64,000 nt of DNA from Sedimentisphaerales bacterium (GTDB lineage Bacteria > Planctomycetota > Phycisphaerae > Sedimentisphaerales > SM23-30): positions 1 through 64,000 of the forward strand of contig CAXXFK010000032.1 of the NCBI GenBank assembly GCA_963663965.2, given 5' to 3'. A program made the position numbers and the translations under genes. This document shows, piece by piece, positions 1 to 64,000 of the stretch; positions within the stretch are counted from its first letter, which is position 1, and each line of letters opens with the position of its first letter. Under the pieces are notes generated by a model. The model was not told the origin of the DNA. It did no database searches and saw only the letters and a list, made by a program, of their open reading frames with translations.

Positions 1-356
1 ATCCAGCGGATGGGTTTGCAACGGATAGCAGGTGGCCACGGTCATGGCATTTTCATCGCGGTCGATCGCCAGCAAGCCATGATGATGGGCGTAGTTGAGG
101 TCACTCTGGCCACAAACTCCTGAGGGACATTGGCCGTCACAATCTGCTCGACAAACGGCACGCCCAGCAACTCGCTAAACAGACGCAGGACCTGATCTTC
201 GGTAAAGATCCCGCAGTTCAGCAGATAAGCATCCAGATCCTGGGGATGAGCCCCGTCCTTACTGCTGTCTTCATGGCGTTTACGAAGCAACTGCTCCAGT
301 CGCGCCGGATCGACAGCGTGGGTCTGTTTCGCTATTTGTAATAATTGTTGTTCCAT
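1..356 (-). CDS. gspE: Type II secretion/pilus assembly ATPase GspE/PilB, N-terminal part (runs off the window; apparent frameshift near 90)
   Basis: N-terminal YLLNCGIFTEDQVLRLFSELLGVPFV resembles the GspE/PilB N-terminal domain; lies directly downstream of the secretin on the same strand. Confidence 0.65.
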
Positions 357-394
357 ATTTTATAGATACGATAACGAGCCATCACTGGATCGGA

Positions 395-3300
395 CTATTT
401 CTCTGGCGCCGGGGCAGGTAGATTGTCATCTTCCAGAGATTTGATTTCGTTTTGACGTTTATCCGGAATACCCGGAATCACAGTAATACTCTTATAGGTG
501 TTTTCCATATTCCGCAGGTTGCCATGATTGTCATTGGACAATTTGATCAGACTGCTGAAATCGGGATCATTGACGATTTCCGCCTTGACAAAGACATAGA
601 GTACGCTGGTCTCTTCACCCCGGCTGACATTGCGGAACAGCAGTCCCAGCAGCGGGATGTCACCCAGAATCGGAACTTTATTGGTCTTGACTGATTCTTT
701 GGTCTTGGTCAAGCCGCCCAGGATGATATAAGACCCATTGGGAATCGTGATATCGGTGGTGATATTATTGGTGACCTTGGGCGGCGGGACATTGCCGCTG
801 GCCTCACCGTCAAAATCGTTGACATCCAGGGAAATTTCCAGTTTTAAAAAGTCCGGGTAAATTATCCGCGTTGATATCATCCCGGGCGCGTTCACTGATA
901 TGCGGAGTAATTTTCAAGGTGGTACCGGCAGATTCATAACCGGCGAACTCAATAATCGGGCTATCGGATCCCGCCGGAATAGTCGTTTTGGTGGTGGGGG
1001 TTTCGCGTTTGCTATCGATGGTGGCTTCTTTATTGTTATTGACCAATACCCCGTGGTTTGGAAATAATCCGGGCATTGCCCTGGGTTTGCAGCGCTTCCA
1101 GGGTGGCATGGATAAAATCGCTGTTATAAAAGGCGATGGTTGCGCCGTTACCAGTCACCATGCCATTGTCACTGACTTCGGATATATCCCCGATATTGAA
1201 CGGGCTGATAGCGGAAACCCCCTTACCGGTTCCATTTAACGTTTCACTGTCTTTGAGAGAGACCCCCAGATTAAAGGTATCATCGACACTGATCTGAACG
1301 AGGGTCGCTTCCAATAATACCTGGGGCATGCTCTTGTTCGAGTACTTTGATAATTTCCGCAATCATCTGGCGTTGACGCGAAGAGCCGCGTACACCAATC
1401 GAATAGATATCTTCCAGGGCGACGATCTTGGGTGCATCTTCGGCGCCGCGGACCATGTTCCGAGCCATTTTCGCCTTCCTGGGTTTTATCGGCATCGAGT
1501 AGATCCTGTAACGATGTCGCGACAAAATTCGGGAGTCTGGTTTTCCAACGCAAAGATTTCATACTGCCCCAAGGCGTCTTCCGGATCGACATCGATATAT
1601 TCCATGATTTCGTCGATACTGGTCAGCTGATATTGCAGGGCATAGATAAAAATGCGGTTGGTGGATTCCTGGATGGCAATACGCACTTCCGGCTCTTCCA
1701 TACCAGCCGGCAGCAAGGCCTGTTCCGGATTCAATAATGAAGTAGTGGACTGCTGTTCCGTAGCGCCACCAAGGGTATTGGAGCGTAGCGGATTATTAGT
1801 CTGACGGGTATTCTGACGGCCCATACTGGCTGTCACCCGAGCGACTTTCAGTAATGCCCAATTCATTGAGAATATCCATGACTTCCTTGGCGCTGACATA
1901 ATAGGGCTCATAAATACGCAACTGAAGGCGACCGATATTACTGGGCTGAACATCCAATACACCCATCAATTCTCTGACCAGCGACAGGCTTTCGGCATCG
2001 CCAATGAATAACATGCGATTGGTCCGGTCATCAGACAGCAAAAAACGGACCCCGATCCGAGATACGAATCACACCACTGCTGCCAGAGCCATACGATGAA
2101 GTTCCTGTTCGCCCGGTCCGGCCAATCATGGAACTCATGCCGGTACTGCCAGAGGATGGACCCGGAACATTAATCGACCGGCTGGTGGTTCCCCCCGCTG
2201 GCCTGCTGGGCCTCCTGCTCTTTCAGCACCGAAAACAGGTTGGCCAGTTGCGGGACCAATTCGCCGCTGAGCACATATTCAATCTGTATCGGAACCAGTT
2301 CCAGTTCGATATCGATATCGAGTATTTCCAGTAATTCTTTGACCTGATCGATCTGCTTACGATAGCCAACAACAATCAAACGATTAATCCGGTTGTCCGG
2401 CATTAAGAAGGGGCCATTGGCCCCGGTCTGAACAAAACCACTGGTAGTACTGCCAGTCCGGACTCCAGTGGAACCGGTGGTTGAACTGCCATCCGTTTTG
2501 GCCGGGGCCGACATATTGGGAAAATTCGCCGTAGTACGGCCGGGAGTGGCGCCAGTACGCCGGTTTCCAGTTGAGTCATCGTTTTTGGGATCATCCTGGT
2601 TCAGGGCTTCGATCAATTGACTGAGTTGTTCGGCCGCGGGTTCAGGCAGGATATTTTTCAACCGGATCATTTCAAGCTGCAACCGGCCTTCGGGTTTTTC
2701 GATATCCAACAGCAGCAACAGATCGCGAACTTTGGCAATCTGTTCATCCGATCCCACCACGAATAACCGTCCGATCCGGGCATCGGCCATTAAAAAGGGG
2801 CCGTTTTCGGTTGGTTTGATAAAGCTGGTTGCGTTATTGTTGGAAGTGGCTGCTCCGGTTACACCGGGGACTTGAGGGGCAGTCGGGGCACCGGCGCGGG
2901 GTGAAAGCCGGGGCGAGCTCTGCCGATTAGAGGTCTGGCCATCCTGCTGGCCGGGGGTTACTTCCTCGGTCACCATGGCTTCGAGCAACTGACTCAATTG
3001 ATCGGCCGCAGCATCCGGAGAAATATGCCGGATATCAATCATTTCCAGTTTAATTGACGGTCCGGCGGCCACATCCAGTAATTGCATCAGATCCATAACC
3101 TGATTAATCTGAACCTGGGTTCCAACGATAAACAACCGGTTGGTCCGGGCGTCACTCATCAGGAACGGGCCTTCTTCTGAAGGTTTTAAAAATCCACCGG
3201 ATGATCCACTGCTTGAAGAAGGAGTCGTCGGCGTTGTTGGCGCTTGCGTGGGACGACCAGGGATTGTGGGAGTCCGGGGCGCTGACGGTTCACTGCCGCC

Positions 3301-5430
3301 AGAAGAGCCACTTTCTCCTCCTCGATTTTCTTTATTTGCGTTTAAAGCCTCCAGCAGATCGCTGATTACACCGGCAGCATCATCGCTAAGCAAATAAACC
3401 GGTTTTATGGTTTTGATCTCGATGGGATCACCGGGAATCGGGATGTCCAGCAGCTTGATCAGATCCTGCACCTCCTGCAGTTGTTCATCACTGCCGACCA
3501 GAATAATCCGGTTCACCCGTTCATCCACCAGCATAAACGGTCCTTTGGCACCCGAAGTGGAACTTCCTCCGCCACTACTGGCGGATTCCTCCGGGGTGGT
3601 AGTCCCGGGTTGACGGACGGTTGGGATGGTCCGGCCCCCTACGGTAATCCGATTGGATAGGGTCGGGGGAGCAGCACTGGACGATTTGGAGGCAGTTTCA
3701 TCTTCGTGCAGGGCCTTGAGCAGGGATTCCAACTGGCCATGGACATACTTGGCTTCGGTATATTCCATATAAATCGAGACGATCGACAGATTCGGCCCCG
3801 GTTGAATGACATCCACCAGCGTCATGAGTTCGCGAATCTGCTCGATCTGGCGAGCGGTACCAATCACGTAAAGACGGTTGGTCCTTTTATCCGGAATCAT
3901 ACTGGCGCCTTTGGCTTCGGCATTAGCGGCCGTCCCTGCGGCTGCCGACGCTTCGGCCGGCGTGTCCTCCTCAGGACCTTTTAATTCCGGCCGCGGAACA
4001 TTCGTCAGCCCAGGCAACGTCCGTAACGGGGAAGGAGTGGGCTTGCTGACGCCGGGTTCCTCAGCGGATCCCTGGAATTCGCTGTCCAACTCTTTGAGAA
4101 TCGTACTGATCAGGTTCTTGGCTTCATCGACATCGAGATATTGAGGAGAAAATATTTCCAACGTGCGCTGGCCGCCCGGTTGATCGATCATGGCGATAAT
4201 TTCCAGATAACGGGGCATCCGCCGGGCATAATCGGTAATAATCAAATAATTAGTTTTGGGAACTTCCCCAATAATCGAACCATCGGAAACAAATTTCCCC
4301 AGAACGGCTTTGACATCGGCCACTTTGGCGTATTTCACCTCAATCAGTTGAGAAACCACTGAGGCATCTCCACCTCGTGCCATCGGGTCAAGCAAGGGAT
4401 TGAAGCTTTCGGTCTTCTGAACGACTTCGGCTGTCTTCAAAATACGGATATAAGGATCATCTTTCACCATCGAATAACCTGAGATACTCAGGATCTTCTC
4501 CAGCAAATCTAATAGATGCTCACGTTTGATTGTACCATATTGCTGTAGTTTGACCTTGCTGCTGGGAATCGTCCCGGCATCATATAAAAAGTTCAACTTC
4601 AACTCTTTGCCAACGATATCCAGCAATTTTTCCAGATCGATCACATCCTGATCGGTCTTGATAACTATCGCATCCGGCTCAGACAGACGGGGATCGTCGC
4701 CGGTTTCGGATTCGGCCTCAACTGCCCCGGTCTTACTATTATCCTGGGCAGGGGTGTTCGGCTCATTCACCTTATCCGGGGCGGCTTGAGCCTGATTGGC
4801 CGGAGGAGGTATTGTATTGGGTTTATCCGTATTCGCCGGAGTTGAAGTGGTGGTTTTGGCAGGGGTTGTTTTAACCGGTGGCGTAATAATCGGCCTCGGC
4901 TTAGGTGTTGTCCGGGGCGCAGTCATGGTTGGCCGTACAACGGGTTTTACCGGTGTTACAGGACGATTTTTACGGGCCTCTTCGGTCTTGGCATCCAGCA
5001 AAGCCTCCAATTCCGCCTGCAACCGTTTGGCTTCGGGTGAATTGGGATCTTTGTCCATTTCTGCAGCGATCTTTTCGAACATTTCAAACAGTTTCTGATC
5101 TTCCTGATCCAGACCGGTATCGATTTCTTCATCGGTCATTTCTTCGGAATCACCCTCTTCGCTCGCGGCTGACACCTTCTTTTCCTTTTCAACCACTGGC
5201 GCGCCGGAACCGGATCCCTTGTTGTTGCCATTCTTGTCGGATTGTCCACCGGTGATCCCGACGATTAACAGCATTAAACATCCCAGCACAATTACAGGAA
5301 TGGGTATCGATATCTGTTTATGGTGACACATGGCCCAGATACGCGTTCCTGTCCGGGAAACGGATGCCATGGCGTGATTTAACAGGCTGGTATTCTTTTT
5401 ATCGTTTTGCGGATTTTTGTGCTCGTTCAT
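395..5430 (-). CDS. gspD: Very long type II secretion secretin GspD (~1,680 aa), split by several frameshifts in its 3' third
   Basis: ORF 2170..5430 has repeated DxRxNRLxxxG...QIxxVxxLxxxLD Secretin_N motifs; fragments 1796-2041, 1486-1962, 1280-1525, 1036-1362 (PQVLLEATLVQIS), 810-1109 (YESAGTTLKITPHIS) and 395-895 (KVPILGDIPLLGLLFR) join into the secretin C-domain. Confidence 0.88.
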
Positions 5431-5491
5431 ACTATTTATTATCCATCATTTAACTCTAAAGCCAGTCAGGCCTTATTCACGATAAGATCAC

Positions 5492-6001
5492 TTACATTAC
5501 AATCAGCCACCGGCTGCCTTTTTTGCATAATCGAAAAGCAAATTCCACTTCCCGGGGCGTGCGTTTCAATTTCTGGCGTTGGTTTAAGGTCACGATAACT
5601 CTCGCATCCGCCCAACGCTGATCGGACGACAATTTGATATCCATTAATTCTACCTGCCAGGCCAGGAGTTGGGTTCGCTCGGCGTTGGCGCCCAAGAAGA
5701 TTGCCGCTGCCAGCTGACCGCCGACTTTACTATCGCCTTGTGCCGCCTGCAACTGCCCCTCATCCAGTTTCAGCAGGGTTCCCAAACGTTCATAATTTCG
5801 AATGGCCAGCGCGGTCAGGGCGTTATCTACGGTTTCCGCGATCGATTTATGCTCTGCGTTTTCGAAATAATCATCAAAGGCTTTCAAAGGCGAAGCCTCA
5901 GTCCCGGGAATCTCCTGTGATGGCCCTGCACAAGAGGTCAAGACCGGCAGACATGCCAGCATAGCCATAATCGCATAACTTGTTTTTTTACAGAGTGACA
6001 T
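5492..6001 (-). CDS. Putative lipoprotein in the T2SS operon (pilotin candidate)
   Basis: Signal peptide with lipobox LTSC; sits between the GspC-like gene and gspD. Confidence 0.6.
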   Translation of the reverse strand: MSLCKKTSYAIMAMLACLPVLTSCAGPSQEIPGTEASPLKAFDDYFENAEHKSIAETVDNALTALAIRNYERLGTLLKLDEGQLQAAQGDSKVGGQLAAAIFLGANAERTQLLAWQVELMDIKLSSDQRWADARVIVTLNQRQKLKRTPREVEFAFRLCKKGSRWLIVM

Positions 6002-6006
6002 AAACC

Positions 6007-7587
6007 TTATTCTTGGTTTTGATTCGCACCATCCCGTTGGGGATTATTCGTGGGCGGACGATAGGGCAAACGTCCTCCGGGTGTATACGATGGAATCCCT
6101 GCGGGCCGGTCCGAACCATTCAGGTTCGGTTTGCCGGGACCGGTTAACGACGGCGGTAAATTTTTCGATGGTTGGGTTTCAGCGGGCTCCGGTTCCGATA
6201 CGACCTTCCGACTGGGATCCGGTTTGGGAATTTCCAGTTCGTAATCAAAACCATCCTTGATTAAAATCACAGAACCGTTCTTGATCCGCTCCAGGATATA
6301 ATCGCCCACCTTTTCACCAGCCAGATAGAGCTTGTCCGACTTGTCGGTCGGCATCTTAATGTATGCCAGTCCTTTACCATCCGCTGCGACAATTGTCATG
6401 GTCACGGTAAACTTGGGACCAGGGGGCTTTTGCAGAATATAATTGCCAGCCAGCGTTACTTGTTTCTGATCTTCAATTTCGATGTTCTGGGAATCTGGCA
6501 AACCCCATCCCGCGACGGCTTTGTATTTGACCGTGTGTTTACCGGTTCGGACCGCCAGTTCAATGCCGCTGTTCTGCCAGGGACCGTTATCCACCTGCCA
6601 TTGCGCCCCGGCCAGCCTCTTATCATCGGGCAGAATCGACACGACAATCGTTCCTTTGGGGATCCGGGTAAAGACCCCCTTCACTTCGGCAACGGAGTCC
6701 TTTTGAACTTCAACTTTTTGAACTGCCGGAGCCTCCCAATCATCATTGCCCTGAAACTCGATATCGTAATTACCCACTTCCAGCTTTTCGATTAAAGCCT
6801 CATTTCCCCAGTTTTTACCCTTTACCCGCCATTTCACTTCAGTCAGCGCGATTGAATTAGGCTCGATAGCAATCTGAACTGATCCATATTCTATCTTCTC
6901 GTAAACGGCTTCAAGCTCAGTAACCTTTTCCTCTTCAATCTTAATTTTTGAGGCCTTGGGGGGACGCCAGCCTTCAACCGGTTTAAATTGAACGGGAAAT
7001 TCCCCTACCACCAGCTTATTGACCGCCTGGCCACTATCTTTCCAACCCTGGTTATTGACTTGCCACTGGGCTCCAGCGGTTACTACCTCCTGCGGTAATA
7101 TTCTGACCAGACCGTCGCCGTATTTAATTCTCTCGTAGGTAACCGTTAATTCGGCGGTTTCATCCCGTTTAATTTCTACGGATATTCCAGCCGGTGTCTG
7201 CCAGTCCGCAACCGGCTTGAGAATCAAACCATATTTCGCACCCTTAACATTTTCGAGTTTCTCACCACTGGCATGCCAGTTATTGGACGATATCCCCCAC
7301 ATTGCCCCGGCTTCAATAACTTCCGCCGGTTCAATTTTTACTATCAGATTGCCAATTGGAGGGCCCAGTCTGCGTGAAAATTCCCGGGCAGCAATGACCA
7401 GAGGGGAATCGGATTCATGGTCCCCGGATTGATTCTCAGAAGCGTCTGTCACTTTATCAGAGCTGGTTTTAGGTGATAGTACCGAGGAATCCAGGGAATA
7501 GTCCGGCATAGTCATCCAGCCAGCCACTGCCAGCAACGCTGCCAGGATAAAAAACGCTAAACTTATTTGCCAGAACCACTTATTCAC
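6007..7587 (-). CDS. GspC-like inner-membrane protein with four PEGA/Ig-like repeats
   Basis: N-terminal TM helix; four ~78-aa repeats (GxxxVxIxP...AxWxV...G.Y.I.FK.V.GW..P); C-terminal segment GLAYIK...LYLAGEKVGDYILERIKNGSVILIKDG resembles the GspC/PilP HR fold; Pro-rich tail. Confidence 0.55.
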   Translation of the reverse strand: MNKWFWQISLAFFILAALLAVAGWMTMPDYSLDSSVLSPKTSSDKVTDASENQSGDHESDSPLVIAAREFSRRLGPPIGNLIVKIEPAEVIEAGAMWGISSNNWHASGEKLENVKGAKYGLILKPVADWQTPAGISVEIKRDETAELTVTYERIKYGDGLVRILPQEVVTAGAQWQVNNQGWKDSGQAVNKLVVGEFPVQFKPVEGWRPPKASKIKIEEEKVTELEAVYEKIEYGSVQIAIEPNSIALTEVKWRVKGKNWGNEALIEKLEVGNYDIEFQGNDDWEAPAVQKVEVQKDSVAEVKGVFTRIPKGTIVVSILPDDKRLAGAQWQVDNGPWQNSGIELAVRTGKHTVKYKAVAGWGLPDSQNIEIEDQKQVTLAGNYILQKPPGPKFTVTMTIVAADGKGLAYIKMPTDKSDKLYLAGEKVGDYILERIKNGSVILIKDGFDYELEIPKPDPSRKVVSEPEPAETQPSKNLPPSLTGPGKPNLNGSDRPAGIPSYTPGGRLPYRPPTNNPQRDGANQNQE

Positions 7588-8178
7588 TAATTAAATCCTT
7601 GTTTAACAACGATTCCTCAAAGTTACCTGATCATAAGTACTGATTTTGATACTTAAATTCATACCTCATTTTTGTTAAATCTGCCATTCAAAAACACCTC
7701 ACCTGTTGATAGCTCCACATCAGGGAGGAGGAATAGTTTAATTCATAACTTTTTTATTTGCAATACTTTTCACTATAGTTTCCTCAGACTTTATCCGGCA
7801 TTTTAACCGGGTATTTTACACAAGTATTACTGGTGTTGGTCATGAAAAAATTGCCTGATTTTTCCACCAGGCACAACTATTACAAATTTACTATCTTAAC
7901 AGATTGTTACAGAATGTTTTATCGTCATAATCCGAGCCAACATCAAATTTGAAATCCTGGCAAAGGACTAAAACCAATTAAGGGAATCAGGAATCCTGAC
8001 TCATTTGTGCAAACAGCCTGTTTTATGCAATCAGATTAGCTGATAAAAACCTATGTTCAAGGTTTTCGATACCCGACTTTTTGCATACCCAAAAATCAAC
8101 TGGCACCCAATACTAACAGGTTCCAGCCTAAAGATTCATATTGCAATCTTCTTGGAGGCGACAGAGCAGTTTTCCGGC

Positions 8179-9906
8179 TTAATTATCAACAGATGCATCA
8201 ATCGATTCATTTTTTTTCTGATTGGCCTTGCGATCCTTTAATTGCAGGACTGGATCTCCAAAGAACACCAGATCCCAACTGGTATTATTATCATTACCGC
8301 GCGTTACCGCCAGGGTCAGAAAGCGTTGATTCGCATTGATGGGAATATCGATTGTTTCGGTTTCACCTTCAACTACAATTTTATTTGTTGCGACTTTCTT
8401 GCCATCCAGTAATATCCAGACATTCGCGCTATTCCCTTTGTTGCGATCCGGTATCGTGCAAATCGTCTGAAACCGTTCGATATCGATCCCGCGCAGGTCG
8501 CGCCGGATTTGATCCAGATCAAAGGTAATACCGCCATTACTGTGCAGATAGATAGCCGGACGGCCGCCGTTTGCCGACAGGTCTATATTCAATTTCAGCC
8601 GCTGTAAATCGAACGCCTGAAAAATGATGTTGTCGCTGTTTTTAAACGAGGCGTTCAGGGGCGGCACCCAGTACGAACCGCCGTTTTCGTCGAAGTTGCC
8701 AAACTGGATTCCGGTAGAACTGACTTGCGTTTTAAGCGCTTTAGCTCCCGGCACAAACACACCGTCAATATAACGGTTACTGCGACAGGGCAAAAAGGCA
8801 TTGTTGCCATTGCCGTAATAGATATTCTCGATATAAATAGGCTCTCCGGTTCCCAGGTCAACTCCCCAGCCAACCTCACCCGTTCCAAATCCATTGCCCC
8901 CGCCGACAACATCGGCCAGACTGAGTTTGTCGCCACGCCAGACCAAATTATTCCGGGAGGCTATTTTTTGCACAAAAGAACGATCATTATAACTGGTTTT
9001 GCTTACTTTAGCGCCATCGGCACTCACCTGTCTGGCATCGAAGCGGTTCAGCGTTTCGATCACAGGATGGATTGCCCGACCACTCAGAAGCTTAACTTTG
9101 CCATCAGAGACCTGGACCTGCGACTGGCCGGTCGGTGTCACTTCCACGCCAAAGGCAGTTCCCAGATCGACCACCCTGGAATTGGGCAATTCAATGGTAA
9201 ATCCAACTGCTTCTTTGGGAACGACCGCGAACGCTTTACCTGCTACCAATCGCATCTGGCCGGCGGATTGGATACGAAATTGCGCGGGAGCTTCAACGAC
9301 CACGTCGGTGCCATAGTCAAAAGCCAGGGCAATTAATCCCGCATCCAACTGATAACGTCCAGGATACAACCGCTCACCCTTTTGAGGCATATTCCCCTGG
9401 GGATTCCACTTCAGATCAATGGCATCTTCCAGCGAGGCCACTGAAACAGGGGGATCAATGACGGCCCGGCGGGTAATAATCCGGTCCAGCCAGATCAAAC
9501 CCAGCGAAAATGCCAGGATTGCCGCCACACTCAGGCCAATACGTTTCCAGTTTGGCGCCCGGCGCGCCAGCGGATCAAATCGTTGGGGAAGTAATTGATT
9601 CTCCTGATCTGCAGATTGTTCTATCGCATTACGGATCGCCGTATCTTCCAGATCGCGTTCTACGATCTCACATAAGACCGAATCGTTAAGCTCGATATTC
9701 GGTGAATCCAGTAACTTCAAACTGCCGATGGTTTCATTGATGCCGACATAAATCTCCATAAAATTCAAATAAAACGCACGAGCGGTCGCATCGGCGGCGA
9801 TCAGATCATTAAGACGATTTAAATCGGCTGAATCTGCCGTTCCTTCAATCGCAGCCAGAATTAATTCGGTCAGATCATATTCATATCTGTCTTGTTCATT
9901 CAACAT
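8179..9906 (-). CDS. FecR-domain anti-sigma factor with C-terminal NPCBM/NEW2-like domain
   Basis: TM helix, FecR motif SRVVDLGTAFGVEV...VQVSDGKV, C-terminal RFLTLAVT...WDLVFFGDPVL; start placed at ATG 9906, overlapping the sigma factor stop. Confidence 0.8.
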   Translation of the reverse strand: MLNEQDRYEYDLTELILAAIEGTADSADLNRLNDLIAADATARAFYLNFMEIYVGINETIGSLKLLDSPNIELNDSVLCEIVERDLEDTAIRNAIEQSADQENQLLPQRFDPLARRAPNWKRIGLSVAAILAFSLGLIWLDRIITRRAVIDPPVSVASLEDAIDLKWNPQGNMPQKGERLYPGRYQLDAGLIALAFDYGTDVVVEAPAQFRIQSAGQMRLVAGKAFAVVPKEAVGFTIELPNSRVVDLGTAFGVEVTPTGQSQVQVSDGKVKLLSGRAIHPVIETLNRFDARQVSADGAKVSKTSYNDRSFVQKIASRNNLVWRGDKLSLADVVGGGNGFGTGEVGWGVDLGTGEPIYIENIYYGNGNNAFLPCRSNRYIDGVFVPGAKALKTQVSSTGIQFGNFDENGGSYWVPPLNASFKNSDNIIFQAFDLQRLKLNIDLSANGGRPAIYLHSNGGITFDLDQIRRDLRGIDIERFQTICTIPDRNKGNSANVWILLDGKKVATNKIVVEGETETIDIPINANQRFLTLAVTRGNDNNTSWDLVFFGDPVLQLKDRKANQKKNESIDASVDN

Positions 9907-10460
9907 GTCGAACCCTCCCGGTATTGCTGCCGGCGTACACAACGTTGTAAAATCAGGTGCACGCGTGCCAGCGCCTTATTCACCGCTCGAACCGTACGAC
10001 CTATCCGTTCGGAAATCATCCGGGTACTGTGATTCTCTTCGTACCGCATGGATAACAGACGACGATCCCGTTCGCTTAAATTTTTCATACATTGTTTGAG
10101 TTTGTCGATCTGATTTTCCGGATCTTCATCAGAACGCCGGCCAATATCCTGTTCGATTATTTCAATAACGCTATCAGTAAATACCAACTTGCCCATCGCC
10201 TTTTTTTTACGGAAGCTAAGCACCTGATAATGGGCAATGGTTAACGACCAGGCCACAAAGTCCGTTCCCAGCGTATATTCATCGAATTTGCGCCATAAAA
10301 CCGTGGTCGTATCCTGCATAATATCATCCGAATCATTACGATTAGGAATAAGACTCAAAATATAGGTGTAGATCCGGTTGCGATTCGCCTGCAACAATTG
10401 CACAAACGCTTCGACACGCAATTCCGGATCCAAATTGTTTTTATTATTTTCCTGAGTCAA
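9900..10460 (-). CDS. ECF RNA polymerase sigma factor (Planctomycete/Verrucomicrobia type)
   Basis: Region 2 (DDIMQDTTTVLWRKFDEY...FVAWSLTIAHYQV) and region 4 (LSERDRRLLSMRY...ISERIGRT); coupled to the FecR gene. Confidence 0.9.
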   Translation of the reverse strand: MTQENNKNNLDPELRVEAFVQLLQANRNRIYTYILSLIPNRNDSDDIMQDTTTVLWRKFDEYTLGTDFVAWSLTIAHYQVLSFRKKKAMGKLVFTDSVIEIIEQDIGRRSDEDPENQIDKLKQCMKNLSERDRRLLSMRYEENHSTRMISERIGRTVRAVNKALARVHLILQRCVRRQQYREGSTC

Positions 10461-10802
10461 AGAGGATTCCCATTCTCATATAATATGGAAATGTCATTCA
10501 AACTTACAATAATGTCAAATACTCACTGCACACTCCTGGCTAACCATATAAATCATTATAAGCCACATTTATTGATGCAATGAACACTGATTATTTATAT
10601 CTTAATGTCCAATTTCAGGAACCGCTATTTTTATCACCACCCCATTGCTTATCTTAACGTTTTAATTGCAGCCACTTAGAAACTCACACTTTAGACTTTT
10701 TGTCAGAGGTTTAGCGGCATCCGAACCCAAAAAATCTTAACTTATGTATATTTTCATAAACCCATATCCCCACGCTTCTATCATCGATTACATCCCAAAA
10801 TA

Positions 10803-11619
10803 ATCGAGTAGGCATGGGCTTTGCAGCCCCAACCTCTCACGCCACCCGGCGTGCCTGCTCGGTACCGGGCGATTTCCTATGGCATTCCATTCAAATCCCG
10901 CCATCTGCGAGACAGGCTGATCAATCCTCGTTCTTTAAACCATGGCAAATTCATGGCTTGGTGCGATTGAGGCATGGCGCTTTTCCGCCAGTACCCCACA
11001 CCGCTCAATGCGCCGATAAGCCTGGCGCAGATTGTTTTTGGCGACAATTTGTTCCATCAGATGGTCGGTCAGGGGTTGAGTAGCCGAGATCGCCGCAACA
11101 CAACTGCACGCCTCGGGCCGGGCAGCTTGAGCGCTGCGCTCGCCGCCCCGGTCGGGGTTCATGTTTCCTTGAGTTGTCGGCGCCTGGTTGGCCATCGAGT
11201 GTCTCGCTCACAACGAGCCTGTCCATAAGATCCGGTCCTTCAGAAGCTTAAAGGAGGCTCCCTAATATGACCTCTGCTGACTTCTGCAAGAATCCATGCC
11301 CTCCTTAAGCGTTGTCGCCTCGATGGCACGGTGTCCATTATGACTGCCTTGCAGACCTCCCGGAGTAAGATGGCATGCCAACCGTTGGGCCTCACCGAAT
11401 TTACCGGCGTTGTCTCCGAATGAGTATCGGGCGCCGAAATCCATTGCTCCCTTGCCCAGACGACACCGGCCGGCTATCCGGTTCCTGTCCGTCGAGTCCA
11501 ACTTTGACCCGAGGCTTCCTTCCCAAGATGCATCACTGCACCGCAGTTGCCTTTGGCTCGCCGTCCCGCTCATCACAGGAACTTTAACCCCATGAGCATG
11601 ACATCATTGACCGGCGCAA
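10803..11619 (-). mobile_element. Class IIC group II intron, internally deleted (RT-less) copy, 817 nt
   Basis: Minus strand starts TTGCGCCGG at 11619 and ends CCTACTCGAT at 10803; domain V/VI sequence at ~10803-10875; colinear with the 5' and 3' ends of the adjacent full intron. Confidence 0.9.
10877..11195 (-). pseudogene. Remnant of the intron RT/maturase (N-terminus joined out of frame to the C-terminal end)
   Basis: MANQAPTTQG...NLRQAYRR matches the N-terminus of the neighbouring RT, then jumps at GCGCCGA (11010-11016) into sequence matching the RT 3' end. Confidence 0.85.
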
Positions 11620-13513
11620 ATCGAGTAGGCGGGGGCTTTGCAGCCCCAACCTCTCACACCACCCGGCGTGCCTGCTCGGCACCGGGCGGTTTCCTATGGA
11701 ATTTCTTTTAAATCCCGCCATCTGCGAGACAGGCTGATCAATCCTTGTTCTTTAAACCATTGCAAATTCATGGCTTGGTGCGATTGAGGCATGGCGCTTT
11801 TCCGCCAGTACCCCACACCGCTCAATGCGCCGAGCCAGGCTTGGTATTCGGCGACACCGTGGCGAATAAAGAACTTGGCAGTCGTATAGTTCCGCTTGAG
11901 TTGTTTGAGTTTGATGGCTCGCAACTTGCGGCGAATCCAGCCGTCCAGCTTCTTCAGTGTCGCATCGCTGCGGATGTATCGGTAATAATTGAGCCATCCG
12001 GTCAGCGTACGGTTTACGCGCGTAATAATCGCCGCGTATCGCCCCGGCTTGTTGCGCCGGGTCAACTCGCGAATCTTGTCCTTAAAACGGGAGACACTCT
12101 TTTGGGACAGTCCGAGGCTCCCGTCGTCGAAACAGGCGGTAGCCGAGAAAGCTGCGCTCACTCACATGGCCTACCGCCGATTTCTCCCGATTCACTTTGA
12201 GTTTCAGCTGGACTTGCAGGAAACGAGTCACACTGTCCAGCACCCGTTCGCCGGCCCGAATCGACTGCACATAGATATTGCAGTCATCCGCATAACGCAC
12301 AAATCGGTGGCCGCGCTTTTCCATCTCCCGGTCGAAGTCTGTCAATAACACATTCGCCAGCAATGGGCTCAGGGGGCCGCCTTGCGGAGTGCCCTCTTCG
12401 CGCGGTTGCACCACGCCATCCTGCATTAAGCCCGCACTTAAGAAGGCTCGCAGCAGTTTCAGCAGCCGCTTGTCTTTGACAGAGCGGGCCACTCGGGCCA
12501 TCAGCATATCGTGATTGACCCGGTCAAAGAACTTCTCCAAGTCCATATCGACTACAACGTTGTAGCCGTTCCGGACATACTCGCTCGCCTTGCCAATGGC
12601 CTGATGAGCGCTTCGGCCGGGCCGAAACCCATAACTGGCGTTACTGAATTCTCGCTCAAAAATGGGAGTCAGGACTTGTAGGATCGCCTGTTGTACCATC
12701 CGGTCCACGGCTGTGGGAATACCCAGTTGCCGCCGACCGCCGCCGGGTTTGGGAATAGTAACTCCGCGCACCGGTGCCGGACGATACCGGCCGGTCAACA
12801 GGTGTTCGATCAGTTCGCTGATATGCGCGCGGCACCATGCGTACAGGTCTTCAACGGTCATACCGTCGATACCGGCCGCTCCTTTATTGGCCACGACGCG
12901 CCGATAAGCCTGGCGCAGATTGTCTTTGGCAACAATCTGTTCCATCAGATGGTCGGTCAGGGGTTGGGGTGTCGAGATCGCCGCAGCGCAACTACACGCC
13001 TCGGGCCGGACAGCTTGAGTACCGCTCTCGCCGCCCCGGCCGGGGTTCAAATCGCCTTGAGTTGTCGGTGCCTGGTTGGCCATCGAGTGTCTCGCTCGCA
13101 ACGAGCCTGTCCATAAAATTCGGTCCTTTGGGAGCTTAAAGGAAGCCCCCTACTATGACCTCTGCTGACTTCTGCAAGAATCCGTGCCATCTTGAGCGTT
13201 ATAGTCTTGATAGCACAGTGTCCAACAGGACTGCCTTGCAGATCTCCCGGGGTAAGATATCATGCTTCCCGTTGGGCCTCGCCGAATTTACCGTTGTCGT
13301 CTCCGAATGAGTATCGGGCATCGGAATCCATTGCTCCCTTACCCAGACGACACCGGCCTGCTATCCGGTTCCTGTCCGTCGAGTCCAACTTTGACCTGAG
13401 GCTTCCTTCCCACGATGCATCACTGCACCGCAGTTGCCTTCGGCTCGCGGTTCCGCTCATCACGGCCCGCAGGGGACTTTAACCCCATGAGCATGATATC
13501 ATGCCCGGCGCAC
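11620..13513 (-). mobile_element. Class IIC group II intron, full length (1,894 nt)
   Basis: 5' GTGCGCCGGGCAT at 13513 immediately after a terminator hairpin + TTTTTTA; domain V AAACCGCCCGGTGCCGAGCAGGCACGCCGGGTGGT with CGC triad; 3' end CCTACTCGAT at 11620; encodes an RT. Confidence 0.95.
11694..13083 (-). CDS. ltrA: Group II intron reverse transcriptase/maturase without endonuclease domain; one +1 frameshift at ~12131
   Basis: RT motifs GIPTAVDRMVQQA, SYGFRPGRSAHQA, DLEKFFDRVNHD, GTPQGGPLSPLLAN, RYADD, FLGY; maturase GWLNYY...LDGWIRRKLR in the next frame; deleting one T of a TTT run joins the two ORFs. Confidence 0.93.
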
Positions 13514-13545
13514 TAAAAAAGCCGCGGCGCGAAGGGGCCGCGGCT
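13514..13545 (-). terminator. Rho-independent terminator of the GT4-GH57 operon; target site of the IIC introns
   Basis: Minus strand AGCCGCGGC-CCCTTCGC-GCCGCGGCT followed by a T-tract then A. Confidence 0.88.
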
Positions 13546-13565
13546 CGTGTTGTACATTCATATCG

Positions 13566-14795
13566 TCAGACTAACTGCACGGATCCATGCGGTTCGGCCA
13601 CCTGCACTTTTTTGCCGGTGGCTTCACGGCACCGCGTGAGTAAATTATCCATGACATTCATATAATTGATATAAGAATCATACGGGCTGTCGTAAGGGTT
13701 GAAATATTTATGGACATCGCCATCCGAGAACCACTTGGTACACATGTAATAAAAATGATCGGAGGTCAGCAATTTGCGCCAATCCTCGAGGATGGACGGA
13801 TCACCGGTTTGTTTAATAGTTTTTTCGATCCGGTAAATTTCGTGCAGTGCGTTGGACTGCATGGCGTTGCCCAGCCAGGCGGACAGGTCGCGTTCAGTAT
13901 CGGCCCAGCTGATCATAAACGGGACATCGTAATCGCCATGGGCCTCATAGGCTCCGGCGACTTCGGAGGGGGTTTTGAAATCATTATCAGGATGACGCAG
14001 GATCTCGCCGGGCAGATGCGCCAGGAATTCAAAAATTCCGGTGTCTTCCCATTGATGTTCGCCCAGGGTTTCATAATCCATAAACAGGTTGACCGTATAG
14101 CCGCAGCCATTGACATCCGAGACCCAATTCGCAAATTTGGGGGCGGTCAGGGGCCATTCCGCCCAGCCCCGATTGGAAAAGCGAAACGCGATGTCGTCGC
14201 TGAGCCGATAATTTTTCAACAGCAGTTTGACATCGCCACGGCCAGGCGTGTTGTAAATAAAGTTGGGGCTGCGATATCCCAGGATATGGTCGGCGCCTTC
14301 ACACAACACGGCTTTGTAGCCGAGTTCGGCCATAAAATGAGCCAGATCATTATTAAAGATCAATTCGGTATTGCGAAAGACCTTGGGCTCCTGGCCGAAC
14401 AGCGACTTAATCCGGTCGCGATGTTTCGTAACTTGTTCGAGGAATTCTTCGCGCGAATAGAGAAACGACAGGCTATGGTAATAGGTCTCGCCGATGAATT
14501 CGACGCACCCGGTATCGGCCAGGGCATGAAACGTACTCATCACTTCGGGGCAGTATTGCTCGAACTGATCGAGCACGACACCGGTAATGCTGTAGGAGAT
14601 TTTGAACCGTCCTTCAAACTGATCGATCAGTTTGAGCATCAACCGGTTGGCCGGCAGATAGCACTTATTGGCCACCTTGCGACAGATCTGGGCGTTTTTG
14701 TATTCGTCGAAATAGTTATGCTCCGTATCGAAGATACTGTAACGGCGCAGACGGTAGGGTTGATGAACCTGGAAATAAAAACAAACTGAAGCCAT
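13566..14795 (-). CDS. Glycoside hydrolase family 57 (alpha-amylase type)
   Basis: FQVHQPYRL, ETYYHSL, FRNTELIF, FMDYETLGEHQW and SDHFYYM motifs. Confidence 0.92.
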   Translation of the reverse strand: MASVCFYFQVHQPYRLRRYSIFDTEHNYFDEYKNAQICRKVANKCYLPANRLMLKLIDQFEGRFKISYSITGVVLDQFEQYCPEVMSTFHALADTGCVEFIGETYYHSLSFLYSREEFLEQVTKHRDRIKSLFGQEPKVFRNTELIFNNDLAHFMAELGYKAVLCEGADHILGYRSPNFIYNTPGRGDVKLLLKNYRLSDDIAFRFSNRGWAEWPLTAPKFANWVSDVNGCGYTVNLFMDYETLGEHQWEDTGIFEFLAHLPGEILRHPDNDFKTPSEVAGAYEAHGDYDVPFMISWADTERDLSAWLGNAMQSNALHEIYRIEKTIKQTGDPSILEDWRKLLTSDHFYYMCTKWFSDGDVHKYFNPYDSPYDSYINYMNVMDNLLTRCREATGKKVQVAEPHGSVQLV

Positions 14796-14873
14796 AAAAT
14801 ATTCCTTTATCGTTCGTTGCGATGCGAGTATGAATCTCAGGAAAACGGCGGCAATGAAGTCACCGCTTCAGCG

Positions 14874-16184
14874 CTATACAGTTACATGGCTGATGGAACG
14901 GTAGACATCCATACATTGTTGCGCCGAAGACTCCCAGGACAGCTTTCGGACTTCATAATTGCCGTGCTCCCGGAGGGTGGCCTGCAAGGGGGGATGCCGC
15001 AATACCGCGACAATTTTATTCGCCATTTCATTGACATCCCAGAAGTCGACTTTTAACACATGGGTCAACACTTCTGAGACACCACTTTGCTTACTAATTA
15101 ATACCGGCACATCGTTACGCAACGCCTCCAGAGGGACCAGCCCGAATGGCTCGCTGACGGAAGGCATCACGAACAAATCGGCCATGCGAAAGACTTTGTC
15201 AACATCGTCACCGCGTAAAAATCCGGTGAAGAGGACTTTATGGCCGATACCCATTTCCGCTGCCATTTCTATGGTGCGACGGATCATGTCGCCGGAACCC
15301 GCCATGACAAATTTCACATTGTCCATAAGTTCCAGAACTTTTTTGGCGGCCGCCAGAAAATATTCCGGCCCTTTCTGCATGGTAATCCGGCCCAGGAACA
15401 AAACGATTTTTTCATCCTTTTGAATTCCCGCCGAATTCGCTTTGACAAATCCGCCATTTCGTTCGATGGCGTTATAGACGACATGAATCTTACGTTCATC
15501 CACACTATAACGGTTGACGACAATTTTTTTGGTGAGCTGACTGACCGCAATCACACCATCGGCGTAATGCAAGCCCTGCCGCTCGATATCATATACCATC
15601 TGGTTGACATGTTCACCACTCCGGTCAAATTCCGTTGAATGGATATGCACCACCAGGGGCTTGCCTGTTAAACGCGAAACGGCAATCCCGGCCGGATAGG
15701 TCATCCAGTCATGAGCATGGATCACGTCAAATTCTTCACACAGAGCCACCGAACAGGCCAGATCGGCATAACGATGCACTTCCTGATAGAGATCCCCCCC
15801 GTAATTACTGCCACTATTCGTCATGGACAGGATATTCAAAGACTCGTTGACTTCACTATATTTTAATGATTCATTCGCGCCTGTTGACCGCAAAGTTTCC
15901 AGATAATTTGCCGGGGTTTGATAAGGTTGCAAACAACAGGGAACCGCTTTAAAACGGACATGTTCAAATTCATCCAGCAGGTATTCATAACTCCCCAGAA
16001 TGCGATTGGTCGCATTACTGGCTAACCGGACATGACTGGAGTATTGTTGAGGAACTGCTCGTGGCAACACGAACAGGATATCTACCCCGACCCGGCTCAT
16101 CGCCCGGGTCAGGCCATAACACGCCGTCCCCAATCCTCCGGAGATGAAAGGAGGAAACTCCCAACCAAGCATAAACACTTTCAT
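14874..16184 (-). CDS. Glycosyltransferase family 4 (alpha-glucan/glycogen synthase-like)
   Basis: GWEFPPFISGGLG, IHAHDWMT, FLGRITMQKG, PSVSEPFGLVPLEA. Confidence 0.9.
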   Translation of the reverse strand: MKVFMLGWEFPPFISGGLGTACYGLTRAMSRVGVDILFVLPRAVPQQYSSHVRLASNATNRILGSYEYLLDEFEHVRFKAVPCCLQPYQTPANYLETLRSTGANESLKYSEVNESLNILSMTNSGSNYGGDLYQEVHRYADLACSVALCEEFDVIHAHDWMTYPAGIAVSRLTGKPLVVHIHSTEFDRSGEHVNQMVYDIERQGLHYADGVIAVSQLTKKIVVNRYSVDERKIHVVYNAIERNGGFVKANSAGIQKDEKIVLFLGRITMQKGPEYFLAAAKKVLELMDNVKFVMAGSGDMIRRTIEMAAEMGIGHKVLFTGFLRGDDVDKVFRMADLFVMPSVSEPFGLVPLEALRNDVPVLISKQSGVSEVLTHVLKVDFWDVNEMANKIVAVLRHPPLQATLREHGNYEVRKLSWESSAQQCMDVYRSISHVTV

Positions 16185-16818
16185 AATTCTGGCCTTTCCA
16201 CACTCATATAGACTGCTCCCTGCATTTCCCTGCCCACATTAAATCTTCGTAAGCCACTGTATGTAATATTATTAGCCAAATTTTTCACACAGTCCAATAA
16301 TTATTTTTCTGAAACAACAATATTGAGGACCGCCCAGAAAATGCGATCCGAAAATTACTAAAGTCTTGCACTACAACTCTCCTGATTTTTTAATGTCATT
16401 GCTATAATCGGAATATATTTCACTACAAATTAGAATATTTCTGTTTTTAACTATTTAATAATTAAAGTCAAAAATCTTACTTCGTTCTGGACTGCCCTGA
16501 ATAATAGACTTTATAATTCACCGCATCAAATAAGCAATATTTAACATCGCCTGTTAACCAAATTATTGGCAATGAAAATCGAATTTTAGTTGAATTCATC
16601 ATATCCAATACGATAAAGTTCATGTTATCGGTCGTTAAAATATATCAATTTTATAATTTTTATCCATACTTTTTCTATTATGCCACTGAGCCAACAGGAA
16701 TGATTCGGTTTACAGGGTCGTAGTATTTGCATTTTATTGTATTAAACGATATCATTTGAAACCAGAGTTATCAAAACCGCCTTACATAGAAGAATAAATA
16801 CTATTTCAGGATATTCCA

Positions 16819-18812
16819 ATGTCAGAAACACTCACTTATAAAATATTGAAAAGCCATCTTACCGAAGGGAAGCTGGAAACTGGAGAGCCAATCGGTATCC
16901 GAATTGATCAAACCCTGACCCAGGATGCCACTGGTACGACCGCGATGCTACTGTTTGAATCGATGGGACTGGATCGGGTGCGAACAGAGTTATCCGTCAG
17001 TTATGTTGACCATAATATGGCACAGTTTGGTCCGGAAAACCATAACGACCATCTTTACTTACAGTCTATCTCACGAAAGATCGGTGTTTATCACAGCCGG
17101 CCGGGAAATGGGATCTGCCACCAGGTACATCTGGAACGATTTGCCCGGCCGGGCGCAACCTTGCTGGGATCTGACAGCCATACCCCCACAGCCGGCGGCA
17201 TGGGCGAACTGGCCATTGGCGCCGGTGGGCTGGATGTGGCCGTGGCCATGGGCGGTGGATCGTTTTATATGACAGCCCCTGAAGTGGTCGGCATTAAGCT
17301 AACAGGCGCCCTGCAACCGTGGGTATCCGCCAAAGATATTATATTAAAAGTACTTAAGCATCCTGACCACTCAGGGTAATGTTGGATGTGTGGCGGAATA
17401 TCATGGGCCGGGCGTGGCCAGTTTTGACGATACCCCAGCGATCCACCGTAACCAATATGGGCGCGGAACTGGGGGTTACCACCAGTATCTTTCCCTTCGG
17501 ATGAGAAGACACAGGCATTTTTAAAAGCCCAGGGGCGTGAAGATGTCTATCAGCCATTGGCTCCCGATCCGGATGCTCCTTACGATAAGGTCATTGAAAC
17601 TTAACCTGGATGAACTGGAACCACTGGCGGCCTGTCCCTCTTCGCCCGATAATATCAGACCGGTGAAAGAGCTTCAGAATATCGAAGTGAAACCAGGTTC
17701 TGATCGGCAGCTGCACCAACAGCAGCTATCGGGACTTGATGACTGTGGCCATGATGCTGAAGGATCGAACCGTGCACCCTAATGTGGAACAGGGAATCGC
17801 ACCCGGGCTCTCGGCAGGTGTTGAGTCTGCTGGCCAATAACGGGGCTTTGTACGATCTGATCCGTACCGGAAGCCGGTTTATTGGAAAGCGCCTGCGGCC
17901 CCTGTATCGGCCAGGGCCCAGTCACCGGGCGAAGGCAAAGTCAGCGTGCGGACATTTAATCGTAATTTCAAAGGCCGTTCGGGCACGAAAAATGACCAGG
18001 TCTATCTGGTCAGCCCGGAAGTGTGCGGCAGCCGCTGCCCTTACCGGCAAATTCACCGACCCGCGTCAATTGCCGCAATTACTGGGATTGGTGTTTCCAA
18101 AAATTGGAGGAATTAACCCAGCTATCCATTGATGATGGCTTGATCGATAAAACCCTATTCGGTGGAAGAAGCGAAGGCAGCTACTGTGGTTCGGCCGGAA
18201 TCGATTATCACGCCTCCGGTCGCGGAACCACCAGCCCGATAATCTAACCGGCCAGGTTTTGCTCTATTGCGGCGACATAAAATCACTACCGACCATATCA
18301 ATGCCGGGCGGGCAGCTTTTTGAAATACCGATCCAATGTACCGGAATACGCCAAATATGTCTTTAACTGTTTTAATGAAGAAGGTCAGCCAACTTTCGCA
18401 GAACGCGCCCCTGGCGCTCAAAGCACAGAATACCGCAGGTGTGATTGTCGGCGGCAACAGCTATGGACAAGGTTTCCAGCCGGGAACACGCGGCGTTGTG
18501 TCCCATGTACCTGGGCATAAAAGCTGGTGATTGCCAAGGCAATTGAACGCATTCATCGCGATAACCTGGTGAATTTTCGCGATTATCCCGGCCGTTTTTT
18601 TGTTGATCCGGGCGATTATGACCGGATTAAGCAGGGTGACCAGTTTAACTGTTGCGAAACTCCGTGACTGCCTGGCCCGGTTCGGATACCATTACGGTAA
18701 AACAATACCACGCAAGGCTTTGAATTCGATTGCCAACTCCCAGTTGAGCGAGCGTGACCGGAAAGTCCTGTTGGCCGGGGGTAAACTCAATTTTACCAAA
18801 CAGCAGGCTTAA
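16819..18812 (+). CDS. Aconitate hydratase (short type), multiply frameshifted
   Basis: DQTLTQDATGT, GNGICHQVHLERF and GSDSHT in 16819-17379; IGSCTN-, CGPCIG-, RTFNRNF-, TTDHI- and GGNSYGQG-like pieces follow in shifting frames; ends LLAGGKLNFTKQQA. Confidence 0.8.
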
Positions 18813-18885
18813 CAACTGACCATAAAAACAGGACTGATTAAAAATTCAGACCGAGTTTGCCAGTACTAAAATTATTTATCGCACC

Positions 18886-18928
18886 AAAGACACAACTTCT
18901 TAATATAGAGCAAGTTGTGTCTTTTTTT
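18886..18928 (+). terminator. Rho-independent terminator after the aconitase
   Basis: AAAGACACAACTT / AAGTTGTGTCTTT stem followed by a T-tract. Confidence 0.75.
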
Positions 18929-19116
18929 GTTTCATCCAAGTACCTCTGTGACCGATAAATTTTGAAATTGATCTGACTGTCAGGGTGTTATACCAATATA
19001 ATTCTGTAATTTCCGTCAATTTTGTCAGCCTTTGAGCTGTATAAGAAGACACCTTTGTGTCAGGATAAATCGACTGTCTTATGGAAATGATTACTTAATA
19101 TCCAGGAGGTTCAATT

Positions 19117-20433
19117 ATGTATCGTTTCACTCGTCTCGGTAATTGTGTTATTAAACGGTCATCACTTTAAGTTTCGCGGCAGGACACTCAACCAGTCACC
19201 ATTTTCAACGATGAAACCGGTTTCAAGCCGATTTTTCAATGGCAAAGACCTGAACCGGTTGGGAAGGCGCCCCGGGATTCTGGTCTGTGCATGAGGGGAG
19301 CGATCCGCGGCCAGACCACCGATGCCCACCCGGCCCCGCATAATACCTTTTTGATCTGGCGTGGAGGAAATTCTTAAGGATTTCGCGCTTTAAAATCAAG
19401 TTCCGGAATTCAGAATGGGCAACGCCGGGATTCAATACCGCAGTAAAGAATTGAAAGATTTTGTCGTTTCCGGATATCAGGCTGAAAGTTGAAAACAATC
19501 CGGGCAAGGTTGGTTTCCTGTACCATGAACGAGGACGCGGGCATGGCTGGTCGATGTGGGCGATTTTGTCGAGATCGACAAAGATGGCAAACGTCAGGTT
19601 ATCCAGAAAGTCAATGATGTTAAACAACTGATCAAGGATAACTACTACAAAGACAAAGACTGGAATGAGTATCTGATTATCTGCCGCCGGGAATCATGTG
19701 GTCCCATTATCTTAATGGCCTCCAAATGATGGAACTGGTTGATGACGATCCGGTCAATCGCTGCCTGGAGGGTATCCTGGCACTGCAAATCCACCAGGGG
19801 CCCCCGATGATTGTGGACTATAAGGATATTCGCATTAAGGTGTTAACCGAAAACTTCGGTCAGGCCCGACGGTTTGTTCAATGGTAAAAATCTGGATGGC
19901 TGGACCTATTCGGCGCCTAACCAGGATGGGGTCTGGACGGTAAAAGACGGTTTGCTCTGTGAACCGGGGTGTCCCGGCAGGTTACCTGCGTACCGAGCAG
20001 GATTATACCAACTTTATCCTGCGCGTCCAGATGCGGCACCTGAATCGGGGTAATTGCGGGGTACTGCTGCGCATGGTGGGCGAAGACAAGGTCTGGCCCC
20101 GTTCGATCGAGGCCCAGGGGATGTATCAGAATAAGGGCGACATCTTCAATATCGACGAGTTCCCAATGAAATCGGATCCGGCGCGTACCAATGGGCGGCA
20201 TGTCGTTAAAATGTATCCCAGTAACGAGCCGGAAATCGGCGGCTGGAACGAATATGAAATTCTACCTGAACCAGGGCGATCTGCGACTTTATGTGAATGG
20301 TCTGTATCAGAACTACCTGACGGAATGCTGGGAAACGCCCGGAAAGATCTGTCTGCAATCGGAAGGCTCGCAAATGGAATTTCGCAATATTGTTCTGCTG
20401 CCAATCGAACCCAAACCTGAGCAGAAACAATAG
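19117..20433 (+). CDS. Secreted DUF1080 (3-keto-disaccharide hydrolase-like) protein with two domains, frameshifted
   Basis: AGGAGG RBS before ATG 19117; FNGKDL..W, DWNEY, GILALQIHQGPPMIVDYKDIRIK, YLRTEQDYTNF and GKICLQSEGSQMEFRNI are typical DUF1080 motifs spread over several frames. Confidence 0.72.
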
Positions 20434-20466
20434 CTGTTATCCTCTTAGTACCTTGAACGCAGAGAG

Positions 20467-20484
20467 CCCCCCTTTTCAAGGGGG
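20467..20484. repeat. Short intergenic palindrome CCCCCTT-TTC-AAGGGGG (REP-like or bidirectional terminator)
   Basis: 7-bp stem between convergent genes. Confidence 0.4.
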
Positions 20485-20539
20485 ATATTGCCCGTTTGCG
20501 CCCCTTCCGGTAAGCAGGGCCAAGGTTCAACATGCCCGT

Positions 20540-22584
20540 TTATGCCATGCGTGTTCCGGCCAGGGGTAAAAATAAAAGGGTCGTTCCTTTGCCCTGACCT
20601 TCCGATTCCAGCCCAGATTCGTCCACCATGCACTTCAACGATCCGTTTGACAATCGCCAATCCCATCCCTAACGCCATCGCTGCTGTGATCCAGTTTTTC
20701 AAACAGGCTGAAACAGCTTGTGATGGTAAGCGGGATCGATGCCCTCGCCATTGTCTCTGACAAAAAGAATGATATCGCCATCTTGCAGCCGAACGCCAAT
20801 TTCCACCCGTGGCCGGGGTTGCCCACGCATAAACTTGACCGCATTGCCAATCAGGTTTTGATATAACTCCACCAGCCGCAATGTATCGCCATAGAGGATC
20901 ACGGGCTGGTCGGTGATATGGATTTCTGTCCCCTCCCGCCGGGACACCTCTCCAGCCAGCAGATCCGCCGCCGCTTGCGCAATAGTCTGCAACGCAGTTT
21001 CCTCCGGCGGATTGATTTTACGGCCGATGCGCGAAAGGTTCAATAACTCATCCAGCAGCATTGCCATTTTTTGGGACGCGTTTTTAATATAGCCGATGTC
21101 TTTGGCCTGCGCGGCGGGTTCTCCTGATTTTATGTCTTGTTCCAGATAGCCCAGATAAGCGCTGATCGTAACCAGGGGCGAACGCAGATCGTGAGATGCG
21201 GTATAGAGAAACCGGGTAATCTCATCATTTTTCTGCTGGAGTTCCGCTTCCCGATTTTTTTGTTCGGTGATATCCATAGAAAAACCATTCACCACCGAAT
21301 TCGTGCTATCGATGAAGGCATTCAAGACAATATATTTATTTCTTCCATTAATCGGAACGGTTTCGATTTCATAACCGTAAACCGTTCGCTGCTCCATTAA
21401 CCGCGCTTTAAATTCCTGATGTTTTTCCGGCTCAGCCCACCGCTGGGATATCCTGCCATATTTTTCCAGAAACTCTTCTGTGCTGGAGCATTCGAATTGT
21501 TTCACCTTTTCCGGATTCACATAACGATAGGTACCGTCCCAGTTCCTGCTGAAAAATACCCAGCGGCGCATATTCGACAATATGACGGTATTTGCTTTCG
21601 CTTTCCCGCAAGGTGTCTTCAATCCATTTGCGCGGCGAAATGTCGATCATGGTGCCCGCTACGCGCAGCGGTTTGCCGGCGTGATCGCGGGCAACCACCT
21701 GACCCCGGCCCCAGCACCCATTTCCATTGGCCGTCGGGCGACCTGCAAACCGGTGTTCAACCTCCCAACGATCCGACTCTCCCCTTAAATGCGCTTCCAG
21801 CAAATCCAATACTCTGGCCTGATCGTCCGGATGAATCCGGCTTTTCCAGGTGGTCAATTCCGGGGTTACCGAATCAATGCCCAAAATACGCCCCCAGGCA
21901 GGGCTGAAGTTTACCCGATTCGTCACCGGATTCCAATCCCACAAACCATCATTGGTCGCGTCCATCGCCAGCCGGTATTTTTCTTCGCTGGCCTGCAACG
22001 CCTGCCAGGAACGCTCCTGACTTTCCTGATCGGAAAGAATTTTACCGATCAGAACCGTCGCCAGCGGATAGGTCAGCATGACCGGCCAGCCAATTGTTGC
22101 CAGGGTAGATAATAATTTTTTCCGGCGGTAATGCCAGTGTCATCAACAGCATCGTCACATGGACCAACAGGCCAAACAGGTAAAGCCGCCAGGTTGATAT
22201 TTCACTTTCCAGACGGTTTCGGACGCCGGAAAAAAATCACTCCCCAGAAGGCCGAAAAAGAATATGACCAGCACGCCCATGCGCATGCCGATGCCGCCCC
22301 TGACAGATCCGGCAAATGGCGGCCATGCCGCCGGCCACGATTGCCGCGACTGAGCCAAAAAAACAGGCCGCACAAGCTGATCATCACCGAACGGCCATCG
22401 AAAATTCAATCCCTGCGACAATACCAGCGGCCTCAACATGCCAATGACGGCCGCGCTGCCAAAGACCAGTCCCTGTAAAAAGGACCTTTGCCAGCTATGC
22501 TTCCATCGCCTGCCAATAAAACCAGAAATGACGCTTAACGCAAACCAACAGGGCGAGATTATAGATCAGGTCTATGATAATCAT
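20540..22584 (-). CDS. Sensor histidine kinase (LytS-like 5TM receptor + 2 PAS + HisKA/HATPase), multiply frameshifted; ends approximate
   Basis: H-box YTASHDLRSPL, N-box QNLIGNAVKF, G-boxes VRDNGEGID and GLAIVKRIVEVHGGRIW; PAS GLWDWNP...RIHPDD; N-terminal hydrophobic helices with an FDGRSVMISLCGLFF-like motif. Confidence 0.8.
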
Positions 22585-22836
22585 ACTGTTATATTACGCT
22601 CCTGTTTCTATATTCGGTTTTTATAAGAACAAATATGAATTTATTTCTTTGGTATTATCGGAATCCTATAAAATCAGGTTCTGACAATTTTCGTATACCC
22701 ATTGGGCATGAAAATTTCTGATCGTTCAAAATTTAACTCATTACTCATCAACCAGATATTTTCCGGCGAAACGGAAAATTTCAATTGTAAAGGGTATTTA
22801 ATATCGGAGGTAACCTCCAAGCCGCAAAAGCCTGCT

Positions 22837-25800
22837 TCAATTTGAGAGATTAACTCTCCGGGAGTTTTTGATGATCTCCCCAGCACAGGTAGCTATTTCA
22901 AAATCAGGCGCCGGTCGAAAATCTGGCAGATTATGATATTGAATATTCCGGCGGCCGAAATAGGAGCCGTAATACTGGCCGTTGGAATCGACCCAGGTCA
23001 CCAGGCGCACCATCTCCTGTGGTGATAACTCAACATCATTATGCCCTTTCAGCAGCTGCGCGACGAGCTGACTGCGATGCGAACCCAGCGAATAAGGCGG
23101 CAGGTAGTGGACATTTTCCCATTTGGGATGATTTTCGCCAATCACGGTGATCAGCTTGCGATCCAGTATAGACTCATACGAACGGCAGAATAATGTTGTG
23201 GGGGTACCGGTCAGATCGAAGTTGGCTTCGGGTTTCTCTCCACCATGGCAACGGATACAATGGCGGTCCAGGATCGGCTGGACATCAGTTGGATAATGCA
23301 AGGGACGGGCGCCGCTGATTTCGCCGGGTTGCGGGCCGGGCATCACCGGCGGCAATCGCAACGCCCGGGCCACCTTAACGGGTGTCGCCGGGGCAAAACG
23401 GGTCTGTTCATGGCATCCGACACACGATCGTATTTCGCCCGGACGGTAATTCACATAAGTGCGTTCGCGCTGCACCTCCATATAATTTTCGTCCAGCGCC
23501 TGAAAGAAGATATTCCTGTCCGCCGGCACCAGAAAACTGGCCGATCCATCTTCATGGACCGGGACAATCCCATGCTGCACTTTTAAACCAAGGTGAGTCG
23601 CTTTGGTAATGACCGCATGCTGCTGATCGTATTCATCACCCCCCCATTTTCGCCGCGCCGACCAGGGTCGCGGCACCTGCTCATTGATACGCAAATATTT
23701 AATCGTACCGCGTTTGACTCCCTCCATACCGCGATAGACATCGGTTACAATACAGTGGGCCAGGTTCTGCCGGGCCAACTGTTCATCCCGGTTGGATTGG
23801 ATCACCGGCGGCCGGGAACGCGCCCGCAAAGGGACCGGCTGCCAGCATGAAATATCCGGATCGATATAGATCGGGGCGCAGTTACCAAAATCATCCAGAA
23901 GATATAACCCGTAAGCGATTGGATCGTTCCAGGGCTTATCCGGGTTATGTGCCGTCAGGATCATATGTTCCGACAGTGGATAGGGATCTTTGTAGATGGG
24001 ACCTTCCCGGTCATTCACCCACTGGCCATCGCGACGATGGCGTAACCAGGTATGGCCGGTGGGATCGATCTGAATATCCGGTGTTACATAATGAATCGGA
24101 TCGGTCGTGCGGATATCCTGGCGGGTATCGATTCGCAATACGGCACCCAGACCGGGTATGGGGCAGCAATGCGGAGTGGCCAGTGTGATAAACTGATGGT
24201 TATTACCCGGCACCGCCCGGCCAAACAACAGGGTAGTGGGAACCGCAATATCATTGCCGAAAATCTCCGCGGAGCCAGTCCCATCCGGATTCATGGCCCA
24301 CAAACACTTGACACTGACCGCGCCCTTATCCACATATTCCCAGCGGGTATATAATACCCGGCCATCATTCATAATACTGGGCGCCGCCTCACTGACCGAA
24401 CTGTTACTGAGCTTTTCCATCTGATCGCCGTCTGCATCCATTCGATACAAAACGGTCGTTGAGAACAAATCCGGACCATCACACAGAATCCCATATTCAC
24501 AGCGTGTCGAGATAAAGCAGATGCCGCCATCGGGCAGATAACACGGATGCATATCATCGGTGAAATGCCGGTAGGTCACCGGACGCCCGGCCCAGGATTT
24601 CATTGCCGGATGGCTGTATCGCCGGATTCGCCCGGGCTCATCTTCCGGAGTAAACGTCAACTGCCGCAGTCCGGTTCCATCGGCCCCCACCTCATAAATA
24701 CGAAATCCACTATCGTTATCCCTTTTCCAGTCGAACACGATCCGCCGCCCATCATAAGACAGATCAAACCGGCCAAAGATGCCATTGGCCATTGACGGGA
24801 TCAGTTCACGAACCGCGCCATCCTTTAAGGAAAGGATACAGAGATTGCCGCCGTAATAGTCACAACCATCGATGTAATCGGTATAATAATGGCTGGATTG
24901 ATAGGTATAGCGTTTAATGAAAATGAGCTCGTCGAAATCCAGCAATGGATTATGTTTTACCAGTATTTCCTGACGTATATGCTTCAATTCATCTGAAACC
25001 GAATCGATCCATTGAATTCCGGGATGATGACTGACTCCGGTTGCGATGTCTTTCTTCAAAGCAGCCAGGTCTGCCAGATAAGCATAGCCTTGAGGAAATT
25101 TATCAGGTAGTGCAGATAGAATATACCTGACGGTCTTTTCCAGATTATCCGGTTGACAGGAAATCGTCTCATTTCTGAAAGCGGCTACCATTCTGGACTG
25201 AAGATAAAGATTGCGTATTTTCTGCAATCCTGTCAGATTATTGACGCCATCGACCAGCGAGATGGCCTGATCATACAACGCTTGGTCCCGCCGGGTCGCG
25301 CGGGCATAACGGCCGGCCAGTTCCGGCCAGTGACCGTAAGGCCATGGCCTTGTCCAGATTTGATCTTCATCTTCCCAGTTCATTTCCCGGCGCGATTGAT
25401 CATCGGGAAAATCCCGTTCAAGACACGCACGCAGCGGTTTTTCGTATTCGGCTGTTTCCTGATGAGCGGCCAGAATGATCGTGTCATGGCCGTTTAATGC
25501 CAGCGCCTGACTATCCCGGCCTTTACACCAGGAGATCTGCCCTTTGACCGTCACGGGCGCAAACTGCCCTTGTGACTCCCTGGCATTCCCATTAAAAGGC
25601 CAGTAACCCACTAATCGGGCCTGGCCCGCAACCGATTCTCCGGCCGCCAGACGGGCAATCGCTTCAGCAGGCAACGTACCAGAAATCATCGCCAGATCAT
25701 CCAGCGCGCCGGTAAAGCCGCTGGGTGAGGGAAAATTGCCATTGGTGAAACCTGCTTTCAGGACGTGGTTTTGTGGATCCGATTCACCTTGCAGAGACCC

Positions 25801-26277
25801 GCTGCCATCCGGTTGGCCATCGATATAGAAAGCAATTCGATCCCCCTGTTTAGTCAGCGCCACATGATGCCAGTTGCCATCGGCAACAGAACCTCTCGAC
25901 GTAACCACTCCAACCCAACCGATATCGTAACATAACCGACCATCCCTGACAAACCAGGATTTGCCCTGCGGCGCCCAGGTATCACCATCTGGAGCTTTGG
26001 CCAGAATGGTTCCGCCAGACCGGGTGCGAATCCAGGCGGCCAGGGTAAAATCATCGCGTCCAAAATCCAGCAGGTACGGCTTGACCCGGATTGAGGCATT
26101 CCGCTGCCGGGACTCCATAAAACCAAGCCGGGTTTCCAGCCAGGTTGCCTGTTTATGATACCATTGTGCCGCCGGATCCGCCAATTCGTCACCGTATCCA
26201 CCCTGAGTGATGATCAGGACAGACGTTATCGCGATGAATAAAAACCGGCATTTCGTTTGACACATCAACTTAAACAT
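22837..26277 (-). CDS. Secreted LamG + HzsA-related beta-propeller protein with two CxxCH heme motifs
   Basis: Signal peptide; LamG WHHVALT...FYIDG; propeller DMHPCYLPDGGICFISTR and YTRWEYVDK; HzsA-middle-like GIVPVHEDGSASFLVPADRNIFFQALD; CVGCH and CIRCH. Confidence 0.82.
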   Translation of the reverse strand: MFKLMCQTKCRFLFIAITSVLIITQGGYGDELADPAAQWYHKQATWLETRLGFMESRQRNASIRVKPYLLDFGRDDFTLAAWIRTRSGGTILAKAPDGDTWAPQGKSWFVRDGRLCYDIGWVGVVTSRGSVADGNWHHVALTKQGDRIAFYIDGQPDGSGSLQGESDPQNHVLKAGFTNGNFPSPSGFTGALDDLAMISGTLPAEAIARLAAGESVAGQARLVGYWPFNGNARESQGQFAPVTVKGQISWCKGRDSQALALNGHDTIILAAHQETAEYEKPLRACLERDFPDDQSRREMNWEDEDQIWTRPWPYGHWPELAGRYARATRRDQALYDQAISLVDGVNNLTGLQKIRNLYLQSRMVAAFRNETISCQPDNLEKTVRYILSALPDKFPQGYAYLADLAALKKDIATGVSHHPGIQWIDSVSDELKHIRQEILVKHNPLLDFDELIFIKRYTYQSSHYYTDYIDGCDYYGGNLCILSLKDGAVRELIPSMANGIFGRFDLSYDGRRIVFDWKRDNDSGFRIYEVGADGTGLRQLTFTPEDEPGRIRRYSHPAMKSWAGRPVTYRHFTDDMHPCYLPDGGICFISTRCEYGILCDGPDLFSTTVLYRMDADGDQMEKLSNSSVSEAAPSIMNDGRVLYTRWEYVDKGAVSVKCLWAMNPDGTGSAEIFGNDIAVPTTLLFGRAVPGNNHQFITLATPHCCPIPGLGAVLRIDTRQDIRTTDPIHYVTPDIQIDPTGHTWLRHRRDGQWVNDREGPIYKDPYPLSEHMILTAHNPDKPWNDPIAYGLYLLDDFGNCAPIYIDPDISCWQPVPLRARSRPPVIQSNRDEQLARQNLAHCIVTDVYRGMEGVKRGTIKYLRINEQVPRPWSARRKWGGDEYDQQHAVITKATHLGLKVQHGIVPVHEDGSASFLVPADRNIFFQALDENYMEVQRERTYVNYRPGEIRSCVGCHEQTRFAPATPVKVARALRLPPVMPGPQPGEISGARPLHYPTDVQPILDRHCIRCHGGEKPEANFDLTGTPTTLFCRSYESILDRKLITVIGENHPKWENVHYLPPYSLGSHRSQLVAQLLKGHNDVELSPQEMVRLVTWVDSNGQYYGSYFGRRNIQYHNLPDFRPAPDFEIATCAGEIIKNSRRVNLSN

Positions 26278-26331
26278 TCTGCACCTGGGAATAATGAAAT
26301 TGACTTTAAACGGATTTTGGGGGCCTGGGTC

Positions 26332-27630
26332 TCAGTCTCCCTGCCAGGGATGTTCAAATCCGGCCCGATAGTCGCGCCGCAACAGCCGATTAGCCCGGCG
26401 GGCTCCCTGGCCGGTAAATTGACTGGTGTTGTTATCCCACGTCAGTTTCGCGCCGACCTGGTAGGCGATCATGGCCATGGTGACTGCCGCAGTACTGCCA
26501 TGTCCCTCCGCCGGTGTAACCGCCGGTTGACGACGGGTTTTGACCGCCGCTAGAAAGTCAGCCATATGTTCCCGGGCCATATCGACGGACGCCTCTTTGA
26601 CTTCGGGTTCGGCGTTTTTATCCGGTGGGATGATCATCCATTTAGACTCCCCGGCGAAAACGGTTCCTTTTTCACCATAAATAAAGACCCCATTGGATAC
26701 TTCGGGACGATAATCCCGGCCGCCATAGATATGATGCCGCCAGAACAGCGGACAGCGGTCATAGTCCATCAACGCCGACATGATATCCGGAGTGGTGATC
26801 CGACCTTTCAACTCATACAGCCCCCCGGCCGCCTGAACACTGCGGGGCATATCCAGATCCAGCATCCATCTGGCCGCATCGATCATATGGATACCCCAGT
26901 CCACCAGGTGACCATTGCCGTATTCTTTTTCATAACGCCAGCAGAAATGCCCGACGGCTTCACTATAAGGCAGTTGAGGCGCCGGACCACACCACAGATC
27001 CCAATCCAGCCCGGCCGGCGGTTCCTTGACTGTGGGATCTCCGGTTCGGACCTTGGCGTTGATAACCGCCTCGGCATGGATAACCCGGCCCAGGTTACCG
27101 GCCTTGATATAATCGCGGACCTGACGAAAACAAGGACTTTGCCGGCGCTGATGGCCGATCTGGACGATACAATCGGGATAAGCTTTCGACGCCGCGACCA
27201 TGGCCTGACTTTCCCGGACATCATAGGCCAGCGGCTTCTCGCAATAAATATCCAGCCCGCGTTTTAAAGCCGCTATAAATGGGAGCGCATGCCAGTGCGG
27301 CGGCGTGGCAATGATTAATGCCTGAAGTTCATCGAGTTCCAGCAACTTAGCATAATGCTTGAATACTCTGGGTTTAAATCCCTGTAATTTTTCGATTTCA
27401 AGTGCGGCTTTTTCCAGATGGTCGCTATCGACATCACAAATGGCGATTACCTCGCCCCCACCGGCGCGCATTAAGGAATTGACATCCACCAGTCCATACC
27501 AGCCGCAACCGATCAGACCGAATTTAAGTTTACCGTTGGTCTGCCCGGAAGCGCCACCCGGCCAGACAGAAGTCATAACCGCGGAGGCGACCATTGAACC
27601 CAAAAACTTTCTACGATCCATGTTATCCAT
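26332..27630 (-). CDS. Tat-exported Gfo/Idh/MocA oxidoreductase
   Basis: DRRKFLG Tat signal, GLIGCGWYG, IATPPHWHA, YCEKPLA, DWGIHMID. Confidence 0.9.
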   Translation of the reverse strand: MDNMDRRKFLGSMVASAVMTSVWPGGASGQTNGKLKFGLIGCGWYGLVDVNSLMRAGGGEVIAICDVDSDHLEKAALEIEKLQGFKPRVFKHYAKLLELDELQALIIATPPHWHALPFIAALKRGLDIYCEKPLAYDVRESQAMVAASKAYPDCIVQIGHQRRQSPCFRQVRDYIKAGNLGRVIHAEAVINAKVRTGDPTVKEPPAGLDWDLWCGPAPQLPYSEAVGHFCWRYEKEYGNGHLVDWGIHMIDAARWMLDLDMPRSVQAAGGLYELKGRITTPDIMSALMDYDRCPLFWRHHIYGGRDYRPEVSNGVFIYGEKGTVFAGESKWMIIPPDKNAEPEVKEASVDMAREHMADFLAAVKTRRQPAVTPAEGHGSTAAVTMAMIAYQVGAKLTWDNNTSQFTGQGARRANRLLRRDYRAGFEHPWQGD

Positions 27631-27704
27631 TTTTTGTCCCTTTCAAAAACAGGCGCTCCGAACTCAATTTACCGTATTATAATCATTTTGTTAAATTTGA
27701 CCAT

Positions 27705-27738
27705 AAAAAAAGCCGCCCCACTCTGGAGACGGCTTTTT
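27705..27738 (-). terminator. Rho-independent terminator after the symporter
   Basis: AAAAAGCCG / CGGCTTTTT stem with flanking A/T tracts. Confidence 0.65.
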
Positions 27739-27764
27739 CAGGGTTCAGCAGAATATCAGCCAGA

Positions 27765-29828
27765 TTATTTGGCAAAGACCATCGGGCTGAATATGGCATA
27801 GAGTATTACGGTCAGGATAACAACAATTACACCCATCAGTTTGGCGCCCTTGGAGGTCTCCAGTTTGATGGAGGTATTCATATGGAACTCAATCGGCTGA
27901 CTCAGGGGTTTGACAATCGTAACGATCCACATGACCACGATACAGAGGAAGAAACAGATCGCCATACGGTTGAGGAACTGAATGTCCGGGGCCAGGACTT
28001 TCAGCAGACCATACCCGACAATATTGGTTAACAGCGCGATGATACCGGCAATCTTGGGCGCGCGGCGGGAAATTAAACCAAAGGCAAAGGCCGCTAATAT
28101 ACCAGACGAAATAAAGCCCTGGGATTCCTGAATAATGGTAAAAATACTGTTACTGATTTTGGGATCACCCAGCTTGGGCGCGAGCACCACAGCTACCCCT
28201 GTAAATATGACGACACAAATGCGGCCCACGAAGACCAGTGATTTCTGGGGAGCATCCGGGGCCATCAGTTTTTTGTAAATATCCATCGAGAAGATGGTCG
28301 AAGCCGCGTTTAACATGGCAGCCAGTGAACTGACCACCGCGCCCAGCAAAGCGGCCAGCACAAAACCAACCAGACCCACTTTCTGCGGCAGTACATGCCC
28401 TAATAACTGTGCCAGCGCGGTGTCATATTTATAGACAATGGGTTTTTCAGTTACAGGTTTCTTTTTAGCTTCTTTCGCGGCAGCTTCAACGCCTTCGTTA
28501 TAGGTGGTCATTTCAGCGGCCAGTTCGGGATTGATACTCTGGAAAGTCTTGTCTTCCGATTTGAATACTGAAAACTGATCGGGTTTCGCTTCGTCATAAT
28601 CTTTCTGCGAAATGGTCAACACATAAGGATTGCGCGTTTTCAACGCATTAATCGCCTCATCATCCGGGTAGATCGCGATCATGAAGCGGCCCTTTTCCCA
28701 ACTGGCAATCTGATCTTCACCGGGCGCCTGGACCACATCCACAAATTTGGTATCTGCATTCGCTTTTTGATATTTGGCAATAATGGCGGCATTGTCTTTG
28801 ATAGATTCATCCTGCATCTTGCTGGAATACAGGTTAAAGGCAATGATACCGGGAATGACAATAACAAACGGAATGAGCAATTTCATAAACGCGGCAAAGA
28901 CGATCCCTTTCTGACCTTCCGCCAGTGAAGCCGAACCCAGGGTACGCTGGGTAATATACTGGTTCAAACCCCAATAATAGAAATTAGGAATCCATAATCC
29001 CAGCAGCAGAGCCGTCCAGGGCAAAACCGTATCATCCTTGGGCAGGAACATATTCATACGAACGCTGTTCAGTTCTCTGAATCTTTCCACCGCCCCCTTG
29101 CCGGCTTCCAGTGCGACCGTTGAGACCGCTCCGGTTTTGACATCGACAATGCAAGAGGCTTCTTCAGCCATCCCCAGTTGTTTAAAGGCAAAATACAGAA
29201 TCACGCCACCACCCAGAATCAGGGCGCTGCCCTGAATCAAGTCGGCCCAGGCACACGCTTTCAAACCACCCGCAGCCACATACATCATGGCAATGACACC
29301 GATAACCAGCGAGCCATGCAACAGCGGAATATTATAGCCCATTTTCCCGGCCAGGGTACGAATGGTCAGGGCGCCGGAATAGGTGACCGCACCGAGCAGC
29401 AGCATGTAGATAAACATGGTCACGACCGCCATTAAGGTCCGGGCGGCGCTGTTGTAGCGATACTCCAGAAATTCCGGCATGGTATAAATACCGGCACGGA
29501 GAAAATAGGGCAGGAACGCAAACGCCACGACCACCAGGGTGACCGCCGCCATCCATTCATAGCTGGCAATTGCCAATCCTACATGGCTGGCGGCATTGCC
29601 ATTCATGCCCACAAACTGTTCTGTGGAGATATTAGCGGCAATCAGCGAGAAACCGATCAGCCACCATTTCAGTCCTCGCCCGGCCAGAAAGTAATCTTCA
29701 CTGGTGTTTTTTTCTTCGCGGCTTTTAAATAAACCAATGCCAATTACACAAACCACAAAGGCGACAAAAACAACAATATCCAAGGTTCCAAGCGTGAATT
29801 GTTCCGCTAACATGGTATTCAACATCAA
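27765..29828 (-). CDS. Sodium:solute (sugar) symporter, SSS family
   Basis: YFLAGR, SLIAANISTEQFVG, IYTMPEFLEYRY, YWGLNQYITQRTL, SSLAAMLNAASTIFSMDIY. Confidence 0.92.
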   Translation of the reverse strand: MMLNTMLAEQFTLGTLDIVVFVAFVVCVIGIGLFKSREEKNTSEDYFLAGRGLKWWLIGFSLIAANISTEQFVGMNGNAASHVGLAIASYEWMAAVTLVVVAFAFLPYFLRAGIYTMPEFLEYRYNSAARTLMAVVTMFIYMLLLGAVTYSGALTIRTLAGKMGYNIPLLHGSLVIGVIAMMYVAAGGLKACAWADLIQGSALILGGGVILYFAFKQLGMAEEASCIVDVKTGAVSTVALEAGKGAVERFRELNSVRMNMFLPKDDTVLPWTALLLGLWIPNFYYWGLNQYITQRTLGSASLAEGQKGIVFAAFMKLLIPFVIVIPGIIAFNLYSSKMQDESIKDNAAIIAKYQKANADTKFVDVVQAPGEDQIASWEKGRFMIAIYPDDEAINALKTRNPYVLTISQKDYDEAKPDQFSVFKSEDKTFQSINPELAAEMTTYNEGVEAAAKEAKKKPVTEKPIVYKYDTALAQLLGHVLPQKVGLVGFVLAALLGAVVSSLAAMLNAASTIFSMDIYKKLMAPDAPQKSLVFVGRICVVIFTGVAVVLAPKLGDPKISNSIFTIIQESQGFISSGILAAFAFGLISRRAPKIAGIIALLTNIVGYGLLKVLAPDIQFLNRMAICFFLCIVVMWIVTIVKPLSQPIEFHMNTSIKLETSKGAKLMGVIVVILTVILYAIFSPMVFAK

Positions 29829-29931
29829 TCGGCCCTTCCAAAATGAGTTAAATTTACATCAGATTTACCATAATACAATTTTAAACAGCGGTATTTCTGT
29901 TTAAATATGCCACATGTGCTAAATTGGAGGC

Positions 29932-29960
29932 ATTGTAGTGTCTTTTCAAATCGTTGTCAA
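29932..29960 (-). promoter_or_regulatory. Sigma70-type promoter for the symporter
   Basis: Minus strand TTGACA-N17-TACAAT. Confidence 0.6.
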
Positions 29961-30129
29961 ATATACAACTTACAATTTAATTGCCAGAAATAACCTGGAA
30001 GGCCCAGATAATGTTTTGAATATTTCTACCATAATGTAAATCCTGTTTATTTGAAATTGATTCTGAATATTGAAGCCCGTATAATGGCGTATCAATTGTA
30101 AACATGGTAACGAAAAACAAGCTATCACT

Positions 30130-31137
30130 ATGCAATACAGAGAGTTAGGTAAAAGTGGCATCAAAGCTTCCATCGTAGGGCTCGGAACCTGGGCATTTGG
30201 TGGAGGAACGGTATGGGGTCACAATCTGCTAACCAGCGAGATTGTAGAGACCATCCATACTGCCTTGGATTCCGGAATTAACCTGATTGACACGGCCCCC
30301 CTGTTTGGCTTTGGACATTGCGAAGAGATCCTGGCTGAAATTCTGGATTTACGTCGAGATGACGTCATTTTAGCCACTCGATGCGGTATCGTCTGGGAGG
30401 ACAATGAAGATAATGTCCAATACGGCCATTATGAAGGCAAACCGATCCATCTTTCGCTAACCCCCCAAACCATCCGGTTGCAAATCGAAGCCAGCCTGAG
30501 ACGCCTTAAAACAGAATTTATCGATGTTTACCAGGCTCACTGGAAGGCGGGCCTGCCCACTACTTGCGCTATAGAAGATATCATTGGCACTCTGGAAGAT
30601 TTTAAGTCATCCGGGTTAATACGAGCATATGGTTTCTCTAATATCAACCTGGATCAGGCCCATAACTGGCTGCCAATCGGCCACTTCGATCTTATCCAAA
30701 ATCGTTTCAGTATGCTCAACCGGGAAATGGAACAGGATTTAATGCCCTGGGCCGCCGAAAACAATGTCTCGATCATGGCCTGTATGCCGCTCTACCAGGG
30801 ATTACTCACCGGCCGGATCAATCATAAACAGCAATTCGGTCCTCATGAACTGCGCAGCAACTATGCGATCAATCCCTGGTTCAAAAAGGAAAACCGCATC
30901 GCTATCCATAAAAAATTATTGCAAAAATGGATCCCGATCGCCGAACATTATCATTGCAGTATCGCGCAACTGGTCATTGCCTGGACAATCGCTCAAAACG
31001 GGCTGACCCATGCCATCTGCGGCGCCACCAATCCCAAACAAGCCAGAGAAAATGCCGCGGCCGGTCTGCTGAAGATCAGCGATGAAGATCTCGAACAAAT
31101 GATCTGGGATATTGAGGTCGTTGGAGATCCCCAGTAA
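30130..31137 (+). CDS. Aldo/keto reductase family protein (catalytic Tyr and Lys substituted)
   Basis: MQYRELGKSG, GLGTWAFGG, IDTAP, SLRRLKTEFIDVYQAHW, QNRFSML, AQLVIAW. Confidence 0.88.
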   Translation: MQYRELGKSGIKASIVGLGTWAFGGGTVWGHNLLTSEIVETIHTALDSGINLIDTAPLFGFGHCEEILAEILDLRRDDVILATRCGIVWEDNEDNVQYGHYEGKPIHLSLTPQTIRLQIEASLRRLKTEFIDVYQAHWKAGLPTTCAIEDIIGTLEDFKSSGLIRAYGFSNINLDQAHNWLPIGHFDLIQNRFSMLNREMEQDLMPWAAENNVSIMACMPLYQGLLTGRINHKQQFGPHELRSNYAINPWFKKENRIAIHKKLLQKWIPIAEHYHCSIAQLVIAWTIAQNGLTHAICGATNPKQARENAAAGLLKISDEDLEQMIWDIEVVGDPQ

Positions 31138-31641
31138 TTTTTTCCCGGCATGATATGATCATTGCATAATCATCTAACAATTCCGCTACCAAAGATGGTC
31201 CCTTAAAGCACATTAAACCAACTTTATTTTACCTTGGCTTGATTCAAGACTTTTTATATTAATAACTTTATCAACCTGCTTCCTTCAGGATACTTTCTGT
31301 ATTGTCCTGTTGGTTATCCCGCCAATCAATTTAAAGTCCGGTTACAAAATATTGCTTTTTTATTTCGGTTTTTATATAATGTAATACTGTAATTAAGTGA
31401 AATATATTCTTTATCACTAAAAAATTTCTGAGGAGGAATGAATATTGATAAAGCGACATTTTTTGTTTTAATATCAAATCGGTAAACGGTTTCGGCTTTT
31501 ACGAGTTTTAGGGTCAAAAAATCGTCTCCTCAGATTGTACCTGACAGATGCATTAAACTGCTTGTGACAGGGAGTAATATTTATTGACGTCAGTATCTAA
31601 CAACACAATATCTGTTTAAATCAAGCGCCAGGGAGTTAAAA

Positions 31642-34600
31642 ATGATTACCAACAAAGGCAGCGGCAATGTTTCAGGTCAAAAATTTTCAGCAATCACATG
31701 GCTTGTCGTATTCTTGCTATCACTGACAGGTTCATGGTGCAGTGGTGTGGCAGTTCCGTTATCCGAGGCTGTAACCACCGTCATTCCGTCAGTAAACGGT
31801 GTGGGTGTCTTCTGCGAAATCTATCTGGGGGTTGGCGGCGGCTATCCGGCGCCGGCGACTATCGCAAGCAGAACCCCCAACGCCGACCTGCTCAGTCCGG
31901 TGGTCGATTTTCCCAGTACCGGCAATGATGTGAGTATCGGCAGCAGCTTTCAGGCGTTTTTCAATAATACGATCTATGCCCCGGACGCGGTGCGGAATCT
32001 GAATCCCAGTGGGTTTATTCTCAAAGGGATTGCCAACCTGAAAATCACTCAGGATCTCGATATCAACACCGCCACCCCGGAAATCGATATTCAGATCCGA
32101 ATCGGCTGCGATGATGGCCATTATCTGGTCGTCGGCAATCAATTCCTGGGCAACTCTCCCGACCATGCTTTTACCTGGTATGCTTATCCTCTGACCTTTG
32201 AAGGCCCCGGCCTGTATCCTCTCTATTTTTTATTCTCTGCCAACAATGCCGGCGTGTCCGGCCTGGAACTGCAATGGCAGATCCCCAGCGGCTGGCAAGT
32301 GATCCCTCAGAGCGCCCTGTATCAATCGACAGCCGGGTGCGAACAACAGATCTTATTCGAAGAGTATGCCGCCGGCACTCCCCTGACCGATCAATACAGC
32401 AGTCAGGGCGCCCTGTTTACCACTCTCAGCGGCAATATTCAGATTACCGATGCCTTTCCTTTAAAATTTGTCCCGGTCAGCGGTGACCGGGTTCTGGCCG
32501 ATCCAACCGAATCGCCCACGGAGGAAGGCCTGGTAGCCATTCACTTTGTCGATCCAGTGACCGGCCATGCCGCGATCACCAATTATTTCTCCTGCTATGT
32601 GATCGATGCCGAATCCACCGGCGCCACCATCACCGCCTATGGCCCGGATGGTTCGGTGCTTGACAGTGTATCGGTCATCGATGCCGGCGGCGGCGCGGCG
32701 CAAGTACCGGTGGAAATCAACACCCCGGGTATCTTTGAAATTGTCGCATCCCTGGGCATAGGCAGTGACACCTCAGCCCTTGACAACCTGTGCTGGTCCA
32801 TTCCCGCCTCCATTAATCTGCCGGACCTGCAAGTCGTTTTCGACAGCGCTCCTTCATCGGCTTACGCATCACTCAGTATCCCCATCACCTGTACCGTCAC
32901 CAATCATGGCGACCTGACCGGAGTTTCAACCTGGTCTGACAATATTTACCTGTCTTCAGATCAGACGCTGGATGGATCGGATATTCTGCTGGCCACCCGG
33001 ATCAACAATACACCACTGGATCTGAACGAATCCTATGTCATCAATGAATCGATTCCACTGCCGGATAATGTCGACGGCGAGTTTTATCTGATCGTTTATA
33101 CCGACGCCGATGATGCCGTCGAAGAATACACCCTTGAAGACAATAATCAGCAGAATTCAAATGTCATGACGATTGTCATCGATAATGTCGGGCCATCGAT
33201 AACGAACCATACCCCGAAAGGACTGATCAAGGCCGCGGTTGACTTTATCGATCTTACCTTTAGCGAACCCATCCAGTCTTTATCGTTCGACACGGATGAT
33301 ATCCTGCTGACCAATCCCGGCGGCAATCCAGTGACAATTGACTCGATTACCGATCAAGGGGGCAATACCTGGCGGATGAGTTTCAGCCCGCAATCTGCGA
33401 CCGGCCAGTATGATTTATCAGTTGGTCCGGATATCCTGGATATTGCGACCAACCCGATGGCAGAGGCCTATACCGGCAGTTTCTGGGTCAACGCTTCGGA
33501 TGAAGATGATGTTGTCTTTATATCTGTCAGTGGCGGTTATAACGCCGATGGGGTTCATTTCCACCAAACCGTTGCCGATGCCGGCGCCAATACCACCTAC
33601 TTCCTGCTCAACAGCAGCAGTCAGTCAACCATTGCCGATTACATCATTGCCAACGTTGCAACAATCGACCAGATCTGGATTTATGATCTCTCTTCCGGCA
33701 GCGATGGGTATAACACGGCTTATCAAGCCATTGCCAACTGGTTCGACGCGTCCCGCCATCAGATTATTTGTGACGGCCGAATCATCTCATCGTATTGGAG
33801 TAACCGTTATCAGAATGAAGGAAAGCGACTTTCACAAAATTACTATGAAAACCTCAAATTGAATGGCGGCGGTATCTTCCTGGGTACCGACCACAACGCG
33901 TATCACAGTGGTATTAACACCATCAATAGCAATATCGGTATCAATCCCTTTGTCGGCAACTTCAGCCTGACTAAAATTCCGGTGGATACCCAGAGCCCGC
34001 TGATGACCTATCCCAATTATATGGGCACCGAACTCTTTGATGACTCGTCTCCGGGCCAGACCCCTTACGGACTCCAGCCTAATGGTATGATTCTCTATTC
34101 GCTTGCCTGGCACAGCGGGAATGTCAATACCCCCGGTATCTCCACCACGATTGAAGGCCTGGTCGGATTCCATGTCGACATCAACCAGCCCGCCAATAAC
34201 GCCACCTTCCTGGTCACCGATACCATCCATTTTGCCGCATCCAGCGTCAATGCCGGCGGCACGGTGACTTACACCTGGACCAGCAGCCTTGATGGCGAAC
34301 TGGGCCAGGGCCAGACCCTCGATACCACCCTCAGCCCCGGCGCCCACACGATCACCTTACTGGGCGAAGATTCCGGCACCGCCGGTGCGGATACCGAAAT
34401 CATTTCCATTACGGTGAATGATTTACCTGATCTGCAAATCAGTAATCTGACAACCGACACTCAAACCTATGCCGGTAAATCCCTTAACATCGGCTGGATG
34501 GTTACCAATACCCGCAGCAAGGCGGCCGCTGCTGCCTGGCGCGATTCGGTTTATCTTTCGGCCGACAACCAGGCGGGCGATGATATCCTGCTGGCCAATG

Positions 34601-37600
34601 TTGACCGACCCTCCCCGCTCGGCCAGGATCAATCCTATAACCAGAATCAGGCTGTGACGATTCCTTCGGATACCCCGTCCGGTCAGTACTGGATTGTGGT
34701 GAAAGCCGATAGTGCCAACGCCATTCAGGAAACCAATGAAAACAACAATACTATTATTGACGGTCCTGTCGACATCAAACTGCTGCCGGAAATTGGCCCG
34801 ATGGCCGATCTGGATAGGATCGCCGGTAACGCTTATATCAGCGTCACGCCAACCCTGACCCAGGGCACTCCGCCAATCACCTGGTCACTGGTAGCCGGGC
34901 CCGACGGCGCACAAATCGATTCCGGAACCGGTGTAGTGACCTGGACAAATCCCGTAGTGCGTAAAGCGCCTTATACTTTTACCATTCAGGCCGGTAATGA
35001 CGGCGGTTCTGACCAGACCAGCTGGAAGCTGACAGTGGTCGATACGCCGGTTATTAACGCTATCCCTGATCATACGGTCTCCAGTGATCGTGTCTACAAC
35101 GGCCCGGTACCCACGCTGGAAACAGATATGGCAGTCACCTGGTCGCTGGTATCAGGACCTGATGGGATGACCATTAATCCGGAATTTGGCGTTGTCACCT
35201 GGTCCACACCGGTGACTTCAACGACACCTTATACGATTACAATCAAAGCGTCTAATATCGCCGGTAGCGATGAAGAAAGCTGGCAGATTCAGGTACTCGA
35301 CCAGCTTCAGATTGATCCGATTAACGACAGTCAGATTGCCGAAGGCGTCCCGTTCCAGGTTGACGCCAACCTGACTCAAGGCAGTGAACCGGTGACCTGG
35401 TCGCTGATTAACGCCCCGGCCGGTATGACCATTGACAATAATACCGGACTGATCAGCTGGCCGTCACCCGTCGCACGCATAGCGCCCTATGCCATAACGG
35501 TCCGCGCCGCCAATCCGGTGGGTTCTGTTGATGAAGCCTTTAATCTGACCGTGGTTCTGGCGCCATCCATCTATCCCATCGGTAACCAGACCGTTAATAT
35601 CGGCTCCTCTTACAAGAGCGCTCAACCGGAACTGCTGAAGCCCACGGCAGTCACCTGGGCGCTGGTGTCCGGTCCGGCCGGCATGACCATCAACACGGTA
35701 ACCGGTGTTCTCACCTGGTCGACTCCCGATCCCACCGGCAATCCTTATATTATAACCATCAGCGCGGCAAACGTGGCCGGCAGCGATGAAGAAAGCTGGC
35801 AGCTTTCCGTCCTGACGCCGCCGATTGTCGCGGATATTATCAACACACAGATTGTGGAGCATACTCCTTATTCTGTCATACCTTCCCTCTTACAAGGCAC
35901 GAATGTCGCCTGGTCACTGGTTCAGGCGCCGGACGAATCGGTTACGATCGATCCGGCTACCGGTGAACTGACCTGGCCGGATCCGGCTCCCAGACCCGAT
36001 CCTTACAAGATCATTATCCGGGCTTCCAATAACGAAGGTTTCGATCTGGAAGAATGGGATGTTACCGTGCTGACGATCCCGGTTATTCAGGATATTTCGG
36101 ACGCCAAAACGGCGACCGGCAAGCTGTATACTGGTCCCAAACCGCAGCTTCTGCCTCCCACCAATGTAGTCTGGTCGTTGGTGACCGGTCCGGCCGGCAT
36201 GACCATCAACCAGAACGATGGTAAAGTTTCGTGGCCCAGCCCGGTCAAAGAAGGACAGCCCTTCACCGTGACCATCGCGGCGACTAATGATGCTGGCAGC
36301 GATCAGGAAACCTGGCTGCTGGAAGTACTCGATACGCCTGAAATTGCCTCGATCGCTAATACGACAGTGGTTCAATTTACCCAGTATGCCTCGATCGTTC
36401 CCAGCCTGACCAAAGGACAGGATACAACGGTAACCTGGTCATTGGTTGATCGCCCGGCCGGGATGTCCATCGATCCGGCCACCGGTCAGGTCAGCTGGTC
36501 CAGCGCCATTCCGGGTACGGCTCCATATAAGATTACTATTCGGGCATCAAACGACGTTGGCTACGGTCAGCAAAGCTGGATGCTGGAGGTGCTCTCCTCA
36601 CCGGATATCAATGAAATCCCCAACAGCTCCGTTGCCACCAACTCGATCTATGCCGTTACGGCCACCCTGATCCGGGGCACCAAACCCGTAACCTGGTCCG
36701 TTGTCAGCGGCCCGGCCGGATTAACTATCGACAGCGCGACCGGGCATGTTGTCTGGTCCAATCCTTCCATGGCCGGTTCTCCATACGAAATCACCGTCCG
36801 GGCGACGAATAGTTACGGTCAGGATGATGAAACCTGGACATTAACCGTGATGGATATTCCTGATGTGGAACCCATGGCAGACGATGCCACTCCGGAAGGT
36901 TCCTCCTGGCAGCGTCAACCCAATCTGCTGGCCGGATCGTCACCCATTACCTGGACTCTGGCATCCGCGCCGGTGGGCATGACAATCAACACCACTACCG
37001 GAGCTCTCAACTGGGATAAGGCCGTGGCGACCCAAACGCCTTATACCATTTCCGTTCGAGCCAGTAACGCGGTTGGCAGTGATGTCGAATCCTTCAAGCT
37101 GGCAGTTCCGGTCACCTATACCGCAACGGTCCAGGCCGATATTGAACGGGAACCCAGCGGCACACCGGTGGTCTTTACCGGTTCGGCCACCTGGCTGCCT
37201 GACGGCCAGTCACCGGGTGAACCGGCGGCCAACGTCGATGTCAATATCCGTATTACGGTTCAGGGAACTACTCGTATCGTTAAAGTTAAATCCGATCTGA
37301 ACGGGCAGTTCACCCAGCAATGGCAACCGCTGGGTTCGGAAGCGGGTTATTATACGGTTACCGCCGATCATCCGGCCATCGTCAGTGAACCGACGGAAGA
37401 TGAGTTTATTCTGGTCGGCATGAAAGCCGAACCGATCGGCATGCGGCACCAGGTGAAAGTGGGCACACTCACAACGGGCAGCGTGATAATCCAGAACCTG
37501 GGGAATGTTCCACTAACCAGTATCACTCCCCAAATCAATAATGCCCCGGCGAATCTGGATATCCAGATTACCAACTGGCCGCAAAACCTCGACGGTCTGG

Positions 37601-40600
37601 GCACCGGCAGCATGGATTACACCATCGACGCAGCCGATGCTTCGGTTCGAGAAGCCATGCCGGAAATTCAACTGACCAGCTCCGAAGGCGGGACGGTCAT
37701 CTTACCGCTGGCAGTTCGGGTTACCTCTCCATTACCCAGCCTGGTGGCCAATCCCACCTCACTCAGCTCCGGTATGGTTCGCGGCAAACAGACCCTGATC
37801 CAGTTCCAGGTCACCAACCAGGGCAACTCCCCCACGGCTCAGCTGGATGTATTACTGCCATCGTCCTCCTGGCTTAAACTGGCTTCGCCGGCCGCCATCC
37901 CGCCGTTGCAGCCCGATGCGTCCGCCACGGTGATCCTGGCGCTGACACCCAGTGACGACCCGATCAATCCATTGCCATTGGGCATCTATGAAGGCACGAT
38001 CGCGGTGAACGGCCTGCAAACGGGCGTGTCCGTACCGTTTACCTTTAACAATGTCTCCGAAGGCCGTGGCGATCTGAAGATCATCTGTCGCGATGAATTC
38101 AGCTATCTCGCCGCGGACAAACCCATGCTGGCAGACGCGGTGGTCACGCTGACTGATCCGATCACCCGGCAGACCATCGATATTCAGGCCAGCGATGCGT
38201 CCGGTATTGTGGTCTTCAATAATCTCCAGGAAGCCTACTACGATGTCGAAGTCACTGCTGATGGCCATGGCGGATTTGGAACTACGGTGCTGGCCACCGC
38301 CGGTAAAGTGACCGAAGTCGAGGCCTTCCTGGCTCGTCAGACGGTGACTTATAACTGGACGGTCAAACCCACGGTAATCGAGGACCGCTATATCTTTACC
38401 ATTGAGGCGGTCTTCGAAACCAATGTGCCGGTACCGGTCGTCACCGTCGAACCGGCCCTGCTCGATCTGGAAGCCATGGAAGTCGACCAGATGCAGGTTG
38501 ATTATACCATTACCAACCACGGTCTGATTACCGCCGAGGATGTCGATATTGTCTTTGGCGATACCAACCTGTTTAGCTTTACCCCGCTGGTCGATGTGAT
38601 TGGCGATATCCCGGCCCAGAGTTCGGTGACGGTTCCGGTGATTGTCACCAAGCTCAGTGGCAACCAGGACACGGTCCGCTCCTTTGGTGAGAATGCCTCA
38701 ACCAGCCCGGCTGTGGATTGCGTCACCAAAATGGTCTCGTTCGTTGGCTATACCTATGAATGCGGCCCGGACCATCGCTGGCACCGGGTACCGTTCTACT
38801 TCCGTTTCCCCGTTACCATCTGTACCGGTACCGGTGGTCCCGGTGGTGGCGGCGGATATCCCATCGGGGGTGGCGGCGGTATCTGGGGCGGCGCCTGGGG
38901 GCCTGGCGGCGGTTGGTCGCCGGATGTCCCGGTCCTGACCCATGATGACTTCGAAATCGAAGAATCCTGTAATCCGTGCGCCAACGAGATCCTCAAACAG
39001 GTGCTGAACTGTGCGTTGAGCTTCCTGCCCCTGGATTGCGGCACGACGATTATCAAGAGTGTTTACGAATGCGCTTCGGCATGCAGCACCAGCTTTGATT
39101 TCAATTGCGCGAAAAGCTGCGTGGGTGGCGCTTTGAGTACCATCATCAGTTGCGGCGGCGACGCGGCCAAGAAACTCGGCCCGTGGGGTATCGCCTGGAA
39201 TGTCTTCTGGTGTTCGTACGATATTACCTCCGCCATTATTGGTGATAAATGTATCGACCTGTACGGCTCCGGCTCCGGTGGCAGTTCACCGGCCCCTGCC
39301 AATCGTCTGGACACCCTCTCCGATCAATTGCTATTGGCCGACGATAATCCTCTTACTGATAGCGGGGTTGGACCCTCGGTCTTTTATCTGCAGGAACAGG
39401 CCCTCCGGCTCCAGCGGATGATCGCGCCCATGATGGAAATCTTTGGCGAAGTCTGGTTCCAGGGCGTCGAAAGTGATGAAGAAAGCGTGAAATTCGCCAA
39501 CTTCATGATCGCCTTCGAAAGCGCCACCAAAGATGAAAGTGACGAAGCCGGAATCATCTCGCTCGATGAGGCCCACACCCTCCGTAATATGCCCCTGCCG
39601 ATCCAGACGACCGCCGAGGATGTCGATATCCTCGTCGAACGTTGGAACCGGACCATGATGTATTGGGAACAGGGTATTACCACAGTCGATCAGGTACCGG
39701 AAGGCCTGAGCACCGATTTCATCGATTATTCGGTCTATACCGAATTGCTCGATGACGCTCAGGTCGCCATCGATGAACATATGGCCGAAGGCTATACCGA
39801 TCTGCTCGAAGGGGTTAATTACGCCCGCAATGTCCTCCAGCAGAAACTGGAAGAACCGGATGAAGGCGTTTGTGCCCGTGTCAAGATCCGCATCGAACAG
39901 GAAGCGGTCATCAGTCGCAACGCCTTTGAAGCGGTTCTCGAACTGGGCAACGAAGGGCCTGAGTCGCTGACCGATATCCATGTGACGATCGATATCCGCG
40001 ATGAAGATGGCAACCCCAGCAATGACTATTTCGGCATTCATCCGCCGGATACCACTGGTTTAACCGGTGAGTTCGGTAGTTGGGCGCTGGCCGGCAATAG
40101 CCAGGGAACCGCATCCTGGATCATTGTCCCCAACCAACTGGCGGCGCCGACCGAACCCAAGCAATACTATGTCCGCGGTATTTTGAATTATACCCTCAGC
40201 GGCTCGCAGGTCTCGATACCGCTCTATCCGGCGCCTATCACTGTATTGCCGAATCCCAACCTGGTGGTGAAATACTTCCTCGAGCGCGATGTCTATAGCG
40301 ATGACCCGTTCACACCGGATGTGGTCGAACCGGCGATTCCGTTCTCGCTGGGTCTGATGATGACCAACACCGGCGCCGGTATTGCCAACAATGTCCGGAT
40401 TACCTCATCGCAACCGGAGATTATCGAAAACGAAAAAGGTCTTCTGATCGATTTCGAAATCATCAGCTCGCGAGTGGGAACCGAAGAAGTCTCCCCCTCC
40501 CTGACTGTTAACCTGGGTGACATCGATCCGGGCGCTTCCAAAGTGGCCCAGTGGCTCATGATCTCCTCGTTGCAAGGCAAGTTTGTGGAATACTCCGCCA

Positions 40601-41979
40601 GCTTCGAACACGTCGACGGTCTGGGCGACCCGCGCCTGAGTCTGGTCGAATCGGTGGAAATCCACGAAACCGAACATGTCGTGCGTGTGGATAATCCGAT
40701 TGAGGATGACGCACTGCCTGACTTCCTGACCAACGATAAACCGGACATTGATGACCTGCCCGACAAGCTCCACCTGAGCGACGGCACCGTTGAACCGGTA
40801 AGTGCGGTCACCGAATCGCTGTTAGCCGGTCCGGCTATCGATGGCGGCATTTACACCTATCAGCTCCAGGTGGATATGCCTGCCGGCTGGACTTATGTCA
40901 GAGTTCCCGATCCGGCCAATAACCAGTATCAACTGGTATCGGTCACGCGTGTCTCCGACGGCCAACCCATCCGGGTGACCGACAACGCCTGGACTACCCA
41001 CAAAGTCGTTCGCAAACAAGGCCAGAGTCCCTACGATGAGAACCTGTTCCATCTGTTCGATTACGGCCTGGGTGTTACCGAAACCTACACCGTCACCTAT
41101 ACCCTGTTCGATACCGAAGTCCCGCAGGCTCAGGCGCTGGTCATCGATGATATCGTTAATGTCAGCACCAACGCGCTGGACTTTGCCATCGTTTATTCCG
41201 ATGATGTCGCCATCGACGGCGCCAGCTTCAATTCCAGGGATATCCGGGTCACCGGACCGCATGGCTTCAATCAGCTGGCCAAATTCATTGGTGTCGATGT
41301 GCTGGGTAACGGCTCGCCGCGAACGGCCACCTATCGGATCACCCCGCCGGATGGCTCCTGGAATTTCGCGGATAACGGCGAGTATACCCTCTCGATGGAA
41401 CCCGGCCAGGTCTTTGATACCAGCGCCAATACCATTCCGGCAGGCACTCTGACCACGTTCAATGTCAATATCGTGCCGGACTGTGATGTCCAGCTGGTCT
41501 CCTGGAACCTGATCAAATCGATCCGGGTCAGCCGCAATGTTTATCAGTATGAATACAGCATTACCTTGCGTAACAACTGCGTCTATGACATCTATGATGT
41601 GCTGTTCGACATCACCGACGGCCCGTCCAATGTCTGGGTACTGATCAACCGCAACAAGGCTTCGTTCGATGTCCTGCCGGCCAACAGTACGTTGACCAGT
41701 TCCGGCACGTTGATCCTGCAAGTCGATCACAGTTCGCCGTTTGACTTGGCCGATCTCGACTGGCAGTTGCTCTCGATTTGTCGTCAGCCCGACTTCAACA
41801 AAGATCTGGTTATCGATCTGACCGACCTGCAATACCTGATCGACGTCTGGCTGACCGATGACGCAACCGGCGATATCGCCCCGCTGACCGAAGGCGACGG
41901 CGTTGTCAATACCATTGACTTCGCGCTCCTGTCACGCTGCTGGCTCAACAACCTGATGAATCCTTACTTCATGAAGTAA
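31642..41979 (+). CDS. Giant secreted/surface protein (3445 aa): PA14-like, CARDB, Ig/PKD, nine putative-Ig repeats, Cys-rich region, dockerin-like C-terminus
   Basis: Uninterrupted ORF with GGGAG RBS and signal peptide; CARDB-like PDLQV...DNIYLS...EDNN; tandem TWSLV.GP.GMTI...G...W repeats; C-terminal PDFNKDLVIDLTDL...WL. Confidence 0.88.
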   Translation: MITNKGSGNVSGQKFSAITWLVVFLLSLTGSWCSGVAVPLSEAVTTVIPSVNGVGVFCEIYLGVGGGYPAPATIASRTPNADLLSPVVDFPSTGNDVSIGSSFQAFFNNTIYAPDAVRNLNPSGFILKGIANLKITQDLDINTATPEIDIQIRIGCDDGHYLVVGNQFLGNSPDHAFTWYAYPLTFEGPGLYPLYFLFSANNAGVSGLELQWQIPSGWQVIPQSALYQSTAGCEQQILFEEYAAGTPLTDQYSSQGALFTTLSGNIQITDAFPLKFVPVSGDRVLADPTESPTEEGLVAIHFVDPVTGHAAITNYFSCYVIDAESTGATITAYGPDGSVLDSVSVIDAGGGAAQVPVEINTPGIFEIVASLGIGSDTSALDNLCWSIPASINLPDLQVVFDSAPSSAYASLSIPITCTVTNHGDLTGVSTWSDNIYLSSDQTLDGSDILLATRINNTPLDLNESYVINESIPLPDNVDGEFYLIVYTDADDAVEEYTLEDNNQQNSNVMTIVIDNVGPSITNHTPKGLIKAAVDFIDLTFSEPIQSLSFDTDDILLTNPGGNPVTIDSITDQGGNTWRMSFSPQSATGQYDLSVGPDILDIATNPMAEAYTGSFWVNASDEDDVVFISVSGGYNADGVHFHQTVADAGANTTYFLLNSSSQSTIADYIIANVATIDQIWIYDLSSGSDGYNTAYQAIANWFDASRHQIICDGRIISSYWSNRYQNEGKRLSQNYYENLKLNGGGIFLGTDHNAYHSGINTINSNIGINPFVGNFSLTKIPVDTQSPLMTYPNYMGTELFDDSSPGQTPYGLQPNGMILYSLAWHSGNVNTPGISTTIEGLVGFHVDINQPANNATFLVTDTIHFAASSVNAGGTVTYTWTSSLDGELGQGQTLDTTLSPGAHTITLLGEDSGTAGADTEIISITVNDLPDLQISNLTTDTQTYAGKSLNIGWMVTNTRSKAAAAAWRDSVYLSADNQAGDDILLANVDRPSPLGQDQSYNQNQAVTIPSDTPSGQYWIVVKADSANAIQETNENNNTIIDGPVDIKLLPEIGPMADLDRIAGNAYISVTPTLTQGTPPITWSLVAGPDGAQIDSGTGVVTWTNPVVRKAPYTFTIQAGNDGGSDQTSWKLTVVDTPVINAIPDHTVSSDRVYNGPVPTLETDMAVTWSLVSGPDGMTINPEFGVVTWSTPVTSTTPYTITIKASNIAGSDEESWQIQVLDQLQIDPINDSQIAEGVPFQVDANLTQGSEPVTWSLINAPAGMTIDNNTGLISWPSPVARIAPYAITVRAANPVGSVDEAFNLTVVLAPSIYPIGNQTVNIGSSYKSAQPELLKPTAVTWALVSGPAGMTINTVTGVLTWSTPDPTGNPYIITISAANVAGSDEESWQLSVLTPPIVADIINTQIVEHTPYSVIPSLLQGTNVAWSLVQAPDESVTIDPATGELTWPDPAPRPDPYKIIIRASNNEGFDLEEWDVTVLTIPVIQDISDAKTATGKLYTGPKPQLLPPTNVVWSLVTGPAGMTINQNDGKVSWPSPVKEGQPFTVTIAATNDAGSDQETWLLEVLDTPEIASIANTTVVQFTQYASIVPSLTKGQDTTVTWSLVDRPAGMSIDPATGQVSWSSAIPGTAPYKITIRASNDVGYGQQSWMLEVLSSPDINEIPNSSVATNSIYAVTATLIRGTKPVTWSVVSGPAGLTIDSATGHVVWSNPSMAGSPYEITVRATNSYGQDDETWTLTVMDIPDVEPMADDATPEGSSWQRQPNLLAGSSPITWTLASAPVGMTINTTTGALNWDKAVATQTPYTISVRASNAVGSDVESFKLAVPVTYTATVQADIEREPSGTPVVFTGSATWLPDGQSPGEPAANVDVNIRITVQGTTRIVKVKSDLNGQFTQQWQPLGSEAGYYTVTADHPAIVSEPTEDEFILVGMKAEPIGMRHQVKVGTLTTGSVIIQNLGNVPLTSITPQINNAPANLDIQITNWPQNLDGLGTGSMDYTIDAADASVREAMPEIQLTSSEGGTVILPLAVRVTSPLPSLVANPTSLSSGMVRGKQTLIQFQVTNQGNSPTAQLDVLLPSSSWLKLASPAAIPPLQPDASATVILALTPSDDPINPLPLGIYEGTIAVNGLQTGVSVPFTFNNVSEGRGDLKIICRDEFSYLAADKPMLADAVVTLTDPITRQTIDIQASDASGIVVFNNLQEAYYDVEVTADGHGGFGTTVLATAGKVTEVEAFLARQTVTYNWTVKPTVIEDRYIFTIEAVFETNVPVPVVTVEPALLDLEAMEVDQMQVDYTITNHGLITAEDVDIVFGDTNLFSFTPLVDVIGDIPAQSSVTVPVIVTKLSGNQDTVRSFGENASTSPAVDCVTKMVSFVGYTYECGPDHRWHRVPFYFRFPVTICTGTGGPGGGGGYPIGGGGGIWGGAWGPGGGWSPDVPVLTHDDFEIEESCNPCANEILKQVLNCALSFLPLDCGTTIIKSVYECASACSTSFDFNCAKSCVGGALSTIISCGGDAAKKLGPWGIAWNVFWCSYDITSAIIGDKCIDLYGSGSGGSSPAPANRLDTLSDQLLLADDNPLTDSGVGPSVFYLQEQALRLQRMIAPMMEIFGEVWFQGVESDEESVKFANFMIAFESATKDESDEAGIISLDEAHTLRNMPLPIQTTAEDVDILVERWNRTMMYWEQGITTVDQVPEGLSTDFIDYSVYTELLDDAQVAIDEHMAEGYTDLLEGVNYARNVLQQKLEEPDEGVCARVKIRIEQEAVISRNAFEAVLELGNEGPESLTDIHVTIDIRDEDGNPSNDYFGIHPPDTTGLTGEFGSWALAGNSQGTASWIIVPNQLAAPTEPKQYYVRGILNYTLSGSQVSIPLYPAPITVLPNPNLVVKYFLERDVYSDDPFTPDVVEPAIPFSLGLMMTNTGAGIANNVRITSSQPEIIENEKGLLIDFEIISSRVGTEEVSPSLTVNLGDIDPGASKVAQWLMISSLQGKFVEYSASFEHVDGLGDPRLSLVESVEIHETEHVVRVDNPIEDDALPDFLTNDKPDIDDLPDKLHLSDGTVEPVSAVTESLLAGPAIDGGIYTYQLQVDMPAGWTYVRVPDPANNQYQLVSVTRVSDGQPIRVTDNAWTTHKVVRKQGQSPYDENLFHLFDYGLGVTETYTVTYTLFDTEVPQAQALVIDDIVNVSTNALDFAIVYSDDVAIDGASFNSRDIRVTGPHGFNQLAKFIGVDVLGNGSPRTATYRITPPDGSWNFADNGEYTLSMEPGQVFDTSANTIPAGTLTTFNVNIVPDCDVQLVSWNLIKSIRVSRNVYQYEYSITLRNNCVYDIYDVLFDITDGPSNVWVLINRNKASFDVLPANSTLTSSGTLILQVDHSSPFDLADLDWQLLSICRQPDFNKDLVIDLTDLQYLIDVWLTDDATGDIAPLTEGDGVVNTIDFALLSRCWLNNLMNPYFMK
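34786..37110 (+). repeat. Nine tandem ~86-aa putative-Ig/cadherin-like repeats within the giant protein
   Basis: P.I..I.D...TWSLV.GP.GMTI...TG...W..P....PY.ITI.A.N..G.D.E.W.L.V units counted in the translation. Confidence 0.85.
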
Positions 41980-42006
41980 GGCGCGTTCACCCTGAACAAC
42001 CAATAG

Positions 42007-42049
42007 AAAAGCCCGTTTCGGTTCTGTCCGGAACGGGCTTCTTTTTTTT
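42007..42049. terminator. Bidirectional Rho-independent terminator
   Basis: AAGCCCGTT / AACGGGCTT stem with A- and T-tracts between convergent genes. Confidence 0.8.
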
Positions 42050-42078
42050 ATTGAGAATGGCAGGGTTTCATTCACCCA

Positions 42079-43323
42079 TTATTTGGATACATCCACGCAG
42101 GCCACTTCGCCCACTTCATTGCGAATAAAAATCTTGCCGTTGGCCAGTACCGGCACCGTCCAGCAGTTTTTTCGGGACAAAATACTGGCTTTTGCCAGTT
42201 CCTGATACCCGGTTGTCACGGCCTGGGCAATCACCAGTTCGCTTTTGTCGCTGCTCAGGATCAGTCGACCATCGCTGCACATCATGACCGCGCCCTTGCC
42301 CAGTGATTTTTCGGACCAGCTTTCGGCGCTATCCAGCGCCTTGATGCATTTGAGCTGGTTTTCATCGAAACCGTAAAGGTAACCCTGGTAGAGTACGGAT
42401 GAGTTCATATGATTCCGCATACTCCGGTTATCCCAGATGTTCTGCGGCTGACCGCCGGCGACTTTAAAGAGCCCGCAACCCCGGTTATAACCCGACGACA
42501 CAAACACATAATCATCGAATGGAATCGGATCCGCCGCATTCACACTATGCTGGGTCTTCCATTCGAATTTCCAGAGTATCGCGCCGTCCGCTTGTGCGAC
42601 ACAATAAAAATTCTGTTCGCCGCTTATCAACAATGCGGCCTTGCCTTGATATTCGTAAGGGACCGGTGTAGTATATCCGCATACTCCCTTACCATTCGAC
42701 CAGACGTAATCGCCGGTTTTCTTATCCAGCGCCACACCCGCCGTTCCCATATTTAAATAAACCCGGTCCCCCAGCACGACCGGCGATCCGGAAATATGCC
42801 AGGTGGGTATCCCATAACCATCTTTGCCCAGATGCTTGCTCCAGACCGGCTTGCCATCCGCCAGGTTCAGGCAGAACAATTCGCCTTCCTTGCTGAGTGA
42901 ATACACCCGGTTGCCGTCAATGGTCGGGGTGCTCAACGTGCCACCAATATAATACTTGGCATGCAGCGGACAGGAATATTTATGGGTCCACAGGATATCC
43001 CCTGAATTGACATCAAAACAGAATACCGTATCGGTATCGCTGGGATTGCCATGCTTGGTCTTGCCATCATTGCCCATCGTGATCGCTTTATTCCCGGCAG
43101 CAGCAAACGCCGAAAAGCCCGTCCCGACATCATTCTTCCACAACACTTTCGGCCCATCCCCACGCCACACTTTCCAGTTGGTCTCCTGGCTGATCCCGTT
43201 ATGGTCCGGCCCGCGATATACCGGCCAGTCATTGGCCTGAGCATGGTTTAAGCACACCAATAATATGGTAAAAATTATTGCAATTTGAACAGTCTTATGT
43301 GTGTTTTTCATAGCCATCTCCAT
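42079..43323 (-). CDS. PQQ-binding-like (BamB-type) beta-propeller protein
   Basis: Signal peptide, DWPVYRGPDHNGIS, STPTIDGNRVY, ALDKKTG..VW, WTVPVLANGKIFIRN. Confidence 0.85.
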   Translation of the reverse strand: MEMAMKNTHKTVQIAIIFTILLVCLNHAQANDWPVYRGPDHNGISQETNWKVWRGDGPKVLWKNDVGTGFSAFAAAGNKAITMGNDGKTKHGNPSDTDTVFCFDVNSGDILWTHKYSCPLHAKYYIGGTLSTPTIDGNRVYSLSKEGELFCLNLADGKPVWSKHLGKDGYGIPTWHISGSPVVLGDRVYLNMGTAGVALDKKTGDYVWSNGKGVCGYTTPVPYEYQGKAALLISGEQNFYCVAQADGAILWKFEWKTQHSVNAADPIPFDDYVFVSSGYNRGCGLFKVAGGQPQNIWDNRSMRNHMNSSVLYQGYLYGFDENQLKCIKALDSAESWSEKSLGKGAVMMCSDGRLILSSDKSELVIAQAVTTGYQELAKASILSRKNCWTVPVLANGKIFIRNEVGEVACVDVSK

Positions 43324-43528
43324 TAAATATGTTTTACATTAATCATCCTGATACGTTACAAGGTTATACTTGAAATTCACAAAATGTCAATCCACCCCCA
43401 CAAACCTTTATATAGACTACAGTTACAATACTTTCCCTGTCACTCACTCAGTCTCCATCACCGCAGTGCAACAATCCATAAAGCAACGAATATAATTCAG
43501 ACAATATTGCTTCCACCCACACAACCAT

Positions 43529-43555
43529 AAAAAAAGGCGCCCCTATTGGCGCCCC
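43529..43555 (-). terminator. Probable terminator downstream of the phosphomannomutase
   Basis: GGCGCC-N6-GGCGCC hairpin followed by a T-tract on the minus strand. Confidence 0.5.
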
Positions 43556-43587
43556 TGTGATTCATTTCAACGAACGATCGCTCTGGA

Positions 43588-44967
43588 TCAATGATCCACC
43601 GGCTCACCCAGCACAGCCTTGATCTCTGCCATTTTTACCTTCAATAACTCAGGATCCCTGGCTTCCAGGTTCAAACGCAGTAACGGCTCGGTATTGCTCG
43701 CCCGCAGGTTGAACCACCAGTCTTTCAACTGCACCGTCACGCCATCGAGCCGGTCGACTTCGGCGCCCGGATACTTGCCGGCCATGGTCTCCATCATGCC
43801 CTTCTTATCTTCCACTTCAAAATTCATTTCGCCGCTGACGCTGTACCGTTTCAACGGGTCGATAATCGTGCTCAATGGCTTCTTGACTTCTGACAGGATA
43901 TTGAGCATGTGAACCAGCGTAATCATGCCGCTGTCGGCGAAAAAGTTGTCACGATAGTAAAAATGCCCGCTCAACTCACCCCCAAAAACACCCTTGCTGT
44001 CCTTCAGCGTCTTTTTCATAAACGAATGTCCCACCCGTTCACGACGGGGCACACCGCCATGCTTCAGGATCTCTTCCTTAACCACCCAGCTGGACCGCAG
44101 ATCATAAACCACCGCCGAGCCCGGACTCTTCTTCAGAAAGTATCCCGCCAGCAGCGCTGTCAGAATATCGCAGCCCACAGTCTGGCCTTTCTCATCCACC
44201 ATCACCAGCCGGTCCGCGTCCCCATCGAAGCACACACCAAAATCCGCGCCCTTATCCAGAATCGTCTGCTTCAATTCCGCCAGGTTCATCTCCACCAGCG
44301 GATTGGGCTCATGTTTAAAAGTACCATCGGTCTCCATATTCAACAAGGTCATATCGACATCCCAATCGCCAAACAGCAAAGGCACCCATTTGCCGGCCAT
44401 CCCGTTGGATGCGTCCACCACCATCTTAAGCCGTTTGCCGTTGGGATTCAAAAAACTGCGCACATGCCGGCGATACGCCTCGGTCAGGTCCATTTCCGTC
44501 ACCGTTCCCTGTCCCGCCGATTCGGTATGACGCAATGACATCGCAATGTGCTTGATATCCTTCAGTCCCGTATCGCTGCCGATCGGCCGGGCGTGCTGGC
44601 CGCAAATCTTGAAGCCATTGTATTTCGCCGGATTATGGCTCGCGGTCACCTGGACACCGCCACAGGCGCCCAGGTGATTCACGGCGAAATAAATCTGCGG
44701 GGTATCGATCATGCCCACCTTAATGACATTGGCGCCCGAGCCGGTGATTCCTTCGATCAGCGCCTGGGTCAGGGACGGGCTGTGCGTCCGCATATCATGC
44801 CCCACCACCACACACTGGCTGTTGGCCTGGCCCCGGTCATAACCCTGTAACAGCGACCGCAGAAACTGTGCCGTGCCATGGCCGATCTTCCAGGCCGCCT
44901 CTTCATCAAACTGCTCGCCATAAATCCCACGGATATCGTATGCTTTAAAGATTTTTTCATCCATCAT
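43588..44967 (-). CDS. manB: Phosphomannomutase/phosphoglucomutase
   Basis: FKAYDIRG, TASHNP (phospho-Ser), FDGDADR, GGELSGH, RASNTEP. Confidence 0.92.
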   Translation of the reverse strand: MMDEKIFKAYDIRGIYGEQFDEEAAWKIGHGTAQFLRSLLQGYDRGQANSQCVVVGHDMRTHSPSLTQALIEGITGSGANVIKVGMIDTPQIYFAVNHLGACGGVQVTASHNPAKYNGFKICGQHARPIGSDTGLKDIKHIAMSLRHTESAGQGTVTEMDLTEAYRRHVRSFLNPNGKRLKMVVDASNGMAGKWVPLLFGDWDVDMTLLNMETDGTFKHEPNPLVEMNLAELKQTILDKGADFGVCFDGDADRLVMVDEKGQTVGCDILTALLAGYFLKKSPGSAVVYDLRSSWVVKEEILKHGGVPRRERVGHSFMKKTLKDSKGVFGGELSGHFYYRDNFFADSGMITLVHMLNILSEVKKPLSTIIDPLKRYSVSGEMNFEVEDKKGMMETMAGKYPGAEVDRLDGVTVQLKDWWFNLRASNTEPLLRLNLEARDPELLKVKMAEIKAVLGEPVDH

Positions 44968-45031
44968 AACAGAAAACCTTTCGCAATATTTTTAAAACGG
45001 ATTCGATACACGCCGGTATCGGTTATTGTTA

Positions 45032-45340
45032 TTAATAGGGAAACGGATTCGAATCATTCTCCGGATCATCCTCATCGTCATCCACCTTCCATTTCTCACT
45101 TTCGTTGATATCATCCATCTCCCGTTCCATATATTTAATCATCTTATCCTGAACCGGGGCCAGCCGCTCATTAAACTGAATCATGCGTTGATAAAGCTGC
45201 AGCAAGGCATCCAGACGCAACAACTGCATCTTCTCCAGGCAAGCCTCTTCTTTTATCGTACTGAATGGCTCACAGGATAATGTAATGCGGCCGGTTTTTT
45301 CATCCCGGTGGAAATATTCACAATCTTTACAATGTATCAC
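45032..45340 (-). CDS. Small hypothetical protein with four Cys (CxxC...C...C) and acidic tail
   Basis: GGAG RBS, GTG start, promoter upstream; same strand as the downstream PMM gene. Confidence 0.65.
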   Translation of the reverse strand: MIHCKDCEYFHRDEKTGRITLSCEPFSTIKEEACLEKMQLLRLDALLQLYQRMIQFNERLAPVQDKMIKYMEREMDDINESEKWKVDDDEDDPENDSNPFPY

Positions 45341-45360
45341 GGTTCGTCTCCAAAAGCCGC

Positions 45361-45389
45361 ATTCTAGACGAAATCAACTCCCATATCAA
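45361..45389 (-). promoter_or_regulatory. Sigma70-type promoter for the small gene + PMM
   Basis: Minus strand TTGATA-N17-TAGAAT. Confidence 0.55.
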
Positions 45390-45520
45390 GCAATGCTTTT
45401 CACTTATATCGCTTATCCAAACAGCCGACTATTTAAAAGATACTTTCCGTAATTCATCAACCAACCCCAGTAAAGTACAAAAACCCAAAATATCAAGACG
45501 AACAACATCGATCATACACC

Positions 45521-48500
45521 ATGAGAATTTTGAAAATGTCTATGCAACGCTTAACTTTCACGCTGATAATCTTACTCATCCTATCTCCTTTAACCGGTGC
45601 AGCTTATATCAATGTACCTGATGTTCTGCTCCAGTTGGCCAATCCGGATGAACCGCAGGAAGAATCCGTCGAATATTACGACTCCCGTTATGACCGGCTT
45701 AACCAGAAGATCATTAACCTGAGTTGCCATACCAGTTTATATCAATCAGCCGGTTCAGCCTGGTTTCAGATTGGTTTTCAATGGATCGATTCGGGCCGTC
45801 CGGGCCTGGCCTTTGCCGTCCAGATCAACCCCGATGGTCAGACCACGCTCTTACGGAATAATGAAGCGGTTTTCACCGAAAACCTGACCCTGACGAACAA
45901 AGATCTGCTGCAAATCGAGCTCGACCGGATCAATCGCACGGCCACAGCCAGCCTCAATGGACAGCCCATCGGCCCGACCGTAACCGCCATTGATATTGAC
46001 CATCAGTCCGATAAACCCAGACTTGTGCTGGCTGCCTGGAAAAGCGACGATTGCATTATTGCCAGTTTCAGTATTTCCTCGATCACCATCGACTACAAGG
46101 ATTACACCAGCGAAACCCTCTCACCCTATTCTCTCGATGTAATTCCTGCCACCCCCATGCGTAGCCGCCTCATTGAAAGTATCGGCGATGCCGCCGGCCA
46201 GGTGGCCATCATCGCCTCCGATGAATACCTCGACCTGCATAATGCCCTGAAACTGGCCGAACTCAACAACCCACCTCGTCAGGTATCCTTCGGACCCATC
46301 ATCGTCGCCGGCCAGGGCGCCCATCCCGACAACCACACCCTGGTACGGATCCTCGACCGGTACCAGGTCATCCACAACCAGTTTCTGGCCTATCCGCCCG
46401 AAGTGCGTGGCGGTGTTGATGTGGCGGTCGGTGAACTGGAAGGCAGCGGCTGGCAGATCGCTACGGTTCCCCTGCGCCCGGAAACAACCCACGAAATCCG
46501 ACTCTTCAACGAACTGGGCGGATTGATCCGCACCTTCAACCACAACAGTACCGACGCCCTCGCCCTCAAACTCGAAACCGGCCGTTTCCTCAATCAATCC
46601 AATTACGCCTGTATCGCGCTCCCGGCCGCCAATCCCACCCGCATCATCTTCTACGACAGCCTGGGCAACCAGCTCCGCGAAACTCCCCTGTCCGACTGGA
46701 CCGAAACCACACTGGCGCTTGCCCGCGTCGATGGCCCGGCCCGTGACCGACTGCTCGTATACAACATAACCCAGCAGCAGGTCGCCCTGCTCAATCCGGA
46801 TGGCACAGCCCAATTTTACCCATTCCCCGATACGGCCGCGATCACCCAACTCTCACCCGACGCGTTCAATCCCAACGCCATTCTCGCGTCCTTGCCCGAT
46901 GATACCTTTTCCCGCATCGACCGCTACACCCTCTCCGCAACCGACCTGGTCTATTCCGATCAGCTAAACATCGGTGAACGCGAAAACACCTTCTGGTTCC
47001 TGCAGGGCTGCTGCCCCCTGAATAATGGCGATGGCAACTACGTCAAACAGGGCCTCTATCGCCACCTGCGCGTCGATCACGCCGACTATCTCGATCAGGT
47101 CAGCGCCTACGACACCGACCCGGCCGCACTCTGGGAACCGACTTACTCGCACCGCGAATTCCCTGACATCGGTGTCAGTCCCGGCAATTTCAAAGACATC
47201 GCCGGCGACATCACCGGCCAGACCGGGCGCCCCGTGGTCAATTACCTCGATACTGGCCTGCCCCGTTATTACATGCTCGGCCGCTACAACCACACCGAGA
47301 CCATTACCGATGTTGACAGCCAGTTCCTGTCCAAAACCTACGCCCTGAACGATCCCAATCTCGACACCAACCTGAACCACAACCTCACCATTAACCTCAG
47401 CGAACTGGCCGCCCGTCACCGCGCCAATCCCGAACATTTTGTCGGGGTCGAACCCAACCACGAATTCAAAATCCCCAATGGTCTGGCCGACAACAATTAC
47501 GGCGACTACAACCCGCTCATGATCATCGGGTTCCACACCTGGCTCATTGGCCTCTATGGCGATATGACCGCCATCAACGCCCGTTTCGATACCCCCTTTA
47601 CCACCCGGTTCGATGCCCCGCGCAACCTCAACCGCGGCCCCTGGGACAGCTACGACGTCGATAATCCTTTCTTTATGGCCTGGCTCGCTTACAATCGCTA
47701 CGTCATCAATCGCCGCATCGCCGACACCTGCGCCACCGCCCTGGCCCTGGGCTTCGCCCCCGAAACCATCACCACCCACCAGATCCCCGATAATTTCACC
47801 TTCCGCAACCACGATATCGACCCGGTCAATCCCCTGCCCGATCAGTATCGCATCACGCCGGTCGATTTCGCCGCCGCCAGTGAAACCAATTTCGGTATCA
47901 CCCGCTACGGCAATGTCTTCAACCGCGTCACCAATATCTTCCAGGCCGCCTATACCAGCGGCTACCACCAATGGGGCCTGGGTGAATATTCCCTGTTCGA
48001 CGGATCCGCCACCGATCATTATCAACAGCTCCAATACCTGCTCGATCACGGCCTGTTCTTCGCCCACATGATGGCCTTCGATACCGAGGACCAGATCTCC
48101 GCCATGCAGATGCTCCGCGCTGAAAATGCCCCGCGCCGCGGGTCCGCCGGCGGCGTCGGCCAGCTGCGACCCTGCGCCCTCGGAGATCAAACCTGCAACA
48201 TCGCCCGGATCGGCGCCGATTCCTCATTTGTCGGACTGCTCAAAAGCCTCGACGCCAATGGCGACTGGGATGGTGTCGTCTATTGCGTGCCGTTCCGCAG
48301 CCAGATCGATATCCAGACCATCGATAGTCCCGCCGCCTTAACGCTCACCGATCCTGTCACCTTCGAAGCCGGCCGCCTCGAAGCCGGCTCGCAATACGAA
48401 CTGTCCTTCACCGCCTCTGCCGCCGCCGCCACCCTGCTCACCATCGCCGTCGAACACGATGGCGTCATGCCCGCCGATATGCAGGCCCCCTTCACCGTCA

Positions 48501-48922
48501 ACGCTCAACCGCGCCATTACCGTTTCATCCTGCGCGGCCAGCTTGCCCTCGATCATATCAAACTCCACCTGACCGCCGATTCACCCACCGAGTTGAGCGA
48601 CCTCCTGCTCACCCGCCAGCAAAGCCTCACTTTCAGCCTGGCCGAAGAACGCCTCAGCGGCCAGCCCCATCCCGGCGGCTTCGAATACGATATCGTCATC
48701 CCACACCCCACCTGCCAGAACCTGCTCGACTCCGGCCAGACCCTCCCCATGGACCTCTCCGGCCCCGCCGGCCACCCCGACTGCCGCGTCGATCTCTACG
48801 ACCTGGCCCTCCTCTCCGCCCAATGGCAGCAATCCACCCCAACCGCCACCATGGACATCCCCGCCCTCATCCAGATGACCACCACCTGGCTCACCACCAA
48901 CGACCCGGCTTATCCCTATTAA
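45521..48922 (+). CDS. Secreted putative glycoside hydrolase (GH42/clan-A-like) with FG-GAP-like region and dockerin-like C-terminus
   Basis: Signal peptide; FLAYPPEVRGGVDVAVG repeat-type motif; VEPNHE, DYNP..IIGFHTWL...YGDMTAINARF and WGLGEY resemble GH42-type TIM barrels; DLSGPAGHPDCRVDLYDLALLSAQW. Confidence 0.6.
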   Translation: MRILKMSMQRLTFTLIILLILSPLTGAAYINVPDVLLQLANPDEPQEESVEYYDSRYDRLNQKIINLSCHTSLYQSAGSAWFQIGFQWIDSGRPGLAFAVQINPDGQTTLLRNNEAVFTENLTLTNKDLLQIELDRINRTATASLNGQPIGPTVTAIDIDHQSDKPRLVLAAWKSDDCIIASFSISSITIDYKDYTSETLSPYSLDVIPATPMRSRLIESIGDAAGQVAIIASDEYLDLHNALKLAELNNPPRQVSFGPIIVAGQGAHPDNHTLVRILDRYQVIHNQFLAYPPEVRGGVDVAVGELEGSGWQIATVPLRPETTHEIRLFNELGGLIRTFNHNSTDALALKLETGRFLNQSNYACIALPAANPTRIIFYDSLGNQLRETPLSDWTETTLALARVDGPARDRLLVYNITQQQVALLNPDGTAQFYPFPDTAAITQLSPDAFNPNAILASLPDDTFSRIDRYTLSATDLVYSDQLNIGERENTFWFLQGCCPLNNGDGNYVKQGLYRHLRVDHADYLDQVSAYDTDPAALWEPTYSHREFPDIGVSPGNFKDIAGDITGQTGRPVVNYLDTGLPRYYMLGRYNHTETITDVDSQFLSKTYALNDPNLDTNLNHNLTINLSELAARHRANPEHFVGVEPNHEFKIPNGLADNNYGDYNPLMIIGFHTWLIGLYGDMTAINARFDTPFTTRFDAPRNLNRGPWDSYDVDNPFFMAWLAYNRYVINRRIADTCATALALGFAPETITTHQIPDNFTFRNHDIDPVNPLPDQYRITPVDFAAASETNFGITRYGNVFNRVTNIFQAAYTSGYHQWGLGEYSLFDGSATDHYQQLQYLLDHGLFFAHMMAFDTEDQISAMQMLRAENAPRRGSAGGVGQLRPCALGDQTCNIARIGADSSFVGLLKSLDANGDWDGVVYCVPFRSQIDIQTIDSPAALTLTDPVTFEAGRLEAGSQYELSFTASAAAATLLTIAVEHDGVMPADMQAPFTVNAQPRHYRFILRGQLALDHIKLHLTADSPTELSDLLLTRQQSLTFSLAEERLSGQPHPGGFEYDIVIPHPTCQNLLDSGQTLPMDLSGPAGHPDCRVDLYDLALLSAQWQQSTPTATMDIPALIQMTTTWLTTNDPAYPY

Positions 48923-48971
48923 CCCGGTATCCGCCGGCCATCCTTACCTCAGTCAATTTTCATAAGCGAAG

Positions 48972-51900
48972 TCAATCCCCCATCTGCGCCAATCCTATTA
49001 TTTCCGCCTCAGTCAATACCCGCCGATAAATCCGCAAATCATCGATCGCTCCGCCAAACGCCTTGCCACCCCCATCTCGATCCCCGATCGTCACCGGAAT
49101 CGTCGTATCCATCACCCGATCCCCACTCAAAGCCGACTGCTGCACCGTCTCCACCTCCACTCCATCCACATAGACATGAACCTTCCGGTCCCCAAAATCA
49201 TCATACATCATCGCCACATGAGTCCATCGCCCAACCTCCGGTGTAAATTCCGTCTCCGTCAACGCATAGACATCACTTCCACCGACAAACCCCGTCAAAT
49301 GCCCACCATGCGCTCCCCACAACTGAAAACTCCACACATGACTCGACAAATCACGCTGGCCAATCATATGCATGGTATTGGTGAACGAGACTTCATCCGC
49401 TTTGACCCACATCGCGACTGCCATATGCGGAATTGATACAACCGCGGAATCAGTTCCGCAATCAACATAATCATCCAGACCATCTAAAACCAAAGCGCCG
49501 GCGCCAATATGTGCTTGATCCCCATCAATGGTGGCCCCATTGATAAGGCTGCCATGATATCCTTCCTGCTGATCATCGCCATTGCTATCAAAAGGATAAT
49601 ATCCTACCAACGGGTCGATATCCAACCATTCACCTCCCTCAAGCCAGTTGTTCGCCAGATGAATCAAAGAATCCATCTCCACTATTCCGTTACCAGGATC
49701 CAGACTATGATAAGAGCGCCACGGATACTCACACAGCCAGTTCTCGGATATGGCCGCAAAATCAATAAAATCCACCCCATAACTGCCCGCAAAATCACCG
49801 GGAATATCCTTCTGCCACCATAACATCGGATAGCCCTCATCCTGATAAGGCATATGCCAGATATCTTGAATGCCATTCCCACTTTCATTAACAAAATCCC
49901 AATTATAACTTAAATAAAGATACTGATCGTAAAGACTTCCCGTTGGCCATCCCTTTATTCCTGATGGAACCTCACCACTTCCAACTGAAGTGCACCCTTG
50001 GCATTTGTCTTTATCCCAGAAACAACCATAAATGAAAGCCCCTTTGTTAATCCCGCAAAATCCTCCCGACTCGGAGGCAGTCTCACTGATAGACACCATC
50101 GATAGGTTGTTTAAGAGTTCTCCTCCATTGCTGTTTTCTCCAATGAAACCACCGAGGGTTGAACTGCCAGTGACCTGACCTTCCGCCTTACAATTATGAA
50201 CCATATAACTGTTAATCCCGATAAAACCTCCGGCATTAGAATGGCTTTCCACTAGCGCATTGGTATAGCAGCCGTATACTCGACTGTCATTTTGCCCCAT
50301 CAGCCCCCCCGTCGAGAACCCTCCCACAACATGCCCCTCGAATGAACAAGAATCAATTCTTGAACCGAATTCAGCATTGCCAATCAAACCGCCCACACTA
50401 GACTGCCCTTTTACATAACCGTCAACATGACAATTATAAACTTCACAATCATATTTCAATGACCCGACCAATCCCCCAACTTGATAAGCATAAATAGCAT
50501 CGATGTAAATATTCTCAACACGTAAATTGCTGATCACACCGGCTCCGGATTCTCCAAAAATTCCAGTGTTCAGGGTATAATCTGTTACAAGGGTATAATT
50601 GAAAATCGTATAATTCCGGCCATCAAAATTCCCTTTAAATAAGACCTCACTGTTTCCAATCGGTATTGCCGCCTTACCTGACCAGGTATTCATATCAATA
50701 TCGTTCGTCAGGACAAAATATCTCATCCAATCCTCCGGATGATATCCAATTTCAATCATTTGCTCCGCGGTGCTTATCAAATACGGACTGCGGTAACTTC
50801 CCATCCCACCGCCATAAACGCAATATTGGGGACCAACTCCTCTTAATCGTGCATAGTCCCGGCCCTCCTGGATCACCCAAATAGTATTAAAGTCAAACTC
50901 GCAGTCCAGATAGGTTGACTGGGTCTGCATTTCCGCCGTTGAACATTCTTCGGGCCAGGACAGGGTGTTACCGGTTCCATCCTCACTCCCAACATCCAAA
51001 GCCTGATTCGCCGTATCGATGTCCCATAAGATATGTTGGCCTCGAGATCCATCGCCTTGAAATCCGCCCGTAAAGACTCCGCTGCCGCTGACCGCTCCGC
51101 AGCAATAACACTGCGTCAATACATCTGACATATTATAAGACCGGTATCCCGTAAATCCTCCAACATAAGTATCTCCGCAAACGGCGCCCGAAGCATAACA
51201 ATTGGTTATCCGGCCAGATTGGATTGAACCAATCAATCCACCAACATAATGGATACCATTAACCTCCCCTGTCGCACAACATTTATCCACAATGGAACCA
51301 TTAATGCTACCAACCAAACCCCCGATATAATCACCGGTACCCTCAACCTGGCAAAGTGAATAACACTCCAGTAGATTTTGATTCCCGGTGCATGCACCGG
51401 CCACTCCCCCGACTAAACGTTCCCCCGTAATAATACCCGATGAACCACATCGCTCTAACTGACCGGTACTTTGCCCGGCTATACCACCACAATATTGAAT
51501 TCCAGTCAAATGCCCAAGGTAGCTGCTATCGGTAATGGCGCTGCTTAGACCGGCAATCCCTCCCACATAGGTATTCCCGACAATATCAGCGTCAACATGA
51601 TTATTGACAATCTGTTTTTTATTTTCACCGGCCACACCGCCGACATAATGAAAACCATCCAGTCTCCCACTAAATGAACTATCCAGTATTCTTCCCCATG
51701 AAAATCCGGCAAGGCCTCCAAGAAAACTTCTGGCCTTCAACATCCCATCCACCCGGCAGTTTTGAATCTTTCCAAGGTTATAGCCGGCTATCGCCCCCAC
51801 ATAGCGATTCGATTCCAGATCAATATCGACTTGCTTCATTATTAAATCGTATATATTACTCTGATCACCCAGATAAGCAAAAAGACCGACATATTCTTTA

Positions 51901-54900
51901 CCATTACCCTTCCAGGTAAAATTTTGAACGACATGATGATTACCATACAATGTTCCCTGAAATGGAACATAGGGTTCTTTGCCATTGCTGAAACCGATTT
52001 GGTTATATTGCCCATCAGACAAATTGGCCAGATCGATGTCTTGCATTAATTTAAAACAACTCTCCCAATGATCCCGAATCAAGCCAATCGTATTAAACTG
52101 ATCAACCGTATAGATCAGAAACGGATCGTCATAGGTACCAATGCCACCGCCATAATTATACCCCGCGGCCAGACTGATCGGCTGACTCCAATTATTGTCA
52201 CGATTAACCTCATCCTCCCAGTTTTCAACTACGGTTGAAACTCTATAGAAATAAATCCCCGGATCCATGGGCGCCTGAATAGTCAGTTCAACTTCCTGAT
52301 ACTCTCCTGCTTTTAATTGGTCCAGATAATGTTCAGCCACGACAGCCTCTTCCCCCAGCTCCTCCCAATCCACATCGGCTGAACTGGTCAGGTATATCCG
52401 GGTAGTAATATGGCTTGCCGTTCCATTAGCGAATGTATTGCTGACATTCTTAACAATGAAACGAATAACCGTTTCTTCACCGGCTATGACTGCCTTCCCG
52501 ATCGGTCCCACATCTTCAAGTCTGATATCCACAATATCACGATAGTCTGGCAAACCGCTATCCGGATCGATTCGCCAGATAGATTCAAAGTCCCAGCCCA
52601 GCTGCTCGTAAAATTCTTTTTGCCCCATCTGTGCTGTAGTCAAACCCAATACCCCTACTGGCTGGCTGGCTGAATCACCCAATCCTTCAGTCAGGCCCGA
52701 TGCCTCAATATCCCAGACCGAGAAAGTAACTCCTTCACCACCTCCCACCAAACCACCAACCATATCAGTCCCGATCACTTTACCGCTGGCATAACAATGC
52801 CGGACGAATCCAATACCCAAATTATTTATGTAACCAATCAAACCACCGACCTGTACCCCTCCAGCCACATCACATCTGGCGTAACTTTCTTCAATTATAC
52901 TGTCTCTTCCTAAACTTGAAACGAGTCCGCCAATATAATATTTCCCACTGACAGAACCTTCGGCGTAACAGTAACCGATCTCTCCAACGTTATATCCCAC
53001 CAGCCCGCCGGCCTGTGTATCCGTTTCGATATCCACTTCCGCATAACAATGAAACAATTTGCCATCATTTTGGCCGACCAATCCCCCGCATGAGTAATAA
53101 TGACTGGTCTCATCATATGCAATGACCAGATTGCTGTGACTGAAACAGATCATACCGAACTTGTAGTTTATACCAACCAATCCACCCACAACTGATCCAT
53201 ACAAAATCACCGGTTCGGCGCTGCAATCCATAATATATCCCTGGTTCCCACCCACCAGTCCACCAACCTGACAATCCGAATCTAAGGTAGATCTATTTTC
53301 TATTAACGCCTGTGAATGACTCCGATAAATTTCCCCGTGATTCCGGCCTACCAGACCTCCGATACAGGAATCCCACTCGTAATAAGTCGTCTTAATTCGA
53401 CTGTCGCACTGGCAACTATCTAAAATGCCATAATTTTCCCCGGCTATCCCTCCTACCTCACCAACCTTGCCTTTCGACAAATAGCCGGTACTAATGCAGT
53501 TTTGAATAATGCCATAATTGATGGCAGCGATTCCCCCAACCGTATTATTATAATCATCGCAGAAGTTATCACTATCATAAAAATGATTATTTATGGAACA
53601 TTCCCTGATTTCTCCATAGTTGACTAGCGTCATTCCCCCATAGCTATAACAAGAACGCCCGCTATAATTAAAGTGGCCGTTAACTTTTAAATTCAGGTTC
53701 TTGACAATCCCATTTTCTCCAATAAATCCAAATAAAGATTTAGCATCCAAATTATAATTGATCAGATGCCCCAATCCATTCAATATTCCTTCAAACTTGA
53801 TCCAGTCAGGATTATACGGCGATTCTGGATCTCCAATTTCATAAACATCATTACTGTCTACTAATGCTTCCAAGATATCCAAATCACTCAATAACACGAT
53901 ATACTCATGCCATAATTCCGGCTTATGCGTCAATGCCACAAAATCACCGATCGTATTGATGCAATGAGCCCTGCAGGAGATCCCCTGACCCCCTTGAAAT
54001 TCTTCACCAACGGCGAGGACGATGATTTCACTCCAATTATCATCCGCCAGATACTCCGGTTCCCCGGAACCGGCCTTCGCTTTCATACGGATATAATATA
54101 CTCCCTCCTCTGATGGTGTCGTCATGACAATTTCGCCTGAATATTGGGTGCACGACTCTAACGCTTCAACATACACGGTATCAACAATGTTGAAGTCTCC
54201 CTCTGGCGCTTCCCAATCGACTCCGGCATTGGTTGACATCAATACATCAATGGATACCGGCATGCTGGAAGCCGCTTCGCCATTTAACAGGCCGTTGTTC
54301 GAAACGCAATATTCGAGCACGAGTGACTCATTCGGCCCTTTTTCGAAATAATTCTCCTGACCATATTCCGCACTCAGATTGGCAACTTCCGGACCGACCC
54401 CCAACAATACCGGATAACTCATGCCATCACAGATCGTCCATATTGAAAAATCCCAACCGGCATCAAGATACATTTGGGAATTTTTTAGTTCATCGGAACT
54501 CATCCCATATAAGCCATCTGCTACATCGTAGTCACCAATACCAGGCATATAATGATTAATATCATTATTCCAGAAACAGGCGCTTAATTGTCCTCGAAAT
54601 GTTGAACCGGAAAAACTACCCGACGCTCCTCCACCCGATACTTTGGCCTGCGTATAACAATTAGTAATGTCGCCTCCATTAATACCCGTAATACCTCCAA
54701 GATAATAATATGCCTTTACGTCTCCACTTATCTGACCGTTACTGTAACAATTGAAAATAGTCTGCCCATTACGTCCCGTTAATCCTCCAGCATAACCAGA
54801 ACCTTCAACTGAAATAATACATTGGCTGCAACTTTCTTCTATATGTCCAATATTATGACCAGCCATGCCCCCGATATAATAATAAAAGGAAGACGTTCCA

Positions 54901-55445
54901 GATGAAATATAGAACTTACCCTGGATGTCTCCTTCTACATAACATTGACTCAAAATCCCTTCATTTCTACCAACTAACCCCCCAGCCCAGGTAAAATGTC
55001 GAGTACCAGCATATTCAACATACATTTTCAAATTAGTAACATTCAGATGCTTGATATGACCACTGATGCCCAGGTTTCCAAATATTCCAAAATATTTATA
55101 ACTCATATCATTTAAATCTGCGATATTGAGTAGTGTGAAATTGTCTATTGTATGACCACCACCATCAAATACTCCAGAAAATGCCTTATATTGTTCTGGT
55201 GCTATCACCGCCTTATCAAACTCATACCCCGCCAGATCAATATCCGCCGTCATGATGAAATACTTATCATAATCCCCCGTATTCTGCCCGAGCGAAGTCA
55301 AATCCCCCGCCGTCGCAATCTGAAAAGGATCCACCTCCGTCCCCGCTCCCCCTGAATACTGCCCTAAAGACATCCCGGCCAGCAACGCAACCATCATCCC
55401 AACCAATCCCACCCGGACATTTACTCTTTTACCAGCCATCTTCAA
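48972..55445 (-). CDS. Large secreted GLUG-motif protein (four modules) with CARDB-like linkers, dockerin-like motif and C-terminal LamG
   Basis: Many VGGLVG.N.G.I..C motifs; four YGGG.G-type module starts; WTHVAMMY...VYVDG...GAIDDLRIY LamG. Confidence 0.85.
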   Translation of the reverse strand: MKMAGKRVNVRVGLVGMMVALLAGMSLGQYSGGAGTEVDPFQIATAGDLTSLGQNTGDYDKYFIMTADIDLAGYEFDKAVIAPEQYKAFSGVFDGGGHTIDNFTLLNIADLNDMSYKYFGIFGNLGISGHIKHLNVTNLKMYVEYAGTRHFTWAGGLVGRNEGILSQCYVEGDIQGKFYISSGTSSFYYYIGGMAGHNIGHIEESCSQCIISVEGSGYAGGLTGRNGQTIFNCYSNGQISGDVKAYYYLGGITGINGGDITNCYTQAKVSGGGASGSFSGSTFRGQLSACFWNNDINHYMPGIGDYDVADGLYGMSSDELKNSQMYLDAGWDFSIWTICDGMSYPVLLGVGPEVANLSAEYGQENYFEKGPNESLVLEYCVSNNGLLNGEAASSMPVSIDVLMSTNAGVDWEAPEGDFNIVDTVYVEALESCTQYSGEIVMTTPSEEGVYYIRMKAKAGSGEPEYLADDNWSEIIVLAVGEEFQGGQGISCRAHCINTIGDFVALTHKPELWHEYIVLLSDLDILEALVDSNDVYEIGDPESPYNPDWIKFEGILNGLGHLINYNLDAKSLFGFIGENGIVKNLNLKVNGHFNYSGRSCYSYGGMTLVNYGEIRECSINNHFYDSDNFCDDYNNTVGGIAAINYGIIQNCISTGYLSKGKVGEVGGIAGENYGILDSCQCDSRIKTTYYEWDSCIGGLVGRNHGEIYRSHSQALIENRSTLDSDCQVGGLVGGNQGYIMDCSAEPVILYGSVVGGLVGINYKFGMICFSHSNLVIAYDETSHYYSCGGLVGQNDGKLFHCYAEVDIETDTQAGGLVGYNVGEIGYCYAEGSVSGKYYIGGLVSSLGRDSIIEESYARCDVAGGVQVGGLIGYINNLGIGFVRHCYASGKVIGTDMVGGLVGGGEGVTFSVWDIEASGLTEGLGDSASQPVGVLGLTTAQMGQKEFYEQLGWDFESIWRIDPDSGLPDYRDIVDIRLEDVGPIGKAVIAGEETVIRFIVKNVSNTFANGTASHITTRIYLTSSADVDWEELGEEAVVAEHYLDQLKAGEYQEVELTIQAPMDPGIYFYRVSTVVENWEDEVNRDNNWSQPISLAAGYNYGGGIGTYDDPFLIYTVDQFNTIGLIRDHWESCFKLMQDIDLANLSDGQYNQIGFSNGKEPYVPFQGTLYGNHHVVQNFTWKGNGKEYVGLFAYLGDQSNIYDLIMKQVDIDLESNRYVGAIAGYNLGKIQNCRVDGMLKARSFLGGLAGFSWGRILDSSFSGRLDGFHYVGGVAGENKKQIVNNHVDADIVGNTYVGGIAGLSSAITDSSYLGHLTGIQYCGGIAGQSTGQLERCGSSGIITGERLVGGVAGACTGNQNLLECYSLCQVEGTGDYIGGLVGSINGSIVDKCCATGEVNGIHYVGGLIGSIQSGRITNCYASGAVCGDTYVGGFTGYRSYNMSDVLTQCYCCGAVSGSGVFTGGFQGDGSRGQHILWDIDTANQALDVGSEDGTGNTLSWPEECSTAEMQTQSTYLDCEFDFNTIWVIQEGRDYARLRGVGPQYCVYGGGMGSYRSPYLISTAEQMIEIGYHPEDWMRYFVLTNDIDMNTWSGKAAIPIGNSEVLFKGNFDGRNYTIFNYTLVTDYTLNTGIFGESGAGVISNLRVENIYIDAIYAYQVGGLVGSLKYDCEVYNCHVDGYVKGQSSVGGLIGNAEFGSRIDSCSFEGHVVGGFSTGGLMGQNDSRVYGCYTNALVESHSNAGGFIGINSYMVHNCKAEGQVTGSSTLGGFIGENSNGGELLNNLSMVSISETASESGGFCGINKGAFIYGCFWDKDKCQGCTSVGSGEVPSGIKGWPTGSLYDQYLYLSYNWDFVNESGNGIQDIWHMPYQDEGYPMLWWQKDIPGDFAGSYGVDFIDFAAISENWLCEYPWRSYHSLDPGNGIVEMDSLIHLANNWLEGGEWLDIDPLVGYYPFDSNGDDQQEGYHGSLINGATIDGDQAHIGAGALVLDGLDDYVDCGTDSAVVSIPHMAVAMWVKADEVSFTNTMHMIGQRDLSSHVWSFQLWGAHGGHLTGFVGGSDVYALTETEFTPEVGRWTHVAMMYDDFGDRKVHVYVDGVEVETVQQSALSGDRVMDTTIPVTIGDRDGGGKAFGGAIDDLRIYRRVLTEAEIIGLAQMGD

Positions 55446-55543
55446 ACTCCTGTAATGTTTTCCTTTTCTATCTTAGATAATCGAAACGCTTAAATCTTCT
55501 TCGAAAACCTTGGCAACAAAAACCAGCCATCCAGGCCGTTAAC

Positions 55544-56596
55544 CTTCATGTCTCTTCATGTTCTTCATGGTATAAATTCTTATATTCTATCATTTTGTAT
55601 CTATCTCCTGATACAAAACCTGATTCTGACAGATCAACTCAGCATTAATCTTTCCTTGCTTTATCCTGTAAATCCTGTGATCCCAAAGCTAAAATCCCGG
55701 CCAACATAACTCAACCGGGCATAAAATATATTTTACCAACCCACCCCCCATTCTCCAACAAAAAAACAAGTGGCACGGGCATCCTGCCCGTGATTTTTTC
55801 TCATTCCTACATCCCCCGGCCTGCCACGACCATCCCACCCGTAATTCCCCCTTTCCGTCCTTTTCGTCTTTTTCCCCTTTTTGCCTTTTTTCCCCACCGT
55901 ATGGAGTTCACGTTTCAACGTGTTTTTAAAAAAATCGCTCTTTGAAAACCAAATACCATCAACCCAAAGCATGGCCCCTCTCTTTTTTGCTGCATTTTTC
56001 CCCTTATATGTCTATAACATATTATATTACAAACACTTACACCTGATCCCTTCCGTACTACAATCCTTTATTTCTTTGTTTTCTTAGCAAGCTTTTTGTT
56101 CTTATGTTTTATAAGCGAAGTAATAACTTCATCTTACAAGATATTTTCATGGTCCCGAACTTTTTATCCTGTTGATCCTGTGATCCTGTCTAAATGGCTG
56201 TTTATCTTTGCGGCTTTGCGGCTTTGTGTGAACTATTTCTTATTTGGTTGCGGCTTGACCGCCCTGTGTGTTCCGTGTGTTCCGTGGCTATAAACTATTA
56301 TATTATAATGACTTATGCATATTCACCCTTCCCCGGCCCAATATAACGTCTCTCCAACACGAAACAAACCCAATCCCATCCAAAATCATTATAACTTATT
56401 ATTAAACATCAATATACAGCACCTATTTTCCAAACACTTAACATATTTTTGCATCAATCAATGTCAATTCGAGATCATTCGCGGTCAACCTTCCTGGCTG
56501 TTTTCCAGGCGGCCATGCGACTGCGTGGGCGCTCTATATTTCTTTCCTTGTTTCTGGTCCCCGATACCCACCCGATCGCCAAACGAACCCAATCAT
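55544..56596 (+). repeat. Cluster of REP-like palindromes and short triplicated repeats
   Basis: CTTCATG x3, ATCCTGT x2-3 (twice), GTGG-CACGGGCA-TCC-TGCCCGTG, CACGTT-TC-AACGTG, CTTTGCGG x3, TGTGTTCCG x2, AAAC(A/G)AACCCAAT x2. Confidence 0.7.
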
Positions 56597-56709
56597 ACCC
56601 ATCTTAACACAATCCGGTTCATCTACACCTATGGTCAACATAGACAAGCTGGTGATAGAAGTTACAAATCATCCGCCCCCATCCAACCCGCATCCCCATT
56701 CCAAATACC

Positions 56710-56738
56710 TTGACTTAAATCACCAGCCCTATTATATT
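56710..56738 (+). promoter_or_regulatory. Sigma70-type promoter for the peptidase
   Basis: TTGACT-N17-TATATT. Confidence 0.55.
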
Positions 56739-56790
56739 CCAGTCTGCTTTTCAACTTATGTCTGTAACTCATTTTAAAACGGAGAATAAC

Positions 56791-58488
56791 ATGAACACAC
56801 GTCGGCTCCCGATCAATCCCGTTTATTCCCTACTATTGATCTCTTTCACCTTCATCAGCCTGACTGGTTGCATGAATACCCAGGAAAAACAAACCCAACT
56901 TCTCATTAACCACCATGTTGCCAAATTCGACCCCCTCTATGCCGATATGGGCCGGGCCTATTATACCGCTCAGGTTACCGGCGCCGAGTCCGATTACGAC
57001 AAAGTCGAAAAACTGGAACTGGAAATCAACAACTTATACCTCGACCGCGACAACTTCGAACTTATCAAAGAATTAAAAGACTCCGGCCAGGTAACCGAAT
57101 TGCGACTCGCCCGCCAGCTGCAACGGTTATACCTGGCATTCCTGACCAGCCAGATGGATCCCGACCTGCTCAAGGAAAGCATCAAACTGCAAAACAGCAT
57201 CACCGAAAAATACAACAACTATCGCGGCAGTATTGACGGCGAAAAAGTCACTATGACCGAAATTTACCGTATCATGACCACCGAAAAAGATGTCGCCTTA
57301 CGCGAAAAAGCCTGGCGTGCCTCCAAAGAGGTCGGCCCCGCGATCGTCGATGATTACCTGCGTCTGGTCCAGATGCGCAACCAACTGGCCCAACAGGCCG
57401 GCTTCCCCAACTACCACACCTACCTGCTGACGGTGGGCGAACAATCCGTCGAAGATCTCGACAAGCTCTTCGCCGAACTCGACAATCTCACCGTTGGTCC
57501 ATTCAAAGCGTTAAAAGCCGAACTGGATGAAATCCTCGCCAAGGACTATGGCATCGGCGTCGCCGAACTCAGACCGTGGCACTATCACGATCCTTTCTTC
57601 CAGAGAACCCCCCTGGTTTACGAACTCAACCTGGATCAATATTACGCCAAATCCAATGTCGGACAATTATGCATCGATTATTACGCCGGTATCGGCACTC
57701 CGGTTGATGACATCATGGCCCGCAGCGATCTCTACGACAAACCCGGCAAAAACCCCCACGCCTTTGCCCAGGATATCGATCGCCACGGCGATGTCCGTAT
57801 TCTTGCCAATATCGCCAACGATGAACGCTGGATGGAAACCATGCTCCACGAACTGGGCCATGCCGTTTATTCCAAATATCATGATCCGGCCGAACCCTAT
57901 CTCCTCCGTGAGCAGGCCCATCCCTTCACCACCGAAGCCGTTGCCATGTTCTTCGGCCGCCTGTCCCGTAACGCCGCCTGGATGCAAACCATGCTCAAGC
58001 TGACAGACGACCAGCGAAACGAACTGGAAGCTGTGGCTTCAAAATACCTCCGCTTCCAGCAAATCCTGTTCGCACGCTGGGCGCTGGTCATGTACAATTT
58101 CGAAAAAGCCGTTTACGCCGACCCCCAACAGGACCTGAACACCCTCTGGTGGGATTTAGTGGAAAAATATCAGCTCGTTACCCGCCCCGCAGGCAAACCA
58201 GACGCCGGCTGGGCCTCTAAACTCCACTTCACCTTCGCCCCCTGCTACTATCACAATTACATGCTGGGCGAACTCCTGGCCTCCCAATGGCACCATTATA
58301 TTATCAACAATGTCTTAAAACTCGATTCCGATAAAGATTTCGATTATTGCAACAATCCTCGCATCGGAAAATACTTTATCAAAAACGTTTACGGCCCGGG
58401 CGCCCTGTACCACTGGAACGAAATGATCCGCCGCAGCACCGGCGAAGAACTGACTGCCAAATACTTCGTCGATCAATTCGTAAACTGA
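56791..58488 (+). CDS. Zn metallopeptidase, M3/M2 (oligopeptidase/peptidyl-dipeptidase) type, probable lipoprotein
   Basis: HELGH zinc motif, TEAVAM third ligand, HF...YYHNY; lipobox LTGC; GGAGA RBS before ATG 56791. Confidence 0.85.
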   Translation: MNTRRLPINPVYSLLLISFTFISLTGCMNTQEKQTQLLINHHVAKFDPLYADMGRAYYTAQVTGAESDYDKVEKLELEINNLYLDRDNFELIKELKDSGQVTELRLARQLQRLYLAFLTSQMDPDLLKESIKLQNSITEKYNNYRGSIDGEKVTMTEIYRIMTTEKDVALREKAWRASKEVGPAIVDDYLRLVQMRNQLAQQAGFPNYHTYLLTVGEQSVEDLDKLFAELDNLTVGPFKALKAELDEILAKDYGIGVAELRPWHYHDPFFQRTPLVYELNLDQYYAKSNVGQLCIDYYAGIGTPVDDIMARSDLYDKPGKNPHAFAQDIDRHGDVRILANIANDERWMETMLHELGHAVYSKYHDPAEPYLLREQAHPFTTEAVAMFFGRLSRNAAWMQTMLKLTDDQRNELEAVASKYLRFQQILFARWALVMYNFEKAVYADPQQDLNTLWWDLVEKYQLVTRPAGKPDAGWASKLHFTFAPCYYHNYMLGELLASQWHHYIINNVLKLDSDKDFDYCNNPRIGKYFIKNVYGPGALYHWNEMIRRSTGEELTAKYFVDQFVN

Positions 58489-58511
58489 TTCCCGATTCAT
58501 CGGATATCAAT

Positions 58512-58542
58512 AAAAAAGGCCGCCGGTTTTAATCGGCGGCCT
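58512..58542 (-). terminator. Terminator between the convergent peptidase and araA
   Basis: AGGCCGCCG / CGGCGGCCT stem with an A-tract on the left. Confidence 0.7.
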
Positions 58543-58560
58543 ACAGGCAAAACAAATCCT

Positions 58561-60066
58561 TTAAAGGCCTTTAGCCATCATATAATACATCTCATTATAC
58601 CGTATTTCCTTCTTAAAGCAGGAAATACAGGTATTCTCATCAATCAGCAGATATTCCAGATCGGCCATTTCCGCGTAATCTTCCATATATTCAGCCGTCA
58701 ATGCCTGACTGAATCCGGTATGATGCGCCCCGCCGGCCAGAATCCATGCTCCCGCCGCCACTTTCAGATTGGGCTTGGGCACCCACACCGCCCGGGCAAC
58801 CGGCAACTTCGGCAGATCGGCGTCCGGCGCCACACATTCTACCGTATTGACCAGTAAACGGAAACGGTTCCCCATATCCATTATAGATGCGTTCAGCGCC
58901 GGTCCACTGGAAACATTAAACACCAGCCGGGCAGGATCGGCCTTGCCGCCAATACCCAATTGGTGTATTTCCAGCTTCGATTTACCCTGTCCAATCGTCG
59001 GACAGACTTCCAGCATATGAGCGCCTAACACCTTCGGCCCCTTGGGATCGAGATGATAGGTATAATCTTCCATAAACGAAGTCCCGCCCGGCAATCCCGC
59101 CGCCATCACTTTCATCGCCCGCACCAGCGCGGCCGTTTTCCAGTCGCCTTCAGCGCCAAAACCATAGCCATCGGCCATTAAACGCTGAACCGCCAGGCCC
59201 GGCAACTGTTCCAGTCCATGCAAATCTTCAAAAGTGGTGGTAAATGCCTTAAAACCACCCTTTTCCAGAAACGCACGCATTCCCACTTCAATCTTGGCTG
59301 CGGCTCGCAGATTGTCGTGACAGGCTCCGCCTTGGGCGGCATTGGCGGCAATTTCATATTCACCTAGATAAGTTGCCACCATCTGATCGATTTCAGCGTC
59401 TGACACCTGATTGACACATTTTACCAGATCGCCAACGCCATAGCCATTTACCGAATAACCAAATTTTTTCTGTGCTTCGACTTTGTCGCCTTCCGTTACG
59501 GCCACTTCTCGCATATTGTCGCCCCAGCGGGCAATTTTGGCGCCCTGACTATCGTACCACGCGCAGGCGGCACGAGCCCAGACACCCAGTTTCTGCTGTA
59601 CCTCTTCTTCCTGCCAGAAACCCACTACTACTTTGCGGTTCTTACGCAATCGGCTGCAGATAAATCCAAACTCCCGGCATCCATGCGCCGACTGGTTCAG
59701 GTTCATAAAATCCATATCGATCTTATCCCAGGGAATATCCCGGTTATACTGAGTATGCAGATGGGCGAATGGCTTTTTCAAATTACTCAAACCGGCTATC
59801 CACATCTTCGCCGGTGAAAAGGTATGCATCCAGGTAATCAAACCCACACAATTGGGAGTAGTATTAGCCTCTACACAAAGATTATAAATCTCTTCCGGCC
59901 GGGTCAGCACCGGTTTAAAAACTACTTTCACTGGAATCTGAACTGATTTATCCAGAAAGGCCGCAATTTCCTTGGAATGCGTGGCGACCTGTTTAAGGGT
60001 TTCATCACCATATAAATGCTGGCTACCCGTTACAAACCATACCTCATACTGCTTAAGATCAATCAT
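58561..60066 (-). CDS. araA: L-arabinose isomerase
   Basis: [62 protein letters not shown]. Confidence 0.97.
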
Positions 60067-60133
60067 AACTATCTCCTTGACAGGTTTTTATAAATTATCG
60101 CAAGCCTTAAAGTATCTAAACTTTGCAAAACCG

Positions 60134-60171
60134 TCAATAATCTTGTTAAATTAGTAAACTTAGATTATTGA
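60134..60171. promoter_or_regulatory. Inverted repeat (candidate operator) overlapping a putative araA -35
   Basis: TCAATAATCT-N18-AGATTATTGA; minus-strand TTGACG at 60137-60132. Confidence 0.45.
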
Positions 60172-60265
60172 TTATAATTTGTAAGACCACCTCGCAAAAC
60201 GCCATATTTAGCTTTTTATTAACCATATTGCCGAATTTATGATTTTATTTGCCTGAACAATGATC

Positions 60266-60274
60266 TGTGGATAA
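60266..60274 (-). promoter_or_regulatory. Perfect DnaA box
   Basis: TGTGGATAA on + = TTATCCACA on -. Confidence 0.4.
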
Positions 60275-60412
60275 TGCCCGGTAAAAATAAGGCGCTTTTT
60301 ATAGTAAAAATCATAAACCAGGATGTCATATTGGCAGACCAATTATTTATTTCAACTATTCTTAAAATATATCATTCTATCTTTCAAACACTTATAATAC
60401 TATTGATTTTAT

Positions 60413-60428
60413 TGGCACAAGGTTTGCT
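60413..60428 (+). promoter_or_regulatory. Sigma54 (-24/-12) promoter of clpB
   Basis: TGGCAC-AAGGT-TTGCT matches TGGCAC-N5-TTGCW, ~40 bp upstream of the ATG. Confidence 0.7.
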
Positions 60429-60469
60429 CTCTATATTCTTTAATTTAAATCCAAGCTAAAGGAGAGCCT

Positions 60470-63061
60470 ATGAACTTCGATAAATTCACCAGTAACGCGC
60501 GTCAGGCGCTGGGTGCCTGCCAGGAACTGGCCCAGACAAACGGTCATTCGACCATTACACCGTTACATTTACTGGCAGCATTGCTGGAAGAACGGGAAAA
60601 TGGCATTGTCCTGCCATTATTAAATAAGGCCGGTGGCTCGGCTGAACAGATCAAAAGCCTGGTTGATAACGAATTAAAACGCCTCCCACGGGTAAGTGGC
60701 AATACTCAGCTTACCGGCGACGCCGCCTTAAATAAAGTGCTGATAGGCGCAAAAAAGGAAGCCGAAACTCTCAAGGATGAGTACGTCAGCGTGGAACATC
60801 TGTTGCTGGCGCTGTTGGAAGTCGCCAGTCCCGCGCAGGATATTTTGATGGTCAGCGCGGTTAAGCGTCAGGCGTTAATGAAAGCCATTACAGAGATTCG
60901 CGGCAATCAACGGGTGACGGATGAGAATCCGGAAGAGCGTTATCAAGCCCTGGAACGTTATGGTATCGATTTAATCGAACTGGCGCGCAAAGGCAAACTG
61001 GATCCGGTAATCGGCCGGGATGACGAAATCCGCCGGTGCATGGAAGTTTTGAACCGGCGAACCAAAAATAATCCTGTTTTAATCGGAGAGCCGGGTGTGG
61101 GCAAAACCGCTATCGTAGAAGGTCTGGCCCAGCGGATTGTCAACGGAGATGTCCCGTCCGGTTTAAAAAACAAAAAGGTTATTGGGTTGGATATGGGCGC
61201 GCTGATTGCGGGCGCTAAATTCCGGGGTGAATTTGAAAATCGCCTGAAAGCGGTATTGAAAGAGGTCACAGAATCGAATGGCGGGATTATCCTGTTTATT
61301 GATGAATTACATCTGGTCGTGGGCGCGGGCAAAGCTGAAGGCGCGGTAGATGCGGGCAATCTGTTGAAACCGGCCCTGGCGCGCGGACAGGTCCATTGCA
61401 TTGGTGCGACAACGCTGGATGAATATCGGCAGTATATCGAAAAAGACGCGGCCCTGGAACGGCGATTTCAACCTATTTTGATCAATGAACCCTCGGTGGA
61501 AGACACCATCGCGATTCTGAGAGGATTGAAATCACGCTACGACACCCATCATGGCGTGCGTATCACCGACAGCGCGCTGGTCGCGGCGGCGACTCTTAGC
61601 CACCGGTATATCGCGGACCGGTTTTTGCCGGACAAAGCCATTGACCTGATCGACGAGGCAGCTTCACGTCTGCGCATTGAAAACGATTCCATGCCCAGCG
61701 AACTGGATGAATTGAACCGGCGGGTCATGCAATTACAGATCGAACGAGAGGCGCTCAAAAAGGAGTCTGACGATGGCTCCAGACAGCGGCTGGATAAACT
61801 CAACAAACAACTGGCTGATCTGCAGGAAGAACAGCGGGCGATGCAGGCACGCTGGGAATCGGAAGTGGGCGTATTGAATGATATCAAGGCGCTTCGCGAA
61901 GAAATCGATCAAAAACGGAATGAGTTTCAAGAAGCTCAACGCTGCGGGGATCTGGAAACAGCCGCACGCTTGATGTATGGCACCATTGTCGATCTGGAAA
62001 AGCATCTGGATGAAAAAGAAAAACAAGCCGAAGAGAAGCAAAATGGCAATACCATGGTGCGTGAGGAGGTAACCCCTGAAGAGATCGCGCAAGTGGTCGC
62101 GCGCTGGACGGGAATTCCAGTGTCCGCATTGATGAGTGGAGAGCGTGAGCGATTAATGCAAATGGAAACCCTGCTCAAAACGCGAGTCGTGGGCCAGGAT
62201 GAAGCTGTGGCCGCGGTCAGCAACGCCGTGCGGCGCGCCCGGGCTGGCCTGGGTGATCCCAATCGGCCTGTCGGCAGTTTTATCTTCCTGGGCCCAACGG
62301 GAGTGGGCAAAACCGAATTATGCAAGGCCCTGGCTGAATTTTTATTCAATGACGAGCGGGCCGTGGTGCGAATCGATATGAGTGAGTTTATGGAACAGCA
62401 TAGTGTCTCGCGGATGATTGGCGCGCCGCCCGGCTATGTCGGCTATGAAGAAGGCGGCGTTCTGACCGAAGCGATTCGCCGGCGACCCTATAGCGTCATT
62501 CTGCTGGATGAAATCGAAAAAGCCCATCGCGATGTCTTTAATGTGCTTTTACAGGTGCTCGACGACGGCCGGCTCACGGATGGCCAGGGCCGCACGGTAG
62601 ACTTTAAAAACACGGTCATTATCATGACCAGCAATCTGGCCGGCGCCCAGATCCAGCAACTCAGTCTGGAGGATGGCAGCGACTGGGAGATCGACGCGCA
62701 TGTTCATGAGGCGTTAAAACAGCATTTCCGGCCGGAGTTTTTAAACCGGATCGATGAAATTATTATATTCCATTCTTTGAAAAAAGAGCACTTGTACCAG
62801 ATCGTCGATATTCAACTGGGCTATTTACGCCGGCGATTGCTGCAACAACAGATGGGGCTGGAGTTTACGGATAACGCCCGCGATCTGATATTGGAAGAAG
62901 GTTACGATCTGGCTTACGGCGCCCGTCCGCTCAAACGCGCTATTCAGCAGAAACTGGAGAATCCGCTGGCTCAACGGATCCTGACGGGTGAATTTGTTGA
63001 AGGCGATACGATTCATGTGAATGCGCACAGCCACCAGTTTACCTTTGAAAAACAGGTTTAA
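60470..63061 (+). CDS. clpB: ATP-dependent chaperone ClpB
   Basis: Two AAA+ modules ([16 protein letters not shown]), coiled-coil middle domain, [22 protein letters not shown]. Confidence 0.96.
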
Positions 63062-63073
63062 CCGGTATGCTCT

Positions 63074-64000
63074 TTAAGGCTGCGGACGCTCCAACTGGAA
63101 AAGCGCCTCGCTGAGGGACGGAAAAGCCGCAGGCGTAACCTGTGGTTTGGTCAGGGTGCCGGTTACCCGGAACTGGACCAGTTGAGGCCGGATCGCCTCA
63201 TAAAGGCTTGAAACGATCGGAACACTGGGAAGATAACGCGGCGTATCGACCACAAATACCAGGTCGAGCCCGCTTTTTTTCTGATCTGGCGGTGCCGGGT
63301 CAGGGATTAATCCACCCCAGGCGTAACCGGCTCCAGTCAGTGAAAGGGCGCTGCCCTGCAGAACCACTGTCTCGAGCCGGAGTTTTTCTGGCATGATATC
63401 CCCTTTTATCCGGGCCATATTAAAGGCCCCCGGCTTGGGCAGTGTCAGATTAATGACATGCATAAACTGGGCGAACAATGGCAATTCCCCTAAACGGGTA
63501 TTATCCATGGCAAGGTAAAAACCGCCCCGGCGCGGTTCATCAGCTTTGGGAACCAGAAGATTGATCCAGCCGCCTATCGTACCAGGTAGAGACTGTGTCG
63601 TATTATCAGAAGGTACCAGATCGGCCACGGGCACATCGATAACTGGATTTCCGCGTTATATCCACCCTGCGTATTAAACACCAGGCCTCCGGTGCCCGCG
63701 ATACGCCCCTGACCAAGTTTCCCGGATAGATTCGCGATATTTATTTTCTGATGATCGCTATCATAATCAAAGTTACCGGTTAGATCACTTAATCCGATAT
63801 GACGATAGTCAAAAGCCAATCCGTTAAAATGACCCGATAGCGACATGCCTGAACCTTCTGCTGCCGGCATGTTTAATTTGCCATTGATTTTTCCGGCAAT
63901 GTTGCCGATAGCAAGCGGCCCTTCAATTTTACCATGCTGTAGCTGGGTATCCACTGTCATTTGCCATCCGCCCGAGGCTTCGGATTGCCGCTGCCAGCCA
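63074..64000 (-). CDS. C-terminal part of an AsmA-like protein (frameshift near 63630; starts outside the window)
   Basis: Beta-strand-rich sequence ending LQGSALSLTGAG...QFRVTGTLTKPQV, typical of AsmA-like C-termini. Confidence 0.55.

Follow-up and report, generated by a model that had tools for sequence, protein, structure and literature searches.

The closest described systems are GsI-IIC (PDB 6AR1) and B.h.I1 (PMC1702495), group IIC introns that target terminators with a 4-nt EBS1 and an EBS3 and encode an RT/maturase (IEP) containing RT and domain X parts and no endonuclease. In both introns, the IEP is one open frame. In laboratory work with the IIB1 intron EcKTE56.groEL, a second copy enters the junction between the exon and the first copy, with the first base of the resident acting as IBS3 (PMC12584367). 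Twintrons are formed by one intron nested within another (PMC4424553). Frame changes within working genes are described for FseA (msi172-msi171) of ICEMlSymR7A, where a +1 frameshift at UUU is needed for element activity and is proposed to damp that activity (PMC5009743), and for the Quimbyvirus DGR RT, a working gene in three frames for which read-through by programmed frameshifts is proposed (PMC8008677).

We analyzed a window of 64,000 nucleotides (contig CAXXFK010000032.1, positions 1 to 64,000) from a Sedimentisphaerales bacterium, in which two such introns, A and B, are stacked behind one terminator. The locus shares with GsI-IIC and B.h.I1 the terminator target, the 4-nt EBS1 with EBS3, and an IEP with RT and domain X and without endonuclease, and 6AR1 was the best solved match to both halves of the IEP (E-values of 8e-116 and 4e-18). 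In contrast to their single open frame, the IEP gene of intron A falls into two parts, divided at a conserved +1 break. As in EcKTE56.groEL, a 3' end is followed by a 5' end without a spacer; whereas the copies there are identical and the EBS3 pair is U-G, the natural IIC copies are 5-12% apart and form an A-T pair through decay of G1. The locus resembles twintrons in the repeated insertion of introns at a single site, but A ends before B begins, so the pair is not a twintron. The frame change interrupts an RT gene, as in the Quimbyvirus DGR, although that gene belongs to a phage and carries two breaks, while the gene of intron A is a group II intron maturase. Unlike FseA, an ICE transcription activator with a conserved W-G upstream, it encodes an RT/maturase, with a hairpin ahead of the shift and, further on, a second site of UUU and stop. 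Taken jointly, a stack in which A arrived last and a lineage with a recoded split RT are a likely explanation of the whole locus. A IIC stack behind a terminator is a known, ordinary but under-described habit, and the split enzyme matters more.

Architecture of the intron array

The minus strand carries the terminator, intron A and intron B in this order, spacer-free throughout (Table 1). Rfam matches to group II domain I were found in both copies, with scores for A and B of 115.7 and 88.5 bits (RF02001) and of 49.1 and 47.8 bits (RF01998); the gathering score of RF00029 was reached in neither. The head-to-tail pair without a spacer is confirmed, and the domain I matches together with the GsI-IIC-like IEP bear out its assignment to class IIC. 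The hairpin and T-run of the terminator directly abut the 5' end of intron A, as had been predicted, and fold as DNA with -12.9 kcal/mol (z -3.5). In another part of the genome, a solitary copy at C18:123258-125151 matches intron A from end to end with 99.6% identity (7 substitutions) and sits at an unrelated terminator, an indirect hint of splicing and retrohoming; the distance behind the terminator hairpin is 6 nt for A and 5 nt for this copy, which substantiates insertion downstream of terminators at both sites. Intron B is followed on the minus strand by TATTTTGG.

Table 1. Features of the tandem intron locus (positions within the window).
Feature	Position	Strand	Remarks
GH57 glycoside hydrolase gene	13566-14795		terminator lies after gene
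Intrinsic terminator	13514..13546	-	10-bp hairpin + T-run; intron target; final TTTA = IBS1 position
Intron A, full-length group IIC	11620..13513	-	1,894 nt; GTGCG...CTCGAT
delta (C) + EBS1 (AAUG), intron A	13329..13333	-	Rfam alignment + register test
GUAAAU motif with EBS3, intron A	13286..13291	-	EBS3 is A at 13288; pairs with T at +1 of intron B
IEP frame 0, RT0-RT7 (fingers + palm)	12082..13083	-	333 aa; intact YADD; 15-aa tail; PF00078 E 3e-40
Conserved RNA hairpin	12129..12184	-	3' arm enters slip site
Site 1, UUU-C in CUG-UUU-C	12129..12132	-	predicted +1 ribosomal slip site
Site 2, CCG-UUU-UAA	12082..12090	-	frame-0 stop 15 codons later; possible second slip site; 3' arm of weaker downstream hairpin
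IEP +1 frame, thumb/maturase domain X + C-terminal part	11694..12128	-	144 aa; PF08388 E 3.5e-18
Domains V + VI, intron A	11620..11690	-	bulged A at 11626; fold z -5.3
Intron B, decayed ORF-deleted copy	10803..11619	-	817 nt; TTGCG...CTCGAT
EBS1 AAUG, intron B	11445-11442	-	
TCGGCGC microhomology, intron B	11010..11016	-	at 1,071-nt deletion

The two copies are 87.5% identical across the 5' 617 nt and 94.9% identical across the 3' 214 nt, and GCAATGGATT is kept in both, in agreement with the original prediction. That prediction also described scattered substitutions and an indel of about 9 nt near the 5' end; the substitutions were found, the indel resolved into a deletion of 8 nt and an insertion of 1 nt, and B proved not to be a full copy. 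In particular, B is without 1,071 nt, a stretch bounded in A by TCGGCGC repeats at positions 610 and 1681, and has lost nearly all of its ORF. The 5' GUGYG motif is present in A (GTGCG) and absent in B (TTGCG), and the fold of the short domain V and of domain VI with its bulged A, seen in A, is weaker in B (z -2.9). The CGC triad is present as well. A simple segmental duplication is contradicted, since no flanking sequence occurs twice and the copies differ by 5-12%.

The A/B junction was recovered in run X1 by a 177-nt contig with 0 differences, which has 30 letters on the A side against a threshold of 31, and in run X2 by a single contig that links an intron 3' end (44 letters) with the 5' end of B; both runs come from the same sample, from which the assembly itself may have been built, and their support is not independent. 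Joints that skip A, B or both were not listed in the contigs of four runs, a result that carries no weight given that contigs drop rare variants. The search for an empty allele covered 20 GH57 loci of the family, including that of the window; the 19 relatives have no adjacent ECF sigma gene or intron, which makes a synteny comparison impossible.

Exon recognition by the two introns

UGGA had been proposed as EBS1 and does pair 4/4 with the TTTA of the exon here. In a register test, however, the exon -1 position paired in 23/23 loci in the standard register and in just 10/23 in the +2 register that UGGA would represent; this places UGGA two bases off and identifies AAUG as the correct EBS1. An unusual register at this one site is conceivable. 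AAUG pairs 2/4 with TTTA, 3/4 at C18 and 3/4 with the CGAT end of A. The mismatch with TTTA includes position -1, where the exon A is unable to pair with the first EBS1 base (also A), a pair that is formed in all 23 comparison loci. EBS3 pairs with the first base of the 3' exon in 26 of 29 loci, and the EBS3-IBS3 pair is A-T for both A and B and a mismatch for C18.

Intron stacking recurs in other genomes. Of five outside genomes that carry complete pairs, four show no pairing of EBS3 with the downstream G, which indicates that EBS3 pairing is dispensable for stacking. The idea that a T at +1 marks stacked introns or intron circles was also considered and rejected: the 42 junction matches have G in 36, T in 3, C in 2 and A in 1. 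All 21 junction matches with a downstream Rfam domain I match begin with G, and the 5 non-G cases scanned lack such a match.

Decay of intron B and order of insertion

At columns invariant in A and six outgroups, B has changed by 26 substitutions and 3 indels; the corresponding count for A is 3. The first base of B has changed from G, present in 6/6 outgroups, to T, and pairs have been lost in D1, D5 and D6. Given the loss of G1 and of these pairs, ordered splicing of B, with the terminator restored as its 5' exon as originally proposed, is unlikely. We also considered whether B combines parts of different age; the decay rates of its 5' and 3' parts were not significantly different (p 0.16).

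As judged from these sequence differences, intron A arrived last with moderate probability, as in the predicted sequential invasion in which the newer intron pushes the older away; the decay of B and the 99.6% identity of A to the C18 copy favor this order, and the exon -1 mismatch and the outside locus L073 point the other way. B would be an older IIC intron that entered the site behind the terminator and then decayed, a deletion between the 7-nt repeats removing its ORF. The younger relative A would then have reverse-spliced into the junction between terminator and B, where the decayed first base of B, a T, would have paired with the EBS3 of A.

The opposite order, in which A was the resident, B inserted behind it using the domain VI hairpin and CGAT as IBS1, and gene conversion from C18 subsequently renewed A, is rather unlikely. 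It draws on the pairing of AAUG with CGAT, which includes position -1, on domain VI, which folds as DNA together with part of D5 (-11.9 kcal/mol), and on the time that an old junction between terminator and A would have allowed for mutation of the -1 base. At L073, the EBS1 of the upstream intron (CAGA) matches the terminator exon at 4/4 positions, and that of the downstream intron (AUCG) matches the CGAT end of the upstream intron, likewise at 4/4, which points to insertion behind the domain VI of a resident. This order is opposed by the far greater decay of B, which would demand a near-complete conversion of A, and by the private changes found both in A and in the C18 copy.

An origin of the pair at the DNA level, by circular or cDNA recombination or by rearrangement between loci, or through a joining error in assembly, is improbable. 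A 3' fragment at C10 has 10 of the 11 differences of B from A and then continues with TTGCGC, a contig of run X2 joins the 5' end of B to an A-type body, and the whole array is spanned by no read. However, A is not chimeric and matches C18 from end to end, a single crossover would place the old 5' end first, opposite to what is observed, the junction sequence occurs in run contigs, and the 5' and 3' decay rates of B do not differ significantly.

A conserved frame change in the RT/maturase gene

The IEP of intron A matched PF00078 and PF08388 only and is of the class C type (RT0-7, domain X, no endonuclease), but lies in two frames. The +1 frame change is located at CUG-UUU-C, at the joint of RT and thumb, and falls between two matches to the GsI-IIC RT (6AR1 residues 4-281 and 283-418). 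The original prediction did not mention this two-frame ORF.

The break was found in the C18 copy, in locus L011 and in all 7 metagenome relatives at 74-86% identity, and the other 73 of 80 loci were without it. A contig from another study runs across the break without a gap and differs at 29 positions over 581 nt. Among the best 83 homolog clusters, 81 stop at or shortly past the break site; measured from the motif G-[YH]-[RC]-L-F, 77 end at 15 aa, 1 at 20 aa and 3 at F. The remaining two comprise one with a 54-aa off-frame tail and one that ends before the motif. In a quick tree, one branch (SH-aLRT 96) divides 82 shifted from 35 unshifted rows. For the RT part, 19 of 28 pairs gave dN/dS ratios of 0.04-0.10, the other 9 being saturated; for the +1 part, 27 of 28 pairs gave ratios of 0.07-0.27. 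Both halves are under purifying selection. Decay or assembly error as the source of the break is contradicted by its conservation, by dN/dS and by the contig from the other study. DNA around the break covers 13 loci only, the other rows being predicted proteins, and all are kin.

Searches for further DNA of the shifted lineage gave 1/400 matches in a phylum sample and 2/400 in a class sample, none shown to be shifted. One locus was found in viral contigs; a thumb query of viral contigs and a search of plasmids for the shifted lineage found nothing.

It is very improbable that the split IEP is dead and that the lineage is mobilized in trans by intact IEPs. The genome does carry an intact, distant IIC IEP (C35, a 476-aa open frame), yet the low dN/dS of both halves, at saturated dS, and the absence of further breaks in 7/7 close metagenome loci speak against a dead enzyme.

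The predicted slip site and its RNA hairpins

The last frame-0 residue is F in 81/81 shifted rows versus L in 29/32 full-length rows. Its codon is TTT in 12/12 DNA loci and is always followed by C or T, while overall usage is TTT 58 to TTC 56; the next residue is only Q, R, P, W, L or a stop. Three clusters have a stop straight after F, which places the shift at or before this residue. When TTTC is read as a single step, the product matches an unsplit relative without a gap (70/141 identical). Codons at invariant residues were identical in 8/13 cases near the site, compared with 16/193 elsewhere. UUU_Ynn is described as especially prone to +1 slippage in bacteria (PMC5009743).

We consider it probable that programmed +1 ribosomal frameshifting at this site yields an RT-only protein and a minority of full-length maturase. 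The ribosome would read frame 0 as far as G-Y-R-L-F, where tRNA-Phe on UUU would slip one base forward to UUC or UUU and translation would continue in the +1 frame, yielding the 462-aa RT/maturase on which splicing and retrohoming depend. Without a slip, translation would end 15 codons on at CCG-UUU-UAA, and the product would be an RT-only protein of 333 aa. By refolding behind the ribosome, the hairpin immediately 5' of the site would probably promote the shift, and the likely effect is less active enzyme and hence restrained mobility of the element. A literature search returned no report of programmed +1 frameshifting for group II introns.

The halves could instead be separate proteins that assemble in trans, an RT and a thumb made from an internal TTG behind GGGAG or by re-initiation, and gene callers do give a 138-aa protein from this TTG in many relatives. 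We regard this as quite improbable. At the internal start, ATG is possible in 0/78 rows and ATG, GTG and TTG are all excluded in 44/78; GGGAG is altered in at least 24/78; the +1 residues upstream of the TTG (D-G-x-L-G) are conserved with synonymous variation; and the invariant UUU-Y is left unexplained. In the +1 frame, no codon between the nearest preceding stop and codon 44 is ATG, GTG or TTG in more than 6 of 10 loci, and the second half has no start codon common to the lineage.

Conservation is equally high at site 2. In 76/78 tails it reads UUU followed by a stop, and it shows the strongest synonymous conservation in the gene (0.02-0.07 versus 0.49). Between the two sites, a synonymous change to T could create a stop at three positions; this has happened in 0/78 tails, and frame 0 thus seems to be held open to site 2. 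These observations suit a frame mended in the RNA, by transcriptional slippage or another loss of a base, or a shift made chiefly at site 2, for which we see a small chance; the T-run at site 1 is just 3-4 long, the +1 frame between the sites keeps ancestral residues while the frame-0 residues vary radically, and the three clusters that stop at site 1 never reach site 2.

Returning to ribosomal slippage at site 1, the upstream hairpin beat a synonymous null in 10/10 shifted loci and in 1/14 unshifted loci, and the downstream hairpin (12125-12086) in 5/11 loci. Changes in the upstream hairpin are all one-sided, with compensatory pairs absent, and a similar fold (p 0-0.085) is seen in L133, L136, L137 and L148, the closest relatives that lack the shift. 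For these reasons, the hairpin may be older than the break or may serve the intron RNA.

Implications for group II introns and other retroelements

Genes with a split IEP get annotated as pseudogenes or as two ORFs, and at least 81 protein clusters of a probably active lineage are thereby miscounted as dead. If the predicted frameshift is real, group II introns would join the mobile elements that use translational recoding, and the locus would offer a natural bacterial example of a +1 site preceded by a hairpin. It bears on how promoterless retroelements limit their own RT. More tentatively, a group II lineage found across several phyla may limit its own mobility through recoding: a hairpin-stimulated +1 slip would set the ratio of full RT/maturase to a thumbless RT-only competitor that still binds intron RNA, and the second UUU-stop would tune or rescue this ratio.

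Outside the main group, 8 clusters terminate at ...ERL, 19 aa past the motif, and 3 others only 3 aa past it; a search for DNA of these two groups found none. These sister lineages may have acquired independent breaks at the same joint, in which case the joint of RT and thumb would be a recurring point of recoding in retroelements. The predicted RT-only product of intron A ends 15 aa past the motif and comes close to the 292-305-aa RT-domain chains in PDB 5HHL and 5HHJ.

Two class IIC introns lie in tandem behind one terminator

The original prediction placed two class IIC group II introns head to tail behind a single terminator, and the analysis confirmed this arrangement for the full-length intron A and for intron B, a decayed copy that has lost its ORF. 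Both introns gave an Rfam domain I match, and their junctions were found in contigs of two sequencing runs, X1 and X2, which derive from the same sample, perhaps the assembly's own source. The X1 contigs covered all three stack junctions with 0 differences, reaching just 29-30 letters into one side, and in an X2 contig the 5' end of B followed 44 letters from the 3' end of an intron. No listed sequence piece spanned the entire array. Intron B was 87.5% identical to A across its first 610 nt and 94.9% identical across its last 214 nt, and carried a deletion of 1,071 nt flanked by two TCGGCGC repeats. A collapsed repeat is unlikely, as the copies are too divergent and the flanks are not duplicated. 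We also checked for a segmental duplication that included the flanks and found no duplicated flank; that the pair was made by DNA-level routes appears improbable. The A-B stack is real, and stacking itself is already known. The region 3' of intron B is the upstream region of an ECF sigma factor gene.

Features of the intron stack and its surroundings in the window
Feature	Position	Strand	Remarks
GH57 glycoside hydrolase gene	14795-13566	minus	upstream of the stack
Terminator	13546-13514	minus	end of GH57 gene; 10-bp hairpin and T-run; intron A directly behind
Intron A	13513-11620 (1,894 nt)	minus	Rfam domain I match; domains V and VI fold
Site 1, CUG-UUU-C	12132-12129	minus	predicted slip site
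Site 2, CCG-UUU-UAA	12090-12082	minus	frame-0 stop
Intron B	11619-10803 (817 nt)	minus	Rfam domain I match; domains V and VI fold
ECF sigma factor, then FecR / NPCBM-domain protein	10460-8179	minus	just 3' of the stack

A conserved +1 break divides the RT/maturase

The gene for the protein encoded by intron A was found in two frames, with the RT (PF00078) in frame 0 followed by domain X (PF08388) in the +1 frame. The same break was present in a copy on contig C18 of the source genome, in locus L011 and in 7/7 metagenome loci at 74-86% identity, and it was found at this site in 0 of 73 more distant loci. A contig from another study crossed the break without gaps. Among the best 83 homolog clusters, 77 stopped 15 aa past the motif G-[YH]-[RC]-L-F, one stopped 20 aa past it and three stopped at F itself, while one had a 54-aa off-frame tail and one was cut short; Spirochaetales and Verrucomicrobiota are among the source names of these clusters. 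A second search with a deep member as the query revealed one further cluster of the type that carries the break, here called shifted (P0240). A quick tree was built from 117 of 120 rows, the other 3 lacking the motif; in it, one branch with an SH-aLRT of 96 divided 82 shifted from 35 unshifted rows.

Both halves were found to be under purifying selection among 8 DNA loci, with dN/dS of 0.04-0.10 in the RT half (19 of 28 pairs, 9 being saturated) and 0.07-0.27 in the +1 half (27 of 28 pairs); L011, L012 and L024, which have further damage upstream, were omitted from this count. One half matched residues 4-281 of the GsI-IIC RT and the other matched residues 283-418, which places the break at the palm/thumb joint. 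Domain X is described as the thumb, with importance to processivity (PMC5769746). Additionally, the sister-lineage clusters P0099, P0106, P0239, P0243, P0244, P0251, P0264 and P0267 all stopped 19 aa past the RT7 motif at ...ERL, and P0114, P0237 and P0254 stopped 3 aa past it. Possibly these groups are recoded, or read through, independently at this RT|thumb joint; DNA behind them was looked for and none was found.

Such a conserved +1 break in an RT/maturase is new for class IIC introns. Among titles and abstract beginnings, with subscription journals sparsely covered, no publication describing programmed frameshifting of a protein encoded by a group II intron was found. The accessible text of PMC5009743 had 0 matches to 'group II' and that of PMC4424553 had 0 matches to 'frameshift'; the accessible main text of PMC3711429 had 0 matches to 'intron', 'maturase' or 'reverse transcriptase', and two supplements gave nothing, although its supplement file 1 may bear on the question. 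The closest RT precedent is the DGR RT of Quimbyvirus, which is described in three frames (PMC8008677), whereas that of intron A is a IIC RT/maturase in two.

The frame changes at CUG-UUU-Y

Synonymous variation switched from frame 0 to the +1 frame at CUG-UUU-Y. The predicted slip codon was TTT in 12/12 DNA loci and was followed by C or T, while Phe codons overall were TTT in 58 cases and TTC in 56. The last frame-0 residue was F in 81/81 shifted rows versus L in 29/32 full-length rows, and the next frame-0 residue in shifted rows was Q, R, P, W, L or a stop and no other; a purine as the next base was absent from the shifted loci and rows. Such a purine would encode Leu, as found in the unsplit relatives, and would prevent re-pairing of tRNA-Phe. 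In bacteria, UUU_Ynn is described as a sequence especially liable to +1 shifts (PMC5009743). When TTTC was taken as one step, the protein aligned to an unsplit relative without gaps, and no common +1-frame start codon was present across the loci and rows compared. We consider programmed ribosomal frameshifting to be the best reading of the conserved break, and a quite probable one on these sequence comparisons.

Identical codons at invariant residues amounted to 8 of 13 near the predicted slip site versus 16 of 193 elsewhere, in loci that are not independent, being kin. Against the synonymous null, the hairpin that ends at this site did better in 10/10 shifted versus 1/14 unshifted loci; changes in this upstream hairpin were one-sided only, and the closest unshifted relatives fold alike. 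An upstream refolding hairpin is reported to stimulate +1 frameshifting, in a 70S system as well (PMC6321510). Frame 0 remained open for 15 codons past site 1 and ended at CCG-UUU-UAA, with UGA as the stop in L158. No other stretch of the gene is as conserved, and it may be a second slip site, the fixed end of an RT-only product or an arm of a weaker downstream hairpin. The downstream hairpin beat the null in 5/11 loci.

Intron A was probably the later arrival

Compared with six outgroups, the 5' part of B had 37 derived substitutions and 3 indels and that of A had 17 derived substitutions. At columns invariant in all others, we found 26 substitutions and 3 indels in B versus 3 in A, and G1 to T was among these changes in B. 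The 3' part of B was altered in D5 and D6, with 10 of 11 changes common to a fragment on contig C10. Since B is the decayed copy, A is favored as the newcomer, and the sequences lean towards an arrival of A after B. The proposal that a newer intron displaced an older one at the same site is thereby favored for the order. B may instead have inserted behind domain VI of A, which we regard as less likely: the decay sits in B, although L073 (junction at 2540) points to such a reverse stacking route. This locus has two ORF-less IIC introns, 82% identical, and EBS1 of the downstream one (AUCG) exactly complements the CGAT end of the upstream one, which makes the downstream intron a candidate for targeting other introns at their domain VI end.

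G1 matters for splicing. Once A splices out, B would face the terminator exon; B itself is unlikely to splice because G1 is missing and pairs are broken, and the predicted ordered splicing of A and then B is thus unlikely. B is not alone in having lost G1 beside a T-run: after such a run, a solitary intron in another genome (L235:1514, G006) starts with TTGTG. The twintron-like arrangement also fell away, as A and B are not nested and the definition in PMC4424553 is of nested introns.

Stacked introns in other genomes

The genome collection was searched for N-TGYGCC right behind the 3' end of an intron, which gave 42 stretches. A downstream domain I match was found in 21 of the 40 junctions scanned with Rfam, and in all 21 the downstream intron starts with G; several lie on tiny contigs or contig ends and are possibly assembly products. 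Two complete copies with unique flanks were present at nine loci in 5 genomes (copies 82-100% identical). Five of these nine pairs lie on one Dialister chromosome, where an EBS3 of C fits the resident's G; EBS3 does not fit in the remaining four genomes. In the Dialister pairs (L044, L049, L055, L056 and L072), the tandem copies are of an ORF-less IIC intron 659 nt long; all the 3' exons start with G, and the copies differ in EBS1 (AUGA, UCGA, UGCA). In a mixed stack behind one terminator (L081:2410-2413), a shifted-lineage intron is followed by 3 nt (TTA) and a different IIC intron with EBS1 UAAA. L035 has a full-length and an ORF-less copy of 89% identity in the same layout as the window, with a third copy ~1.3 kb beyond. 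In the laboratory, a IIB1 intron is reported to have integrated in tandem where the exon meets the first copy (PMC12584367), and no literature devoted to natural IIC stacks was found, judging from titles and abstract beginnings.

Exon recognition

The Rfam alignment gave delta as C and EBS1 as AAUG. In 23/23 readable metagenome loci, exon position -1 pairs with the first base of this register, and 20 of these loci form 3 or 4 pairs, while the register of UGGA, the EBS1 originally proposed, lies two bases on and pairs at -1 in just 10/23. The exception is the window site, where TTTA forms 2/4 pairs with EBS1 and A lies opposite A at -1; this mismatch may reflect a base change after insertion, an extra A gained at the junction or an unusual event. 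In 26/29 loci, EBS3 (the varying position in GUA-N-AU) pairs with the base that opens the 3' exon; it is A in both introns, and the first base of B is T.

Other copies in the source genome

The copy on C18 is solitary, 7 substitutions apart from A and behind a different terminator, and C35 has an intact but more distant IIC intron. A relative in the family, G007, has a fragment with a protein that one source assigns to Phycisphaerae, which makes this the probable class of the host. The C10 fragment (251769-251384, 386 nt) is a 5'-truncated 3' piece close to B that carries derived changes of B and begins near an 8-nt repeat. It is followed by TTGCGC, the opening six bases of B, either by chance or as a relic junction, and the gene ahead of it is one we take to be dehydratase-like. 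Five equal-scoring copies of another RT with an open frame of 580-583 aa (L002-L006) were found on C2, C6, C21, C25 and C28 and are probably a second group II intron family that is spreading recently. C42 has one further RT.
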